From positions 672,001 through 736,000 of the forward strand of contig OY760686.1 of NCBI GenBank assembly GCA_963663865.1: a stretch of 64,000 nt of DNA, in the 5' to 3' direction. The notes under the pieces were generated by a model. The model ran no database searches. It was given only the letters and a program-made list of their open reading frames with translations, and was not told the origin of the DNA. The position numbers and the translations under genes were made by a program. Below are positions 1-64,000 of the stretch, piece by piece. Within the stretch, counting starts at the first letter, position 1. Each line of letters starts with the position of its first letter. Origin of the DNA: Spirochaetota bacterium. GTDB lineage: Bacteria > Spirochaetota > UBA4802 > UBA5550.

Positions 1-1
1 T

Positions 2-2050
2 GTCTATGACAGCAATGTCCCTGCAGAGTACGGCGGGTTTTCCGGCGGAGTAGTATCATCAGATATACGGAAACCGCTGCGCGTCTTTTCCGGCCGTATA
101 GACTATAGAACAACAAACCATAACATGACCTCAATACATGTACACGAGAGCGAAAAGTACACCTTTGAGCATTCCTACGACTATAACAGGCAGCCGGAAT
201 TTTACAGGCACGATTTTATTTCGATGCTCGACGTCCCTCTGGGAGATGACATGGGCCTCATGCTAAGCTACAGTCTGAAGTATTCACAGATACCGCTTGA
301 GCATCTGGGTGAGCCGCATAAACAGTCGCGTTCTTCGCAGAGCTTTATCATGAAGTACGAATACGATGTTTCTGAATCGGGTATCCTTGATTTGCAGTTT
401 ATCTACGCTCCTTACGAGGGGCACTATTTTACTCAAAACGCAAAAAACAGCGACTATACCCTGAGTAATGATTCAATATCTTTCAGGGGCAGCTATAAAC
501 ACGATTTTGACAGCTTTGAGCTGGATACCGCCTCATCATTCCAGTACTACCAGAGCAACCGGGACTCACCGCAGCATTGGTTTCTGTGGGCAAAGACGAA
601 GACAAAGGACTGGGGATCGGTTAGCTATACAGATGAGGACGAAATCAGTGAAGAGGACATAATCTCAGATGTCGCATCGTATAGCTCTGAAGGCGGATAC
701 GGCTCCATTAACACAGGACAGATGGACTGGAGTATGCAATCCGACCTGAAGGGCGAACCGTTCAGTCTCGGGCCGTTGAAGAACGCGCTGAGCGCGGGTT
801 TCAAGTTTTCGCTCCTCAAGGGATGGTACGACAGACCGGAGACGACTTATGTTTATAAGGGAGCTGCTATCAATGATCTGGTGACTGGTGACGGTTCGGA
901 ATTCGACTACGTAACCGGAGAACAGTACTTTTCGGAGCGCAACGTGTATGAGGCTGGATACAGTGCGGCTGCAGTAGCGGAGGGGGCGCTTTACGCTCAG
1001 TACTCAATGGATTTTTTCAGGCTGAATGTTACGCCGGGGCTCAGGGTCTCTTACGATGAGTTTATGGGCAACGTGAATCCTGAACCGCGTCTTTCGCTGA
1101 CCTTTGATATCTTCGGGAACGGCATGACAAAGCTCATCACAGGGGCCAACCGCTACTATGACTTGAGTGTTCTGACATACAAGCTAAGAGAGGCCGTTAA
1201 GCCGTACTACAGGGAGACGAGAACAACCTATCAGAACCGTCTTGAGGAGTGGACGAGGTCAGCTCAGGCAAGCAATATAATAACAGACTATTCACGTCTC
1301 GACACCCCGTTCGCGGACGAATACAACGCCGGTTTTGAGCAGAAGATTTACAAGTCGAAGCTTTCCGGAAAAATAATTGTAAAGAAGTATAAAGACCAGT
1401 TCGCTATGGAAACAACTGAGACTCAGAGCGACGGCAGGGTCTATGTAAGGCTTAACAACAGGGGCAAGTCTGCTTATACCGGACTTTCTGCTTCCTGGGA
1501 GCTGGCCCTGAAAAAACACTATCTGGCGATCAACGCGACCTGGTCAAAGAGCTCAACCAGCAACGAAAACTATGATGTTACCGTAGAGGATGAAGAAGCC
1601 CTTTCTTACGTTTGGTACAGGGGCGAAATAATCCGGTATGCCGAACTTCCGCGGCAGGATTTCAACAGGCCCTTTGTTGTCAATCTTCTCTACGCGTGGC
1701 ACCCCTTCCCGGCGCTTCAGCTGTCTGCTGCCGGAAAGTTCAGAAGCTCCTATATCGCTGTCGATGAAACAGGCGAGTATGAGCCTGTGCCCGACGGAAG
1801 TGAGTATATTGATGATTACACAGGTGATGTTATCAGAGAGGAGCTTGCGGTCTATGAAGAGATTAAGATGAAGAACGTTGTAACGTTTGATGTTAAAATA
1901 CGTTGGGAGTTCTTTGTGACGGATGAATCATCGGTATCGGTTTATGCCGATATCACAAATATCTTTAATTCGAAGTCGCTTGTCGCCGCGAGCAGCACAG
2001 AGTACGAGATGGGTCGGCAGATATGGCTGGGCGCAGAGTACAGCTTTTAA
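2..2050 (+). CDS. TonB-dependent receptor, YddB/FusA-like (5' truncated by window edge)
   Basis: Frame is open from nt 2 (VYDSNVPAEYGGFSGGVV plug-end motif); barrel strands PGLRVSYD, NPEPRLS, YADITNIFN; ends in terminal Phe (LGAEYSF). Confidence 0.9.
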   Translation, partial: VYDSNVPAEYGGFSGGVVSSDIRKPLRVFSGRIDYRTTNHNMTSIHVHESEKYTFEHSYDYNRQPEFYRHDFISMLDVPLGDDMGLMLSYSLKYSQIPLEHLGEPHKQSRSSQSFIMKYEYDVSESGILDLQFIYAPYEGHYFTQNAKNSDYTLSNDSISFRGSYKHDFDSFELDTASSFQYYQSNRDSPQHWFLWAKTKTKDWGSVSYTDEDEISEEDIISDVASYSSEGGYGSINTGQMDWSMQSDLKGEPFSLGPLKNALSAGFKFSLLKGWYDRPETTYVYKGAAINDLVTGDGSEFDYVTGEQYFSERNVYEAGYSAAAVAEGALYAQYSMDFFRLNVTPGLRVSYDEFMGNVNPEPRLSLTFDIFGNGMTKLITGANRYYDLSVLTYKLREAVKPYYRETRTTYQNRLEEWTRSAQASNIITDYSRLDTPFADEYNAGFEQKIYKSKLSGKIIVKKYKDQFAMETTETQSDGRVYVRLNNRGKSAYTGLSASWELALKKHYLAINATWSKSSTSNENYDVTVEDEEALSYVWYRGEIIRYAELPRQDFNRPFVVNLLYAWHPFPALQLSAAGKFRSSYIAVDETGEYEPVPDGSEYIDDYTGDVIREELAVYEEIKMKNVVTFDVKIRWEFFVTDESSVSVYADITNIFNSKSLVAASSTEYEMGRQIWLGAEYSF

Positions 2051-2097
2051 AGTCTGAATGGAGCTTAGTCAGTAATAATAACAGGATAGAGGGATCT

Positions 2098-2985
2098 ATG
2101 AAAAATGTCATTGAGTTTCGAAAAATAAATCACAGCTACGGAGAAAAAAAGGTACTTAACGACCTGACTTTCAGCGTTGGTGAAGGGTCGGTGCTGGGCC
2201 TTCTCGGGAAAAACGGCGCGGGAAAAACTACGACAATTAATATTCTAATGGGTTTTCTTACACCGGATTCCGGCCGGGCCGAGATTTTTGGTGAACCGGC
2301 GGGCCTTATCCCCCCCCAGACGAGGAAGCGTATAGGACTTCTTCATGAAGGGTTTTTACAGTATGACTTCATGACTATTGAACAGGCAGAGAGGTTCTAT
2401 TCAGGCTTCTATGAAAAGTGGAAGAAGGACCTCTATTACGGGCTTATCGACAGAATGGGGCTGAAGTACAATCACCAGATTTCAAAGATGTCGTGCGGCC
2501 AGAGGTCGCAGGTTACCCTCGGGCTTATTCTGGCACAGGATTCAGACCTGCTTATCCTCGATGACTACTCGCTGGGACTTGACCCCGGATACAGGAGGCT
2601 CTTTATCGATTTTCTGGGGGAGCATGTAAGGTCGCAGAGGAAAACCCTTCTTGTTACTTCGCATATTGTGCAGGACCTCGAAAAGATCGTGGATGAGGTC
2701 ATCGTCATTGATTCGGGACGGGCGCTTGTAAATATGCCTCTCGCTGGACTGCAGGACGGCTTCCGGATGTTTTCATATCTGAGGACGGACGGAGAGCCGG
2801 ACGCTCCGAAGGACGATGTTGTGTTCGCTTCGGAGAGCGTTGGAGCAAGGGCCTGCGTGTACAGCTTCAGAAAAGGCGACGAGGTCATGAAGCGTCTCAA
2901 AATCAATGGTATATCATGCAGGTCTTTTACTGAAAATCCGATGACCCTTGAGGACACATTTATCGGTCTGACCGGAAAATACTGA
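2098..2985 (+). CDS. ABC transporter ATP-binding protein
   Basis: Walker A GKNGAGKT, signature-like MSCGQ, Walker B LILDD, H-loop TSH; start moved to ATG 2098 after AGAGGG RBS. Confidence 0.92.
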   Translation: MKNVIEFRKINHSYGEKKVLNDLTFSVGEGSVLGLLGKNGAGKTTTINILMGFLTPDSGRAEIFGEPAGLIPPQTRKRIGLLHEGFLQYDFMTIEQAERFYSGFYEKWKKDLYYGLIDRMGLKYNHQISKMSCGQRSQVTLGLILAQDSDLLILDDYSLGLDPGYRRLFIDFLGEHVRSQRKTLLVTSHIVQDLEKIVDEVIVIDSGRALVNMPLAGLQDGFRMFSYLRTDGEPDAPKDDVVFASESVGARACVYSFRKGDEVMKRLKINGISCRSFTENPMTLEDTFIGLTGKY

Positions 2986-2995
2986 AACTGGAAAG

Positions 2996-3670
2996 GTGAA
3001 CATGTTTAAATCATTAGCTTTAAAAGAATATTTGAAATTAAAGAAGCTCTATCCGCTGCTTCTTTTGTTTAACGCGGCAATGCTTGTATATTTATTTGTT
3101 TCTCTACGTTCGATTTTTGAATTTAACGGTGTTGTAAAGGTATGGAACGCGATTCTCCACGATAAGTTCCTCATCTACGAAAAGATGAAATACACATTCT
3201 TCGCGAGCGCGGCGCTAATCGCGTTTGCCCAGTTTATACCCGAGACATCGCGGAAGCGGCTCAAGCTGCTCTTCCATCTGCCGGTAAATCACTACGCCTC
3301 TGTATACTTCATGCAGGGATTGGGGCTGGCTTCATACCTGCTTATCGGAATAGTGAACCTGGCCGGTATTACCCTTATTATGTCGATGTACTTCCCCGCC
3401 GAGGCCGCGGAAAGCGCGTTTTACAGCGTTCTTCCGTGGTTCTTTGCCGGTTTATTCGCCTACCTCTCTCTGGCGCTTACACTGATAGAGACCAACTGGT
3501 TAAGGCGCCTGGTGTATATCGCTGCCTCATACTACTATGTTCAGATTTACTATCAGGGAGACATTTATCTTGCATATGAACACTCATTGCCGGTGATTGC
3601 GTGCATGGGGCTTCTCTATGTTCCGGCGATTATACTTCCATTACACAGGTTTAAAAGAGGTCTTAAATGA
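2996..3670 (+). CDS. ABC-type membrane permease-like protein
   Basis: About six hydrophobic segments; QFIPE...RLKLLFHLP loop; directly follows the ATPase. Confidence 0.75.
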   Translation: MNMFKSLALKEYLKLKKLYPLLLLFNAAMLVYLFVSLRSIFEFNGVVKVWNAILHDKFLIYEKMKYTFFASAALIAFAQFIPETSRKRLKLLFHLPVNHYASVYFMQGLGLASYLLIGIVNLAGITLIMSMYFPAEAAESAFYSVLPWFFAGLFAYLSLALTLIETNWLRRLVYIAASYYYVQIYYQGDIYLAYEHSLPVIACMGLLYVPAIILPLHRFKRGLK

Positions 3671-5001
3671 TTTTAAAAATATCAAAATACGCAACTGCCG
3701 CTTTAGTTGTCCTGATGACAGCGGCAGCTGTGCCTGAAATAATCGATACTGTATTCAGACAAAACAGCCCATGGCCGTTTGCGTCGTACAGCCATACCGC
3801 AAAAAAATTTCTTGTCCGGGTCAGGGACGATTCGTCCAACACGAAAACCACAGATGACCGGATGTCATATACCACAGAGGATGGAAAGAAGCTTGGTAAA
3901 ATTCAGTACATGAAGATGCTGCCTTTTGAAAACTCGGACGACCTGGCAAAGTGGAACAGGCTGCCCCGCGAGATTGACGGCAGCCCCATAAGCCTTGAGA
4001 TAATCAAGGCAAACAGGCAGTCCTTCAAGATAATGCCCTTCTATATCAATGCGCCGCAGATAGATATTTATCCGATGTTTGAATCGGAATCCAGGTACGC
4101 CAGACTTGAATACGGTCCACACATGTTCCGAATCACCGACAGCATTCTGTTTATCGAGCTTAAGACTAACACTGTAGACAGTGAGAAAAGCGTTGTATTC
4201 ACGGAGGCCATGAAGAAGGCAGGCTTTACATTCCCGGCAAAGAGAATCGCCGGCAACCCTACGACGCGAAAGGCCTTTGACGAAGGCTATTTTGTTGTAG
4301 ATAGCGCGGACAGGCTTTTCCACGTCAAACAGGTTAAGTCGCAGCCATGGGTCAGAGACACCGGAGTAGTATTTGGAAAAAAAGTAATAACCATGAGCAT
4401 GATGGAAGACCTCCGCCGTGAGTTTTACGGCTATGTTGTAACCGAAGACCTGAAGGTATCGCTTATATCGTATGACAATTACAGGCTTATACAGCTTCCT
4501 GTTGGGAATTATGATCCTCGTGAGTCGCATTTGCTTTTTGCGGCAGACCCTCTTGGCAGGACCATAAGGATATGGGATGATGAGAGGATACGCACCGTAT
4601 ATGTCGACAGGGATTACAGGCTCGTAAAAGAGCATGAGACTGTAAGGGAAAAGGTCAATGAAGGGCTTGAACGCGTAGTTTCTTTTCTCCTGCCTTTCCG
4701 CATAGACACGGAAGACAGCAGCACACAGTATGTCGCTATTAACTTTAAGCACAGCGGAGCTGCATCGTTACCGCTCTGCGCGGCAGCAGCCATTCTGTAT
4801 GTCTTCTACATCCTGAAGAGGAGGATGGGGCTGAGGGGGTATCTTGCTGATATTCTGCTGGTTTTAATTACAGGAATATACGGGCTTTTTGCCCTTATCG
4901 TAACCGGTCCATTCGGCAGAAAGGATGAGAAAGCATCAAAGACAGACGGCTCATCCTGCCGCGGGGAAAACAGCGAAAATTGTGGAAGGTGCCGGGCGTG
5001 A
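3667..5001 (+). CDS. DUF4857-like membrane-anchored periplasmic protein
   Basis: ATGA-coupled; N- and C-terminal TM helices; GNPTTRKAFDEGYF...LFHVKQVK motif recalled from DUF4857. Confidence 0.7.
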   Translation: MILKISKYATAALVVLMTAAAVPEIIDTVFRQNSPWPFASYSHTAKKFLVRVRDDSSNTKTTDDRMSYTTEDGKKLGKIQYMKMLPFENSDDLAKWNRLPREIDGSPISLEIIKANRQSFKIMPFYINAPQIDIYPMFESESRYARLEYGPHMFRITDSILFIELKTNTVDSEKSVVFTEAMKKAGFTFPAKRIAGNPTTRKAFDEGYFVVDSADRLFHVKQVKSQPWVRDTGVVFGKKVITMSMMEDLRREFYGYVVTEDLKVSLISYDNYRLIQLPVGNYDPRESHLLFAADPLGRTIRIWDDERIRTVYVDRDYRLVKEHETVREKVNEGLERVVSFLLPFRIDTEDSSTQYVAINFKHSGAASLPLCAAAAILYVFYILKRRMGLRGYLADILLVLITGIYGLFALIVTGPFGRKDEKASKTDGSSCRGENSENCGRCRA

Positions 5002-7793
5002 ACTACAGATACATTGCGGTAATAATAGTCAACGCGGTCCTTGCCGCTGCAGTCGGCGCGCGGGCGGGGGATGCCTCAGAGAAGCTGCCATTTTCGGAGA
5101 AGATTATCCGCGGGAAAATGGACAATGGAATACAATACTATGTCATGGAAAACAGCTTCCCGCCTGGCATGGTTGAGCTGAGGCTGAATGTCCGGACCGG
5201 ATCGCTCAATGAAAGGGATGATGAAAGGGGGATTGCCCACTTTGTAGAGCACATGGCCTTTAACGGCACGAGAAACTTCAAAGGAAATGACCTGATAAAG
5301 TTTATGGAGTCTCTCGGCATGACCTTCGGCAGGCATTCAAACGCCTATACATCCACGAATAACACAAACTATCAGCTATCTGTTCCTTCCGGGAGGGGAG
5401 AGCTGCTGGACAGTTCATTCATGTTCATGAGGGACTGGGTTGACGGCATCTCATTTGATCCGCTTGAGATTGAGAAGGAGAAGGGCGTGATAGTTGAGGA
5501 GTGGAGAGCGAGAAACGACGTGAGGTCGCGCGCAGCAAAAAAAAACAGGGAGCTTATCCTTGAAGGTTCTCTCTATCCGGAGAGGGACCCGATTGGGGAC
5601 ATGGATATTGTAAAAGGTGCCAACAGGGAGCTGCTAAAGGGTTATTATGACAGATTGTACACGGCTGACCATGTTTCGGTAATTGCAGTCGGCGACATAA
5701 AAGCTGAAAAGATTATACAGCTTATCAAAAAGCATTTCAGCGACGTTCCGGCTAAAAGGGCCCCGGCTGGACCTGATCCAAATATTAGAATAAAAAACGG
5801 TTTGAGGATGAGGACCTTCAGTGATCCGGAGCTTACGTCTCATTCACTTTCCTACAGCCTGTTCCATCCTTCCGCCAAAACAGAAACATACGCGGACCTG
5901 AAGGAGATGTATCTGAGGCAGGGCGCACTGAGAATGCTCAACAGGAGAATGCAGAATAAAATCAGGGAAAAGGGGCTTCAGCTTCTGAGCTTCCGCGCGG
6001 CAGGCAGCGAGGTTGTCGACGGGCTTTTTCTGTTGAGGTTCGCTATTCCGCTGAAACCGGAAACCATGAGAGCTGACATTTCAGCTATGCTTAAAGAGAT
6101 TGAAAGGGCCCGCAGGCACGGTTTTACGGAGGCTGAATACCTGGATATGACTGTGTCTATGAAGAAGACGCTTGAAAGGCTGGCCGAACCCGATCACAAA
6201 TTTGAGTCCTCCAGATACGCCGATATTATTTGCGATTACGATACATCCGGAGGCAGCCTTACGGATTTTGCCCAGGACAAAGAGCTCTTTGAAAGGATAA
6301 CGTCCGAGACTGGCCCGGAGGATTGCAATTCAGCCTTCAGGGCCCTTCTGTCATCGGAGAGCGGGCTCGTAACAATTTCATCACCTGAATCAGAAGCAGA
6401 GGGCATAAAGATTTCGGAGTCTGAATTCGCGTCTATGAAAAAGGCAGCGGCCTCCTCGGAGATAAAGGCCCCAGTAGTGGTGACCGCCCGGGCGGCGCTC
6501 TTCGATGAAAAGCCCCGTCCTGGGAAAATTAAGCAAAGGTCCATGAACGGGGCCGGTGAGCTTATAGAGTATGAAAACGGGCTGTCGATCCTGGTAAAGA
6601 ACAGCAAGGCCGAAACAAACAGCTTCGTGATGAAGGGGATAAAGCCCGGAGGCTACTCAGCTCTTGGAGACGAAGAGGCAGTCCTGGCGCAGCTCATGCT
6701 GTCAGGGGTTGCGGCAAGCGGCTTTGAAGGAGTCAGCCGAAGTCAGCTTGATTCGATGATGGCCGGTGTTTCAGTCAGGGTTGCGCCTTCTATAGGTGAG
6801 TTATCCTTTGACTTCGACGCGGCCGGGGACAGCAGGGACATAGAGTACGCCTTCAAACTGATAAACCGTTACATGGCAGCGTCTTCGATGGAGGAAAACG
6901 TTATCGGCTCTATTAAGAAAAGGATGAAACACGCTATCGAGGTCAGGTCAGCTGATAAAAAGTACAGCTTTTTCCGCGGGGCGGAGCGTTCAACATACAA
7001 CGGCAATTACCGCGACCTTAACCCTGAAGTAAGCGATCTGGAAAACGCGGACATAGAAAATCTTCACAGGATTTACAGGAGGCATTATTCAGAGGCCGGA
7101 AGCTTCCGCTTTGTGATCTCTGGAGATGTGAGCGCGGACACAGCGGCCGAGCTGGGCCGGGTTTATCTGGCCGGGCTTCCTTCGGGGGAGGATGAAGCCG
7201 CATTTAAGGACAGAGGCGTAAGGCTTCGTAAAAAATTCCTTCGTGAAGAGGGATACGGAGATACGGAGCGGAAAACTTCAGTAGTAATTCGCCTTGAGCG
7301 TGAGATAGATACGTCAGATGACGGGGAATACTACGCCGAAATGATAAAAAGAGTGCTGAACAAACGCGTCCGCGAGGAAGTCAGAGAGAAGCTGGGTGCG
7401 GTGTATTCAGCGGGAGTATCGCTCAGGTATTCAGATATTCCGCGGCCTTCCTTCTCCGGCACGTTGTCTTTCAGCTGTGAGCCTTCGCGTAAAGATGAGA
7501 TTATAAGTGCTATCATGAAAATCATCAGCGATGTTGCGGAAAAGGGCGTGACGGAGAAGGAGCTGGACGACGCAAGGAAACAGTACCTTCTGTCTCTGGA
7601 TACAGCCAGTGAAAGAAACATGTTCTGGTCGAAGACGTTGAGTAATGACATCCTTGAAGGCAGCCAGCCAGGGACGCTGAAACAGATGCGGGAAGCGGTA
7701 AATTCCATAACAGTCAATGGAATAAAGCGTCATGCCAGGATGTTTCTCGACGGGATGTCCTGCGCAGTGCTGGTATACAATCCGGAGATGTAG
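4998..7793 (+). CDS. pqqL: M16 family zinc protease, PqqL/FusC-like
   Basis: Inverted zincin HFVEH, NAYTS, EKEKGVIVEEWR, VREKLGAVY; signal peptide; GTG 4998 overlaps upstream TGA, GGAAGG RBS. Confidence 0.88.
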   Translation: MNYRYIAVIIVNAVLAAAVGARAGDASEKLPFSEKIIRGKMDNGIQYYVMENSFPPGMVELRLNVRTGSLNERDDERGIAHFVEHMAFNGTRNFKGNDLIKFMESLGMTFGRHSNAYTSTNNTNYQLSVPSGRGELLDSSFMFMRDWVDGISFDPLEIEKEKGVIVEEWRARNDVRSRAAKKNRELILEGSLYPERDPIGDMDIVKGANRELLKGYYDRLYTADHVSVIAVGDIKAEKIIQLIKKHFSDVPAKRAPAGPDPNIRIKNGLRMRTFSDPELTSHSLSYSLFHPSAKTETYADLKEMYLRQGALRMLNRRMQNKIREKGLQLLSFRAAGSEVVDGLFLLRFAIPLKPETMRADISAMLKEIERARRHGFTEAEYLDMTVSMKKTLERLAEPDHKFESSRYADIICDYDTSGGSLTDFAQDKELFERITSETGPEDCNSAFRALLSSESGLVTISSPESEAEGIKISESEFASMKKAAASSEIKAPVVVTARAALFDEKPRPGKIKQRSMNGAGELIEYENGLSILVKNSKAETNSFVMKGIKPGGYSALGDEEAVLAQLMLSGVAASGFEGVSRSQLDSMMAGVSVRVAPSIGELSFDFDAAGDSRDIEYAFKLINRYMAASSMEENVIGSIKKRMKHAIEVRSADKKYSFFRGAERSTYNGNYRDLNPEVSDLENADIENLHRIYRRHYSEAGSFRFVISGDVSADTAAELGRVYLAGLPSGEDEAAFKDRGVRLRKKFLREEGYGDTERKTSVVIRLEREIDTSDDGEYYAEMIKRVLNKRVREEVREKLGAVYSAGVSLRYSDIPRPSFSGTLSFSCEPSRKDEIISAIMKIISDVAEKGVTEKELDDARKQYLLSLDTASERNMFWSKTLSNDILEGSQPGTLKQMREAVNSITVNGIKRHARMFLDGMSCAVLVYNPEM

Positions 7794-7795
7794 CG

Positions 7796-7865
7796 GTAGA
7801 GCCGCCCGTGTACCTGTAGAGCCGCCTGACATCTGTAGAGCCGTCCAAATTGGACGGCTCTACAG
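7796..7865. repeat. Three GTAGAGCCG-initiated units, the last a perfect 16-bp inverted repeat (REP-like / bidirectional terminator)
   Basis: Units at 7796, 7816, 7835; ctgtagagccgtccaa-a-ttggacggctctacag at 7833-7865, between convergent genes. Confidence 0.75.
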
Positions 7866-7875
7866 CGGGGTCTGT

Positions 7876-9567
7876 TTACATTTTGAAAAAGTCCAGCCTT
7901 GCCTGAAGGTTCTCTGCCATCTTTTCAATTGTGTGAGAGCTGGCGGAAAGTTCTTCGGCGCCGGATGCTATTGTCTGGCTGAGTTCCGCAATATTGCCTA
8001 CGGTCGATACGATTTCGTTGGCGGCGAGCTCCTGTTCCTTCGTTGCGTTTTTTATAAGTTCAGCCTTTTCAACGACGTGTACAGCATCCTCTTCCACCTT
8101 GATTCGTGATTCGTCGAGTCTGCCTACAAAGACTATCTGCTTTTCCATCATGCCGTTAATGTTTTCAATGCCGTCAACAATCTTCCCTATTGACTTTACT
8201 GTCTCTGAAACCTGGGTAAGCCCTCCCGCTATTCCGGAGTTGGTGCGTTTGATTAGACCGTCAATATTCTTGATGCTGTTTGAGGTTTCATCGGCAAGCT
8301 TTGAAATCTCGTCGGCTACAACAGCGAATCCGCGGCCGGAGTCTCCAGCTCGTGCCGCTTCGATTGCGGCGTTCAGCGAGAGCAGATTGATCTGGTCAGA
8401 GATGTCGTTAATTATGGTGGTGATATCCAGCATCTCCGACGAAGCTGAACTGATTTCATTCATTGTGTTTATCATCACATCAAGCCTCTTTTCTCCCGCC
8501 GAGGCTTCGGTGTTGATTTTGGCGGCCAGGTCTTTGGTTTCCTCAATCATCTTCTGAGTGGCCAGGGCATTTTGGGAAAATTCCTCCAGACGTGCAATCA
8601 GGCTGTCAATAAGCTGTTTCTGCAAATCTGTATTGTCAGCAATGTTTTCCATGCCCGCTGTAAGCTCCTCAATCGTAGAGCTGATCTCCTCTGAGCTTGC
8701 CGCCCCTGCTTGAGCGGTAGATGCAAAGTTGTCCGAAGCTGCGGAAAGCTGTTCCGAACTTGAGGAAAGGGAGTGTGAGATATTTGATATTTCCGAAACA
8801 GTCACATTTAGAATGTCTTTCATGTTGTTCAGGTCACGTGACATGCTGCCAAGTTCGTCACGCCTTGATGATGATAGCTCGGTTCTGAGGTCACCCCTGG
8901 ACAGACTGCTAGAAAAAGAGGAAACCTTATTTATAGTGTAAGCTATTTTGTTTCCGAAAATGTATGTTGCAATTGATCCAATGACGATAAGAATTAAAGA
9001 AAGAATAAGAATTCTTACAGCAATTGACTCAAGATTCTTATGGTATTCAGAAGCCATCACACCAGCATAAAGTGCTCCAACAATATTTCCTGTGGAATCA
9101 GTCAACGGTTCATAGCGGGTATAGTAATCATTTCCGAGGAAGGTAACTTCACCGGTAAAAAAAGTCTTTTCTGTGAATATTTTTTCGTAGGCTATTCCGG
9201 TGAGCCTGGTATCGACAGCCCTTTCTCCATTATCCTTTATTACGTTGGTGGATATTCTTACATCGTTATGAAAAATTGTCGCTGTTCCTCCGAAGATTGC
9301 AGAGACAGAATCTACAATGTGGTGATTTGAGCTAATTATATATTCTCCGGCCATCAGCAATCCATCCTTTACTGATACAGAGCCCTTTTCTTGAATAAGT
9401 AATCGCATAAGTTTTATTCTATTCTCAAGGTCTTTTCTGCTACGGAGATCTGCATCATTCATTGTGCTATGGACTGTCAAAAGTGTAATCACTCCGATGG
9501 TAAAAATAATCAAAGTTATACCAAAAAAAACAATTCTGTGGCCGATTTTCCTCTTAATGTTAAACAT
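7876..9567 (-). CDS. Methyl-accepting chemotaxis protein with Cache sensor and HAMP domains
   Basis: Hairpin tip [34 protein letters not shown]; two TMs flanking GGTATIF..VRISTN Cache motif; RDELG HAMP; ATG 9567 with GAGG RBS. Confidence 0.95.
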
Positions 9568-9980
9568 GTAATTGTGCCTCCATGGAAACTTTTGTTTTGA
9601 AATCAGGGTTGATAAATGTAAAATCGAGACAATTCGTTCATATATAGCATTTAAGTAATAGAAAAAACGCTTCATAAGCAGTATGATAGGTATTATAATC
9701 GTTAAATTGAATCTGGACAGAGTTTGTAATATGTATAGAACTGGCAATAAAAAAAGAGAAAGGAGCTAAAAATTGCGTCAATAAGTGTAAGAATATTGCA
9801 TAAAGCATCAATTATGGAGCATATACTTCTTGACAGCTCCTGGAAATATTGTACCGGAATTCAACTTCGGTGATTATAACAGGGTCGTTTTTTCTTGAAT
9901 TGAATCAGCCATCTCACCTGTGGATGGTACGCTGCGATTTTAAGTATATATCATAAAACTACAATTTGGGGGTTGTACCA

Positions 9981-10964
9981 ATGACAGGAAGAGCTCTGGC
10001 TGTATTAATGTTAGTCCTGATTTTGTGCTCCGGCGCATTTGCCGGCTACTTTGGTGAAGGAGATGGAGGCTCCGATCCTGACGGTGGGAGCGGGCCGGAG
10101 CTTCCTGTTCCCGGTGAGGAGTATGAGGCTGGAAACATCGATTTCTACAGCATGTTCCGCTATGAGGACGAGATAAACGGAATATTCGATTACTCATATT
10201 ATTTTGAAAAATCGAAAGGAGGCAGCCTGTTCCTTGCAGAGCCTTCTTTTTATTACTCAGAAAACTGCAAAATGTCGATGAACAGCTTCAGGTGGATCTT
10301 TGCCTCAAGTTTCAAGGTCAGTCTGAGCCTGCCGTACATATTCCGCTCTGTTGAATCAAGCGGCGCGAAGTACAGCACTTCCGGAATAGGAGACAGCCGG
10401 GCGGCCCTTTCCTATTATCTGCCTTTCGGTAATATCAAGACGCTTACCGAAGCAGGATGCCTTCTCCCAACAGGAGACGAATCAGCCAGTGACGGAGGGT
10501 ACTATCTGCCCCTGGGGAATGGCGGCGCAGCGTTCAGCCTCTCTGAGTCACTTGACTACAGAATAACATCTCTCCGATTTTTCGGAAGCCTTGGGCTCAC
10601 ATACCATACATCCTCAGAGATAAATGGCAACGGAGCCGCTCTTGAGCAGGAAAAGGGTATGCTGATGAGGGCCGGAGCCGGTACTGAGTATTCGTTTGCC
10701 GGAGGTTTGAAGCTTTTTGCCAGACTGTCGTATTACGGGCAGCTTGAGGGCAGGGTAAGGGCCGATGGTTCTGACTGGGTTGATGCCGGCGATGATTTCA
10801 CCAGGCTTGAGGCCTCGGGCGGGTTGCGATATTTTCTGCTGAGCGACAGGCTCGAAGCCGACCTTGTTTTTTCAGCGCCTGTCATAAGTGAGCGGGGGGA
10901 CAACGCCTCGTCAGTTCAGGATGACTCGTTCGGACTGAGCTTTAAAGTTCTGCTTTCAATCTAA
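9981..10964 (+). CDS. Outer-membrane beta-barrel protein (MetA-pathway/'transporter'-like)
   Basis: Signal peptide; LSLPY...SGIGD...LPTGD...LGNG pattern; amphipathic strands. Confidence 0.65.
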   Translation: MTGRALAVLMLVLILCSGAFAGYFGEGDGGSDPDGGSGPELPVPGEEYEAGNIDFYSMFRYEDEINGIFDYSYYFEKSKGGSLFLAEPSFYYSENCKMSMNSFRWIFASSFKVSLSLPYIFRSVESSGAKYSTSGIGDSRAALSYYLPFGNIKTLTEAGCLLPTGDESASDGGYYLPLGNGGAAFSLSESLDYRITSLRFFGSLGLTYHTSSEINGNGAALEQEKGMLMRAGAGTEYSFAGGLKLFARLSYYGQLEGRVRADGSDWVDAGDDFTRLEASGGLRYFLLSDRLEADLVFSAPVISERGDNASSVQDDSFGLSFKVLLSI

Positions 10965-10981
10965 TGCCGGGGAGAAATACT

Positions 10982-12037
10982 ATGAAAAGAATAACAATGT
11001 TGATCTATATCCTTTCCGCAACTGTCCTGATGGCGGCATGTTCAAACAGCGATGGAGATGAAAGGGCCCCGCTGAGGGCTACAAACACTGTACTGGTAGC
11101 CGGTCTGTCGTATATATCGGAGGCAGGCGGTATTAACGCATGCTACTGGAAAAACGGGGTATTGACAGGGCTCTACAATACCGAAGTGTACTCATATTCA
11201 GAAGCGTATCAGGTTACCGCGCTGAATGACAACATATATGTCTCGGGCAACTATTATAGGTCGTCTGACAATATTTACAATGCCTGTTACTGGATTAATG
11301 ACAGACTGGGACGTACAGATCTGGGGCCGGGGCGAGCGAGAGGAATTCATATTGAAGGTGACGATATCTATGTCGCGGGCCACATGACAGAGGGAGTTTC
11401 CACTTTCGATACGGCTTATCCCTGCTACTGGAGAAACGGAGTGCTTGTTCAGCTTGGTACTGTCGATAGTGGCTGGGCTATGGATGTCGATGTAAACGGC
11501 AGCGATGTTTATGTCAGCGGAAGGGAGGTCGTTGATGGAGAAAGGCTCGCGGGTTACTGGCTCAACGGGGTCAAAACAGATCTGACAAGCTCAACAGGCG
11601 CAAGTACAAACGTAAAATGTATAGAATATGAAAATGGCAATCTTCACGCTGCCGGAACCACAGACGAATCAGGCGATTACAGAGCCGTGTACTGGCTTAA
11701 CGATTCGCCCCAGCAGCTCCCAATACCCACTGACTGTATTGACTCATACGCCACTGGAATGTTCGTAAATACAGAGGGTGTTGTGTACGTCAGCGGATAC
11801 TGTTTTACGGGAATACGCAACAGAGCATGCTACTGGCTGAATGGAGCGCTTGTCGAGCTTGAGACTGCGGACGAGTCCGAGGCCAACAGTGTGTATGAAT
11901 TCGAAGGAAGCGTCTATGTGACCGGGAATATATCCCAATCTTTTGAAAACAGATGCTGCATCTGGAAGGATGGGGTCAGAGAGATTATTTCTACCGAAGA
12001 CTCCAACGGCTTTTCCGTGTGGGACCCGTATTTTTAA
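10982..12037 (+). CDS. Lipoprotein with repeated VYVSG...YWxNG blades (probable beta-propeller)
   Basis: Lipobox LMAAC; about seven repeats (ACYWKNG, ACYWIND, PCYWRNG, GYWLNG, VYWLND, ACYWLNG, CIWKDG). Confidence 0.8.
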   Translation: MKRITMLIYILSATVLMAACSNSDGDERAPLRATNTVLVAGLSYISEAGGINACYWKNGVLTGLYNTEVYSYSEAYQVTALNDNIYVSGNYYRSSDNIYNACYWINDRLGRTDLGPGRARGIHIEGDDIYVAGHMTEGVSTFDTAYPCYWRNGVLVQLGTVDSGWAMDVDVNGSDVYVSGREVVDGERLAGYWLNGVKTDLTSSTGASTNVKCIEYENGNLHAAGTTDESGDYRAVYWLNDSPQQLPIPTDCIDSYATGMFVNTEGVVYVSGYCFTGIRNRACYWLNGALVELETADESEANSVYEFEGSVYVTGNISQSFENRCCIWKDGVREIISTEDSNGFSVWDPYF

Positions 12038-12951
12038 TAGCTGATGCCGGCCGAGACTGAGAGGCTCCACGCGGAGCCTGAGGTTCCGGCGGAATCGCTG
12101 TACGTCATTGTTTCTTCACCGGTGCTGTTGTTCAGCGAACGAGTATCTCCCCTCACCGTAAACAGCTTCTCGTATCCGCATGACCCCTTTATTGTGAGGG
12201 GGGATATCAACCTGATCTGAAAGTATAACTCTCCGGACAGAAAAGCTCCCCCTCTGAGGGTGTCGTAGTATGTAGTCATGGTGCTGTAGTGGCGGTCGAC
12301 CGCGCTGCAGAAAACATAAGGGCCGTATTCGGCTATTATGCCTGCGTCGCAGAAGCCGTGTAATGTTTTATCCACGCGCAGCCCGAAGAGCGGAATGGTG
12401 AACTCCTGCTCATAGCGGATGAGAGTTCCTTCAATAGGGTAGCTTACTCCTTCCGGAGAGAGCGCGTAGCCGTCAAAGGCCTCGAAGGCCGTGTTCAGGC
12501 GCTTCGAGCCCGCGTAAGGGGCAATAGTGATGCCGTTGAATGACGGTATTTCAAAGCCGGCGAAAAGTCCGAAAGTCATATACCCGGCAATTCTGCATCT
12601 GTGGTAAGATTCACGTGTAACCGTACCATCAGAGAGGCGGTCAATGTCTGATACTGTTCCTGATGTTTTATCATAGCCGGAAGAGATGAAGGCGCTCAGA
12701 AAAAAACCATGCAGAGAAAGCGCTGTCTCCACTTTAACTGCAAAGATGTTCTGTATTGACCAGTTCAGTCTGCTTGAATTGCTGCCGCTGTATACCTCTT
12801 CCATGATATTCCCATTGATTAGCTGTCCGGAAAAAAAGAGCTCAAATCCGGGAGCTGTTTTTTCTTTCCGGGCTGTTCCGGCATAGAGAGCATCAGCCAT
12901 GGCGAAAAAGATCATAACAGTTACTGTTAATCGACGAAGAAAGTAGATCAT
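12034..12951 (-). CDS. Omptin-family outer membrane protease-like protein
   Basis: Signal peptide; SRLNW, G-x-x-x-D-I-D and D-R-H motifs match the omptin DxD and DxH pairs; terminal aromatic (AGISY). Confidence 0.7.
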   Translation of the reverse strand: MIYFLRRLTVTVMIFFAMADALYAGTARKEKTAPGFELFFSGQLINGNIMEEVYSGSNSSRLNWSIQNIFAVKVETALSLHGFFLSAFISSGYDKTSGTVSDIDRLSDGTVTRESYHRCRIAGYMTFGLFAGFEIPSFNGITIAPYAGSKRLNTAFEAFDGYALSPEGVSYPIEGTLIRYEQEFTIPLFGLRVDKTLHGFCDAGIIAEYGPYVFCSAVDRHYSTMTTYYDTLRGGAFLSGELYFQIRLISPLTIKGSCGYEKLFTVRGDTRSLNNSTGEETMTYSDSAGTSGSAWSLSVSAGISY

Positions 12952-13099
12952 TGTTTTACATGCCGTTAAAAATAGGTGGATTTTTAAAGATTCATACTCT
13001 CATAATATCACTGCCTTTGTCGACTTTTATTCAACGGGACGGTAATATAACAGCTGCATGTAATATAGGGCTCGTTCCTAAAAACTGAGGAGGTTGTTC

Positions 13100-14392
13100 A
13101 TGGGTCTCAAAATAGGGGTTTGTATAAAAAGAGGGTGGACCTGGGCGGTCATTGTCTTTTGTGCTGCTGCTCTGGCCGGCATCTACTACTACATGGAGAG
13201 ACAGAATACGGGAGGTACATGTATAAAGGTGGATGTTTCTGTCAGAAGCATTGATTATCGCGGCGGAAAGGCTTCCGAAAAAATGCTACAGGAGTCGCTG
13301 GCTCTCGGGACAGAGTTTCTGATTAACAATCAGCTTCCTGAAGGAAACTTCAACTATTCGTATAACTGGGTCGATGACAGGATGGACGCGGATGATAATG
13401 AGGTGAGGCAGGCCGGGGCGCTCTGGGGTCTAACGCTTATATATCAATACAGGCCTTCAGAGAAACTTCTCAATCACATAAGAAAGTCACTGAACTTCTT
13501 TAACAAGAACTCACACTCAATCGGCGGAACCAGATTTATAAAGTACGGAGAGTCTGTGACTGGAAGGACCGGGACCGTGGCTCTTGTCGCGCTGGCGCAT
13601 ATCGACTTGCTAAGGTCAAATTCACACGGCCTGTCATCGGTTGAAAAGGAGCTTTATGAAAAGCACATGAACGAATATGTAAACTTCCTGGTCAGAGCGA
13701 GGACAACTGAAGGTCTATGGCATCAGTCCTATGACAGCGCAAGCGGAAATGCTTTCGGGAAGAACTCCTCATATTTTGACGGAGAGGCGCTTCTGGCTAT
13801 GATAAAGGCCGCGCGCTACTTGGGAAGGACAGATCTGAAAGAGATTATAATGAATTCTGCTGATGCCGGCTTCAGGACTAATATTGAATGGGCACTGAAA
13901 GAAGATGAGGATTCACCGATCACAAAGGGATATTATCAATGGAGTTCTATGGCCTTTTATGAAATAGGTGAAACCGGCTGGCAAGGGTCAGAGAAATACA
14001 AATCATGCGTCATAGACCTTGCCTACTGGATGATAAATGTTCACAGGACATTGAGCAGAAATGGGAATACGGCCTATGCCTACGAGGGAATTATACATGC
14101 CTACAGGGCAGCCAGAGATCTGGGCGACACGAGAGCAGAAAAATATTTCAGAGATGTAATTGATGCCGGCCTTCATAAGCTCACAACGTGGCAGGTGGGG
14201 CACTCAGCTGCAAACAGCTATATCAGGAACCATAAAACCAAAAGGCCAATTGCTCGCGGTGGCGTCCAGAACCATCGCAGCAGGCCCGACCTGCGGATAG
14301 ACGTTACTCAGCACCAGATGCACGCCGTGGTCCTGGCGCTTAAGTATATTTATGCAAGACAGTCGGGTGAAGTGAGTGGGGGTGAGTGGTGA
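13100..14392 (+). CDS. Membrane-anchored hypothetical protein, probable alpha/alpha-toroid fold
   Basis: GAGGAGG RBS; N-terminal TM; motifs GNFNYSY, NEVRQAGALWGL, YFDGEALLA, RIDVTQH. Confidence 0.6.
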   Translation: MGLKIGVCIKRGWTWAVIVFCAAALAGIYYYMERQNTGGTCIKVDVSVRSIDYRGGKASEKMLQESLALGTEFLINNQLPEGNFNYSYNWVDDRMDADDNEVRQAGALWGLTLIYQYRPSEKLLNHIRKSLNFFNKNSHSIGGTRFIKYGESVTGRTGTVALVALAHIDLLRSNSHGLSSVEKELYEKHMNEYVNFLVRARTTEGLWHQSYDSASGNAFGKNSSYFDGEALLAMIKAARYLGRTDLKEIIMNSADAGFRTNIEWALKEDEDSPITKGYYQWSSMAFYEIGETGWQGSEKYKSCVIDLAYWMINVHRTLSRNGNTAYAYEGIIHAYRAARDLGDTRAEKYFRDVIDAGLHKLTTWQVGHSAANSYIRNHKTKRPIARGGVQNHRSRPDLRIDVTQHQMHAVVLALKYIYARQSGEVSGGEW

Positions 14393-14408
14393 CAGCAGAA
14401 ATTTCCCG

Positions 14409-14437
14409 AAGCCCCTCCGGTAATGGAGGGGCTTTTT
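14409..14437 (+). terminator. Intrinsic terminator
   Basis: aagcccctcc-ggtaat-ggaggggctt followed by T run. Confidence 0.85.
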
Positions 14438-14581
14438 GCTCTTTGAAGCAGCCTTCCGATTTATCCTTAAGCAATTCCCGCGGGCAGTACAAAAATATTA
14501 TTGAACCTTTTGCCTCCGTGCGTTATAATACAGGCCTGTATATCAGTAGAATACTCAACGGTTGAATTCTTCGGAGACATT

Positions 14582-15982
14582 ATGAGAAATGCTGTGCTTT
14601 TTTCCGTACTGATGTTGCTGCCCCTTAACACCTTCGCGGCATCTGCTCTTGAGCTTATGAATGAGGGCAGGATGAAGCTGTACAGGGGTGATATCGCTGA
14701 AGGTATCAGCGTCCTTGAAGAGGCCCGGAGAATCGACGCGGACAACCTCTTTATCAAGTACAATCTCGCGAAGGGATACAGCTGGGACAACAGGTGGGAC
14801 AGGGCTCTCAAGCTGTACGGTGAGATTGTTGCCGCTTCAGGCCCGGCTGAGCAGGTCTACTGGGATGCCCGTTTCGGCATCGCCCAGATTACATCGTGGG
14901 AGAAAAAATATGACGAGGCGCTCCAGATGTATTATGAAATTCTCAGGCTGTATAAGAACGCGCCGAAGGGGTTTAAGCTGGATATCAACCTCGCGATCGG
15001 AGATATCCTTTCCTGGAAAACAGACTATGATGAATCTGTTAGGCATTTTAAGGCGCTTCTCAAAGAGGATCCGGACAACCCTGTTATTCTAAACCGGATT
15101 TCAAAGATATATCTCTGGGGAGGCGAATACTCCAACTCGCGGGAATTTACAGAAAGGGCACTTAAACTGGATCCTGACGATTCTGCATCACTGGAAAGGA
15201 AGAGAGTGCTCGATCAGATTAAGCCTTTTACGGTTATGGCAGGATATGACTACACGTGGTACGATGTTTCAAATTCCGGCGGGAACAATGTTCAGGTACA
15301 AAGAGCCGTGCAGGGCCTGACATGGCAGTATTCTACGCCGCTCAGGTTCTTCGCTTTCGCTGACGAGGTGTTTCAGAACACAAACGATGTTGAACAGGAC
15401 GGAAGCTATTACGATGTAAGCTGTGCTCTGGGGGGTGCTTACAGAGTTAATCCACTGACATATATTTCCGGCAGGGTTGACTATTCCGCGAAGGCGGAGA
15501 TATATCCACGTTTCAGCGGAGAAATGACTCTGACAAGGAAGGTCACATCGAACATTGATCTGATGGGGACGTATAAGTACACCTATGACAGGCTTCATGA
15601 TGCCCAGGAGCTTGACGACAAGCATTATCATCTGTTGTCTCCCGGAATCGTTTTCTATTACACCCGCTTTATCTACAACAGAATTCAGTTTTACGTGGAA
15701 ACCGACACAAGGGATTTGTTTTACTCAGTAATGCTCAACCAGTATCTCGCGATAAATCCTGAGAATATAATTCAGTTCTATCTCTTTTTGAGTCAGGGCA
15801 GGAGCTATCTTGTCTATTCAGATTCGACTGTTTTCAGGGAGACTACAACTTACAGCGCGTCAATAGCATATACTCACTTCTTTAACTCATCGGTCGGAAT
15901 TGAGTTTACTCCGGGAATTACAGCGAGCGTAGGTAACTATTCGAATTATCACGCGGGCATCAACCTCATTCTAAAGTGGTAA
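14582..15982 (+). CDS. TPR + C-terminal outer-membrane beta-barrel protein (YaiO/PgaA-like export protein)
   Basis: Signal peptide, repeated LAxxxSW TPR helices (LAKGYSW, IAQITSW, IGDILSW), aromatic-rich strands, terminal Trp. Confidence 0.75.
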   Translation: MRNAVLFSVLMLLPLNTFAASALELMNEGRMKLYRGDIAEGISVLEEARRIDADNLFIKYNLAKGYSWDNRWDRALKLYGEIVAASGPAEQVYWDARFGIAQITSWEKKYDEALQMYYEILRLYKNAPKGFKLDINLAIGDILSWKTDYDESVRHFKALLKEDPDNPVILNRISKIYLWGGEYSNSREFTERALKLDPDDSASLERKRVLDQIKPFTVMAGYDYTWYDVSNSGGNNVQVQRAVQGLTWQYSTPLRFFAFADEVFQNTNDVEQDGSYYDVSCALGGAYRVNPLTYISGRVDYSAKAEIYPRFSGEMTLTRKVTSNIDLMGTYKYTYDRLHDAQELDDKHYHLLSPGIVFYYTRFIYNRIQFYVETDTRDLFYSVMLNQYLAINPENIIQFYLFLSQGRSYLVYSDSTVFRETTTYSASIAYTHFFNSSVGIEFTPGITASVGNYSNYHAGINLILKW

Positions 15983-16035
15983 GCCCGCTGAGACAAAATT
16001 GTCTGTTGTCATGAAACCGCTTTGTACGGTAGGAC

Positions 16036-18060
16036 ATGGAGGCGCTGTTGAGTGAGACCGTTGAAATTGCTGAAGGCGTATTCTGGCTTGGATCATCAGC
16101 CCGGGTTAATGGAATAAATAACAATGTTTACCTGATGCTTGACCGGAGCGAAGCCGTTATGATCGGCGCGGGCCCGGTATCGGCATTCAGCAGCATTTCG
16201 GGCGCGCTAAGGGAATTGTGCCCGGTAGAGGAAGTGAGCTTTATTTTGCTTCCAGACTATGATCCCGCTCTTTGCGGAGCGGTCCCACTGTTTGAAAAAG
16301 CCGGCTTCTCGGGTAAAATAGTCAGCCATTTCAATAACGCGCATCAGCTGGCCTCGTACGGGATTGTCTCAGAAATTGTGTTCAGCAATCTTTCGGCCAA
16401 CAGGTTATATCTCAGGTCGGGTCGAGAAATAAGGTTTATCAACACGCCATACGCCAAATCAGCCGGTTCGATTATGGCTTATGACGCTGCCAGCAATATC
16501 CTCTTCTCCGGAGAGCTTTTCAGTTCCTCGGATTGCGGCTGCGGCATTTTTGCTGATGAGGCCTCAGTGGATGAGATGGTGAGGTATCACTCAAGGTTAA
16601 TATCCTCCAACCGAATACTTGAATACTACCTGAGAGAGGCTAACAGGACGGGGGCAAAAATAATCGCGCCAGGTCACGGCCCTGTAATCAGGGACGGCTT
16701 GTCTGCCAGGGCAAAAGCCCTCTCGTCCGCTGATTGCGGGGAGCTCTTTCAGAATCTTGTGATTGAACATGACCTCGCGGGCAGCTATGTTGATGCCCTG
16801 AACGAACTTCTTGGACGAGGTTCCGGGCTTTTAGGCGCAGATGAGGTGTCAGCCGCATTCGCCGAGTCAGACGTTGAATTGGACCATGAAACCGGACTGG
16901 TAAAGTTAATCAAAGGCGACCCCGGGAGCGCATGGGAAAAAGTATTTAAAAGCATGCTCGCAGGTGGTGGTGTAAGGCGTCTCCTGCTGCTGGAAAAGGA
17001 CATCGCGGAGCTTGCAGAGAAATACGGTGTCAGGAAACCGGAAATATATAATTCGTCACTGTATCAGCTCGATGTTGCCTGTGAAAACGTGAGAAAGGAA
17101 AATGAAGCCCTAATTGAAAGCCTGAAGTCAAGCGGGATAAAGGTTGAAAATATTCTCGCCATAGACCCGCTTTCAAGGGTTTACAAAGAGGATGTTTTCA
17201 GAGAGAACCTTCTGACCGACCTGTCAGCCCGGCGCGATTACGGAATAAGCTACTCGTTTTTTATTGTCGAAGCTGACAATCTGCAGAATATCAACCAGGA
17301 GTTTGGACGCGATACGGGCGATGAGATTATCCTGAACATGGCCTATGTCCTGAAAAACTTCAAAAGGCAGCGGCGGGATTATGTTCATCATCTTGTTTTC
17401 CGTCTGAACGGGCCCGGATATGTTTACTATGTGAACGACCTTTCCAGGGAAGAGGCGCTGAATATAGCTGAAGAGGTCCGGGCTGAATTCCGTGATTCGC
17501 TGCTCTTCGTTACAGGCATTACCGTCTCCTGCGGTTTCGTTCACTCGGATGATTTTCCAGACGGCGGCAATCCTGTGGAGCTCTTGCCCGGCATAATTGA
17601 TGTTGCGTCCTCAAGGCTTAAGCTTGCGCTTCACGGCGGGGGCGATTCTGTCTGTTCAGAATCAGATACGGCGGCCATAATCAGAAAAGCAAAAAGCGTG
17701 CTGATTGCCGATCCGGATGAGAACGTCAGGCTCATGATGCAGGTTCACCTGGCAAGGGAGGGCTTTGAGGCCGTCACATGCGTGACGGGAGATGAGGCCT
17801 CCGGCATTGTGGACGCGAGAAGGCCCTCTGTCGTTGTAAGCAGCCTTCATCTTCCAAAGCTTGACGGCTTTGCCCTTCGGAAAAGGCTTCTTGATGATTC
17901 GGTGAACAAGGACATCCCGTTCATTCTGATATCTTCCGTCAAAGACGACGGATCGGTTGTACGTGCGCAGTCTCTTGGAATTTATCACTATTTCAAAAAG
18001 CCCTTCTCTGTAGTTGAGATGGTAGGACTCATCAAAGCGCTCACGAGGAGCGGGACATAG
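16036..18060 (+). CDS. Signalling protein: MBL-fold (ODP/FprA-like) + GGDEF-like + receiver domains, all degenerate
   Basis: VEIAEGVFW, LFSGELF, IAPGHG; DNLQNINQEFGRDTGDEII with NGPGY in place of GGDEF; REC with LPKLDG and KKPF. Confidence 0.8.
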   Translation: MEALLSETVEIAEGVFWLGSSARVNGINNNVYLMLDRSEAVMIGAGPVSAFSSISGALRELCPVEEVSFILLPDYDPALCGAVPLFEKAGFSGKIVSHFNNAHQLASYGIVSEIVFSNLSANRLYLRSGREIRFINTPYAKSAGSIMAYDAASNILFSGELFSSSDCGCGIFADEASVDEMVRYHSRLISSNRILEYYLREANRTGAKIIAPGHGPVIRDGLSARAKALSSADCGELFQNLVIEHDLAGSYVDALNELLGRGSGLLGADEVSAAFAESDVELDHETGLVKLIKGDPGSAWEKVFKSMLAGGGVRRLLLLEKDIAELAEKYGVRKPEIYNSSLYQLDVACENVRKENEALIESLKSSGIKVENILAIDPLSRVYKEDVFRENLLTDLSARRDYGISYSFFIVEADNLQNINQEFGRDTGDEIILNMAYVLKNFKRQRRDYVHHLVFRLNGPGYVYYVNDLSREEALNIAEEVRAEFRDSLLFVTGITVSCGFVHSDDFPDGGNPVELLPGIIDVASSRLKLALHGGGDSVCSESDTAAIIRKAKSVLIADPDENVRLMMQVHLAREGFEAVTCVTGDEASGIVDARRPSVVVSSLHLPKLDGFALRKRLLDDSVNKDIPFILISSVKDDGSVVRAQSLGIYHYFKKPFSVVEMVGLIKALTRSGT

Positions 18061-18061
18061 T

Positions 18062-20926
18062 ATGCCGGTTTGGATAGTATACTTTGCTCTGTCGTTTCTG
18101 GCAATTGATGTTATATTTCTGGGGATGATATTCGCGTCGAGGGCGGCCGCTGTCAGAAAAAGCCGTATCATGCTTTTGCACAAAAAAGCTGTAGTTGAAG
18201 CTTCGGCTGTTCCGGGCGATGTCAGGGAAAGGATTTACAGGCTCAGGATTAAAACTGCCGAGCTGTTTGATATTTACAGAGACCTCGCGGCATCAGTTGA
18301 GATGCCGGAAGATGTGAAGAGTGCGTTTATTCGTATATTCGCGGAACGCCGGGTTGCAGCACACCTGGCCGGCAGGTTGAGGTCGTCATTTAAGCGCCGT
18401 AGAGCAGAGGCTGCATTGAAGCTGGGATTTTTGCCGCTTCCCGAGACGCACAGGGCTCTCGAAGAGGCGCTCGTGTCCGAGAGACATTACTATATCAAAG
18501 TTTATATCGTAAACTCGCTGGTAGATACCGATAATTACGCGGCTATTCCATATATCATCCAGACGCTGATCGGGGCTCCCCGGTGGTACAGAGAAAAGAT
18601 CTACGGAATCATGGAGCAGTTCGGCGGAAGGTTCCACGACTTTATGCTGCAGATGGGCTCGCTTGAGTCCAGGGAGCTGAGAATGCTGGTGCTGAATTTC
18701 GCGGCTTTCTTTTACTCTCCGAGAATAAAAGGTCTCCTTGAACAGTACTTGCAATCAGATGACAGAGAGACCGCGCTCGCCGCCGCGGAGGCGTGCAGAA
18801 GAATGTATCCCGAAATGCTCAATTCTGAATACTACCTTAAATCACGTTTTGCCGAGATAAGAAAAACGGCGATAGAATGCATATCGCTTTTCCCCTCGGC
18901 AGATGCCCTTGAGATTGTCCTGAATTCGATGCGATTCCCCGGGCTCTCTGAAACGGGAATATCGGCGGTGCATCGCATGATAATGAAGCGGCATGAGCTT
19001 TTACCCCTTGTTATGTCGCGATTTATCGGGGAATCCAACCCGGTTTTGAAAAACGCCCTCGCCCGGGTCCTGTCAATTAGAATTGACTACCTTTTTATAA
19101 AGCTGCGTCATGACAGCTCAGACAGCTACCGCGCCTTTATTAAGGAAATCATTCTAAGGGGAGAAGCCCGGAACGTGATATCCTTTCTAAATATAAACAG
19201 GGATAGCGGACTTGAAGGGGTAATTCTCGGTATTATGCTTGAGCTGAAGGATGAAGGGTTACCGGGAATAAACGAGTATCAGGCGTATCTTGACGGCCGA
19301 ATTCTGGAAAGGCTTGGCTTCAGCAAAGCTAAGCCTGAGGCTTCAGGGCCGCGGAAAGAGCATGTGAGAAGGGGGATTTTATACGGTCTTCTGGGCGCTG
19401 CTATTTTGATTTTTCCTCTGATATTTTATTACAGCAGTATTCACGGCGAGGGGATAACAGGCGTAAGGGATATCGCGGTAATGTCTATTCGGGGCTTCAA
19501 CCGTTTCTTTGCCTTTTACGCCGGCGCTCTTAACGGGATTTATCTTTTACTGCTTCTGTTTTCCTTTCATGCCTCATCCCGTCAGCTCAGACAATGGAAG
19601 GCCAGGGATAAAAGGCTGCTGTTCAAGAAGGGGATGCTTCCATCAATATCTGTTATCGCTCCAGCGTTTAACGAAGAGGCAACGATCATAGAGAGTGTCA
19701 GCTCGCTGATTAATCTCAGCTATCCTGACTACGAGGTAATTGTCGTAAATGACGGATCATCAGACGGAACTCTGAGGAGGCTTATCGACTGGTTCGGTTT
19801 GAAAAGAACAGCAACAGGGTTTGCCGCGGGGCTCGAAACCGGAACTGTCAGGGGTGTCTACGGCAGCCCGAGTATCCGGAATCTTATTGTGATAGACAAG
19901 GTCAATGGGGGGAAGGCTGATTCTCTTAATGCCGGCATAAACTTCTCGTCGAAGGAATATATCTGCGGGATAGACGCCGATTCTCTGCTTCAGAGCGATT
20001 CGCTTTTGAAGCTCACTTCTCCTTTTCTCGATTCAGACACGGAGACGCTGGCTGCGGGAGGCAATATATTGCCGGTAAACGGGTGTTCGGTAGACAGGGG
20101 GCACCTTGACAGGGTTGATATCCCCCGGAAAATACTTCCCGCGCTGCAGACAATTGAGTATGCCAGGTCATTTACTGCGGGAAGGGCCGGATGGGCCTAC
20201 CTGAACAGCCTGCTGATTATAAGCGGGGCCTTCGGCCTGTTTAAAAAGCAGCAGGTTCTTGACATGGGCGGATATCTCACGGGAAGAGAAAAGTACGGTA
20301 AGGACACGGTGGGCGAGGATATGGAGCTTGTTGTCCGCATAATCAGGCACTCCTCGGAATTCGGTAGCCCCGGGAGGGTAAGCTATGTCTTTAACGCGAA
20401 TTGCTGGACAGAGGTGCCTGAAGACATCGCTGTCCTGAGGAGGCAGAGAAACCGCTGGCAGAGGGGGCTGCTGGACACCGTTACTTTTCATGTCAGGATG
20501 GCGTTTAATCCCCGGTATGGCGCCGCCGGGCTCATCGCGTTTCCATACTTTATACTCTTTGAAATAGCAGGACCGTGGATTGAGGTTCAGGGCCTTCTGA
20601 TGTTCTTCCTGGGGCTCTTGCTCGGAATGCTCGACGGTGGAATTTTGCTGATGCTTTTTACTGCTGCTGTTCTGATGGGGCTTTCAGTGTCAATCGTATC
20701 ACTTTATATATTGGAGAGGGGCGGCAGGCTTTTCCCTCTGTCTGGAATAGTCAAGCTTGCTGCCCTGGCCTTCGCGGAAAACTTTGGCATAAGACAGCTT
20801 TTCAGCGTTTCGCGCCTTGAGGGTTACATCCATGCCCTGAGGCAAAAACAGGGCTGGGGCGGAATGGTCAGAAAGGGCTTCAGGGGAGATAATATCCGAA
20901 AAGGGGCCTCCGGCGGTCCTGCCTAA
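18062..20926 (+). CDS. HEAT-repeat + processive GT2 glycosyltransferase (PgaC/IcaA-like)
   Basis: ISVIAPAFNEE, VNDGSSD, NGGKADSLN, DAD, GEDME, QRNRW motifs; N-terminal HEAT-like helices; TMs. Confidence 0.92.
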   Translation: MPVWIVYFALSFLAIDVIFLGMIFASRAAAVRKSRIMLLHKKAVVEASAVPGDVRERIYRLRIKTAELFDIYRDLAASVEMPEDVKSAFIRIFAERRVAAHLAGRLRSSFKRRRAEAALKLGFLPLPETHRALEEALVSERHYYIKVYIVNSLVDTDNYAAIPYIIQTLIGAPRWYREKIYGIMEQFGGRFHDFMLQMGSLESRELRMLVLNFAAFFYSPRIKGLLEQYLQSDDRETALAAAEACRRMYPEMLNSEYYLKSRFAEIRKTAIECISLFPSADALEIVLNSMRFPGLSETGISAVHRMIMKRHELLPLVMSRFIGESNPVLKNALARVLSIRIDYLFIKLRHDSSDSYRAFIKEIILRGEARNVISFLNINRDSGLEGVILGIMLELKDEGLPGINEYQAYLDGRILERLGFSKAKPEASGPRKEHVRRGILYGLLGAAILIFPLIFYYSSIHGEGITGVRDIAVMSIRGFNRFFAFYAGALNGIYLLLLLFSFHASSRQLRQWKARDKRLLFKKGMLPSISVIAPAFNEEATIIESVSSLINLSYPDYEVIVVNDGSSDGTLRRLIDWFGLKRTATGFAAGLETGTVRGVYGSPSIRNLIVIDKVNGGKADSLNAGINFSSKEYICGIDADSLLQSDSLLKLTSPFLDSDTETLAAGGNILPVNGCSVDRGHLDRVDIPRKILPALQTIEYARSFTAGRAGWAYLNSLLIISGAFGLFKKQQVLDMGGYLTGREKYGKDTVGEDMELVVRIIRHSSEFGSPGRVSYVFNANCWTEVPEDIAVLRRQRNRWQRGLLDTVTFHVRMAFNPRYGAAGLIAFPYFILFEIAGPWIEVQGLLMFFLGLLLGMLDGGILLMLFTAAVLMGLSVSIVSLYILERGGRLFPLSGIVKLAALAFAENFGIRQLFSVSRLEGYIHALRQKQGWGGMVRKGFRGDNIRKGASGGPA

Positions 20927-22179
20927 GCTCCCTTTTCACTGCCTGTATCTGAGGGCTGATGGCTCTCGTGGAATCTCCTGAAATCCATAGGCGAGATCTT
21001 CATGAATTTTGAAAAAAGCCTGTAGAATGTGCTGGTGTTTTCAAAACCGCATTCATAGGCGATGTGAATAATCGTCTTGTCTGAGTTGACAATTTCTGAC
21101 GCTGCTTTCTCTATTCTGAGTCTGTTTATGTAGTCCATCAGCTTTTCGCCGGTCAGCAGCTTGAAGTACCTTCCAAGATTGTCGGCGTTTATCTGTACCA
21201 GCTCCGCCAGGCCCTCGCGGGAGATTTCACGGTCATAGTTATTGTGGATGTAGCTGATTGCGTCTCGTATCTTCTTCTCGGTTGAGCCGGACATCTTCCA
21301 GGACCCGTCAATCGTGCTGTTTTGAAGGGCTGCGGGTGATCTCATGAAACCGGGTTGAAGGGGCTTGGCGCGGAACCTAGAGTAGGTGTTTCTGTAATTG
21401 GCATTAATTCTCATTATTACGAAGGGGATGTAGATTATTAGAGCAAGACAGACAAATATTGAGATGCGGCTGAGTGTCAGCACAGTCTGACGGTGTTTCC
21501 TGGTGTTCGCGTTGGAGAGTGTAAGAATGAGCTCCCCGAGAGGTCTGTCGTTAAACCTGAACTGCTTCCTGACCGAAACAAGAGTCTCTTCAGGAAAGGT
21601 CCTTGTGCGTCTCGCGATAACATAGCCCTTGGCGTCCTTAATGGTTATTTCCGCTGCATCTTTGTCCCTGAAATAGAAATCGGTATTTGTTCTTATTGAG
21701 CTGATATTGTAGTTCCAGAGGTCGGCAAGATTAGACCTTAAAATGGAGTTTGAGAGCTTATCAATCTTGTTCAAAAGGTTGACGTCAATAATGCCAAGCT
21801 CTATCCACGCTAAAACACTGCTCTCAATGGCGAATGGTTCTCTTGAGTGATAGGCTACATGGCTGTTTTCACCGCATTCAAAGATTCCCCTGCCTTCCTG
21901 GTCTGTCACCTTCAGATAGCCTATTTCCCTTTCTGAACAGAAGGGGGCGAGCTTTCCGGGAAGGTCTACGTCGTCGCCCGCGATAATTGAAAATCCAGCT
22001 GCTGACCTTATAAGTTCATGATATCTTGACGCGCTCTCTTCGTGAAGGGAGTTGTTCCTGTTAGCGTAGTAAAATGTGGAAAAAATAAACACGCAGAGAA
22101 GAACTACTGCGAAGAAGAGTGAAGAAAACATGAATCTGTTATTTGTGATTACAAGCCTTATTCGAGATATCTTTGTCAT
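20923..22179 (-). CDS. Membrane-anchored AraC-family regulator with periplasmic sensor region
   Basis: Two TMs flank about 200 aa; C-terminal AraC HTH (ISREGLAE..LGRYFK..YINRLRIEKA..IAYECGFEN). Confidence 0.9.
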   Translation of the reverse strand: MTKISRIRLVITNNRFMFSSLFFAVVLLCVFIFSTFYYANRNNSLHEESASRYHELIRSAAGFSIIAGDDVDLPGKLAPFCSEREIGYLKVTDQEGRGIFECGENSHVAYHSREPFAIESSVLAWIELGIIDVNLLNKIDKLSNSILRSNLADLWNYNISSIRTNTDFYFRDKDAAEITIKDAKGYVIARRTRTFPEETLVSVRKQFRFNDRPLGELILTLSNANTRKHRQTVLTLSRISIFVCLALIIYIPFVIMRINANYRNTYSRFRAKPLQPGFMRSPAALQNSTIDGSWKMSGSTEKKIRDAISYIHNNYDREISREGLAELVQINADNLGRYFKLLTGEKLMDYINRLRIEKAASEIVNSDKTIIHIAYECGFENTSTFYRLFSKFMKISPMDFRRFHESHQPSDTGSEKGA

Positions 22180-22196
22180 GTATATCGATGATGCCT

Positions 22197-23372
22197 TTAT
22201 TTAAGATTTACTCTTTTAATTACGGCTGTATACTCGAAGTCATAGGCCTCTATATCCGGATTGTAGGCCTTTGAAAGCTTTTTGAAGTCGGCCTTTTCCC
22301 AACCACGGAATTCATTCAACTCCTCAACAGCCTTGATGTTGCTGAGATCGGCGGGAAGAAGAGAAGTTCTGAAGCGGGTTGTCTGTGAATTGAAGTCAAA
22401 GCCTTTGAGGTAATCGTGAAGCAGAACGAGAGAGAGGGCTCCATCGATGAAGTGGCCGCCCATGCTTACCTCCATTTTCTTTTCGGAAATGGATCTGAGA
22501 GCTGATCCGTTCCAGTCAACTCCTCCGAAGAGCATATCTTTACCCGGATGAATACCCGTCTCTTCGGCTGCTACAATTGAAGCTATAGCCAGTGAGTCCG
22601 CCGCGCACCAGACTATATCTGTTTCGGGATAACGGCTGTTTTTAATATAGAAGAACTTGTCTTTGATGTCATTGGTCTGGTAAAAGCTGGAGAATATCTG
22701 CAGTAGCTTTGTGTTTTTCTCCTCCTGAACCGCTCTCTTGAGCCCTTTAAGCCTCTGGACAGAGGCGTCGTCAGTCGGAGTTCCCGCGAATGCGACGATG
22801 TTGGCGGGTGTAGATCTGAATTTCATTCTGTGGCGGATTATCAGGCTCCTGGCGAGGTGGTAACCGCCGGCTTCATCATCGGGAAGAATTTCGCCAATCC
22901 AGAACCGGTACTTGCCGCGCGGTGTGCCGAGTTCATTACGAAGAGAATTAGCGTTAAGAATAATGAAGGGCACCCCCCTTTTCTCAAGATGCTTAATGAC
23001 ATCAAGCGTATGACGGAAGGCGCTGATGAGGATGAAAGCGTCAATCTTTTCGTTTGCTATCTCATCGTCAAGTTTCTGTCTGAGCTGCCTGGAGTCGAGA
23101 GGAATCAGACTCGCCTTGAAGTCAATATCAAGGTCTCGGGCTGCAAGGTGCATGAGGCTGTACAGCTTCCTGTGGAAGGGAAGCGCGGCGAATGTCTTCT
23201 CAAGCATTGCCTGCTCGTTGCCGTCAGTGCAAACGGGGACTGTTAGAAGCATTCTGATCTTCAGCAAAGCACTCTGACGGACAGGTTGATCGGTTGAGTG
23301 AGGGCTGACCGAAATAGAGCTGAGAACGGCAACTGCAAAGAGAACGGTTGATATCTTCGCGATTAACTTCAA
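22197..23372 (-). CDS. Periplasmic binding protein type 1 (sugar-binding-like)
   Basis: Signal peptide; WIGEILPDDEAGGY, RLKGL, WCAADSLA, GGVDW, SMGGHF motifs; TTG start with GGAG RBS. Confidence 0.85.
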   Translation of the reverse strand: MKLIAKISTVLFAVAVLSSISVSPHSTDQPVRQSALLKIRMLLTVPVCTDGNEQAMLEKTFAALPFHRKLYSLMHLAARDLDIDFKASLIPLDSRQLRQKLDDEIANEKIDAFILISAFRHTLDVIKHLEKRGVPFIILNANSLRNELGTPRGKYRFWIGEILPDDEAGGYHLARSLIIRHRMKFRSTPANIVAFAGTPTDDASVQRLKGLKRAVQEEKNTKLLQIFSSFYQTNDIKDKFFYIKNSRYPETDIVWCAADSLAIASIVAAEETGIHPGKDMLFGGVDWNGSALRSISEKKMEVSMGGHFIDGALSLVLLHDYLKGFDFNSQTTRFRTSLLPADLSNIKAVEELNEFRGWEKADFKKLSKAYNPDIEAYDFEYTAVIKRVNLK

Positions 23373-23549
23373 TTCAGGGCTCCAGAAGTTTATTGTGCTT
23401 CGCTCGGACTGCAGACTGCTGAATCGCCCAGGTACGGCGCCGAAGGCTTAAATCGGGCATATCCAACCGGGCAATTTGTAGCATCCGGTTTAAAATATAG
23501 CAATGCTTTTTTACTTCAAATGAGTTCCCGGTATTCTGAAATATTGATA

Positions 23550-24730
23550 TCAGGATTTGGGCATGTTGTCCCGACAGCTATGTGGATTATTTCGATAAAA
23601 TGAAGGTGTATTTTTCATTATTTTCATGAAGGTTCTGTAGAAGGAGGCCGTATTTTCGAAGCCTACGGCGAGAGCTATGTTCAGGACGTTTGCGTCGCTG
23701 GTTTGGAGCATCGAAACGGCTTCTTCAATGCGGAGCGTATTAATATACTCGTTTATTCGTTTGCCGGTATATATCTTGAAATATCTTCCGAAACTGTCCG
23801 GATTCATTCCAAGCATGGATGCGAGGCCTTCTCTGGAAATGTTGCGTCTGAAGTTGTTGTCGATGTACTCCTTGCCGCGAATAATCCTGCTTTCCATATC
23901 AGCGGTCATCTTAATACCGTTGATGGAGCCGTCATGGGAGTTCCCGGCTCTTCTAAAGCTCATCACCCCGCCAAGTGCGATTGAAAACCAGAGAAGCAAC
24001 GCCAGATTGATGAGTGCAATAACAGTAACCTTAAATGAAAATGGCAGGGATATTGCCGGTTTAGCGGATTCATCAATTATTCCTACCATTACTTCACCAA
24101 TTTCCTTCCCCATAAAAAATAAAGCGTTTTTGGACAAAACTGCGCTGCCCTTATTGTTCTCTCTCTCAAGGTTAACGATGAACAGTCCTGTTGAATCAAT
24201 AATCTTTATAAAGGCAATTTCAGGATCGTTGAAAAAAGATCCGGTGTTTTCAGCTATAGCGTCAATGTTATAGTCCCACAGATATTTGGTGTTGGATTTT
24301 GCAATGAGATCTGAGACCATTTCAGCCTTTTTTTCCGCTGAATCGTTAACGATAACAACTTTTATGGTTCCAAGCCGGCGGTTGTTTTTTCGATTCTTCT
24401 TGTGATAGTAAAATACCTGCATGCTTTCTCAATGCCAGTGTTACCCTCGCAAACGGTTTTTCCATTTCTGTCGGCAACAGCGTAGTGTGAGATTCCTGCC
24501 CGTTTCAAAGCTGATAAGGTGTCCCCCGTAATATTTGAGCATGATTCTTCGAGATTCATGTCAAATGATGAGATGATACTGTTCAACAGGGAATCCAGCT
24601 CTGTCATGTATTTCTTAGTGAGGGAACTGTAGTGATCTGTTATGAAAAGGGCGGAATATGTGATGAATCCAACCAGAAGAATTCCCGGCAGAACAAGCTT
24701 TATACTGTTGCTTTTAATAACTTTAATCAT
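23550..24730 (-). pseudogene. Second membrane-anchored AraC regulator, split by a one-base frameshift
   Basis: ORFs 24362-24730 and 23550-24422 together align with 20923-22179; one extra A in the A6 run (24385-24390) joins RRIEK to NNRRLGTIK. Confidence 0.75.
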
Positions 24731-25899
24731 CTGGACTCGAGTCTTCCTGATATCTTCTTTGCAAAGTCATATGAGTCTGACATGTAGTTTTCAAGCCTGT
24801 AGCTGTTAAAGTCAACTTTTTCCAGCAATTTGTTAAGGTTTAAAGATGTGTTGCCATCGTATTTTAATATCAGAGACTGTTCTTCAAAATACCTGCGGGT
24901 ATTATTCCTGTTATTTAGATAATCACTCATCATTACAACTCCCAATGCGCCGTTAATGATATGTCCTCCAAATGTTGCGAGTATCTTTCCCTTGTCTACA
25001 AGTGCCGTACCCGCCGATGTGTAATCAATGCCTGTTATTAAAACGTCAACTCCGGGAATAATTCCGTTTTCTTCAAGACCCTCTACAAGTCCAGCGGCTA
25101 TTGAATCGCTTTCGCACCAGAACCCTCTGGTGTCGGGATATCTGTTGATAATATACCGGACCTTATTCCGGCTTATTGATGAGTTATACGAGAGAGCCTT
25201 CCCGTTTTTACGCCAGGTTGTTGTGAAGTACTGGTTCAGGACGATGTTGGGGTAATTGGACAGTGCTCTTTTAAGTCCTGAAAGACGTCTTTTGGTGACA
25301 ATAAACCCGGGATTGCCGCAAAGAGCTGTGAAGGGTATTATGTCTTTTCGTCCGTGTTTGCTGATAAGCCGTTCAAAAAGATATATTCCGGATTGATATC
25401 CAATTTCTTCATCATCGTGGGAGATGTGGCCAATGTATTGTCTGTAATTCTTCCCGGGTTTTCCAGCTCTATCTGAGATATTAATGATGTTATTTATAAA
25501 AATCACAGGCTTTCCGTGGTATTCACAGATTGGCAGGATATTATCGAATAAAAAACCGCTTCCCGGTATAATTATGCCATTTACTTCATCCCTTGAAATA
25601 AAATTTTCCAGTGCGCGCTTATCCTGGGCATCAATCATGAAAGCCGAAATAGTATACTGAAGCAGTTCAATTCCCAGGTCTGAGCATGCTTTTTTTGCAA
25701 TTATTTCTGTTTCATTGAAGAACTGGGAACCGTTCTGATCGCTTGTTATTATGTCCGGTTTGATAAAAGCGACAGAAAATGGCCGGACATTATCTGTGAA
25801 AAAAAAGGCAGTGTTGAAATACAAAAAATAGAGGGCAGTAATCGCGCAGAGAATCGTGGCTGCGGCAAGTATTTCTATAGCTCGTTTCTTTTTTAGCAT
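24727..25899 (-). CDS. Periplasmic binding protein type 1, paralogue of 22197-23372
   Basis: YIGHISHDDEEIGY, RRLSGL, WCESDSIA, GIDY, TFGGH; N-terminal TM; ATGA-coupled to the downstream AraC gene. Confidence 0.85.
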   Translation of the reverse strand: MLKKKRAIEILAAATILCAITALYFLYFNTAFFFTDNVRPFSVAFIKPDIITSDQNGSQFFNETEIIAKKACSDLGIELLQYTISAFMIDAQDKRALENFISRDEVNGIIIPGSGFLFDNILPICEYHGKPVIFINNIINISDRAGKPGKNYRQYIGHISHDDEEIGYQSGIYLFERLISKHGRKDIIPFTALCGNPGFIVTKRRLSGLKRALSNYPNIVLNQYFTTTWRKNGKALSYNSSISRNKVRYIINRYPDTRGFWCESDSIAAGLVEGLEENGIIPGVDVLITGIDYTSAGTALVDKGKILATFGGHIINGALGVVMMSDYLNNRNNTRRYFEEQSLILKYDGNTSLNLNKLLEKVDFNSYRLENYMSDSYDFAKKISGRLESR

Positions 25900-26184
25900 G
25901 GCAAATAAATATTAAGAGTTTGATTTGTTTCAATATTTGTAAAACAGAGATACGACAAAGTCAACTTTTTAAAGCATATATATCCGCCACATAATACCAC
26001 AATCTCTGATCTCAGAAAATGTGATGTTTCAAAATCAGAAATCTCAGGGCGCTGGACGATTATAACCTCAATACCCTGCTATGTATAATAAGCCTTTAAT
26101 AACGATCATGTTTTTCAGGGATAATTGGGCGTAAATGCTCGGATCGTTTCTAATGGTAAAATACATTTTCAGGAGGGTAGCAAA

Positions 26185-28056
26185 ATGTTAATATCTCATT
26201 GCGAGACAGAGACGCGTTATGAGAAGCTCAGAGCCGCCGTTGCGGGCTTGACAACACTTGCGGCATTCGCTGTTCCATTCGCCGGGTGCGGGGACGATTC
26301 TTCGGAAGACAGGGATGCTGGAAAGCAGTACAATATCCTTTGGATTGACGGGGACGATTTAAGCGTAAATCTTGCGGCGTACGGTGATGCAAGTGTCAGC
26401 ACTCCTAACATTGACAGGCTTGCAGCAGAAGGCATTGTCTACGACAACTATTTCGTCACAAATGCGCAGTGTTCGCCGGTCAGGTCAAGCCTTCACACAG
26501 GAATGTACCCTACTACAATTGGGACGCATCAGATGCGGAATAACACATTCAGGACTGATCCCTCTGACTCCTCAACGACTGTTGCGCTTGAGCCTGTATT
26601 GCCAGATGGCGTTAAGGTCTTCACCGAGTATATGAGACAGGCAGGATACTACTGCGCCATTCAGAACAAGCTTGATTATCAGTACGGTAACGCGCTTTCC
26701 GCATGGGACATAGCGGCTTCGTCATCGGCTACACTTCCGGTGGGTAATGATTCGGCGGAGCCGATAACAGATCAGTTTAATGGTCTGTGGAACAGAAGGG
26801 CGAGCGGGCAGCCGTTCTTTGCTCACATGACCTTTGACCATACGCATGAACGGTTTATCTGGGATAAATCATGTCCCCAGGACAATCAGTTTTATTTTCT
26901 TAGTCAGTTTACAGCTTCATTTGAGGCGGGTGAAATACCGTCCGACGTTGACCTGGAGAAGATGCTGGTCCCATCGTATTTTCCGCAAGACAACGATATA
27001 GTTAAAGCGGATATCGCCAGATATTATCATCAGCTGATGGTTGTTGACTCCGAAATTGGGCAGGTTCTCGATCAGCTTGAAGCGGAAGGCGACCTTGACA
27101 ATACCATAATCATCTTCTTCGGGGACAATGGGCGGGCCTTGCCGAGAGAGAAGAGAACCCAGTGGGATTCAGGACTCAGGGTACCGCTTATTGTGAGATG
27201 GCCTGACGGAAGGGACGCGGGAACACATAAGAGTGAGCTGGTCAGCGCGGTTGATCTTGCTCCAACAACACTTAACCTCGCTAATATTGAGGTTCCGGAA
27301 CATATTCAGGGGAAGGTTTTTCTGGGTAAGAACAGGGACAAGGAAAGGGAGTATGTCTATGGTCACAGGGACAGGACAGATGATCTCTATGATAAAATCA
27401 GGTCTGTGAGAGATGAGAGGTTTCATTACATCAGAAACTATTATCCTGAAATATCAAATGGAATTTATCAGCCGTTTCTTGCTGTTGGGGCTCTATACCG
27501 GGAGTGGGCCAGACTCTACGAAGAAGAACCTGAAACTTTGAGCGCTGAGGAGAAGTTCTATTTTGATCCAAAACCCGAGGAAGAGCTTTATGACACGTGG
27601 AATGATCCATATGAGCTGAACAACCTTGCTGATAATCAGGAGTATTCTGAGGATAAGGCCAGACTGATATCAGCACTTGATAAATGGATTGAAGAAACCG
27701 ATATCTGGTCAGATCTTTCGGGCAATAAGACCATGCTTGAGGAAGAGACCGATATGGGAAAAGCCATGTGGCCCGGATTTGTTCAGCCGATAGTAGGCAC
27801 GCCGATATTTTCTAAAGGAAGTCAGACAGTCAGCGCTCCATTCAGCCTTACGTTTGACTGCATGACTGCCGGGGCGTCAATTGTCTATACGGTCGTTGAT
27901 TCTACAGTGCCGGCCGACGCGGCAAGCCATCAGTGGAAGCTGTACAGCGGGCCAATTGAAATAACAGAGAACTGCACTGTTATGGCTCAGGCAATGAGGC
28001 CCGGCTATAAGTCGAGCGATGTGCAGAGCGCTTCATACACGTTCAGCGTGAAATGA
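26185..28056 (+). CDS. Cys-type (formylglycine) sulfatase, probable lipoprotein, with C-terminal Fn3-associated/chitobiase-like domain
   Basis: DD metal site, TPNIDRLA, CSPVR (CxPxR) + LHTG, GDNG, EELYD..DPYE; lipobox FAGC; AGGAGG RBS. Confidence 0.93.
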   Translation: MLISHCETETRYEKLRAAVAGLTTLAAFAVPFAGCGDDSSEDRDAGKQYNILWIDGDDLSVNLAAYGDASVSTPNIDRLAAEGIVYDNYFVTNAQCSPVRSSLHTGMYPTTIGTHQMRNNTFRTDPSDSSTTVALEPVLPDGVKVFTEYMRQAGYYCAIQNKLDYQYGNALSAWDIAASSSATLPVGNDSAEPITDQFNGLWNRRASGQPFFAHMTFDHTHERFIWDKSCPQDNQFYFLSQFTASFEAGEIPSDVDLEKMLVPSYFPQDNDIVKADIARYYHQLMVVDSEIGQVLDQLEAEGDLDNTIIIFFGDNGRALPREKRTQWDSGLRVPLIVRWPDGRDAGTHKSELVSAVDLAPTTLNLANIEVPEHIQGKVFLGKNRDKEREYVYGHRDRTDDLYDKIRSVRDERFHYIRNYYPEISNGIYQPFLAVGALYREWARLYEEEPETLSAEEKFYFDPKPEEELYDTWNDPYELNNLADNQEYSEDKARLISALDKWIEETDIWSDLSGNKTMLEEETDMGKAMWPGFVQPIVGTPIFSKGSQTVSAPFSLTFDCMTAGASIVYTVVDSTVPADAASHQWKLYSGPIEITENCTVMAQAMRPGYKSSDVQSASYTFSVK

Positions 28057-28137
28057 AAAGGCTCCCGATGATCTGATGCTTATGTAACAATTTGACAGGG
28101 AAGTCCGGGCCGTGTGGGTTCCGGGTTTCCCTGAATA

Positions 28138-29388
28138 ATGGGAATAATGATTAAAATAAACGATATACTTGTAAAACCGGCCGGCCCGGACTGCAATCTC
28201 GGCTGCACCTACTGCTTTTATTCAGAAAAGATCGATATGTTTTCAGAAACCCGAAAGCACAGGATGGATGAAGCCGTATTGAAAACTATGATTCGTTCCT
28301 TCCTGATGGAAAGCGGACCCAACCCCTATATGGGCTGGCAGGGCGGTGAGCCGACATTAATGGGGCTCGACTTTTTTAAGAAGGCTGTTGAGTATCAAAA
28401 GCGCTTTGCACCTGAGAAAACCGTGATGAACGGGCTGCAGACAAACGGCGTCCTGCTGGACAGGAAGTGGGCCAGGTTTCTCAGAGATAATAACTTCCTT
28501 GTGGGGCTCTCTCTTGACGGGCCGCAGCATATCCACGATAAATACAGAAAGACAATTTCGGGAAACGGGACCTGGGAAAAGGTAAGATATAACGCAGAAA
28601 TGCTGATTCGCGCAGGCGTTAAGGTTAACGCCATGACAGTTGTGAACGACTATTCGGTGAACTACCCTGATGAAATATATGAACATCTGAAGGAGACCGG
28701 GTTCAGGCATATGCAGTACATTCCCTGTGTTGAGAAGGGGAAAGACGGCAGGCCTGTCGATTTTAGTGTTCCATCAGAAGGTTATGGTGAGTTTCTTTGC
28801 TCAATATTTGACAGGTGGATAGACGATTTTGACAACGATATACCCTCGGTCTCTGTCCGACTGTTTGATGTTCTTTTTTACTACTATGTTGGGAAGGCTA
28901 TTCCCGAATGCACATATCAAAGGGAGTGCGGTCAATACCTTGTTGTTGAACACAATGGGAACGTCTATCCATGCGATTTCTTTGTTAGTGAGGAACACTA
29001 CCTCGGCAATATTATGGAGACTTCAATCGGAAGACTGATAAATTCAGAAAAGCAGCGGACTTTCGGGGCGGAAAAAGCCCTGCTTCCGGAAGAATGCTCC
29101 GAGTGTAAATGGCTCAATATTTGCCATGGGGGGTGCATGAAGGACAGAGTGAGCGTAGAGGGCTCTGTGCCGGCAAATCATCTCTGCAAGGGATATAAGA
29201 TTTTCTTTGAACATGCGGATGAAAAGTTCAAAGAAAATGCCCGGATATGGAAAGAAAAGCGAAATAAAGAGGTCAAAAAGATGGTTGAGCTTAATGATGT
29301 TATGGGGACTGCATCTCCGGGAAGGAATGACCCCTGTCCATGCGGAAGCGGACGCAAGTTTAAAAAGTGCTGCGGCTCACAGGTCTGA
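28138..29388 (+). CDS. Anaerobic sulfatase maturase (radical SAM/SPASM) with C-terminal SEC-C motif
   Basis: KP..CNLGCTYC, WQGGEPTL, GNVYPCD, CSECKWLNICHGGC; GRNDPCPCGSGRKFKKCC. Confidence 0.95.
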   Translation: MGIMIKINDILVKPAGPDCNLGCTYCFYSEKIDMFSETRKHRMDEAVLKTMIRSFLMESGPNPYMGWQGGEPTLMGLDFFKKAVEYQKRFAPEKTVMNGLQTNGVLLDRKWARFLRDNNFLVGLSLDGPQHIHDKYRKTISGNGTWEKVRYNAEMLIRAGVKVNAMTVVNDYSVNYPDEIYEHLKETGFRHMQYIPCVEKGKDGRPVDFSVPSEGYGEFLCSIFDRWIDDFDNDIPSVSVRLFDVLFYYYVGKAIPECTYQRECGQYLVVEHNGNVYPCDFFVSEEHYLGNIMETSIGRLINSEKQRTFGAEKALLPEECSECKWLNICHGGCMKDRVSVEGSVPANHLCKGYKIFFEHADEKFKENARIWKEKRNKEVKKMVELNDVMGTASPGRNDPCPCGSGRKFKKCCGSQV

Positions 29389-29408
29389 TAGTTTATGGAG
29401 GGTTTTAT

Positions 29409-29855
29409 ATGAAATATGTTCATGTTATTATGGCGGCTTTTTTGATTGCCTCACTGGGCTGTTCAAAAGAAAAGCATCAATCGGCAGTTGATGACAGACA
29501 GAAAAAAACTGAACTGACATCTTCTACAGCAATGCATAGCGCTGCCATGTCAGGGGATATACAGGCAGTCAGAGCCCTAATTAAAGAAGGCGCCGATGTG
29601 GACCGCCCTCTTGAGAATGGGAATACAGCGCTGATGCTGGCTGCGTATAAGGGTAATCCTGCGATTGCAGAGCTTCTGATAAAAAGCGGCGCTCATGTGA
29701 ATAAAGTAAACATGTATAATCAGAATGCCCTGACGTACGCCGCAAGCGGTGATTCTGTTGAGACATATTACACAATTGTGAGAAAGATACTATACGTTAT
29801 CCTGCCGAAAACGGAATCAATATCACTTTTAGTAATTTATTATTTACTTGATTGA
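29409..29855 (+). CDS. Ankyrin-repeat lipoprotein, probably 3' truncated
   Basis: Lipobox SLGC; TAMHSAA, GNTALMLAA, NALTYAA repeats; third repeat breaks off after SVET near 29765. Confidence 0.75.
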   Translation: MKYVHVIMAAFLIASLGCSKEKHQSAVDDRQKKTELTSSTAMHSAAMSGDIQAVRALIKEGADVDRPLENGNTALMLAAYKGNPAIAELLIKSGAHVNKVNMYNQNALTYAASGDSVETYYTIVRKILYVILPKTESISLLVIYYLLD

Positions 29856-30060
29856 AAATGTAAATTGAGTATATTACACTTGATGTGATTACGACACTAT
29901 ACCATATCATTTTCCCACTCTTCCCAGATTCCATGTATTATATTTTAAACATACACATCTATTGGCTTTTTTACTTGGGGAAGGGAACAATCTCGATTTA
30001 AGTTTTTTCAAATAAAAATGCACGGGCACAATTCGAAACATTTCCGACTTTATAAAACTA

Positions 30061-33000
30061 TTGTTATATTTATTTGGAGGTAATTGTATCGTAAATTATG
30101 AAAAGGAAGAACCGTTTCGATCGGAGCTTTACAGCTCGGAGCAGATGAACCGTTATGGCGAGGTAGTAGCACGGTCACATAAATTGTTAAAAGCAAAAAC
30201 CAGGGATCTGCTCTTGAAACGTCTCGATGTTAACGAAGAAAAATTGATTGGAGTGCGTGGAGCGCTGATCAAAAACATACGATCCGGGAAAACCATCACC
30301 CCCGCTGCAGAATGGCTTCTTGATAATTATTACTTGATTGAAGAACAAATAGTTATTGCAAGGAAGCATTTACCGAAAGGATACAGCGAAGGATTACCGT
30401 GTCTTGCTGCTGGTGCTTCGTGTGGCATGCTGCGCGTTTATGACATCATTCTTGAAATAATTTCACATAGTGATGGGAGAGTTGACATAAAAAGTCTCAG
30501 TACTTTCATTGCTGCATATCAGAAATACACAGTATTAACACTTGGTGAATTATGGGCAATACCGATAATGCTGCGTCTAGCTGTTATCGAAAACCTGCGC
30601 AGGGTTTCAGAAAAAATATCTGAAGATATGATTGCTAATAACCTGGCGGATTATTGGGCCGAAAAAATGATAGCAACAGTAAAAGAGAATCCTGCTGATC
30701 TGATCCTGGTAGTTGCCGACATGGCAAGGTCAAAACCTGTTTTGTCAGGATCTTTTGTCGCCACCTTAATAAGAGAACTGCAGGGGAAGGGGCCGGCACT
30801 GTCATTACCGCTTAGCTGGATGGAACAACAATTATCCGGCATGGTTGTCAACAGTAATGATCTGGTTCGTCAGGAGAATCAGAAACAGGCTGCTGACCAG
30901 GTTTCAATTCGCAATAGTATTGGTACATTGCGGTTACTCAGTGCAACAGACTGGCGCGAATTTGTCGAAAACTTGAGTAGTGTCGAGCGGGTGCTGCGCC
31001 AGGATGACATATATCCGTTGATGGATTTCGACACGCGCGATAGATATCGGCATGTGGTTGAATCCATTTCCAAAGCCAGTCCTTTTTCTGAAACGGAAGT
31101 TGCGCAGAAGGCAATTGATCTGACAATAAAACAAAGCAGATCAGGGCATAAAGAGAAACGGCAGGAGCATGTTGGTTTTTACCTCGTTGATAAAGGAGTA
31201 ACGCAGACCGAAGAGGCCGCAGGCATGCGTTATTCTCTCAGGCAGAAGCTGATTCGTGGAGCTAAACGTTCACCATTTGTTTTTTATTCCGGATTTATAA
31301 TTTTTTTAACATTGGCAGCTGCGTCAGGTATGTGTTTCATCGCATACAAATATGGTATTCGCAGCAGTCTGTTATTGATTCTGGTTGGGGTGCTTTCTGT
31401 TTTATGCAGTTCACAAATGGCCGTTTCTATTATTAACTGGCTCTCTACTATTTTTGTGAAACCGGAACTTTTACCAAGGATGGATTTTTCAGGTCATATC
31501 CCTCCTGAATATAGCACGCTTGTAGTTGTTCCTACAATGCTTACCTCCAAGTCTTATATCGATTACCTGCTTGAGGCTCTTGAAATAAGGTTTCTTGCCA
31601 ATAGAAAAGCAAATCTGTATTTTGGATTATTGACCGATTTTGCGGACGCAGACACGGAAATAACATCAGAAGACGATGAATTGCTGCAATTGGCCAGTAA
31701 CGGTATTAAATTATTAAATGTGAAATATAAAGAGCAGAATAATGACATTTTCTTTTTATTTCATCGCTCGAGAAAGTGGAATGCAGCAGAAAAAAAGTGG
31801 ATGGGGTACGAGAGGAAAAGAGGGAAAATATCGGTACTTAACGCATTAATTATGGGAAAGAGTTATAATGATTTTTCATTGGTTATCGGAGAATATAGTA
31901 TAATAAAACGGGTAAAATATGTAATAACCCTGGATTCGGATACCCAGTTCCCAATGGATGCTGCGTGGAAATTAATCGCAACAATGGCCCATCCTCTGAA
32001 CCAGGCTGTTTACAATCTGAAGAAAAAGCGTGTAACTGAAGGATATGGCATTTTGCAGCCCAGAATTGATTCGGCAGTAGCCAGAGTTCCGGTCTCCCGG
32101 TATTTGCGCATGCATGGTAGCGTTTCCGGAATCGACCCTTATACCCGTGTTTCTTCGGATGTATATCAGGATCTTTTCGGCGAAGGTTCGTTTATAGGCA
32201 AAGGCATTTATGATGTGGATGTATTTGAAAAATCGGTGGGTAATGTTTTTCCGGAAAATCGTATTTTAAGTCACGATCTATTGGAAGGATGTTACTCCCG
32301 CTCCGGATTAATAAGCGATGTTTTTTTGTACGAAGATAATCCATCACAATATATTACTGATGTAAAACGCCATCACAGATGGATAAGAGGGGACTGGCAG
32401 GCCGGTTTATGGATGATGCCTTTTGTTGTATCAGCGGACGGTCATTTAATACTTAACCATCTTTCCGCATTATCAAGATGGAAAATTTTTGATAATCTCC
32501 GCAGGAGTCTATTACCTCTATCTTTATTTCTTTTTTTGGTAATGGGTTGGTCTGTACTGCCTTTGCCTCTGTTTTGGACATTATCACTTGCAGTAATCAT
32601 TTTATCGCCTAGATTATTGGCTGCTTTCTGGCAAATAATGCATAAATCCGCTGATCAGACTTTTGGAACACACTTTTTTGAAGCATTCATTTTGATGGGG
32701 AATCAGTTGTTCAGTTTTATTTTTGCTGTTTCTGTGCTCCCATATGAGGCATTTGCTTATTCTGGTGCCGCAATACTGTCTGTCTGGCGGATGGTTGTGA
32801 CACGTAAAAAACTCCTTGAATGGGCCCCCTCAGCATCGGTTTCACGTGATAAAAGTAGCAGTTTAGCTGAAATATTTTATTCTATGGCAATAGCTCCTTT
32901 AACAGCACTGTTCTGTACAGGGTTCCTATTATATGTCAATTCAACAATTCTCTATATAATTTCTCCAATAATTATATTATGGTTATTGGCTCCTGTCATG

Positions 33001-36000
33001 GTTTGGTCAGTGAGTAAAGCTGAAGCTGAAGAAAATACAAATCTTCCTGAGGAGCAAACTCTGTACCTCCACAGAATTGCCCGGAAAACATGGTACTTTT
33101 TCGAACGTTTTGTGACAGAAGAGGACAACTGGCTGCCGCCTGATAATTATCAGGAACAACCAGTTGCAGCTATAGCTCATCGTACATCACCAACCAATAT
33201 GGGCCTCGGATTACTTGCCAATCTTACTGCCTATGATTTCGGTTATATTCCGGGTGGTGAACTTGTAATTCGATGTTATAATACATTGCAATCCATGAGT
33301 AAGCTGGAACGATACAAGGGGCATTTTTATAACTGGTACGACACTTTGTCATTACTACCGCTGCATCCAATGTATGTTTCAACAGTCGACAGCGGGAATC
33401 TTACAGCCCATTTGCTTACCCTGCGGCAGGGACTTTTAAGCGTTCCTGACGCTCCAATTTTCAGTGCAAAGGTTTATTGCGGGATAGAAACTACAGTCAG
33501 AATAATGCGTGAATTTTCTGATCTTGAGACTATCAGAATTACAAAACAGATGCTGGCTGTACTTGATTCAGCAAAAAAAGATGTCAGCTCACTGAGTGGC
33601 ATAAAAAAGAATATAGATCAACTTATCTTTCTTGCTGATAAAATTTCACCAGCGGGAGAATTCAGAACAGATTTAGGACAATGGATTAACAGGCTTTTTC
33701 TGCAGATAAATACCATTTACGACGATCTGACTTATATTCTCCCATGGATAGACTTATTACCTGTTCCTGCCGAACTTGCTCAGATTGTTGGAGCCGACAA
33801 TATTCCTTCACTTCTGTCCATTTTGACAATGACAGACATTCTACAGGAATTTGAACATTCTGAACATGAGATTAACCTTTCGGATGGATCGGATGCAAAG
33901 GAATGGTTAATCAGGATGCGTGCCGCTCTTGCGGAGGGGCACAGCCGTGCTTCTGCAAGGATTTCTCTTTTGGAAGAACTTGCAGAAGAGTGTGAGCAGA
34001 TGAGTGACTCAGATTATGACTTCCTGTTTGATAAAACAACAAATCTTCTCAGAATAGGCTATAATGTTGACGAGCAGAAAAAAGACGACAGTTATTATGA
34101 TATGTTGGCATCTGAAGCCCGACTGGGAATTTTCGCTGGCATAGCACTTGGGAAGCTGCCGCAGAAAAGCTGGTTTGCTCTCGGCCGTCTATTGACCAAT
34201 TCCGCAGGAGACCCTATATTACTGTCCTGGAGCGGGTCGATGTTTGAATATCTGATGCCGCAGCTTGTAATGCCATCTTATGTAAACACTTTGCTCTACC
34301 AGACCTGTAAATCAACTGTAAAAAGACAAATAGAGTATGCCGGCCAGCATAAAATACCCTGGGGTATTTCAGAATCCGCATATAATATGTTCGACTCAAA
34401 TCTTAATTATCAATATCGTGGATTTGGTGTTCCAAGACTGGGACTTAAACGTGGTCTGGAAGACGATCTCGTGATAGCACCTTATGCTTCCATGATGGCA
34501 CTGATGATATCACCGGCAAAGGCATGTCTGAACATGCAAGTTCTCTCCAGAGAGGGTTTTGAGGGAGAATACGGTTTTTTTGAATCTATCGATTATACTG
34601 CCAGTCGCCTACCGTTGGGCATGACTCATAGCGTTATCCGATCCTATATGGTTCATCATCAAGGCATCGGATTCCTGTCACTGGCTTATCTACTGCTCAA
34701 CAAACCTATGCAAAAAAGGTTTGTATCTGAACTTCGCTTTCAGGCAGCTTTACTGTTGCTCCAGGAGCGTATCCCGAGGGCAACATTCTTTTACGCACAT
34801 CCCGCAGGTCTTATAGAAACACATGCTGCGACAAAAGAAGCTCAAATACGGAAAATTACAACAACGACTACTTCGATTCCAGAGATTCAGCTTTTGAGTA
34901 ATGGCCGGTATCAGGTAATGATAACAAACTCGGGCGGTGGTTATAGCCGTTGGAAAGATATTGCTGTTAATCGGTGGCGGGAAGATGCCACTCGGGATGA
35001 CAGGGGGATTTTCTGTTATATTAAGGACATCAAAAGCGGTAATTTCTGGTCTAATACGTATCAGCCGACTTTAAAAACTCCCTCTGATTATGAGGTAATC
35101 TATTCGCAGGGACGTGTGGAATTTCGCAGAAAAGATCACGGAATTGACATAAAAACTGAAATTGTTATCTCTCCTGAAGATGATATTGAGTTGAGAAGGG
35201 TTAGGGTAACTAATCGATCTTTGTCGACTAGAGTCATGGAGATAACGAGTTATGTTGAAATAGTGATGGCCAGCCAGTCTTCTGATGAGTCACATCCAGC
35301 ATTCAGCAATCTTTTTGTACAGACAGAAGTTATGCCCGAACACAATGCTATTTTTTGTACACGTCGACCGAGATCTGCTCTTGAAAATCCTCCATGGATG
35401 TTCCACCTCATGGATGTACATGGAGTCGATGTTGAAAGCATATCTTATGAAACAGACCGTATGCGATTTATTGGAAGAGGTAAAACACTGATTCATCCTC
35501 AGGCTATGGATACTGAATTACTTTCCGGTAGCGATGGATCTGTGCTTGATCCCATTATGTCCATTCGGTGTCGGATCAGGCTCAAGCCCAATGAGACAGC
35601 CGTGCTTGACCAGGTTTACGGGATAAGTGATTCAAAAAAATCATGTGAAATATTGATGCACAAGTATCAGGATCGCCATCTTAAAAATCGTGCTTTTGAA
35701 CTTTCCTGGACACATAGTCATGTGATGCTGCGTCAGATTAATGCAAGTGAGGCGGATGCTCAGTTGTACAACCGCCTGGCAGCTTCAATTATTTATGCCA
35801 ACCCCAATATGCGCGCGCAAGAGTCAGTTATCATTAATAATTTAAGAGGACAATCCGGATTGTGGAGTCATTCGGTTTCTGGTGATCTGCCTATAGTATT
35901 GCTGCAGGTCTTTACCTCAGAAAATATGGAACTTGTAAAACAAATGGTTCAGGCGCATGCATATTGGCGTCTGAAAGGATTGGCTGTAGACCTTGTAATA

Positions 36001-38721
36001 TGGAATGAAGACCATGGATCTTACCGACAGCTTTTACATGATCAGATTCTCGGGCTGACCACTTCGCGGAATGCAGAGAATCCAACTCATGGGACGCCGG
36101 GGAATATTTATGTTAAATCCACCGATCAGTTGTCAGCAGAAGACCGTATACTTTTTGAAAGTGCTGCACGTGTAATAATTCATGACACAGATGGCACTTT
36201 ATCCGAATTTGTGAGCAAACTTTATATAGAAAAAGTATTGCCACCTTTACTGGAAACGAAATCATCTGAAGCAGACGAGAAACTAAGTTCAGTATTCCTG
36301 CCCGATGATCTTTTATTTTTTAATGGTTGTGGCGGATTTACACCGGATGGCAAAGAGTATAAAATAATAACGAATAGAAATGAAACTACCCCCGCACCAT
36401 GGGTTAATGTTATTGCAAATTCTGAATTTGGCACTGTTGTCTCTGAGAGCGGTTCAGCCTATACCTGGGCTGTCAATGCTCATGAATATCGCATTACCCC
36501 CTGGAGCAATGACCCAGTTAGTGATGAGGGAGGTGAAGCCTTTTATATACGTGACGAAGAGACTGGTCATTTCTGGTCACCATCATTATTTCCTGCAAAA
36601 GGTGTAACTCCTTATATTACAACACATGGCTTTGGATATACCAGTTTTGAACATGTTGAAGAAGGTATCTCTTCAAGAATGTGTGTCTCTGTGGACAAGG
36701 TGCTACCGGTTAAATTTGTTGTTTTGAACATAAAAAATGATTCAGGATACGAGCGGAAACTATCCATAACGGGGTTTCTTGAAATCATTCTTGGTGATGT
36801 CCGTTCCAAAACAAATATGCATATTGTTTCCGAGATGGATGTTGACAGCGGAGCTTTGATCCTTAAGAACAGGTACAATTCTGCATTTGCTGACCGCGTT
36901 GCCTTTTTTAAAGTAGATATGCCATATCAGAGTTTTACAACAGACCGTTCCGAATTTATCGGTAGAAACAGAAATACTGCTGATCCTCAGGCCATGTACA
37001 GAAAGAAGCTTTCGGGCAGGAGCGGTGCCGGCATAGATCCATGTGCCGCATTGCGCGTAAAATTTAATCTGCTCGACGGAGCTGAAAAAGAAATAGTATT
37101 TCAGATCGGAAATGAAGAAAATCATGCAACAGCAAGTTCTCTGATTGAAAAATTGGCAGAGAAGGAGATGGCCATATCGTCCCTGAATGGTGTAAAAGAA
37201 TACTGGGAAACGGTACTAGGCAGTGTGCAGGTAAACACTCCTGATCCATCACTTAATATTATGGCAAACGGCTGGCTTCTCTATCAGACTTTGGCTTGCA
37301 GAATTTTCGCCCGAAGCGGTTTTTATCAGTCTGGGGGAGCTTTCGGATTTAGAGATCAGCTGCAGGATGTACTTGCTTTGCTGCATACAAGACCTGAAGT
37401 GGCGCACGACCAGATACTATTAAATGCTTCGAGACAATTTTCAGAAGGTGATGTGCAGCACTGGTGGCATCCCCCAGAAGGGAGGGGAGTTCGTACACAT
37501 TGTTCTGATGATCTCCTGTGGCTTCCTTTTGCAGTTTCAAAGTATATTTCCACGACTGGAGATAAAACGATTTTGGATAAACCCGCAGGCTTTCTCGAGG
37601 GCCGGTTGCTGAATGATAATGAAGATTCACTATATGACCTTCCTATGCGTGGGAATCTTAACGGGACATTGTATGAACATTGTGTTCGTGCAATAAAACA
37701 CAGCTGTAATTTCGGGAAACACGGTTTACCGCTTATAGGATCCGGTGACTGGAATGATGGGATGGATCAGGTCGGAAATAAAGGCCTTGGTGAAAGTGTC
37801 TGGCTGGCTTTTTTTCTCTATGATGTATTGTTGAGTTTTGCCGATGTTGCAGATGCTTATAGTGATAACCTATTTGCTGAAATATGCGCAAATGAAGCAG
37901 CAGTCCTTAGATCAAATATTGACATTTCAGGTTGGGATGGGCAATGGTACATGCGAGCATATTTTGATGATGGAACACCGCTGGGTTCAAAAATAAATGA
38001 TGAGTGCAGAATTGATGCTATTGCCCAAAGCTGGTCTGTTTTATCGGGTGCAGCTGATGAAGAAAAAGCAATCATAGCGATGTCATCTCTTTATAAACAC
38101 CTTGTTAAAAAAGATATGAAACTTATTCAGCTACTTGATCCGCCGTTTGACAAGAATGGGCCTAATCCGGGTTATATTCGAGGCTATTCGCCAGGTATTA
38201 GGGAAAATGGCGGACAATATTCTCATGGTGCGGTATGGGCACTCATGGCCTTCGCATTGCTTGGAGATAGAGTAAAGGTCTGGGAGCTATTCAGTATGAT
38301 CAATCCATTAAACCATTCGTCTGATTCTGTAAGTATGAAAAAATATAAGATTGAACCGTATGTTATGGCAGCAGATGTTTATGCAAGTAAATCACAGGAA
38401 GGAATGGGGGGGTGGTCTTGGTATACAGGCTCCTCAGGCTGGATGTATCAGTTTATCACCGGATACTTATTAGGTTTGCAATTACAGACCAATCTGTTGA
38501 AATTCAGTCCGTGTTTCCCCATGGAATGGCCATCGGTCTCAATAGTATATTGTTTTGGGAAATCAAGTTACAGGATTACACTTTTTCAGATAATAGATAA
38601 AGATTCCTGGTGGGAAATGGATGGCAAGCATGGCAGGGGCAGTGTTATCGAACTCACTGATGATGGCCTCGAACATGAAGCAGCGGTACATTATTGCTGT
38701 GCACCTGACTTTAAATCCTAA
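30061..38721 (+). CDS. ndvB: Cyclic beta-1,2-glucan synthase (Cgs/NdvB/ChvB; GT84 + GH94 phosphorylase-like)
   Basis: 2886 aa; EWLLDNYY, GYERKRGK, TLDSDT, LSHDLLEG, RWIRGDWQ, RTSPTN, QSGGAFGFRDQLQD, GDWNDG, RENGGQYSH. Exact start uncertain. Confidence 0.95.
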   Translation: MLYLFGGNCIVNYEKEEPFRSELYSSEQMNRYGEVVARSHKLLKAKTRDLLLKRLDVNEEKLIGVRGALIKNIRSGKTITPAAEWLLDNYYLIEEQIVIARKHLPKGYSEGLPCLAAGASCGMLRVYDIILEIISHSDGRVDIKSLSTFIAAYQKYTVLTLGELWAIPIMLRLAVIENLRRVSEKISEDMIANNLADYWAEKMIATVKENPADLILVVADMARSKPVLSGSFVATLIRELQGKGPALSLPLSWMEQQLSGMVVNSNDLVRQENQKQAADQVSIRNSIGTLRLLSATDWREFVENLSSVERVLRQDDIYPLMDFDTRDRYRHVVESISKASPFSETEVAQKAIDLTIKQSRSGHKEKRQEHVGFYLVDKGVTQTEEAAGMRYSLRQKLIRGAKRSPFVFYSGFIIFLTLAAASGMCFIAYKYGIRSSLLLILVGVLSVLCSSQMAVSIINWLSTIFVKPELLPRMDFSGHIPPEYSTLVVVPTMLTSKSYIDYLLEALEIRFLANRKANLYFGLLTDFADADTEITSEDDELLQLASNGIKLLNVKYKEQNNDIFFLFHRSRKWNAAEKKWMGYERKRGKISVLNALIMGKSYNDFSLVIGEYSIIKRVKYVITLDSDTQFPMDAAWKLIATMAHPLNQAVYNLKKKRVTEGYGILQPRIDSAVARVPVSRYLRMHGSVSGIDPYTRVSSDVYQDLFGEGSFIGKGIYDVDVFEKSVGNVFPENRILSHDLLEGCYSRSGLISDVFLYEDNPSQYITDVKRHHRWIRGDWQAGLWMMPFVVSADGHLILNHLSALSRWKIFDNLRRSLLPLSLFLFLVMGWSVLPLPLFWTLSLAVIILSPRLLAAFWQIMHKSADQTFGTHFFEAFILMGNQLFSFIFAVSVLPYEAFAYSGAAILSVWRMVVTRKKLLEWAPSASVSRDKSSSLAEIFYSMAIAPLTALFCTGFLLYVNSTILYIISPIIILWLLAPVMVWSVSKAEAEENTNLPEEQTLYLHRIARKTWYFFERFVTEEDNWLPPDNYQEQPVAAIAHRTSPTNMGLGLLANLTAYDFGYIPGGELVIRCYNTLQSMSKLERYKGHFYNWYDTLSLLPLHPMYVSTVDSGNLTAHLLTLRQGLLSVPDAPIFSAKVYCGIETTVRIMREFSDLETIRITKQMLAVLDSAKKDVSSLSGIKKNIDQLIFLADKISPAGEFRTDLGQWINRLFLQINTIYDDLTYILPWIDLLPVPAELAQIVGADNIPSLLSILTMTDILQEFEHSEHEINLSDGSDAKEWLIRMRAALAEGHSRASARISLLEELAEECEQMSDSDYDFLFDKTTNLLRIGYNVDEQKKDDSYYDMLASEARLGIFAGIALGKLPQKSWFALGRLLTNSAGDPILLSWSGSMFEYLMPQLVMPSYVNTLLYQTCKSTVKRQIEYAGQHKIPWGISESAYNMFDSNLNYQYRGFGVPRLGLKRGLEDDLVIAPYASMMALMISPAKACLNMQVLSREGFEGEYGFFESIDYTASRLPLGMTHSVIRSYMVHHQGIGFLSLAYLLLNKPMQKRFVSELRFQAALLLLQERIPRATFFYAHPAGLIETHAATKEAQIRKITTTTTSIPEIQLLSNGRYQVMITNSGGGYSRWKDIAVNRWREDATRDDRGIFCYIKDIKSGNFWSNTYQPTLKTPSDYEVIYSQGRVEFRRKDHGIDIKTEIVISPEDDIELRRVRVTNRSLSTRVMEITSYVEIVMASQSSDESHPAFSNLFVQTEVMPEHNAIFCTRRPRSALENPPWMFHLMDVHGVDVESISYETDRMRFIGRGKTLIHPQAMDTELLSGSDGSVLDPIMSIRCRIRLKPNETAVLDQVYGISDSKKSCEILMHKYQDRHLKNRAFELSWTHSHVMLRQINASEADAQLYNRLAASIIYANPNMRAQESVIINNLRGQSGLWSHSVSGDLPIVLLQVFTSENMELVKQMVQAHAYWRLKGLAVDLVIWNEDHGSYRQLLHDQILGLTTSRNAENPTHGTPGNIYVKSTDQLSAEDRILFESAARVIIHDTDGTLSEFVSKLYIEKVLPPLLETKSSEADEKLSSVFLPDDLLFFNGCGGFTPDGKEYKIITNRNETTPAPWVNVIANSEFGTVVSESGSAYTWAVNAHEYRITPWSNDPVSDEGGEAFYIRDEETGHFWSPSLFPAKGVTPYITTHGFGYTSFEHVEEGISSRMCVSVDKVLPVKFVVLNIKNDSGYERKLSITGFLEIILGDVRSKTNMHIVSEMDVDSGALILKNRYNSAFADRVAFFKVDMPYQSFTTDRSEFIGRNRNTADPQAMYRKKLSGRSGAGIDPCAALRVKFNLLDGAEKEIVFQIGNEENHATASSLIEKLAEKEMAISSLNGVKEYWETVLGSVQVNTPDPSLNIMANGWLLYQTLACRIFARSGFYQSGGAFGFRDQLQDVLALLHTRPEVAHDQILLNASRQFSEGDVQHWWHPPEGRGVRTHCSDDLLWLPFAVSKYISTTGDKTILDKPAGFLEGRLLNDNEDSLYDLPMRGNLNGTLYEHCVRAIKHSCNFGKHGLPLIGSGDWNDGMDQVGNKGLGESVWLAFFLYDVLLSFADVADAYSDNLFAEICANEAAVLRSNIDISGWDGQWYMRAYFDDGTPLGSKINDECRIDAIAQSWSVLSGAADEEKAIIAMSSLYKHLVKKDMKLIQLLDPPFDKNGPNPGYIRGYSPGIRENGGQYSHGAVWALMAFALLGDRVKVWELFSMINPLNHSSDSVSMKKYKIEPYVMAADVYASKSQEGMGGWSWYTGSSGWMYQFITGYLLGLQLQTNLLKFSPCFPMEWPSVSIVYCFGKSSYRITLFQIIDKDSWWEMDGKHGRGSVIELTDDGLEHEAAVHYCCAPDFKS

Positions 38722-38760
38722 AATTCAGGACCTGGACGCTCCGAATGTCCTCACTGATTT

Positions 38761-38812
38761 TTTTGTACGCCAAAGGCTCTCCGAAAAAAACAGAGGGTTT
38801 TTGGCGTACAAA
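38761..38812. repeat. Long inverted repeat directly 3' of tRNA-Arg
   Basis: tttgtacgccaaa ... tttggcgtacaaa arms; lies between convergent ndvB and tRNA. Confidence 0.65.
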
Positions 38813-38814
38813 TG

Positions 38815-38888
38815 CGCGTCCGGAAGGATTCGAACCTTCGACCTACGGATTCGTAGTCCGGCACTCTATCCAGCTGAGCTACGGACGC
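38815..38888 (-). tRNA. tRNA-Arg (ACG)
   Basis: Acceptor GCGTCCG/CGGACGC, anticodon loop CT-ACG-AA, GGTTCGAATCC T arm; no encoded CCA. Confidence 0.97.
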
Positions 38889-38895
38889 ATATATG

Positions 38896-39282
38896 TTAGA
38901 GATAATCGATCTTATCTGCGAATTTGTCAACAAAAGGTATGGGAAAATTTCTTTTTTTGATCATTGAAGCCGTAGCAGCCGCGCAAAGAGCGAAATAAAG
39001 AAATTCCACAGCATAAACCGCAATAACAGCTGTCAGCTTGAGTATCCTTGATTCAATTCCAATGAATATGAAAGAAATGCCGAGAACAAGAAGGACGGCC
39101 GCAAAAAAAGCCGACATAACAAAGGCACGTCTGACATGAAAAATGAGTTCCCTGTCCTCTCGCCTGAAAGCCGCTGCGGGCCACCATCCGATAAAAGGAA
39201 AGTAGACGCCATAATGCGGAGCGTTCTTCAGAATGATGCGGACGCTCTGGTTTATCTGGTTTAATTTAGCTGTGAGGGCCAT
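38896..39282 (-). CDS. Small membrane protein (DUF4870-like)
   Basis: 128 aa, three hydrophobic segments, PFIGW..FHVRRA..PIPFV pattern. Confidence 0.6.
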   Translation of the reverse strand: MALTAKLNQINQSVRIILKNAPHYGVYFPFIGWWPAAAFRREDRELIFHVRRAFVMSAFFAAVLLVLGISFIFIGIESRILKLTAVIAVYAVEFLYFALCAAATASMIKKRNFPIPFVDKFADKIDYL

Positions 39283-39318
39283 CTTTTCCGGTTGTTAACA
39301 TTTTTTTCAGCTACCATT

Positions 39319-39406
39319 CGGAGAGGGGGGGATTCGAACCCCCGGTGCCAGTAATAGGCACTTTTGCTTAGCAGGCAAACCCCTTCGGCCTCTCGGGCAC
39401 CTCTCC
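39319..39406 (-). tRNA. tRNA-Ser (GCT)
   Basis: Acceptor GGAGAGG/CCTCTCC, TTTGC-CT-GCT-AA-GCAAA, long variable arm, GGTTCGAATCC. Confidence 0.97.
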
Positions 39407-39442
39407 AGAATTATCAGGCAGACTGATCGAAAAGAATCGATG

Positions 39443-39526
39443 CGGAAAGTGAGGGATTCGAACCCCCGGAGCTTTTGGCTCAACGGTTTTCAAGACCGCC
39501 TCCATCGACCACTCGGACAACTTTCC
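39443..39526 (-). tRNA. tRNA-Ser (TGA)
   Basis: Acceptor GGAAAGT/ACTTTCC, GCGGT-CT-TGA-AA-ACCGT, long variable arm, GGTTCGAATCC. Confidence 0.97.
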
Positions 39527-39533
39527 GTGAACT

Positions 39534-39561
39534 AACCTAATTGGTGTATGCTCCCTGTCAA
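39534..39561 (-). promoter_or_regulatory. Sigma70-like promoter of the tRNA cluster
   Basis: TTGACA-16 nt-TAGGTT ending 7 nt before tRNA-Ser(TGA), with an AT-rich upstream tract. Confidence 0.55.
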
Positions 39562-39596
39562 ATAAAAAAATTCCGAGAGGCGGTTTAATAATCAGA

Positions 39597-40469
39597 TCAG
39601 CTCCGGGCGCCGCCAACAATCTCAGTGCCGATTCCCGCGTCGGTAAAAATCTCGAGAAGTACGGCATGCTCAATTCGGCCGTCAATAATATGGGCCTTGT
39701 GGACGCCTCCTGAAACGGCTTCAACGCAGCAGTTGACCTTTGGAATCATTCCGCCGACAATCTCACCCGAGTTGATGAGCCCGCCGACATCCCCCGCCTC
39801 TATCGTTGAAACGAGGGAACCTTTGACCTTGACGCCTTCAACGTCAGTAAGCAGAATCAGCTTCTCTGCTTTCAGAGCTTCAGCGATCTTTCCAGCTGCT
39901 GTGTCCGCGTTGATATTGTAGGTGTTGCCGTGCTCGTCTCCGCCGATTGGAGCTATGACTGGAATGAAGTTCCTCGCTTTCAAAGTTTCGAGTATCTCGG
40001 GATTGACGGACTTGACTGAACCAACATGGCCTATGTCGATCTTTTCACCATTTTCGTAGTGATACATCTTCTCAGCGCAGATCAGAGAGCCGTCTTTTCC
40101 GGACAGGCCGGCGGCCTTTCCGCCCATGACGTTGATGCTGCTCACAATGCCCTTGTTTACCGTGCCGGTAAGGACCATCTCGACAATTTCCATTGTCTCG
40201 TCGTCTGTAACCCTCATCCCTCCGGCAAACTCGCTTTTCATCCCGAGCTTTTCAATGAGCTTTCCTATCTGAGGCCCGCCTCCGTGAACTATTACAGGAT
40301 TTATTCCAACGTACTTCATGAGAAGTATATCTCCCGCGAAGGAACGGCACAGCCTGTCATCCTTCATGGCATGGCCGCCGTACTTAATAACAACGGTCTT
40401 TCCCGAGAACTCCTGAATGTACGGGAACGATTCCATGAGGGTGTTAACTTTTTCGATGTATTTGATCAT
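39597..40469 (-). CDS. argB: Acetylglutamate kinase
   Basis: [49 protein letters not shown]. Confidence 0.98.
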
Positions 40470-40740
40470 AGCACGGCTCCAGTACGATGGTATTAAGCAT
40501 GGATGTCCGCTAAAGCCTTAAGCATCGACGCGTGACTATTAGCAGAGTTCACGCAAAACTAAAGAAACGGTACGGTCAGAGTCAATAAGAAAACGTCTGA
40601 TGAAGAGCTTTATCCCCCCCAAACAAAAGAGGAGAAATTGAGCCCATCCCGGAAACCGAATGTGAAGCCTGGATGATAAACTGCTTGCGCGGCCGGGCAT
40701 TGCCGGTATTGATGCAAAAAGCTTCGAGAGGAGAATGCGG

Positions 40741-41346
40741 ATGAAAAGGGTTTTACTGCTGCTTGCCGAAGGTTTTGAAATGATAGAGGCAGGCGCGTTT
40801 ATCGATGTGTTCGGATGGAACAGCAGTTTCGGCAGCGTTCCGGTTGATCTGAAGCTCTGCGGAACAGCGGGCGTTGTCCGCTCAGCGTTTGGGGTCGAGA
40901 TAAAGGCCGAGCTGACGATTGACTGTGTCTGTGCCTCTGACTTTGACGCCCTTGCCGTGCCGGGAGGTTTCGGCACATACGGATTTTACGCCGACGCGCA
41001 TTCGCACGACTTCACAGGTCTGATTCGTGAGTTCGGCAGGTTGAACAGACCTATAGCATCTGTCTGTACCGGGTCAATCCCCCTGGCTAAAAGCGGCATA
41101 TTGAACGGAAGAAGGGCGACTTCGTATGGGCTCAATGCCGGTAAAAGCCTGAAGCGGCTTGAGCGCCTTGGCGCCGTTCCCGTCGATGAGCGGATTGTCG
41201 TTGACGGCGGCATCATAACTTCACAGTATCCGTCAACGGCCTTCGATACGGCCTTTCTGCTTCTTAAGGCGCTTACGGGAACAGATAACGCTTCACATAT
41301 CAGGGAGCTCATGGGGTTTCAGGCCGCAGGCATTAAAGGTTTATAA
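40741..41346 (+). CDS. DJ-1/PfpI (ThiJ) family protein
   Basis: GFEMIE, FDALAVPGG, IASVCTG catalytic Cys, IITSQ. Confidence 0.92.
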   Translation: MKRVLLLLAEGFEMIEAGAFIDVFGWNSSFGSVPVDLKLCGTAGVVRSAFGVEIKAELTIDCVCASDFDALAVPGGFGTYGFYADAHSHDFTGLIREFGRLNRPIASVCTGSIPLAKSGILNGRRATSYGLNAGKSLKRLERLGAVPVDERIVVDGGIITSQYPSTAFDTAFLLLKALTGTDNASHIRELMGFQAAGIKGL

Positions 41347-41530
41347 TTTATTCACAACGCTGTCCGCGTTTTTTTTTATATTTACCGCGGTTCAGTCTTT
41401 TTTTTGGCGGGGGGATAATGACTTTTTCAAGTACTCCGTTTGAACGCGGGGCGGGGGCTCTCTCCTCTCCGTAAAAAAGGATGCCTTATAGGAATTGAGA
41501 TTGATTAGTGAGCGCATTGATGTATGCTTG

Positions 41531-41560
41531 TTGACAGCTTTTAGTCTGTATGATAATAAT
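41531..41560 (+). promoter_or_regulatory. Putative sigma70 promoter of mgsA
   Basis: Perfect TTGACA at 41531 followed 17-18 nt later by TAATAAT, then AGAGG RBS. Confidence 0.5.
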
Positions 41561-41574
41561 ATAGAGAGGAAAAA

Positions 41575-42048
41575 ATGAAACCAGTAAAAAGAATAGCCCT
41601 TGTGGCGCACGACAATAGAAAGAAAGACCTGGTTGAGTGGGTCGAGTGGAACTACGCTGAGCTTTTAAGCCATGACCTGATCTGTACCGGTACAACCGGA
41701 AGGCTTGTAGAGGAGGCTCTGTATGAAAGGTGTTCAGCGGACAATGTGCCGTTTAAATCGAAGCTTACCCGCCTGAAGTCCGGGCCTCTCGGCGGCGATC
41801 AGCAGCTCGGTGCCCTTATCGCGGAAGGCAAAATTGACATGATGATCTTTTTCTGGGACCCCATGCAGGCGCAACCTCACGATGTCGACGTAAAGGCGCT
41901 GCTCAGGATTGCCGCGGTTTACAACATTCCGATGGCAACAAACAGATCAACAGCTGATTTTATTATTTCTTCACCTCTGATCGGCAAGGAATACAAGCCG
42001 GAGTTGAAGGATTATGCTTCATACATTACGCGCAAGCTGCCGTCCTGA
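41575..42048 (+). CDS. mgsA: Methylglyoxal synthase
   Basis: IALVAHD, TGTTG, SGPLGGDQQLG, FFWDP..QPHDVDVKALLR. Confidence 0.98.
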   Translation: MKPVKRIALVAHDNRKKDLVEWVEWNYAELLSHDLICTGTTGRLVEEALYERCSADNVPFKSKLTRLKSGPLGGDQQLGALIAEGKIDMMIFFWDPMQAQPHDVDVKALLRIAAVYNIPMATNRSTADFIISSPLIGKEYKPELKDYASYITRKLPS

Positions 42049-42085
42049 AAAATAGCGGGGAAGTGCCCGCGCGGAGGGGAACGCA

Positions 42086-43465
42086 ATGGTACAGTTCAGA
42101 GGATATGAGGAACTCATCTCAAAGGTCTATGACGCTGAGAACGGCCACGTCTTTACATTCTGGGATGAGCTCAGCGAAAAGGAGAAGCTTACTCTGCTGG
42201 CTGACCTTGAGAAGGTCGACTTCAGGGAGATAACACGTCTGATGTCAGGCGACCTGTACGCCGACGAGCAGGAGTTCTCGCCGGCGCCGGGCATTACTCT
42301 TGCTGAAAGCGGGCCTTTCGCCAGCCGGTCTGAGGCCTTCACGGCCGGTGAGGAGTACATCGCTTCCGGACGAGTAGCGGCATTTGTCGTAGCAGGAGGC
42401 CAGGGCAGCCGTCTGGGATTTGACGGGCCCAAGGGTATGTTTCCGGCCGGCCCGGTCAGCGGCAGCACGCTTTTTGAGATATTTGCGGCCGGCATAAAGA
42501 AATCTTCTGAAAAATACGGCGTTGTGATTCCCTGGCTTATAATGACTTCGATGGAAAACCGGAGCGATATTGAAAGTTACTTCAGTGAGAATGACTATTT
42601 CGGCCTTGGCAAATCAAATATCTACATGTTCTCTCAGAAGCAGGTTCCTTCTCTTACCCTGGACGGGAAGCTTATTCTTGCTTCGAAAAACAGCCTTTTC
42701 AGGAACCCCGACGGGCATGGAGGAAGTCTGACCGCACTCAGGGATTCAGGGCTGCTTGATGAGCTGAAGTCGAGAGGAATTGATACTATTTCATACTTCC
42801 AGGTGGACAATCCTCTGGTTCGTGTAATTGATCCTTTCTTTATCGGACTTCATGCCGGGTCGGGGGCAGAGGTCTCAAGCAAGTATATTGAAAAAACCGA
42901 TCCTGACGAGAAAGTGGGAATATTCGTAAGGTTCTCACGCGGCCGTGCCGGGGTCGTTGAGTATTCAGACCTGACACCGGAAAGCGCCGTTGCCGTGGGC
43001 GAAGACGGAAGGCTCCTATACTGTGCCGCTAATATTGCCGTTCATCTTTTTGACAGAAAGTTTATTGAGAGAATAACCTCAGAGGGAGACGCGGGACTGA
43101 AGTATCACAGGGCAGCCAAAATAATTGAGTGCCTTCAGCCGGACGGCTCTATAGCGGAAATAAAAGGCTACAAGTTCGAGAAGTTCGTTTTCGACGCGCT
43201 TCCTTTAACAGATAAAAACCTTCTCGTTGAAACGGTACGGGAAGAGGAATTTGCCCCGATAAAGAACGCTGACGGTAAAGACTCGCCGGCATCGTCTCGC
43301 AAGCTGATGACCGGCCTTCACCGGCAATGGCTCCAGAAGAGGGGAATCGTCATACCTGCGGGGGTCAGGGAGATAGAGATATCACCTCTCCTGGCAGCAG
43401 GGCCGGAGGACATTGACCCGTCGCTTCAGCTTCCCGATCAGGAGAAGGTCTATATCAGGCCCTGA
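42086..43465 (+). CDS. UDPGP type 1 family nucleotidyltransferase (eukaryote-type UDP-GlcNAc pyrophosphorylase-like)
   Basis: AGGQGSRLG..PKG, PDGHGG, QVDNPL, VVEYSD, KFEKFVFD, FAPIKNA. Confidence 0.93.
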   Translation: MVQFRGYEELISKVYDAENGHVFTFWDELSEKEKLTLLADLEKVDFREITRLMSGDLYADEQEFSPAPGITLAESGPFASRSEAFTAGEEYIASGRVAAFVVAGGQGSRLGFDGPKGMFPAGPVSGSTLFEIFAAGIKKSSEKYGVVIPWLIMTSMENRSDIESYFSENDYFGLGKSNIYMFSQKQVPSLTLDGKLILASKNSLFRNPDGHGGSLTALRDSGLLDELKSRGIDTISYFQVDNPLVRVIDPFFIGLHAGSGAEVSSKYIEKTDPDEKVGIFVRFSRGRAGVVEYSDLTPESAVAVGEDGRLLYCAANIAVHLFDRKFIERITSEGDAGLKYHRAAKIIECLQPDGSIAEIKGYKFEKFVFDALPLTDKNLLVETVREEEFAPIKNADGKDSPASSRKLMTGLHRQWLQKRGIVIPAGVREIEISPLLAAGPEDIDPSLQLPDQEKVYIRP

Positions 43466-43511
43466 GCTGTGTTGAGCTAATATACCTGACGGGTTTGCCG
43501 TCAATCCAATG

Positions 43512-44147
43512 TCAGCTGAATCCCATGAGCTTGTGTAGCTGGATGTTAAGTCTCACTGGGAGCCCGTCCTCAAGAATGCCGGACACGAGCCTCGAACAGT
43601 CCATCATCCCGAAGACGGGAGAGACATTTAATACGCAGGGCGGTTCAGGTAAAAAACGGTTAATAAAGTCCCTGACAAACAGGTAATCCTCTTCGGTACC
43701 GACTACGAATTTAAGCTCATCGTGAGATGTGAGTTCAGTGAGGTTTTCATGAAGGAACGAGCCGGCTTCCATGCTGGATGGGCATTTAACATCGACTATT
43801 CTTCGGCAGTCCCTGCTTAGCCGCTTAATGGGAAGGCTGCCGTTTGTTTCAACCTGTACTGAATAGACTGCGGCTACAAGCCGGTGTACAAGCTCCGGCG
43901 TGTCATCCTGAAAAAGAGGTTCACCACCAGTGACGGTGACGTGATGGAAGGGCTGAAGCTTTTGCACCTCGCCGAGTATTTCCTCGATCTCCATGAAGGA
44001 GCCGCTGCCCCGATCGCGCGCCCTCTCAGTGTCGCAGTAGGCACAGCGCAGGTTGCATCCGGCAAGCCTTATGAACACTGAGGGGAAACCTGCGGTAGTG
44101 GTTTCCCCCTGGAGTGAACGGAATATTTCATTTATCTCAATAGACAT
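43512..44147 (-). CDS. queE: 7-carboxy-7-deazaguanine synthase (radical SAM)
   Basis: EIFRSLQGE, FIRLAGCNLRCAYCDT, TGGEPL, ETNGS, DVKCPSS, QLHK. Confidence 0.9.
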   Translation of the reverse strand: MSIEINEIFRSLQGETTTAGFPSVFIRLAGCNLRCAYCDTERARDRGSGSFMEIEEILGEVQKLQPFHHVTVTGGEPLFQDDTPELVHRLVAAVYSVQVETNGSLPIKRLSRDCRRIVDVKCPSSMEAGSFLHENLTELTSHDELKFVVGTEEDYLFVRDFINRFLPEPPCVLNVSPVFGMMDCSRLVSGILEDGLPVRLNIQLHKLMGFS

Positions 44148-44148
44148 A

Positions 44149-45558
44149 TTAAAAAAGAGTGCGGTAGTTGACGAAAGTCTTTTCCCCTTTCTTAATCTCA
44201 ACATTCTCAGTCTCTGTGCGTATTACATTGCCGTTAACGCCAACAAAGTTAAGTGTTAATGAGTGTTTTCCCGGCGGCAGGAAGATGCGCTCAAGCTGCA
44301 GGTTCGCCGGGAGAGTGTGCCAGCACCTCAGGTCGGGCTTTATCTGTGAGATAAGGGCGGCGGCTGTTCCGGCGCCTGCCGCGGCTCCTATGAGTCCCGA
44401 AAAGGCCTTGAGATAATCGTTGTCTGTGCTTTCAGCTATAGCTTTTGCCGCCATTCCGGCCGCTACTGATGCCGCCGCCTTGGCTACGACGCCCGCTGCA
44501 ACCTTTGCGTAGAGCCTGTTGTAGTCATCACGCAGGTTGTTGACTGCGGTGGTTTCAATATCCTCAAGGAGCAGAGTGTTCCCGAGAACACGTCCGTTTC
44601 CGTCGGTCAGTCTGATGCTTCTGACCTGGTTTGAGCGGCGGACGAATTTTGGTATGGGATTTTCCGCCTTACGCAGCGCAGCTGCAACGGCGGCTATGGT
44701 GACCCCGGCCTGGAGATTTTTTGTTCTGAGAGCTATGTTTATTGCCTTCGACATGTTGGCGTCACTCATAAGGTTCCCGCGTGATTGTTTGACGGCACCG
44801 CGGCCCGCCTGGTATATTACTATCAGCTCACCGCTGTCCGCATTGATGTTGTCTTTCCTGCCAAACCTTTTGATCCACGCCGCGTAATCGTCGTTGTAGC
44901 GGAGTTTTTTTGCTATGCGCTGAAGGTCTCGGTGGACGGGGCTCAGACCGGGGGCGAGAGCGAGTATCTGCTTGTACTCAACATACGCGTAATCCCAGGC
45001 GCTGTCGTCTTTCTCGATATCGCCAGTGAGTTCGTAGGCAATGGCCGTGAGGTACTTTGCCATTATGTTCTGCTTGTACTGCCTGCCTGACTCCTTGCCT
45101 ATGCGGGCCAGCTCATCGTTTACCTTCTTGAACTCGACGCGGGCGCTCTCCGAATTTTTCATGATAAGGAAGTTTATTCCAAGATACATGTGGACGAGCA
45201 CCCTTTCGAAGTCTTCGCCCTTGTAATTGGTGGAGGTTTCGTTAATGAACAGCGACGCTGCCTGCCTTGTTACGCTTGTTGCCGCATTGTCGGTTATCTG
45301 TGCGGCGGCCAGAAACACTTCCGCGCTCTTGTCATATTCTTCAGCTGTGTGAAGCATGAGCCCTGCTTCCATGAGGAAGAGGAGCTGGTCTTTCCCTTTT
45401 TCGTTAATGAGCGGGAGGAAATGCCTTGCCGCCCCTGAGGGATCGCCTGAGTAGTATTTCCTCTCCGGCTCTTTTATCAGCTGCGGATAGTTCGCGGAGG
45501 AGCAGGCTATAAAAGCTCCTGTAAGTAAAGTAAGGAATGCTGCCGCGATTTTTTTCAT
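44149..45558 (-). CDS. COG3014-like TPR lipoprotein
   Basis: Lipobox FIAC; YKGEDFE, ARVEF, DLRCWHTLP motifs. Confidence 0.75.
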   Translation of the reverse strand: MKKIAAAFLTLLTGAFIACSSANYPQLIKEPERKYYSGDPSGAARHFLPLINEKGKDQLLFLMEAGLMLHTAEEYDKSAEVFLAAAQITDNAATSVTRQAASLFINETSTNYKGEDFERVLVHMYLGINFLIMKNSESARVEFKKVNDELARIGKESGRQYKQNIMAKYLTAIAYELTGDIEKDDSAWDYAYVEYKQILALAPGLSPVHRDLQRIAKKLRYNDDYAAWIKRFGRKDNINADSGELIVIYQAGRGAVKQSRGNLMSDANMSKAINIALRTKNLQAGVTIAAVAAALRKAENPIPKFVRRSNQVRSIRLTDGNGRVLGNTLLLEDIETTAVNNLRDDYNRLYAKVAAGVVAKAAASVAAGMAAKAIAESTDNDYLKAFSGLIGAAAGAGTAAALISQIKPDLRCWHTLPANLQLERIFLPPGKHSLTLNFVGVNGNVIRTETENVEIKKGEKTFVNYRTLF

Positions 45559-45705
45559 TTGATTACCTCAAGTCGATTAATGTCTGTTGGCTGAAAGCTG
45601 TCTTCCGGGTCCCCCTGTAGCGGCGGCCGATTCAGCTTTCTTTACGAGTCATGAGCTGTGCTATGCTCTGCTATTACGGCATTGGCCGCAAATAGTCATA
45701 TGATA

Positions 45706-46479
45706 TCAGAAAAATGTTCCGATAGAGATTGCCGCTCTCTTGTGCGTGTAGTTGAGTTCTTCTTCAAAGTCATTAACTATCTTTCCCTTGGTTACGGTGT
45801 AAGATATCTCAAACTGAATACCATAGAGGTAGACCCCGGCAGCCAGGCCGTAGTGGAAGCCTCCCTCTCCGTCTGAATAGGTCTCGTCGTTGACTGTCAG
45901 GGACGAAACGGCATTGTAACCTGCTAAAAATGAGACATAGGGGCTTATCTCTGAAGAGGAGAAGTATATCTTTCCGCCCAGATAAATCGGCATGTAAACC
46001 AGTTCATAGGAGTATGATATTTCACTGTATTCCTGCTTGTCCATTACTATATCGAGCCCTATTATTATTGAGAAATAGGAACTCGCGGGTAATAGCAGTT
46101 CGAGTCCGCAGTTCCAGGAGTATCCGTCGGTGTTCTCTGTATAGTTGGTGCCGGTGTCGGCGTTTTCGAAGGCATTGGAGTATCCGTATCCGAGTTTGAC
46201 GCCGAAGGTCCCCTTTCTCGCTGAAGATGAGCCTGTCGTGGAGGCCGTGTTCGAACGGGCTGTTCTTTGCCTCTTAATTCGTTGTTCCCGGGCGGTATCG
46301 GCCGGTGATGTGGAAGAGGACCCCGGGCTGTCAGGAGTTTCCTGAAAGGCGGTATCTCCCTCTTTTTCGTAGGTTCGGTCGACAGGAATTGTCGGATCGG
46401 CAAAGAACCTCGCGTACTGTTCGCCGCACAGGGACAGAGTTATAGCGAGAGCAAGCAGAGTAATTCGGAATTTCTTCAT
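45706..46479 (-). CDS. Small outer-membrane beta-barrel protein with Ser/Thr-rich N-terminal linker
   Basis: GGGGAG RBS; signal peptide; FGVKLG, MPIYLGGK, ISPYV, terminal FF. Confidence 0.7.
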   Translation of the reverse strand: MKKFRITLLALAITLSLCGEQYARFFADPTIPVDRTYEKEGDTAFQETPDSPGSSSTSPADTAREQRIKRQRTARSNTASTTGSSSARKGTFGVKLGYGYSNAFENADTGTNYTENTDGYSWNCGLELLLPASSYFSIIIGLDIVMDKQEYSEISYSYELVYMPIYLGGKIYFSSSEISPYVSFLAGYNAVSSLTVNDETYSDGEGGFHYGLAAGVYLYGIQFEISYTVTKGKIVNDFEEELNYTHKRAAISIGTFF

Positions 46480-46967
46480 TTTATCTCCCCGGTAATTATC
46501 TTGCGTCAAAATGGAGTGTCGATTCTATCTAAACCGGATGAATGCGTCAATTAGTTTTTAGCCCGGCTGTGCTGTGAATATAATTGAGAGCCTGAATGAG
46601 AATTGGACTCTGTTGATTCTATTCTGTTAAGTTTGGACATTAACAATCTCGATTGCCAGGATTAAAAAGTTATATAAATATAACATATATACAAATTATA
46701 ACAAAAAGATAGATGGCTTAAATTTAACCAGCTATTAGTTCTTCTTCACATGCATGAATATAGTTCCCAGAGCATCAATTGATTATTTTGATGCATTTTT
46801 TCAAAAAAAAGTCGTGAAATAGTCCTCCCTTGTCGGGGAGGACGACAGGTATTGAGTTGATATGGTAAGAATAGATCGCATGAGAGTTTTATTTGATTCT
46901 CCTGGGGGAGAGGATTATTATATTTGGGTTCATGGGAATAAAATGCTGGTTGGTGGTTTAACGTATT

Positions 46968-48209
46968 ATGCTACCTAAATTAAATCATTACGATTCCCTT
47001 CCTGGGGTTGTTGTAAACCCGGCGTGTGCGATTGTAATCGGCAATGAGTATTTTGAAATATCAATCAGGCACATTACAGTTGATGCGGGAATAAGAGTAC
47101 TCTCCAAGGTTTTTTCTCGCTCTGCAGGTGTTCCCGGGGACATCGAAAAATGGCTGTGTTTAAATATGGTCAAAGATGTGGCAATACAGGGAGACGGAAA
47201 CAGCTGGAGGATGATCTGTGATAGACTTGAGAATTCCTTTTCTCTTCATCTTACTCACTGCAACGATCTTTTACCGATGGTCGGATTTAACCTACATAAA
47301 AATGAATCAGAAAAAATAGCCGAGCTTCTCCAGTATGGTCTTTTAAAGACAAAATTTATTCCTGACCGATTTACCCGAGAACTTCAGGACATGACGAGAA
47401 TGAGGGAGGAGATAATAGAAAGAATTTCCATGTTGAAATGCAGGATTAGGCTGATTCTGGAGGAAAGTGGAATTTCTCCTTCTCTACTCAGGAGTTTTAA
47501 AGGGATGCTGGATGGGAAAAACAGCGGTTTATATCAAGATGAAAAAGGTTTCACCAAAATTGTTAACTCCAGCTCTGTTTCTGAAAATAAAAAACTAATT
47601 CTGAATATATATGCTTCTGATTTGAGCAAGGCGGAAATGAGTTTTAATCAGATTTCAAACTCAATTGCTGTAATGGACAGGAAATACAGCAATTATATTA
47701 CAAGACTTATAGAAATACCTGGTCTTATAAAAAGATATGCTGAGCGAATAGTGGCTGAAACAGGGACCAATTATGAATGTTTTGACTCATATGAGGATTT
47801 GTTAACCTGGGCTGGTATGGTTCCTTTTTTAGACAATAAAAATTCTAAAAAGGATACTGGGAAAATAGGCAAAAGCGGGAGAGAGTGGTTCAAACGGGCA
47901 ATTACTGATTCTGCGATTGGAGTTGTGAATGCTGGTAGCAGAACTATTTCAGGTAAGTATAAGGAACTCCTTCATAAGTATGGGGTTAGGAAGTCAATGC
48001 TATTTATGGAACAGGCCATTGTATATCTGGTTTTCCGGATTATCAAAGAGGGCAAGAGATATCATGAACTTGAAAAGGATATTCAATCTTCTTTTTTCTT
48101 AAACCAGTCTTCGGGATCAGTCCAGTTGAAAGATGGAAAAGCTTTAGCGGCGCCCTGTCTTGGAAATAAAATCAATTTTAACGAAACCTGGAGGCCGGAT
48201 AGTGATTAA
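46968..48209 (+). CDS. IS110-family transposase/recombinase homologue with catalytic residues apparently lost
   Basis: IAELLQYGLLK..FIP, RELQDMTRMR, IPG..AERIVAETG, F....L.TWAGMVP, GKRYHEL match the IS110 scaffold; DEDD and Ser positions substituted. Confidence 0.8.
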   Translation: MLPKLNHYDSLPGVVVNPACAIVIGNEYFEISIRHITVDAGIRVLSKVFSRSAGVPGDIEKWLCLNMVKDVAIQGDGNSWRMICDRLENSFSLHLTHCNDLLPMVGFNLHKNESEKIAELLQYGLLKTKFIPDRFTRELQDMTRMREEIIERISMLKCRIRLILEESGISPSLLRSFKGMLDGKNSGLYQDEKGFTKIVNSSSVSENKKLILNIYASDLSKAEMSFNQISNSIAVMDRKYSNYITRLIEIPGLIKRYAERIVAETGTNYECFDSYEDLLTWAGMVPFLDNKNSKKDTGKIGKSGREWFKRAITDSAIGVVNAGSRTISGKYKELLHKYGVRKSMLFMEQAIVYLVFRIIKEGKRYHELEKDIQSSFFLNQSSGSVQLKDGKALAAPCLGNKINFNETWRPDSD

Positions 48210-48309
48210 TTTCTATAAACTTGGGAATTATCAATATGGAGTTATCTTCGTTTCTGAATTGATTTTATCAAATATTTTTATAATCTATTTTAGGAGGAGG
48301 ATTTTTTTG

Positions 48310-50481
48310 ATGAAAAAAATTCTGGTACTTTTAAGTCTCTCCGCAGCTTTTTTCTTTGGTTGTGGGGATGACGGAGACGACTCGAAGGAAGTGGTTGATG
48401 ACACCTGTGTAAGTGTGTATTGTGATGATTCTGGATCACTGGTGCAACCTGAGATAGGTGTGAAAACCGGCAGCGGGAAAACAGTAATAACTGTTGATGG
48501 CTATCAGTTCAAAGATTCAAATGGTAATGGGAGTCTGGATGTTTATGAGGATTGGAGACTTTCGGTTTCCGAGAGAGCTGAGGATCTCGTAGCCAGAATG
48601 ACTGCTAATGAGAAGGCAGGATTCATTAATGCTCCCAGCGTAAGCGGACAGACTACTACAGGATCTCTCAAGAACGAAGACGGTACCTGGATTGAAGATA
48701 ATTCAGGTTATAGAGCTATTACAACGCTATTCAGAAGATTCGGAATGCTCACTTTGTCAGCTTCCTCTGAGCCGGAACGGATTGCGACTTATAATAACAG
48801 TCTAAATGAAATCTGTGAAGGTGTATTGCGGGAGGACGGTTCACTCGGACTTGGAATTCCATTTGTCACTTGCACGAATCCGACGCACGGAACGAACTCA
48901 AACTCAACAGTTCTGGTGTCAGCATGGCCGTACGCGATTGGCCTTGGCGCCATTACTGATCCGGCTGTTATTGAAAAATATGCATTAACGGTGAGGGCTG
49001 AGTTGGCAGCGCTGGGACTCCGTTCTTATTACGGACCGCTCGCAGATGTTGCAACCGAGCCCAGGTGGCAGCGGCAGCAGGAAACCTTCGGCTCAAGTCC
49101 TGAAAGAATAGCTGTATATTCTAATATGGTTATCAGAGCGCTTCAGGGAGGAAATTCACTCAAGCCGGGAGGAATAGTATGCGCGATCAAGCATTTTCCC
49201 GGACATGGCGCCCAAATTAAGGGATTTGATTCTCATTACAAAATGGGAAAATATACAGTTAACCCGGGAAACAACTTTGATATGCATGCTTATCCTTTTG
49301 AGAAGGCATTCAGAGAAGTTAATCCGGCTGCATGTATGCCATGTTATTCGATTTACAGAGATCAGCCTTTTGAACAGGTCGCTGCTGGTTTCAACGCTGA
49401 GATCATGAATGAATTAGGCCGTGATCAGCTTGGGTTTACAGGCTACTATACTTCAGACTGGGGATTGTTCGGGATTGGTGGAGGAGTGGATTCACTTCCT
49501 AATTCAGGAACATTCGCAGCATGGGGGGTTGAGGGGCTGACTTTGCCGGAAAAAATAGGGAAAGCTATGGAAGCCGGAATGGATCAGCTTGGTGGTCACG
49601 GGTCAATAATGGATATTATTGATGCGTTGAGCTACGGATATCTTTCTGAAGAAACTCTGGACAGGGCGTGTGCAAGTATCCTGAAAGGCTATTTCACAAT
49701 GGGTCTGTTTGAGAATCCTTATGTTGATGTGGATGCCGCAGGTACTATTTGTAATAATGCTGAAAGTCAGGCTGCAGGCCTCGATGCAATGCACAAATCA
49801 ATTGTTCTGGTAAAGAACAGTGGCAGCACGCTGCCGGCTGCATCGGGGATCAGTATTTATTACGATGGTACGGTAGATGGATCGGATGCAGCCCAGGCGA
49901 CATTTATCAATGAAACGTATGGTGCAACTGCAGTATCTGATATAACGCTGGCTGACATTGCCGTAATAAGGATAAACGGTCCTGTGATTAGCAGGTTCTA
50001 TCCCAATAAACCGACATTTTTGGGTTACGTTGGTGCAAGCAGCCGTTCACTCCAATATTTAGATGAAGAGCCGGACGCAGAGTATGGCGGTTTATACACC
50101 GAAGATTACACTGATCCTCTTGGCAACGTCCATTATGGAGTAATGAAGTCAGACACCATCGGAGAGTTTGAGAAGATCCTAAACGCAAAAAAAGCCATTA
50201 CAGACGCTGGAGCTTCTACCAAACTTGTCGTACTTGTTAATGCCGACAGGCCTCTGGTAATGAAAGAGTTTATAGATTACGTTGATGCCGCTTTCCTGAC
50301 ATTTGGTGCCAGCGATCGTGCAGTTCTCGATCTGGTATTCTCAAAAGATGGGCTTAAACCTACAGGAGTTCTTCCCTTTGAGCTGCCATCTTCAGATACG
50401 GAGGTTGAAGCACAGTTGGAAGACCTTCAGGATGATACAGATGCTCCTCTATACAAGGCAGGTCATTACCTGACTTATTAA
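48310..50481 (+). CDS. GH3 beta-glycosidase lipoprotein
   Basis: Lipobox FFGC; FKDSNGNGSLDVYEDWR, EPRWQR, KHFPG, MPCYS, SDW nucleophile; AGGAGG RBS. Confidence 0.93.
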   Translation: MKKILVLLSLSAAFFFGCGDDGDDSKEVVDDTCVSVYCDDSGSLVQPEIGVKTGSGKTVITVDGYQFKDSNGNGSLDVYEDWRLSVSERAEDLVARMTANEKAGFINAPSVSGQTTTGSLKNEDGTWIEDNSGYRAITTLFRRFGMLTLSASSEPERIATYNNSLNEICEGVLREDGSLGLGIPFVTCTNPTHGTNSNSTVLVSAWPYAIGLGAITDPAVIEKYALTVRAELAALGLRSYYGPLADVATEPRWQRQQETFGSSPERIAVYSNMVIRALQGGNSLKPGGIVCAIKHFPGHGAQIKGFDSHYKMGKYTVNPGNNFDMHAYPFEKAFREVNPAACMPCYSIYRDQPFEQVAAGFNAEIMNELGRDQLGFTGYYTSDWGLFGIGGGVDSLPNSGTFAAWGVEGLTLPEKIGKAMEAGMDQLGGHGSIMDIIDALSYGYLSEETLDRACASILKGYFTMGLFENPYVDVDAAGTICNNAESQAAGLDAMHKSIVLVKNSGSTLPAASGISIYYDGTVDGSDAAQATFINETYGATAVSDITLADIAVIRINGPVISRFYPNKPTFLGYVGASSRSLQYLDEEPDAEYGGLYTEDYTDPLGNVHYGVMKSDTIGEFEKILNAKKAITDAGASTKLVVLVNADRPLVMKEFIDYVDAAFLTFGASDRAVLDLVFSKDGLKPTGVLPFELPSSDTEVEAQLEDLQDDTDAPLYKAGHYLTY

Positions 50482-50505
50482 GAAAGACTATTCTGAAGTA
50501 TTCCT

Positions 50506-50537
50506 GCTCCCCGGCATTTCCTGTCGGGGAGTGTTTT
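50506..50537 (+). terminator. Intrinsic terminator
   Basis: ctccccggca-tttcc-tgtcggggag then gtttt. Confidence 0.7.
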
Positions 50538-50701
50538 AGAAAATATCTGAAACTGCCAGCCAGCAGTTGGCAGATGTGGATGAGGTAAGTCTGAGTTTCT
50601 GTGTCGATATATTTGCTTTGGGGTTGAATCTGTCATACTTTCTTGATGCCATCGGGTTTCTGAAAAAACTAAAATTCAGCGTTGTGGATAAAGTCGAAAT
50701 A

Positions 50702-51898
50702 ATGATTAAGTATAATATAATTACGATAATAGCAATACTCGGATTTGGTCAGGGAGTATTTCTTGCAATTGTTCTGGCAACATCAAAGCAGAACCGTCAG
50801 TCCAACAGGATACTATCAATTTTTATGTTGATACAAGCCGTTGTTTTAGCTTCAAACTGTGTTTTTTCGCCGGATGTTCAGTTGAACCTGCCGCATCTTT
50901 TACGAATCGACTGGCCGCTCTCAATGGCTTTTGGGCCTATTTTTTATTTTTATTATTCCTCCATTCTTGAAAAAAATTTCAAGTTTAAAGCTTACCATAT
51001 TCTTCTTTTTATTCCATTTTTTTTATCAGTGCTGTTTCTAATGCCTCTGTTCGTTCTGGATGGACCCACCAAAACAGATATTCTGAATGCATCTCACAAT
51101 GGAAGAACTCCATCTTCATTAACCTCATATTCCTGGAGTTTCAAATATTTAGTTCCAGCACTTCAGATACAGATGGCTATTTATTGCGGGATATGTATCC
51201 AACGGATAAAGAAATACAGAAAAGAACTCTATAATTACAAATCAAATATCAGCAAAGAGAGTCTTTCCTGGCTTTTATATCTTTCCATAATCATGATTAT
51301 AACTCACCTGTTTAATCTGGTTGGTTTTACTGCTACAGTTTTTTTTGGTAACAAGATAGTTCACCATTCTTATTTAAGCGACAGTCTTGGCGCTATGGTA
51401 GCGCGTAATATAGCCCCTCTTGAGTTTGCTTTGCTCACATACATGATTGGTTATAAAGCCTTAAAACAAAGTGAACTATCTATGATCAGAGAAATCACGA
51501 AGACGCAGAGGAAATATGAGAAGTCATCCTTAACCGATGAAGAGAGCAAAACTATTATGAGTGAACTTTCCACAATCATGACAGAGGAAAAGGCATATAT
51601 GGATTCGGAACTTAATATTGTTTCGCTTGCAGAAAAACTTTCGATCAGCCGACATCATTTGTCTCAGGTTATAAATAGACAGACTGGTAAAAACTTTTAT
51701 GAATATATTAATAACTATAGAATAAATGAAATAATATTTATGCTTCAGTCCGGATTTAATGAAAATAAAAATATTCTCGACGTGGCGTATAGGTCAGGTT
51801 TTGATTCCAAGTCTGCTTTTTACAAATATTTTCGAAAAATTACTGGAATGTCTCCCAGGGAATATATCACAACGAATAAAATGAACAACTTGCAATAA
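50702..51898 (+). CDS. Polytopic membrane AraC-family regulator
   Basis: About 6-7 TMs (FGP..YFY); KYEKSSL, LAEKLSISRHHLSQVIN, FYEYINNYRI, GFDSKSAFY. Confidence 0.92.
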   Translation: MIKYNIITIIAILGFGQGVFLAIVLATSKQNRQSNRILSIFMLIQAVVLASNCVFSPDVQLNLPHLLRIDWPLSMAFGPIFYFYYSSILEKNFKFKAYHILLFIPFFLSVLFLMPLFVLDGPTKTDILNASHNGRTPSSLTSYSWSFKYLVPALQIQMAIYCGICIQRIKKYRKELYNYKSNISKESLSWLLYLSIIMIITHLFNLVGFTATVFFGNKIVHHSYLSDSLGAMVARNIAPLEFALLTYMIGYKALKQSELSMIREITKTQRKYEKSSLTDEESKTIMSELSTIMTEEKAYMDSELNIVSLAEKLSISRHHLSQVINRQTGKNFYEYINNYRINEIIFMLQSGFNENKNILDVAYRSGFDSKSAFYKYFRKITGMSPREYITTNKMNNLQ

Positions 51899-51966
51899 AG
51901 GAAAGACCCAAGCAGTCTCAATTTTGATTGCAAAACAAATAAGCTTCCTAATGCAGGAAAATTCAG

Positions 51967-51997
51967 TTGCTTGAGAGCTGCTATCAGGTCGTAACAA
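51967..51997 (+). promoter_or_regulatory. MerR-type promoter/operator (19-bp spacer with dyad) upstream of merR-like gene 1
   Basis: TTGCTT-gagagctgctatcaggtcg-TAACAA; near copy on the minus strand at 55334-55364. Confidence 0.6.
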
Positions 51998-52115
51998 GTA
52001 CTCATCAATTTATAAGGCATGATTATTTTTGTTCTTTTTCACAAGTTTATGGATGAATCAGTAAAAATTAATTAGATTTAACTGGTATGCTGTAAAGTAT
52101 GAGGTAGAAGAGAGA

Positions 52116-52568
52116 ATGTACACAATGAAGCAGGCAGCTGAGCTGACAAAAATGTCGGTCCATACGCTGAGGTTCTATGCCAATAAAGGATTGTTCCCAT
52201 TTATTTCGCGCGATTATAACAATGTCAGATGGTTCTCCGACGAGGATATCGAAAAAATAAAGGTAGTCCTTTGTCTGAGAAAAACAGGGATGCCAATTTC
52301 CGATATCAAAAGCTATCTGTTAATGTGTGTTTCCGGCGAAGACAAAAAATTTGATAAGAGGTACGAGCTGTTTGTCCGTCAGGAAAAGAAAGCAGTACAG
52401 GAACTGGAGGAATTAAAAGAGCAAATAGAGCATTTGCAGTTAAAGATGGAATACTATCGAGAGTGTATTGAAGTGGGTAGGCATTTAAACTATTATCAGT
52501 ATGTGAAGGACATAGAAAAGAGATCTAAAAACAGGAATGCTGTTAAAAGAAAGAAGGCTGCCATTTAA
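52116..52568 (+). CDS. MerR-family regulator (AdhR/YyaN-like)
   Basis: HTLRFYANKGL, CLRKTGMPISDIK, coiled coil. Confidence 0.95.
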   Translation: MYTMKQAAELTKMSVHTLRFYANKGLFPFISRDYNNVRWFSDEDIEKIKVVLCLRKTGMPISDIKSYLLMCVSGEDKKFDKRYELFVRQEKKAVQELEELKEQIEHLQLKMEYYRECIEVGRHLNYYQYVKDIEKRSKNRNAVKRKKAAI

Positions 52569-52580
52569 GGCAGCCTTCTT
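52551..52580. terminator. Bidirectional hairpin terminator
   Basis: aagaaggctgcc-atttaa-ggcagccttctt between convergent genes. Confidence 0.8.
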
Positions 52581-52605
52581 AATAATAGACTCAAGACTTA
52601 TCAGA

Positions 52606-55122
52606 TCACCAGGTAAGACCGAAACCTGCCGCATAAGTCGGGTCTACGTCATCATTCATCACGTCCTCGTACTGTGCTTCCACTGCTTCATCAGATGATG
52701 GGAAGTTCCATGGCAGATGAGAAGTCGGAGCAAATCCGTCAACTGCAAAGAGGACCTCCATGAGTTGATCGTCGTAGATTCCAAATTCGATCATAAATGC
52801 ATCTATCTGATCTATCCATGGTTCAACAACCATTGGTCTTGGAGTAAAAGCAACAAGAACTATCTTTACGTTTCTGCCTTCACTTGCGGCTGCCTGTTTT
52901 ACTGCAATCGCGTTATTGATGGCTTCCATCTGTGATAGGGCTGCAGAGTAGTTGCCGTCACGTCCAATGTATCCTCCGCTTGAGTAGTCGACTCCGTCTA
53001 CTTCTGTTGTACCTCCGCCGTTATCAGTTCCACCCGGTCCGGCTGTAGAGTTGATTAGAGCTACATGTTCATCCCATGTACGGTGTCTCCATTCTTCCTC
53101 ATAGTAGTTGAGAAGTGGAGTTTCGTACGAAAGTGGAACCCCGCCTGTGAGACCTCCGTATGTTCCGAATCGTCCTGACACCCTCAGAACAATTACGTCC
53201 GCAGCTGTAATGTCTTCTGTAACATTGGCAGTGGGCAGGTAATCTTCGATAGCAGCATCATCGGTTATACCATCGTAATAAACAACATATTGCGCAGAAT
53301 CTTCCTGGAGAGGTAATATGTCCCCTTCATTCTTAAGAAGTACACAGGCCCGTTTACGCATTTCTTTTTGCTTTGATGTGAATTCTTCAGAAGCCAAAAA
53401 TGCCTGACTTTCTTCAAGGTCCGTATATGGATTTTCAAACAGACCCATTCTCATATAGGTCTCAAGAACCTTGCCAGCAACTTCGTCAATATCTGCTTCT
53501 GTCAGGAATCCTGCATTATAGGCATTTACCCATATTGTGGGCTGTGCCTGACCGAGCTGGTGACCTCCGGCTTTAGCATATCTCATAACAATATAGTGCT
53601 GTTGTTCTATAGCTCCATATACGTCTCCATAACGGCCTGAAATGACAGATGGAGTCCAGTCCTCAAATTGAGGGGCGGTTTCAGGAATGTCTGTTGGTGA
53701 AGCAGGATTTGTCTGAAATGAGAAGGTAAAAGTTTCAGAAGCCTCATCATAATTGTCTATGTAGACAGAATCAGGATAACCCATGTCGGCGAGCCTGAGA
53801 CCATAGTCTCTGGATCCCGAGTTTCCGACACCCCAGTCAGAGGTAACCATACCGTCCCAGCCCCAATCATCGCGAAGAATTTCCTGCATAAGATGTTCTT
53901 CATAGCTGGCGGCTATATAGTCCAGAGTAGTCTGGGCAAATGTATTGGTAGCTGTATTATAGTCAGTAAGATACAGACTATAGCAGGGCATTAAAGCGAG
54001 AGGACCTGCTTCACAGGCAATTTCAAATGCTCGAAGGTGCTCTTCCAGGTTATTACCTTTCATCGGCGCAAAGCGGCCATGATATGTGTGGCTGTCCATT
54101 CCTCCGACATTTGTTCCAGCACCAGGGTAGTGTTTAAGAGTACAGGCAACTCCGGGAATAGGATGCCCGTAGAATCCGTCATCAACACCCTGGAGGCCCT
54201 GCATATAAGCCTTAGTGTTTTCACCAGCTGCTTCACAGGTCGGTCCGCCCATTGTGTCGTATGCCCTTGCCCAGCGGGGTTCTGATAGCGGGTCGCACTG
54301 CGGGCCGTAAATGATTCTGATACCGCCTGCCCTGTAAGCTTGAGCGTGTAAACTTCCTATTTCTTTTGCGTATTCCGGGTCGTTGATCGCACCGAAGGCC
54401 TGGGTGAAAGCCCAGTTTCCGACTATGTCTCCGCCATTTTGTTTAGCAAAGTTAGTCGCAGCGGCATTGTTTCCGGTTCCGGTACATGGGTCGCAGCAGA
54501 ATGCATAGGGGATCCCGTATGTTGTACGTTCACAGGTTCTCTGAACAGCATTAACCAGATTGATCCGTGTTTCCACATCTCCACTTGGTCCACCCATACC
54601 CATTCTTGTATTGTTCATTGGGCCTACTTCTGCGTCGGGACCCCATCCGACAGGAATTCCAGCCCAGCCGTCGTCGCCAATCGCAAAACTTGCCATGTAG
54701 ACGGTTAAAAGGCCTGCTTTTGCTTCAATATCTCCCGACATATTGGAGAGAAGGTCTGCAACACGCGTCTCCAGCGAAAGCCTCCAGTCCTCATAGTCAT
54801 CAAGTTCGTTGTTTTTATTCAGGTCCCTGAATTGGAATGTTACCGGGTCGCCGGCAATTTCATTTTCACCTGTAGCCTCCGGTGTGACCTGTACCTCTAA
54901 AATAGAGACTCCTGTTCCCTCTCTAACCTCGACTTCAGGCTGCCCCTGAACGCCGTCATAACAATACAGGCTGTTATCATCAATACATTTGATGTCTGTA
55001 ATTGTGACCGGCACGACGGGCGCAGGTGTTGATTTTTTGTCGTCATCGCTGCAGGCAGTAAAGGTCATTGAAAAACCAATAGTTGCTAACAGGAGAAACA
55101 AAAATGTTAGATTTTTTTTCAT
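52606..55122 (-). CDS. GH3 beta-glycosidase lipoprotein, paralogue of 48310-50481
   Basis: Lipobox FTAC; FRDLNKNNELDDYEDWR, EPRWAR, KHYPG, MPCYS, SDW. Confidence 0.93.
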   Translation of the reverse strand: MKKNLTFLFLLLATIGFSMTFTACSDDDKKSTPAPVVPVTITDIKCIDDNSLYCYDGVQGQPEVEVREGTGVSILEVQVTPEATGENEIAGDPVTFQFRDLNKNNELDDYEDWRLSLETRVADLLSNMSGDIEAKAGLLTVYMASFAIGDDGWAGIPVGWGPDAEVGPMNNTRMGMGGPSGDVETRINLVNAVQRTCERTTYGIPYAFCCDPCTGTGNNAAATNFAKQNGGDIVGNWAFTQAFGAINDPEYAKEIGSLHAQAYRAGGIRIIYGPQCDPLSEPRWARAYDTMGGPTCEAAGENTKAYMQGLQGVDDGFYGHPIPGVACTLKHYPGAGTNVGGMDSHTYHGRFAPMKGNNLEEHLRAFEIACEAGPLALMPCYSLYLTDYNTATNTFAQTTLDYIAASYEEHLMQEILRDDWGWDGMVTSDWGVGNSGSRDYGLRLADMGYPDSVYIDNYDEASETFTFSFQTNPASPTDIPETAPQFEDWTPSVISGRYGDVYGAIEQQHYIVMRYAKAGGHQLGQAQPTIWVNAYNAGFLTEADIDEVAGKVLETYMRMGLFENPYTDLEESQAFLASEEFTSKQKEMRKRACVLLKNEGDILPLQEDSAQYVVYYDGITDDAAIEDYLPTANVTEDITAADVIVLRVSGRFGTYGGLTGGVPLSYETPLLNYYEEEWRHRTWDEHVALINSTAGPGGTDNGGGTTEVDGVDYSSGGYIGRDGNYSAALSQMEAINNAIAVKQAAASEGRNVKIVLVAFTPRPMVVEPWIDQIDAFMIEFGIYDDQLMEVLFAVDGFAPTSHLPWNFPSSDEAVEAQYEDVMNDDVDPTYAAGFGLTW

Positions 55123-55333
55123 GAAAAAAATCCTCCTCCTAAGATATAGTGTTTAAAATAATAAATCCGTACATTAGCCGCCGAAGAGTCACCAGAATAG
55201 AGCTCTCACATTATCAAAGCATTACAATCCCCATAATGCCCCGTCAATACTCCAACGGAGGTCTCCAACGGAAACGGACGGTTTATTTGCCTTTTTGGGA
55301 TGGATTGGTAATCCACTAAAATCATGTGGGGCC

Positions 55334-55364
55334 TTTCTACGAGTTGAGAGCAGCTCTCAGTCAA
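55334..55364 (-). promoter_or_regulatory. MerR-type promoter/operator facing the second GH3 gene
   Basis: TTGACT-gagagctgctctcaactcg(19 nt)-TAGAAA containing the perfect dyad TGAGAGC-w-GCTCTCA. Confidence 0.7.
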
Positions 55365-55651
55365 TAAAAAAATTATAGAAGTTTTTCTTCTTCAGCCTGA
55401 AACTTTACTTGCCAAAAGTATTTAATTTGTGGAGAGATGAAGAATCTCGCATTATACACAATCCCCATTCTGGAGGCAGTTCCCAGGTAACTTGATAGAG
55501 CTGTTAGATTTATTGAGAGCGGCATGTACGAGGTTTTGACAGCGCAGATCAGAGCTGCTGAGCCGGGCGTGTTTTATCTGTTACAGTGAAACCTGTGTCC
55601 AGACATTTCATTAAGGCCCCGTCATTATTTATGACGATATGAGGTCTTGTT

Positions 55652-56143
55652 ATGTATACAATCAAGAAAGCAGCTGAGCTGATGTCTATTTCAGCTCATA
55701 CGCTCAGGTTTTACGCGAATAAGGGACTTTTCCCTTTCATTGAAAGAGATTACAATAACATCAGATGGTTCAGTCTAAAAGATCTTGAATGGATTGAACT
55801 GGTTAAATGTCTTCGGAAAACGGGTATGTCAGTATCTGATATCAGGAAATATATAGAATTGTGCAAACATGGGGACAGGACTCTTAAGAAGAGATACAAA
55901 ATGATTCTTGAACAGTATGAATCAGCAAAAGCCGAGCTTGCGGCAATGAAGGACAGGATTGAATATCTCGAATATAAAAAAGAATTTTATACAAAATGGA
56001 TAGAAAAAGGTGAACAGCCTGAATATAACAACCCGGCCAGTACAGTTTGCGAACTGGATGAGATCAGACAGAACGATTTGAGATGTCAGCTTCAAGACAA
56101 ATCAGGGAATTACAAAAAAAGAGACCGGGAGGAATGGGACTGA
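55652..56143 (+). CDS. MerR-family regulator, paralogue of 52116-52568
   Basis: HTLRFYANKGLFPFI identical to first copy; CLRKTGMSVSDIRKYIELC. Confidence 0.95.
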   Translation: MYTIKKAAELMSISAHTLRFYANKGLFPFIERDYNNIRWFSLKDLEWIELVKCLRKTGMSVSDIRKYIELCKHGDRTLKKRYKMILEQYESAKAELAAMKDRIEYLEYKKEFYTKWIEKGEQPEYNNPASTVCELDEIRQNDLRCQLQDKSGNYKKRDREEWD

Positions 56144-56236
56144 CCTGTCAGCTTTATTTAACTCATTTTGAATGGATGGCGCTTTAACAAAATAAAAAAT
56201 CACATAAAACAAGCGCTATTAATAAGCAAAAGTCGC

Positions 56237-56265
56237 AAGCCGGGACGGAGATAAGTTCCCGGCTT
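56237..56265. terminator. Hairpin between convergent merR-like gene and pepF
   Basis: aagccggga...tcccggctt. Confidence 0.6.
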
Positions 56266-56280
56266 AACGAAACGATCAGT

Positions 56281-58101
56281 TTAACGTCCGCTTTTAAGGT
56301 TGCTGTACGCTTCCTTAAACATTTTTACCAGTTTGCTGAAATGTTCCAGCGCATTGCGCACCGGCTCAGGAGAGGCCATATCCACCCCTGCTTTTTTAAG
56401 CTCATCAATGGGATACATGCTGCCTCCAAGTCTGAGAAAGTCGATGTAATTATCAGCTGCTTCCTTGCCTCCAGAGGTGACCTTTTCAGCAAGGGCGACC
56501 GCAGCAGATATGCCGGTCGCGTATTTGTAAACGTAGAACGCTGAATAGAAATGGGGTATTCTGAGGCATTCAAGAGAAAGCTCATCATCGACAACCAGAG
56601 TGTCTCCGAAATACTCTTCCAGCAGCCCCCGGTAGATTCCGGTGAACGAGTCAAGCGTGAGGGGCCTGTTTGCCTCAAGTTCAGAGTGAGTCAGCTTCTC
56701 GAACTCAGCGAACATGGTTTGCCTGTACAGCGTGGCGCGGATGTTGTCGATTTCACGGTTGAGAATATAGGCGGTCATAGCCGGGTCAGAGGCGTATTTT
56801 TTGAGCAGATAACCGCTAAGCAGGGTTTCGTTGAATGTTGAAGCGACCTCTGCCACGAAGATCGTATAGTCGTGGTTTACGTAGGGCTGGCTGTTCCTGG
56901 AGAACCAGGAGTGCATTGAGTGGCCTGCTTCGTGTATCAGCGTATAGAGGCTGTTGATATTGCCGGGCTCGTAATTCAGCAAAATGTACGGGGCCGAGTC
57001 GAAGCATCCCGAGGAGTAGGCGCCACTGCGCTTGCCGCGGTTCTCATATCTGTCAACCCATCCATTGAGAAGTCCATACCTGAGCGTTTTCTGATATTCA
57101 CTGCCGAGCGGTTCGAGCGCCTCAACGCAGGTCTCAACAGCTTCATCATATTCCATGCGGAAATTGATATCTCCGACAAGGGGAACATAGGTGTCGTAGA
57201 AGTGAAGTTCATCGAGTCCAAGCGCCTCACGGCGGAAGTTCAGGTATTCGAAAAGCGGAGCCGCGTTTGACTTAACCGTTTCGATGAGAGTGTCGTAAAC
57301 CCCGGCAGGCACATTGTCTCCAAAGAGCGCCGCTTCACGGCAGGAGCTGAATTTCCTGACCCTCGCGTAGAACCAGTCCTTCATATTTGAGTGCGCAAGG
57401 GTGGAGGCTATTGTGTTCTTATGGGACTTGTAGGCGTCATAGTACTGAAAAAAAGCTTTCCGGCGGATATCGCGGTTTGGTGACAGCAGGAATGAGCTGA
57501 AGTTTCCGTGGCTCAGTTCAGTCTCAGAGCCGTCTTCGGCAGTGATATTGCCGAAACTGAGGTCGGCATTGTCGAGCTGGCTGAAGGCATCCGACGGGGC
57601 ATGGGCCATTTCACCGGACATTGCGAGTATCTCCTCAATCTCATGGCTGTGTGTATGGGGCTTGAAGCGGATGATTTTCTCGATAGAAAAGCGGTAATCT
57701 GCCATTGACTCATCGCTCATGTATGAGTGAATTACATCGTCAGGAATGGACTGTATCTCCGGCGTCATAAAGCTTGATGCTTCAGAAATGCGGGTGTACA
57801 GGTTCATGGCTTTCTGATTCATCGCAAGATATGACTGATTGCCCCTGTCTTCGTCGCTCTTCAGGTGAGAGTACGTGTAGAGCTTCTCTATAGCTCTGGA
57901 GATATCGAGGTCGAACTCAATGCCCTTTTTAAGCGCTTCAAGTGAAGAAGCCAGTGTGCCCCTTATATCGCTGTATCCTGAAATTCTCTTTTCGAGACCG
58001 CTGTATAAAGCTTCCCAATCGCTGTCGCCATTAAAAAGAGGACTGAGGTCCCATTTATCGCTTTCTGCTATTTCTGATCTTGATCGTATTTTTTTATCCA
58101 T
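56281..58101 (-). CDS. pepF: Oligoendopeptidase F (M3B)
   Basis: KWDL, GKRSGAYS, HEAGHSMH, FVAEVAS, RIPHFY, YVYKYATG. Confidence 0.97.
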   Translation of the reverse strand: MDKKIRSRSEIAESDKWDLSPLFNGDSDWEALYSGLEKRISGYSDIRGTLASSLEALKKGIEFDLDISRAIEKLYTYSHLKSDEDRGNQSYLAMNQKAMNLYTRISEASSFMTPEIQSIPDDVIHSYMSDESMADYRFSIEKIIRFKPHTHSHEIEEILAMSGEMAHAPSDAFSQLDNADLSFGNITAEDGSETELSHGNFSSFLLSPNRDIRRKAFFQYYDAYKSHKNTIASTLAHSNMKDWFYARVRKFSSCREAALFGDNVPAGVYDTLIETVKSNAAPLFEYLNFRREALGLDELHFYDTYVPLVGDINFRMEYDEAVETCVEALEPLGSEYQKTLRYGLLNGWVDRYENRGKRSGAYSSGCFDSAPYILLNYEPGNINSLYTLIHEAGHSMHSWFSRNSQPYVNHDYTIFVAEVASTFNETLLSGYLLKKYASDPAMTAYILNREIDNIRATLYRQTMFAEFEKLTHSELEANRPLTLDSFTGIYRGLLEEYFGDTLVVDDELSLECLRIPHFYSAFYVYKYATGISAAVALAEKVTSGGKEAADNYIDFLRLGGSMYPIDELKKAGVDMASPEPVRNALEHFSKLVKMFKEAYSNLKSGR

Positions 58102-58339
58102 AAAAGGTTACCTTCCCTATAATTCAATCTATGTGCATTCTGAGCTGAAGTCATGAAGAAGTCAATATCTTTGAAGAAATTGGAGCTCCAGAGGAGCTGT
58201 TGAACAGAATGTCAGATATCAGGAAATGGGAACAGGATTTAGGAGTGCTGATAATTTGATATATCACGCATTCAGAAGCGCATCAGGTGAAAACAGTATA
58301 TCCAGTGGGCAATAACAACAAACAAATGGAGGGGGAGTT

Positions 58340-60640
58340 ATGACGTTAAAAAACATCAGACGTCCCGGTATGGCAGCGTTTTTGCTGTATCTGGGTGTAT
58401 CGTTCATCTTTGCCGGCGCCATGTCAGGATGCGCGGACAAAAAGGATTCACTTAAGGACGAAGAAGAAGGAACAGTTGAAGGTTTCGAAGAGTTCGATGA
58501 GTACTATGCAGTCAACCCTACGGGAATTAATGAGGTCCCGGGGCTGCCTGGAATCAAGGCTGATGATGAGATACTTCTGGAGGCACAGCAGTATCTTGCT
58601 CTGTTGACGCCTGCAGAAAAAGTTAATCAGATGAGCGGAAAAACAGAGTTCGATTTGACGTATATGTTTGACCAGTATGATAATGAGGAGCGCGGGATAG
58701 ACGGCTTTTACTATCTTGATGGACCCAGGGGGGCCCGCTGGATTCAGGACGCGGCGCCCTATGGAACAACTGTATTTCCCGCCTCAGTAACGAGAGCAAA
58801 CTCCTGGAGTCCTGAGCTTGAAACAGAACTCGGCAAGATCGCGGGCGATGAGACAAGGGCGCTCGGAGCTAACGTAAACCTCGCTCCGTGTATGAATCAG
58901 GTTACGCATCCGCGTCATGGAAGGTCTCAGGAAACCTATGGAGAGGATTCACATCTTCTCGGCGTGATGGGTGGCGCCTATGTTAAAGGTGTTCAGTATG
59001 AAACCGCGGGCAAGAACCCGATTGGTGCGTGCGTAAAGCACTATGCCGCAAACAACATTGAGAATACCAGGATGCAGGTCAACGTGAATGTTGATGAACG
59101 TACGCTTCGCGAGGTATATCTCAGACATTTCAAGAGGGCAATTCAGGAATCAAATCCAGCTATGGTAATGGGTTCGTACAACCAGGTTAACGGATTTTAC
59201 TCATGTATGAATAAACCCCTGCTGAAAGGTTTTCTCAGAGATGAGTGGTACTGGTCAGGAATGGTAATATCAGACTGGTTCGCAACAGGCAGCACAGTTG
59301 AGTCGCTTGAGGCTACGCTTGATGTTGAGATGCCTATTAGTATGGTAAACGACTGGTTCCCGAACATAATTTACGGAACAAGTCTCCAGACTGCTATAGA
59401 TAACGGGACAGCTGATATCGAACTGGTTAACCAGTCCGTTCTCAGAATACTCTATCAGAAAGTGAGACTTGGCATGATGGATTACGATACAGAGCAGCAG
59501 GATACCAGCGTATTACAGAGTGATCCTTCAATGCAGACAGTTCTTGAATCCGCCAGAAAGGGTATAGTACTTCTTAAGAACGAGAGCATTCTGCCTCTTG
59601 ACAAGACAAACCTTTCGAATGGAATCGTAATGCTTGGCGAGTATGCCAACAAGAAAATACTGGGAGACCAGGGAAGCAGCGACGCCCACCCGGTTGAGGC
59701 CAACGAGTCTGACGCGCTTGTTAAGAACTGCTATGAGGGAATCGCCGATGTTCTTGGCGCTGGGAATGTTCAGGCTTTTGTTGATGAAGCCGCTGATACA
59801 GGTAATGCTGTTTCTTCAGCTGATGTAGTTATAGTTGTTGTCGGAACGATTCCCCGTTCTCTCTGGACAGGAGCAGGTGAAGAAGGTGAAGGTTATGACC
59901 GCGAGTCGCTTGCTCTCCCGCAGAGAGACCTCGATAATATCGCCTATGCTACAGAGAACAACGACAATGTTATAGTCGTTGCGCAGATAGGAGGACCCTT
60001 CCTGGTCAAAAACTGGATATCTGATGTTAAAGGTCTTATCTGGGGAGGTTTCATGGGCATGAAGGGCGGAACGGCTCTCGCTGAAATAATCTTCGGAGAT
60101 GTCAACCCGAGCGGTAAAACATGTCAGAGTTTCCCCGTAAACGAAACCGACCTGCCTGCCTTTGACAATGAGAGTGAAGAAGTAACCTACCAGTACTACC
60201 ACGGTTACAGGTATCTTGATAAGCAGGGTACTGCACCTCAGTATTATTTCGGACACGGACTCAGCTATACGACCTACAGCTACTCCAATCTCCAGGTAGC
60301 GGGGGTTGATGAGGACACACTTGAAGTAACAGTGTCTGTTGATGTCCAGAACACGGGAGATATTGACGGAGAAGAGGTAGTCCAGCTCTATGTCGGTTTC
60401 GACAACACAAAGGTAGCTGATTCAATCGGAAGACCAAAGAAGGAGCTAAAAGCGTTCGACCGTGTAGCTCTGAGTGCAGGAGAAAAGAAAACGGTCACTC
60501 TTACAATTGATCCTGAAGACCTGACATACTGGAACGCTGAAGTCGGCAAGATGATTCTCGAAAAAATGGAGTATCAGCTCTATGTTGGAGCTTCATCCGA
60601 TCCGGCAGACCTTTTAACAGGCGCGTTTACCATAGACTGA
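58340..60640 (+). CDS. GH3 beta-glucosidase lipoprotein with C-terminal Fn3-like domain
   Basis: Lipobox MSGC; DGPRG, GRSQETYGED, KHY, SDW, FGHGLSYT, EVVQLY, KELKAF. Confidence 0.95.
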   Translation: MTLKNIRRPGMAAFLLYLGVSFIFAGAMSGCADKKDSLKDEEEGTVEGFEEFDEYYAVNPTGINEVPGLPGIKADDEILLEAQQYLALLTPAEKVNQMSGKTEFDLTYMFDQYDNEERGIDGFYYLDGPRGARWIQDAAPYGTTVFPASVTRANSWSPELETELGKIAGDETRALGANVNLAPCMNQVTHPRHGRSQETYGEDSHLLGVMGGAYVKGVQYETAGKNPIGACVKHYAANNIENTRMQVNVNVDERTLREVYLRHFKRAIQESNPAMVMGSYNQVNGFYSCMNKPLLKGFLRDEWYWSGMVISDWFATGSTVESLEATLDVEMPISMVNDWFPNIIYGTSLQTAIDNGTADIELVNQSVLRILYQKVRLGMMDYDTEQQDTSVLQSDPSMQTVLESARKGIVLLKNESILPLDKTNLSNGIVMLGEYANKKILGDQGSSDAHPVEANESDALVKNCYEGIADVLGAGNVQAFVDEAADTGNAVSSADVVIVVVGTIPRSLWTGAGEEGEGYDRESLALPQRDLDNIAYATENNDNVIVVAQIGGPFLVKNWISDVKGLIWGGFMGMKGGTALAEIIFGDVNPSGKTCQSFPVNETDLPAFDNESEEVTYQYYHGYRYLDKQGTAPQYYFGHGLSYTTYSYSNLQVAGVDEDTLEVTVSVDVQNTGDIDGEEVVQLYVGFDNTKVADSIGRPKKELKAFDRVALSAGEKKTVTLTIDPEDLTYWNAEVGKMILEKMEYQLYVGASSDPADLLTGAFTID

Positions 60641-60681
60641 CACGAAGTAATTGATCTCTGATCAAAACTTCTATTCTCACA

Positions 60682-60705
60682 GCCCCGCCGTTTCAGCGGC
60701 GGGGC
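60682..60705 (+). other. Intercistronic GC-rich hairpin
   Basis: gccccgccg-tttcag-cggcggggc with no U tract; possible mRNA stability element. Confidence 0.55.
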
Positions 60706-60733
60706 ATTACTAACAGAAATAGCAGGTGTAAAA

Positions 60734-61861
60734 ATGAAAAATATAATCAACGGGAAAATGGCGGCATTGATTCTGGCGCTTGCAATCGTCCCGGTCTCTG
60801 CTTTCGCGGTTGAAAGCGACCCTCTAATCCCTAAATTCGAGACAAATAAGCCGAGTATTCCTATCGAATTTTCAGGATACTTCTGGTCAGATTCGACATA
60901 CAGGGAGGACGGTGCTGGGAAACAGACGGAATCGGACAGCACTCAGTACAAGCAGTACGGGCGTCTCGTGCTTGCGGCTAAATTCAGAAAGGAAACATCA
61001 AACGGATACTTCGCGGAGGCAAAAGCCGAGTTTATAGCCCTTGACAACGAGATTGACGGGGGTGCTTTTAAGGCTCATATTCGTGATTCCTATATTAAAC
61101 TGGGCAACCCTTTCTTTGACTTTCAGGCTGGACGGTTCCTTGCGTGGGAGGTCTATCACAAGGGGCAGGGAATGGAGCTCTATTCCTCCGAAGAGACCGG
61201 AGCAGCAAATTCAACTCAGATATACGCCGTTAATGCCAACAGAGAACATGAGGGCAGCGCAGGGCAGTTCGCCTTACACATGTTTCCGAGTGAGACCCTC
61301 AAGTTTGAGCTAAGTGCGGTGTACGGAGATGAACTGACAAACAACATATTAGGTGTAAGGCCTGTTATTGACGCTTCATTCGGCCCGATTCAGATAATTG
61401 CCGGAGCTGAGTACAGAAAAGAAGCAAACATGAAAACGGATTACAAGGATAACAGTGTTATCATGGGCGGCGGAGGAAGAATCCAGTACAACTCGGACTT
61501 CCTGACATTTGGAATCAACGGGACCTACTGTACCTATGAGTACGAGAACCTTCTGGGAGAAATTGACAGAACGAAAAAGTTTACTCAGGTTTCATTCGGC
61601 GGATGGGCGAACATAAACTTCTGGCGGAATTCCATTGGAATAGGCTGTCACTACTCAGAGCGGGAGTATGAATTTGGCGATGTTGATACCCATCTTCAGC
61701 CCTATATTTCATACCTGTACAAGCTCCCGTTCGAAGGCGTCAGCGTAAAGGCTGTTTTTGCTTATGCGAAGGCTGTCAATCAGGAGCAGAACACAAATCT
61801 GGACGAGTTCGAAAACGACATGAAGTCGGTCAGAATAAGAATAGCGTACGACTTCCTCTGA
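60734..61861 (+). CDS. Outer-membrane porin-like protein
   Basis: Signal peptide; IRDSYIKLG, FQAGRF, alternating strands; ends IAYDFL. Confidence 0.7.
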   Translation: MKNIINGKMAALILALAIVPVSAFAVESDPLIPKFETNKPSIPIEFSGYFWSDSTYREDGAGKQTESDSTQYKQYGRLVLAAKFRKETSNGYFAEAKAEFIALDNEIDGGAFKAHIRDSYIKLGNPFFDFQAGRFLAWEVYHKGQGMELYSSEETGAANSTQIYAVNANREHEGSAGQFALHMFPSETLKFELSAVYGDELTNNILGVRPVIDASFGPIQIIAGAEYRKEANMKTDYKDNSVIMGGGGRIQYNSDFLTFGINGTYCTYEYENLLGEIDRTKKFTQVSFGGWANINFWRNSIGIGCHYSEREYEFGDVDTHLQPYISYLYKLPFEGVSVKAVFAYAKAVNQEQNTNLDEFENDMKSVRIRIAYDFL

Positions 61862-61899
61862 TTCCAGAAAACGCTTCTCCAATAATTATTTATTTTATC

Positions 61900-61940
61900 A
61901 TAAGGCGGCACTCCTCAGTGGGGTGCCGCCTTATCATTTT
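61900..61940 (+). terminator. Intrinsic terminator
   Basis: ataaggcggcactcc-tcagt-ggggtgccgccttat then T-rich tract. Confidence 0.85.
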
Positions 61941-62309
61941 TCTTTCATATTTATGCTATAACAAATAATGATACTCTGTCGACAATGTTTACTCTCCCGG
62001 GATAATCATGCTATATAATGCGTGAGTAATGCTAAAAAAATATTTTTATTTACAAAACGGAATTGAACATGAGAAACCTTTCCGTTATGGATACTGATGA
62101 GGATAAAGCTAACTTTCTAAGAAATCCATGCTTGATCTGTTATAAGATATCTGGAACATAAGTTTTTAGAAATCTAAATCAAAGAAAAAACCTCAGTTTT
62201 TCAGAAAAAATCTTCTCATCTTAGCTTCAGTAAAACGTTTTAAGCGGTAGGCTGTTTATATTACAGTGAATAGAGCATTTAAAACAACAAAAAGCAAAAG
62301 GAGATTCAA

Positions 62310-62888
62310 ATGAGGATTTTAAAGGTATTGTTGATAATACCGCTTCTTGTGTCGTGCGTGGCTGGCATTCAGGTTAAGAAGGACAGTTTCAAGAACGCGC
62401 TTGTTGTAAGCATGGAGAAAGACCACGATGCCGATCTGGATGAGGGATTCGGAAGCATTGTATCAAGAGGGTCAAGGTACACAAGAGAGATTGCCAACGG
62501 CGTAAAGGGGCCCATTCACTACTACTTCAAGCTGTACACAAAACCAGACTTTGATGGCATCAAGGAGATTGCCTATATCTCTATTGACGGTAAGGTGTCA
62601 GAGGTCAAGCTCAGTGAGATAAGCTATTCACAGCAGACAGATTATTCAATGGTTGAAAAAAACAGCATTGTTATTGAGGGAAAGGAATCACATGAAGTCT
62701 CTGTTTCCCAGCTTAAGATAATCAGCTGCGGACTGACAATAAGCCCTGCACTTGAGAAGGAAATCCTAAACGCGAAAGAACTGAAATACAGGCTCTATTC
62801 CCTGAGCAACTCTGTAACTATCGAAGTCTCAGAAGGCGAGCTCGAGGACATCAAGAAGTTCATCGCGACCGAAAAAGAGGAAAGCTGA
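62310..62888 (+). CDS. Hypothetical lipoprotein
   Basis: AGGAG RBS; short signal with LVSC lipobox. Confidence 0.7.
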   Translation: MRILKVLLIIPLLVSCVAGIQVKKDSFKNALVVSMEKDHDADLDEGFGSIVSRGSRYTREIANGVKGPIHYYFKLYTKPDFDGIKEIAYISIDGKVSEVKLSEISYSQQTDYSMVEKNSIVIEGKESHEVSVSQLKIISCGLTISPALEKEILNAKELKYRLYSLSNSVTIEVSEGELEDIKKFIATEKEES

Positions 62889-62945
62889 CAAACTGCCGCT
62901 CGTATAATCACAGAAAAAAAGACTCACCTGCACAATTAAACCTAT

Positions 62946-62978
62946 CATAGCGCCCCTTAATTATAAGGCGGCGCTATG
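62946..62978. terminator. Hairpin between convergent genes
   Basis: catagcgcc-ccttaattataagg-c-ggcgctatg. Confidence 0.65.
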
Positions 62979-62989
62979 TTAATGAATCT

Positions 62990-64000
62990 TTACCTCGTAT
63001 AGCTAAATATCCACTCGGCAGACTCTGTGCTGTTAAGCGCCTCGATGTAAAGAGTGGGATCTCCCATGAACGCGTCATATCGCAGATACAAAGCCGGATC
63101 AGCACTAGCGGCTGTGTAATTGCTGGTGATTGCCATATGGGCCTGTTCCGAGAAGCTGTTAAACGCGCTCCCGAGCTCCGCGAAGCATACGCCGGTCTTA
63201 TAGTCAGATATCGGCTGGAGAACAGTGGAAATACCTGAGGCAATAAGGTCGTTTGTGTAAGCATCATTAGCTCCGATTGAATACAGTGCGGTCACGTCTC
63301 CCGGACTGCTGAGCGCCATGGCAATGCCGGTGGAAGCGCCCAGGTCATAACCCATTACATAGACCCCTGCTGAGTCAACGCTGTAGTTTGCTTTTACATA
63401 ATCAATCAGCTCCAAAATCTGCTCAGCATAGAGAGGCGCGTCTCCCTTCCAGTTGGCCGCTAAAGCGCTTCGGTTCAAAGTAATATTGCCCGGCTGGGGA
63501 GCGAGAATAATCATATCGTCAAAGCCGTTAGAGCTAATCCACTCAGTGGCTATTTTGCTCGAGTCAACATTGCGTCTGGGATAGGACTCGCTGCTGAGAA
63601 TATCACCTGAGATTGAAACAAGCAGAGGGAAGGGCCCGCTTCCTGATGGGACTCTCAGAGAGTAGTAAAGCTGGTTGCTTGATTCAACCGTGACTGAGGA
63701 AGTGAAAAGATCATCATCGAATTCTTCCCTGACAAGTTCTCTGACATAAGATGACGCATCTGATGAAAACACTGTTCCCGTTGAGAGTATCTTTTGTCCC
63801 GAGGTATATGTGATATCAGAGGTCTGCGCCGATCCAACGAGCGGATATCCCTTAGTGTTGCTTAACGCGCCATTGTAATACGATATGTCACTGTATGCTG
63901 AAGGATCGAACTCTACGATGACGTATCTGCCTTCGGCGTAGCTGCCTGTCGGCAAAAGCTCAGGAGATGCCGCTGTATAGACCCTCAGATTTGTCGGAGT
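62990..64000 (-). CDS. Alpha/beta-hydrolase-fold protein (EstA/COG4099-like) with atypical nucleophile elbow; 5' truncated by window edge
   Basis: Frame open to 64000; FPLLV, ILAPQ, YSVD...VYVMGYDLG, EWIF; GRYVIVE resembles the esterase Ig-like domain. Confidence 0.7.
   Translation of the reverse strand, partial: TPTNLRVYTAASPELLPTGSYAEGRYVIVEFDPSAYSDISYYNGALSNTKGYPLVGSAQTSDITYTSGQKILSTGTVFSSDASSYVRELVREEFDDDLFTSSVTVESSNQLYYSLRVPSGSGPFPLLVSISGDILSSESYPRRNVDSSKIATEWISSNGFDDMIILAPQPGNITLNRSALAANWKGDAPLYAEQILELIDYVKANYSVDSAGVYVMGYDLGASTGIAMALSSPGDVTALYSIGANDAYTNDLIASGISTVLQPISDYKTGVCFAELGSAFNSFSEQAHMAITSNYTAASADPALYLRYDAFMGDPTLYIEALNSTESAEWIFSYTR

What the first reader, a model, noticed from the sequence alone, without database searches (positions are those of the whole stretch)
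46968..48209. Intact but catalytically dead IS110 (bridge recombinase) homologue: possible domesticated RNA-guided regulator
Seen: uninterrupted 413-aa ORF retaining the IS110 scaffold end to end. By eye against the family consensus, GxDxH becomes AIVIG (V23), AMESTG becomes AIQGDG (Q74), KTDxxD becomes NLHKNE (H110, E113), and the catalytic Ser in WAGxxP-x4-S becomes K291 (a Ser lies two residues later); part of the coiled-coil region is shortened. Established: IS110 recombinases need DEDD plus Ser and are programmed by bridge RNA; nuclease-dead TnpB derivatives (TldR) were exapted as RNA-guided repressors. Inference: deep divergence without stops, with focused active-site loss, implies selection for a binding role. 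It sits 100 nt upstream of a GH3 gene in a regulator-rich block.
Basis: partly seen in the sequence, partly recalled or inferred. Interest (0 to 1): 0.85.

Follow-up and report, generated by a model that had tools for sequence, protein, structure and literature searches.

The report
Inactive IS110 relatives kept beside sugar-enzyme genes
This gene is an intact but catalytically disabled relative of the RNA-guided IS110 "bridge" recombinases, one of nine old diverged copies that the bacterium keeps next to sugar-degrading enzyme genes, so it looks like a jumping gene turned host gene whose new job is still unknown.

Summary
Window 46968-48209 (+) is an uninterrupted 413-aa ORF. It is homologous over its full length to IS110 recombinases (hhalign probability 100, E 8e-58). 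All five catalytic positions are replaced: V23, Q74, H110, E113 and K291.

- **Nine copies in one genome.** It is one of nine diverged paralogues (18-50% identity). All nine frames are open, none reaches the curated IS110 score, and none has a near-identical copy.
- **One clade.** With three proteins from one other related assembly they sit on one side of a branch, apart from 28 canonical IS110s.
- **Where sequence was lost.** Losses fall on the catalytic motifs. The coiled-coil entry (R-LR---R-R) and the Tnp-domain core (PG..A..E.G..F..W.G) are kept.
- **Selection.** win versus its closest paralogue gives dN/dS 0.23. Four of six orthologues in the second assembly are 96-98% identical, like two housekeeping proteins.
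- **Fixed gene context.** All nine lie on the same strand as, and next to, a GH3 lipoprotein gene. Most also have a membrane-anchored AraC regulator.

Domestication of an inactive IS110 derivative is therefore well supported. The RNA-guided regulator idea is not supported. I found no conserved structured RNA, no Rfam match and no RNA-seq run. The only conserved upstream element also occurs at a GH3 locus that lacks this gene.

The parts
46968..48209 (+). IS110-like ORF ('IS110L', 413 aa), intact, with all five catalytic positions replaced (V23, Q74, H110, E113, K291)
46968..47357 (+). Degenerate RuvC-like domain (about aa 1-130). The fold markers (G77, W80, L87) are mostly kept; the DEDD motifs are lost. 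Boundaries are approximate, taken from the alignment to canonical IS110.
   Evidence: domain limits by analogy with IS621 (PMC11208158, section 'IS621 recombinase structure')
47358..47702 (+). Coiled-coil region (about aa 131-245). The R137-L139-Q140...R144-x-R146 entry motif is conserved. The linker is about 19 columns shorter than in canonical proteins.
47703..48092 (+). Tnp (Transposase_20) domain (about aa 246-375). The core P251 G252 A258 E264 G266 F272 W281 G283 is kept in 9-10 of 10 dead-clade rows. The Ser loop is degenerate (K291).
46821..46847 (+). 27-nt motif AGTCCTCCCTTGTCGGGGAGGACGACA (contains the palindrome TGTCG-N7-CGACA), ending 121 nt upstream of the ATG. It is shared with the p2 cassette and with an IS110L-less GH3 cassette. 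Probable operator or activator site of the cassette promoter (inference).
46893..46921 (+). Sigma-70-like hexamer pair TTGATT-17-TATTAT between the motif and the ATG. Consensus match only; the number of sites in the region is not above chance.
48310..50481 (+). GH3-family lipoprotein gene (723 aa from the ATG; signal MKKILVLLSLSAAFFFGC), 100 nt downstream, same strand
50567..51898 (+). AraC-type regulator with a hydrophobic, probably membrane-spanning N-terminal part (443 aa, HTH_18 at aa 354-433), third gene of the cassette. Its first ~120 codons are virtually identical to the p2 cassette's.

Best explanation
The ORF encodes a host-retained (domesticated), catalytically inactive descendant of an IS110-family recombinase.

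Shown:
- It is a full-length homologue (RuvC-like, coiled-coil and Tnp domains) in which the DEDD tetrad and the Ser nucleophile are all replaced.
- It belongs to a lineage-restricted clade. That clade has nine paralogues in this genome and three further proteins from one related assembly: one with no close counterpart here, and two that are its orthologues of p4 and p8.
- No member has a near-identical copy.
- Each of the nine lies on the same strand as, and directly beside, a GH3 lipoprotein gene. Usually the cassette runs IS110L-GH3-AraC or GH3-IS110L-AraC.
- The frames are kept open and the proteins evolve under purifying selection.
- The residues that canonical IS110 proteins conserve outside the active site are kept (coiled-coil entry, Tnp core).

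Inferred:
- The protein still dimerises and binds nucleic acid but cannot cut or join DNA.
- In the win and p2 cassettes it is the first gene of the GH3-AraC transcription unit, so it is made when the cassette is induced.
- It acts as a non-catalytic accessory factor of its own cassette, most likely modulating cassette expression at the DNA or mRNA level.

Whether it uses a guide RNA is open and currently unsupported.
For: 1. Homology and dead site. hhalign of A1 against A2 gives probability 100, E 8.2e-58. The catalytic columns read V/Q/H/E/K in win and are hypervariable across the clade. Mutation of any of the five residues abolishes IS621 recombination (PMC11208158, section 'Active site architecture', read).

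2. Focused loss. 38 columns are at least 85% conserved in 144 canonical rows. Of these, 15 are kept in at least 8 of 10 dead-clade rows, all in the coiled-coil entry or Tnp core plus W80. 13 are kept in at most 2 of 10: D1, E, T, N, K, D3, D4, W, S129, the Ser, A346 and two linker glycines.

3. Not mobile.
- There are 9 matches in the genome and the nearest paralogue is 52% identical.
- 0 of 9 reach the NF033542 cut-off.
- No DNA copy of the gene exceeds 67% identity.
- A six-frame hmmsearch at E<=10 finds no further remnant.

4. Selection.
- 0 in-frame stops in 9 of 9 genes, against 8-47 in the other frames.
- For win versus p2, pN 0.306 against pS 0.673, dN/dS 0.23. The neighbouring GH3 gives 0.135 and the AraC 0.25.
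- Orthologues in a second assembly are full length in 6 of 6 found: 98.1, 97.4, 97.2, 96.2, 92.4 and 79.5% identity. Two housekeeping proteins give 98.1 and 97.0%, and the GH3 neighbours 90.4-98.9%.

5. Context.
- 9 of 9 are co-directional with a GH3 gene. Eight are within 30-423 nt of one. p6 is separated from its GH3 only by a 1315-bp IS copy.
- The genome has 32 GH3 genes.
- An AraC gene follows directly in 5 cassettes. All 5 of these AraCs fall in one starred 14-member clade of the 30 AraC proteins.

6. One clade. The 12 dead proteins form one side of a branch against 28 canonical ones, SH-aLRT 96.

7. Charge. 10 of 12 dead-clade proteins are basic (pI 8.8-9.8); the canonical median is 9.6.

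8. Shared upstream motif. The same motif lies 121 nt before the win ATG and about 135 nt before the GH3 start of an IS110L-less sister cassette. This places IS110L as the first gene behind the cassette's control region.
Against: - No function has been measured, and no expression data exist. No RNA run was available.
- No 3D model could be made, so every statement about the active site rests on sequence and profile alignment.
- Repertoire turnover. win itself has no orthologue above 52% identity in 5.8 billion protein clusters, although the second assembly holds orthologues of six other paralogues. That assembly also has a member (P0045) that this genome lacks. So individual copies are dispensable or fast-changing.
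- 23 or 24 of the 32 GH3 genes manage without an IS110L. Adjacency needs at least 6 gains or losses on the GH3 tree, no better than shuffled labels (68 of 500 shuffles as low).
- The nine paralogues are not independent observations if whole cassettes were duplicated.
- dS between win and p2 is near saturation (1.71), so the dN/dS value is rough.
- p9 and p8 orthologues are clearly less conserved (92.4% and 79.5%).
Confidence: 0.6

Rival explanations
1. RNA-guided transcription factor. The dead IS110 protein still binds a bridge-RNA-like guide encoded nearby or in trans, and is steered to a promoter of the GH3/AraC cassette, as TldR proteins are.
For: - The parts of the protein kept in the clade are those conserved in all RNA-guided IS110 enzymes.
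- There is precedent for dead RNA-guided transposon proteins becoming regulators. I saw TldR papers only as search listings and abstracts. For Nop5 as an inactive IS110 relative I read the main text of 10.1101/2024.06.21.599552.
- The association with regulated operons is tight.
- win has 458 nt of AT-rich upstream spacer that could hold an RNA gene.
Against: - Between win and p2 leaders the only conserved block is a 22-27-nt motif, which also occurs at a cassette without IS110L.
- RNAalifold on the two leaders gives only -11 kcal/mol and 14 pairs.
- Fold z-scores are the same on both strands for win (-2.68 and -2.70) and inconsistent across the nine loci. Upstream z is at or below -2 in 4 of 9, two of which hold the terminator of the upstream gene. 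Downstream z is at or below -2 in 1 of 9.
- p7, p8 and p9 have only 130-200 nt upstream, and 8 of 9 have at most 167 nt downstream.
- No Rfam match. However, Rfam also found nothing in three loci fetched for their matches to this protein (one verified as canonical IS110), so it may simply lack such a family.
Confidence: 0.12
2. Non-catalytic recombination helper. The proteins synapse or mark GH3 cassettes and promote gene conversion or shuffling among the 32 GH3 paralogues, with host enzymes doing the strand exchange. This would diversify or homogenise surface lipoproteins.
For: - There is a clear recent conversion tract. The first ~120 codons of the AraC genes of the win and p2 cassettes have pS 0.00-0.02, while the rest has pS 0.24-0.71.
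- GH3 genes next to deeply diverged IS110L genes are much less diverged than the IS110L genes.
- The ancestral activity of the family is synapsis of two DNAs (PMC11208158, section 'Synaptic complex formation').
Against: - Gene conversion between paralogues needs no dedicated factor.
- AraC genes of the cassettes are as diverged as the IS110L genes, so slow GH3 evolution explains much of the contrast.
- No flanking direct or inverted repeats of note around the gene.
- No rearrangement joints involving the gene were seen, but only contigs could be examined.
Confidence: 0.08
3. RNA-binding scaffold or post-transcriptional factor (Nop5-like). The protein binds the cassette mRNA or another RNA without addressing DNA.
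For: - Nop5/Prp31 are proposed to be inactive IS110-like proteins that keep the coiled coil and the C-terminal helical domain for RNP assembly (10.1101/2024.06.21.599552, main text).
- The same two regions are the conserved ones here.
Against: - No Nop-domain match in Pfam at E<=10.
- No partner genes (an L7Ae-like protein or a methyltransferase) were seen among the ORFs of the nine neighbourhoods, though only the GH3 and AraC neighbours were scanned against Pfam.
- No conserved RNA element was found.
Confidence: 0.08
4. Functionless relic. These are old dead IS copies that merely persist, or persist only because their DNA supplies spacing or promoter sequence to the GH3 gene.
For: - Catalytic residues are gone.
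- Composition is heterogeneous (GC 0.30-0.53 against 0.459 for the genome).
- win has no orthologue in the second assembly.
- 23 or 24 of 32 GH3 genes lack such a neighbour.
- A third assembly holds a split p4 orthologue (227 + 58 aa).
Against: - 9 of 9 frames are open despite divergence to 18-50% identity.
- pN is far below pS.
- 15 canonical core columns are kept in at least 8 of 10 rows, while active-site columns drift freely.
- Orthologues are as conserved as housekeeping proteins in 4 of 6 cases.
- The third assembly also has its GH3 genes in pieces (194 aa; 104 + 589 aa). This points to assembly frameshifts rather than specific decay.
Confidence: 0.08
5. Still an active recombinase that uses other residues, or a partner enzyme supplied in trans.
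For: - E113 keeps an acidic residue at D4, and S293 lies two residues from the Ser column.
- p5 keeps two acidic positions, and P0045 keeps the Glu.
Against: - None of these residues is conserved within the clade. The five columns read V,V,L,S,N,I,Y,L / Q,Q,I,V,D,M,A,V / H,K,N,P,D,-,Q,E / E,E,E,I,A,E,I,T / K,G,E,D,K,S,I,E.
- There is no canonical IS110 gene in the genome to act in trans: 0 of 9 reach the cut-off and no extra hit appears.
- There are no recent copies.
Confidence: 0.04

Closest known systems
IS110/IS1111-family bridge recombinases (e.g. IS621, PDB 8WT6)
   Same: Homologous over the whole length: RuvC-like N-terminal domain, coiled coil and Tnp (Transposase_20) domain. It shares the conserved R-LR---R-R coiled-coil entry and the PG..A..E.G..F..W.G core.
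   Different: - All five catalytic residues are replaced.
- It scores below the curated family cut-offs (63 against 140 bits; 19.4 against 29 bits).
- There are no near-identical copies.
- No recognisable bridge RNA or element ends were found.
- It sits at a fixed position inside GH3/AraC cassettes.
TldR (TnpB-like nuclease-dead repressors)
   Same: The same evolutionary logic: a transposon-encoded, RNA-guided DNA enzyme that lost catalysis, became single-locus and is genetically tied to host genes. For the TldR literature I saw only search listings and abstracts.
   Different: - A different protein superfamily (IS110 RuvC-Tnp rather than TnpB).
- No guide RNA was found here.
- The family is expanded to nine paralogues in one genome.
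- The partner genes are GH3 lipoproteins and AraC regulators.
Nop5/Nop56/Nop58/Prp31 (archaeal and eukaryotic)
   Same: Proposed exaptations of IS110-like proteins with an inactivated RuvC-like fold, a retained coiled coil and a C-terminal helical domain (10.1101/2024.06.21.599552, main text read).
   Different: - Those proteins are ancient, universal in their domains of life and lack the Ser-loop region. This clade is bacterial, young in distribution (one genus-level lineage) and still clearly alignable to IS110 throughout.
- No Nop-domain match.
Piv/MooV site-specific invertases (recalled, not from a call)
   Same: IS110-family proteins that serve the host at a fixed locus rather than transposing.
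   Different: As I recall, Piv keeps the DEDD residues and inverts a segment bounded by inverted repeats. Here the residues are lost, and no such repeats flank the gene or its leader.
RAYTs (domesticated IS200-like transposases; PMC5581495, passages read)
   Same: Transposase descendants that behave like host genes: no recent duplicates and vertical retention.
   Different: - A different family.
- As I recall (not from a call), RAYTs keep their catalytic residues and act on REPINs. That paper used IS110 only as a selfish comparator (66% of IS110 genes had a copy at least 95% identical on the same replicon). Here 0 of 9 do.

Membership tests
IS110-family recombinase (NF033542 / PF01548 + PF02371) | Full-length homology: RuvC-like domain, coiled coil, Tnp domain | tested here: met
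   hhalign of A1 against A2 gives probability 100, E 8.2e-58, 365 aligned columns. PF02371 scores 33 bits against a 21.3 cut-off. 8 of 9 paralogues match PF02371 and 7 of 9 match PF01548 at E<=0.01.
IS110-family recombinase (NF033542 / PF01548 + PF02371) | Score at or above the curated family cut-offs | tested here: not met
   NF033542 scores 63 bits against 140. PF01548 scores 19.4 bits against 29 and matches only profile positions 99-152. 0 of 9 paralogues reach the NF033542 cut-off.
IS110-family recombinase (NF033542 / PF01548 + PF02371) | DEDD catalytic tetrad in the RuvC domain | tested here: not met
   V23, Q74, H110 and E113. These columns are mapped to IS621 D11/E60/D102/D105 through A2.
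IS110-family recombinase (NF033542 / PF01548 + PF02371) | Catalytic Ser in the Tnp-domain loop | tested here: not met
   K291 sits at the Ser column. S293 is nearby but not conserved: the column keeps Ser in 1 of 10 dead-clade rows.
IS110-family recombinase (NF033542 / PF01548 + PF02371) | Bridge/seek RNA in the left or right non-coding end (PMC11208160, passages) | tested here: inconclusive
   No conserved structure was found and Rfam gave no match. No covariance model of bridge RNAs was available, and no RNA data.
IS110-family recombinase (NF033542 / PF01548 + PF02371) | Behaviour of an insertion sequence: several near-identical copies, definable ends | tested here: not met
   The nearest paralogue is 52% identical in protein and 66% in DNA. 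No terminal repeats.
TldR-like dead RNA-guided regulators (analogy of mechanism, not homology) | Catalytically inactivated descendant of an RNA-guided transposon enzyme, fixed next to host genes | tested here: met
   (for an IS110 ancestor rather than TnpB).
TldR-like dead RNA-guided regulators (analogy of mechanism, not homology) | Adjacent guide RNA with complementarity to a target promoter | tested here: inconclusive
   None was recognised. This cannot be excluded without RNA data.
TldR-like dead RNA-guided regulators (analogy of mechanism, not homology) | TnpB/Cas12-type protein fold | tested here: not met
   The Pfam scan at E<=10 lists only the two IS110 families.
Nop5/Prp31 family | Nop domain (PF01798) match | tested here: not met
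   Not among the Pfam matches at E<=10.
Anti-phage defence proteins (PADLOC) | Match to any PADLOC model | tested here: not met
   0 families for win, p5 and p8 at E<=0.01.

The most novel reading that the evidence does not exclude
A bacterial lineage has turned the bridge-recombinase scaffold into a multi-copy family of programmable, non-cutting locus-specific factors. Each IS110L would bind a short guide RNA, made from its own cassette or in trans. It would use that RNA to address the promoter or mRNA of its own GH3-AraC glycan-utilisation cassette. This would give each of nine paralogous cassettes a private layer of control. It would be the first IS110-derived counterpart of TldR and a living bacterial analogue of the IS110-to-Nop5 transition.
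Probability: 0.12. Interest if true: 0.92.

Novelty: new variant of a known kind. Interest (0 to 1): 0.72.

Why it matters
IS110 enzymes are the only known recombinases programmed by a bispecific guide RNA. Their proposed descent into Nop5/Prp31 suggests the scaffold can be reused without catalysis.

My four literature searches found no described bacterial family of catalytically dead IS110 derivatives. The one systematic homologue survey I read reported only IS110, Nop5-type and Prp31 families.

Here there is a compact natural experiment. One genome holds nine intact, diverged, active-site-less copies. All are wired into the same kind of operon, and orthologues exist in a related assembly.

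If the proteins bind nucleic acid specifically, they offer three things:
- a new class of regulators;
- a view of what an IS110 scaffold does once catalysis is lost;
- possibly naturally 'dead' bridge proteins for DNA targeting.

If they prove inert, they are still an unusual case of long-term retention of dead transposase genes that needs explaining.

Tried and rejected

**Searches that found nothing or could not run.**
- RNA evidence: no RNA holder was listed for window 46400-48400.
- Rfam gave only chance-level snoRNA matches below gathering scores in 45500-49000. In ten further loci it found only a 5S rRNA.
- PADLOC gave no match.
- A phmmer search of the PDB with the single protein gave only coiled-coil noise. 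The profile A1 found IS621 at E 5.9e-05, in the Tnp domain only.
- Repeats: no convincing terminal, direct or inverted repeats around the gene.

**Laying contigs of four DNA runs on 45500-51000.**
- Contigs of X1, X3 and X5 cover 45500-48324 without a difference.
- In X6 a more abundant related contig, with 59 differences over 45500-46575, ends at 46575. The gene itself is covered only by a low-depth identical contig.
- A contig end proves nothing, so I draw no conclusion about presence or absence in that strain.
- The joints listed all lie inside the multi-copy GH3 and AraC parts.

**The 27-nt motif.** I first took the TGTCG-N7-CGACA hairpin upstream of win and p2 for a possible RNA element. 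I dropped this after finding the same motif upstream of an IS110L-less GH3 cassette.

**Relatives.** In 40 genomes of the same family or order, and then in all 63 other genomes held for the family, only canonical or fragmentary IS110 hits appeared. G017 is canonical and G076 is a fragment with a stop.

**Supplements.** Supplementary tables of 10.1101/2024.06.21.599552 and PMC11208160 (homologue lists) were not open to me. They might list inactive bacterial IS110 homologues.
Full report
**1. The observation.**
Window 46968..48209 (+) is an uninterrupted ATG-started ORF of 413 aa. It has no in-frame stop against 12-38 stops in each of the other five frames.

It is a true but remote IS110 homologue:
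- Pfam Transposase_20 scores 33 bits (cut-off 21.3), aa 246-323.
- DEDD_Tnp_IS110 matches only with its last third, 19.4 bits (cut-off 29).
- NCBIfam NF033542 'IS110 family RNA-guided transposase' scores 63 bits against a cut-off of 140.

I aligned the nine paralogues (A1) and 30 canonical relatives (A2). The profile-profile comparison gives probability 100, E 8.2e-58, over 365 columns. It covers all three domains: RuvC-like, coiled coil and Tnp.

In that alignment, and independently in a 161-row MAFFT alignment, the catalytic columns fall on V23, Q74, H110, E113 and K291. A2 in turn aligns to the solved IS621 chain so that these columns are D11, E60, D102, D105 and S241 (the chain index is offset by two). 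Mutation of any of these five abolishes IS621 recombination (PMC11208158, section 'Active site architecture').

The linker between the coiled-coil helices is about 19 columns shorter than in canonical proteins. The next gene, a GH3 lipoprotein, starts 100 nt after the stop. An AraC-type regulator follows.

**2. It is not alone.**
The window's genome is a single contig of 3,156,400 bp. It holds nine matches to this protein: win plus p2-p9. Identity to win is 52, 33, 29, 30, 29, 26, 27 and 25% over the matched parts, or 50 down to 18% over the full alignment.
- None reaches the IS110 cut-off (0 of 9).
- A six-frame hmmsearch with the A1 profile at E<=10 returns the same nine and nothing else. 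So there are no canonical copies and no detectable wrecks.
- All nine frames are open. The 'TAG' reported inside p5 is its natural stop.
- DNA comparison of each locus with the genome shows no copy of any of the nine genes above 67% identity.

These are therefore not copies of an active insertion sequence.

**3. The active site is gone in the whole clade, and only the active site.**
Across the eight paralogues that keep the N-terminus, the five catalytic columns read as follows:
- D1: V,V,L,S,N,I,Y,L
- E: Q,Q,I,V,D,M,A,V
- D3: H,K,N,P,D,-,Q,E
- D4: E,E,E,I,A,E,I,T
- Ser: K,G,E,D,K,S,I,E

These columns are not merely substituted. They drift freely.

I then took the 38 columns that are at least 85% conserved in 144 canonical rows and asked what ten dead-clade rows have there.
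- 15 columns are kept in at least 8 of 10 rows. They are W80, R137, L139, R140, R144, R146, P251, G252, A258, E264, G266, F272, W281, G283 and A343. These form the coiled-coil entry and the Tnp core.
- 13 columns are kept in at most 2 of 10 rows. They are the GxD, ESTG, N, KTDxxDxxW and Ser-loop positions, plus S129, A346 and two linker glycines.

S293, the possible 'rescue' serine, is not conserved. p2, the closest paralogue, has no Ser in that loop. Most members remain basic (pI 8.8-9.8 in 10 of 12; canonical median 9.6).

**4. Distribution.**
A word-indexed search of 5.8 billion clusters found only win itself and p2 above 30% identity.

An exhaustive profile search of 1.84 billion representatives gave 18,586 hits at E<=0.001. 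Among the best 150, the only additional active-site-less close relatives are P0038, P0043 and P0045. From 232 bits downward the list is canonical: 115 of the 161 rows aligned carry D-E-D-D-S.

All three extra proteins come from one other assembly, with a contig of 1,816,914 bp.

In a tree, the 12 dead proteins form one side of a branch against 28 canonical ones (SH-aLRT 96). A single origin is therefore not ruled out.

Relatives were searched in two rounds. The first covered 40 genomes of the same family or order. The second covered all 63 other genomes held for the family. Only canonical or fragmentary IS110 hits were found, and no member of this clade.

**5. Selection.**
For win versus p2, pN is 0.306 and pS 0.673, giving dN/dS 0.23. 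The adjacent GH3 genes give 0.135 and the AraC genes 0.25. dS for the IS110-like pair (1.71) is near saturation, so the ratio is rough, but the direction is clear.

The second assembly has full-length orthologues of six of the nine:

| Paralogue | Identity to its orthologue |
|---|---|
| p5 | 98.1% |
| p6 | 97.4% |
| p4 | 97.2% |
| p2 | 96.2% |
| p9 | 92.4% |
| p8 | 79.5% |

Between the same two assemblies, two housekeeping proteins from the window are 98.1 and 97.0% identical. Four GH3 neighbours are 90.4-98.9% identical. So four of the six orthologues are as conserved as ordinary genes.

Evidence in the other direction:
- win, p3 and p7 have no member from that assembly in their 90% clusters.
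- For win, nothing lies between 52 and 100% identity anywhere.
- P0045 has no counterpart here. The repertoire therefore turns over.

A third assembly carries p4 split into 227 + 58 aa. But its GH3 genes are also in pieces. I read this as assembly frameshifts, not decay.

**6. Context.**
ORF maps of all nine loci, Pfam scans of the neighbours and genome-wide lists of GH3 (32 genes) and HTH_18 (30 genes) give one picture. Every IS110-like gene lies on the same strand as, and next to, a GH3 lipoprotein gene of about 705-810 aa. The gaps are 30, 83, 101, 105, 132, 145, 188 and 423 nt.

The ninth, p6, is separated from its GH3 by 1796 nt. That gap contains a 1315-bp element with a 100% identical second copy elsewhere, which is a later IS insertion.

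There are two arrangements:
- IS110L-GH3-AraC: win, p2 and p4. Variants without their own AraC are p3, p5 and p9.
- GH3-IS110L-AraC: p7 and p8, which are sisters in the protein tree.

The five AraC genes that follow directly all fall in one starred 14-member clade of the 30 AraC proteins. They are about as diverged as the IS110-like genes. The GH3 genes are much less diverged, and adjacency is scattered on their tree (at least 6 changes; 68 of 500 shuffles as low).

So the cassettes are old. GH3 evolves slowly or is homogenised, and IS110-like genes have been lost from, or never accompanied, many GH3 duplicates. A conversion tract is visible directly: the first ~120 AraC codons of the win and p2 cassettes have pS 0.00-0.02.

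**7. The upstream region and the RNA question.**
Between win and p2, the 458-nt and 566-nt upstream spacers share only a 22-27-nt block. It contains TGTCG-N7-CGACA and ends 121 nt before the win ATG.

With up to 6 mismatches this motif occurs three times in the genome. The third site lies about 135 nt upstream of the start of a GH3 gene that has no IS110-like gene. That GH3 is the sister of the win/p2 GH3s, and its AraC is the sister of the win/p2 AraCs.

I therefore read the motif as the control site of that cassette subfamily. IS110L would then be the first gene behind it (inference). A sigma-70-like hexamer pair lies between the motif and the ATG, but such matches are not above chance in this region.

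Nothing speaks for a bridge-RNA-like gene:
- RNAalifold on the two leaders finds 14 pairs at -11 kcal/mol.
- The win leader folds equally well on both strands, z -2.68 and -2.70.
- Across the nine loci, upstream z-scores run from -4.3 to +1.6. The two strongest are the terminators of the upstream GH3 genes. Downstream spacers are mostly too short (63-167 nt in eight of nine) and unstructured.
- Rfam finds nothing.

Bridge RNAs lie in the left end in the IS110 group and in the right end in the IS1111 group (PMC11208160, passages). Neither side shows one here. I had neither a bridge-RNA covariance model nor any RNA data, so this is absence of evidence.

**8. Reading.**
The well-supported core is that this is a domesticated, catalytically inactive IS110 derivative. 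It is one of a lineage-specific family wired into GH3-AraC cassettes and kept by selection.

The mechanism is inferred. The retained coiled coil and Tnp core suggest a dimeric nucleic-acid-binding protein that can no longer cut. Its position suggests co-expression with, and action on, its own cassette.

I rank the readings as follows:
- A generic non-catalytic accessory or regulatory role: 0.6, for the whole statement including domestication.
- RNA-guided regulator: 0.12.
- Helper of cassette recombination or gene conversion: 0.08.
- Nop5-like RNA scaffold: 0.08.
- Functionless relic: 0.08.
- Cryptically active recombinase: 0.04.

**9. Comparison with what is known, and novelty.**
- It is related to IS110 recombinases but fails their defining features: catalytic residues, curated score, IS behaviour and bridge RNA.
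- It resembles TldR in evolutionary logic but not in fold.
- It parallels the proposed IS110-to-Nop5 exaptation (10.1101/2024.06.21.599552, main text), whose authors reported no further homologue families.

Four full-text searches turned up no description of dead bacterial IS110 derivatives or of an IS110-GH3-AraC association.

I class it as a new variant of a known kind, namely a domesticated inactive transposon enzyme. Interest is 0.72: the pattern is striking and testable, but function and any RNA partner remain unshown, and the clade is so far confined to one narrow lineage.

Noticed in passing
whole genome G000; in the window GH3 genes at 48310-50481 (+), about 52606-55122 (-) and about 58340-60640 (+): A 3.16-Mb genome carries 32 GH3-family genes, nearly all with lipoprotein signals, and 30 AraC/HTH_18 regulators, most with a long hydrophobic N-terminal part. 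GH3 plus membrane-AraC looks like the organism's standard glycan-sensing module.
   Followed up: partly
window about 50482-50930 versus genome 560694-561140 (p2 cassette): The GH3-AraC spacer and the first ~120 codons of the AraC genes of the win and p2 cassettes are virtually identical (pS 0.00-0.02). The rest of the genes has pS 0.24-0.71. This is a recent gene-conversion tract.
   Followed up: partly
genome 570178-573885 (-), outside the window: A sister cassette without an IS110-like gene carries the same 27-nt upstream motif. Its GH3 reads as two overlapping ORFs (158 aa + 611 aa), so it is either frameshifted or mis-assembled.
   Followed up: partly
L025 (genome about 60100-61800), between p6 and its GH3: A 1315-bp element with two ORFs on the opposite strand (285 aa and 116 aa). 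It has a 100% identical second copy at genome 1611848-1613162. It appears to be an active insertion sequence that has split the p6 cassette.
   Followed up: no
L025 13286-13402 (-), upstream of p6: A 5S rRNA gene (95 bits) lies in the 800-nt spacer upstream of the p6 IS110-like gene.
   Followed up: no
genome about 554200-554900 and 556640-556870 (upstream of p2): A dispersed repeat family with dozens of copies of roughly 60-450 bp at 75-97% identity scattered over the genome. Part of it lies in the spacer upstream of p2.
   Followed up: no
window 48166-48177 and 48257-48268: A perfect 12-nt inverted repeat (ATAAAATCAATT / AATTGATTTTAT) brackets the stop codon of the IS110-like gene and most of the 100-nt spacer before the GH3 gene.
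   Followed up: no
nine paralogues, genome-wide: The G+C content of the nine IS110-like genes ranges from 0.30 (p8) to 0.53 (p5), against 0.459 for the genome. This is far more spread than their GH3 neighbours, at 0.43-0.52.
   Followed up: no
window 45500-46575: In one metagenome run a more abundant related strain (59 differences over this stretch, and an 8-nt insertion behind 45621) is represented by a contig that ends at 46575, just upstream of the IS110-like gene. What follows in that strain is unknown.
   Followed up: no
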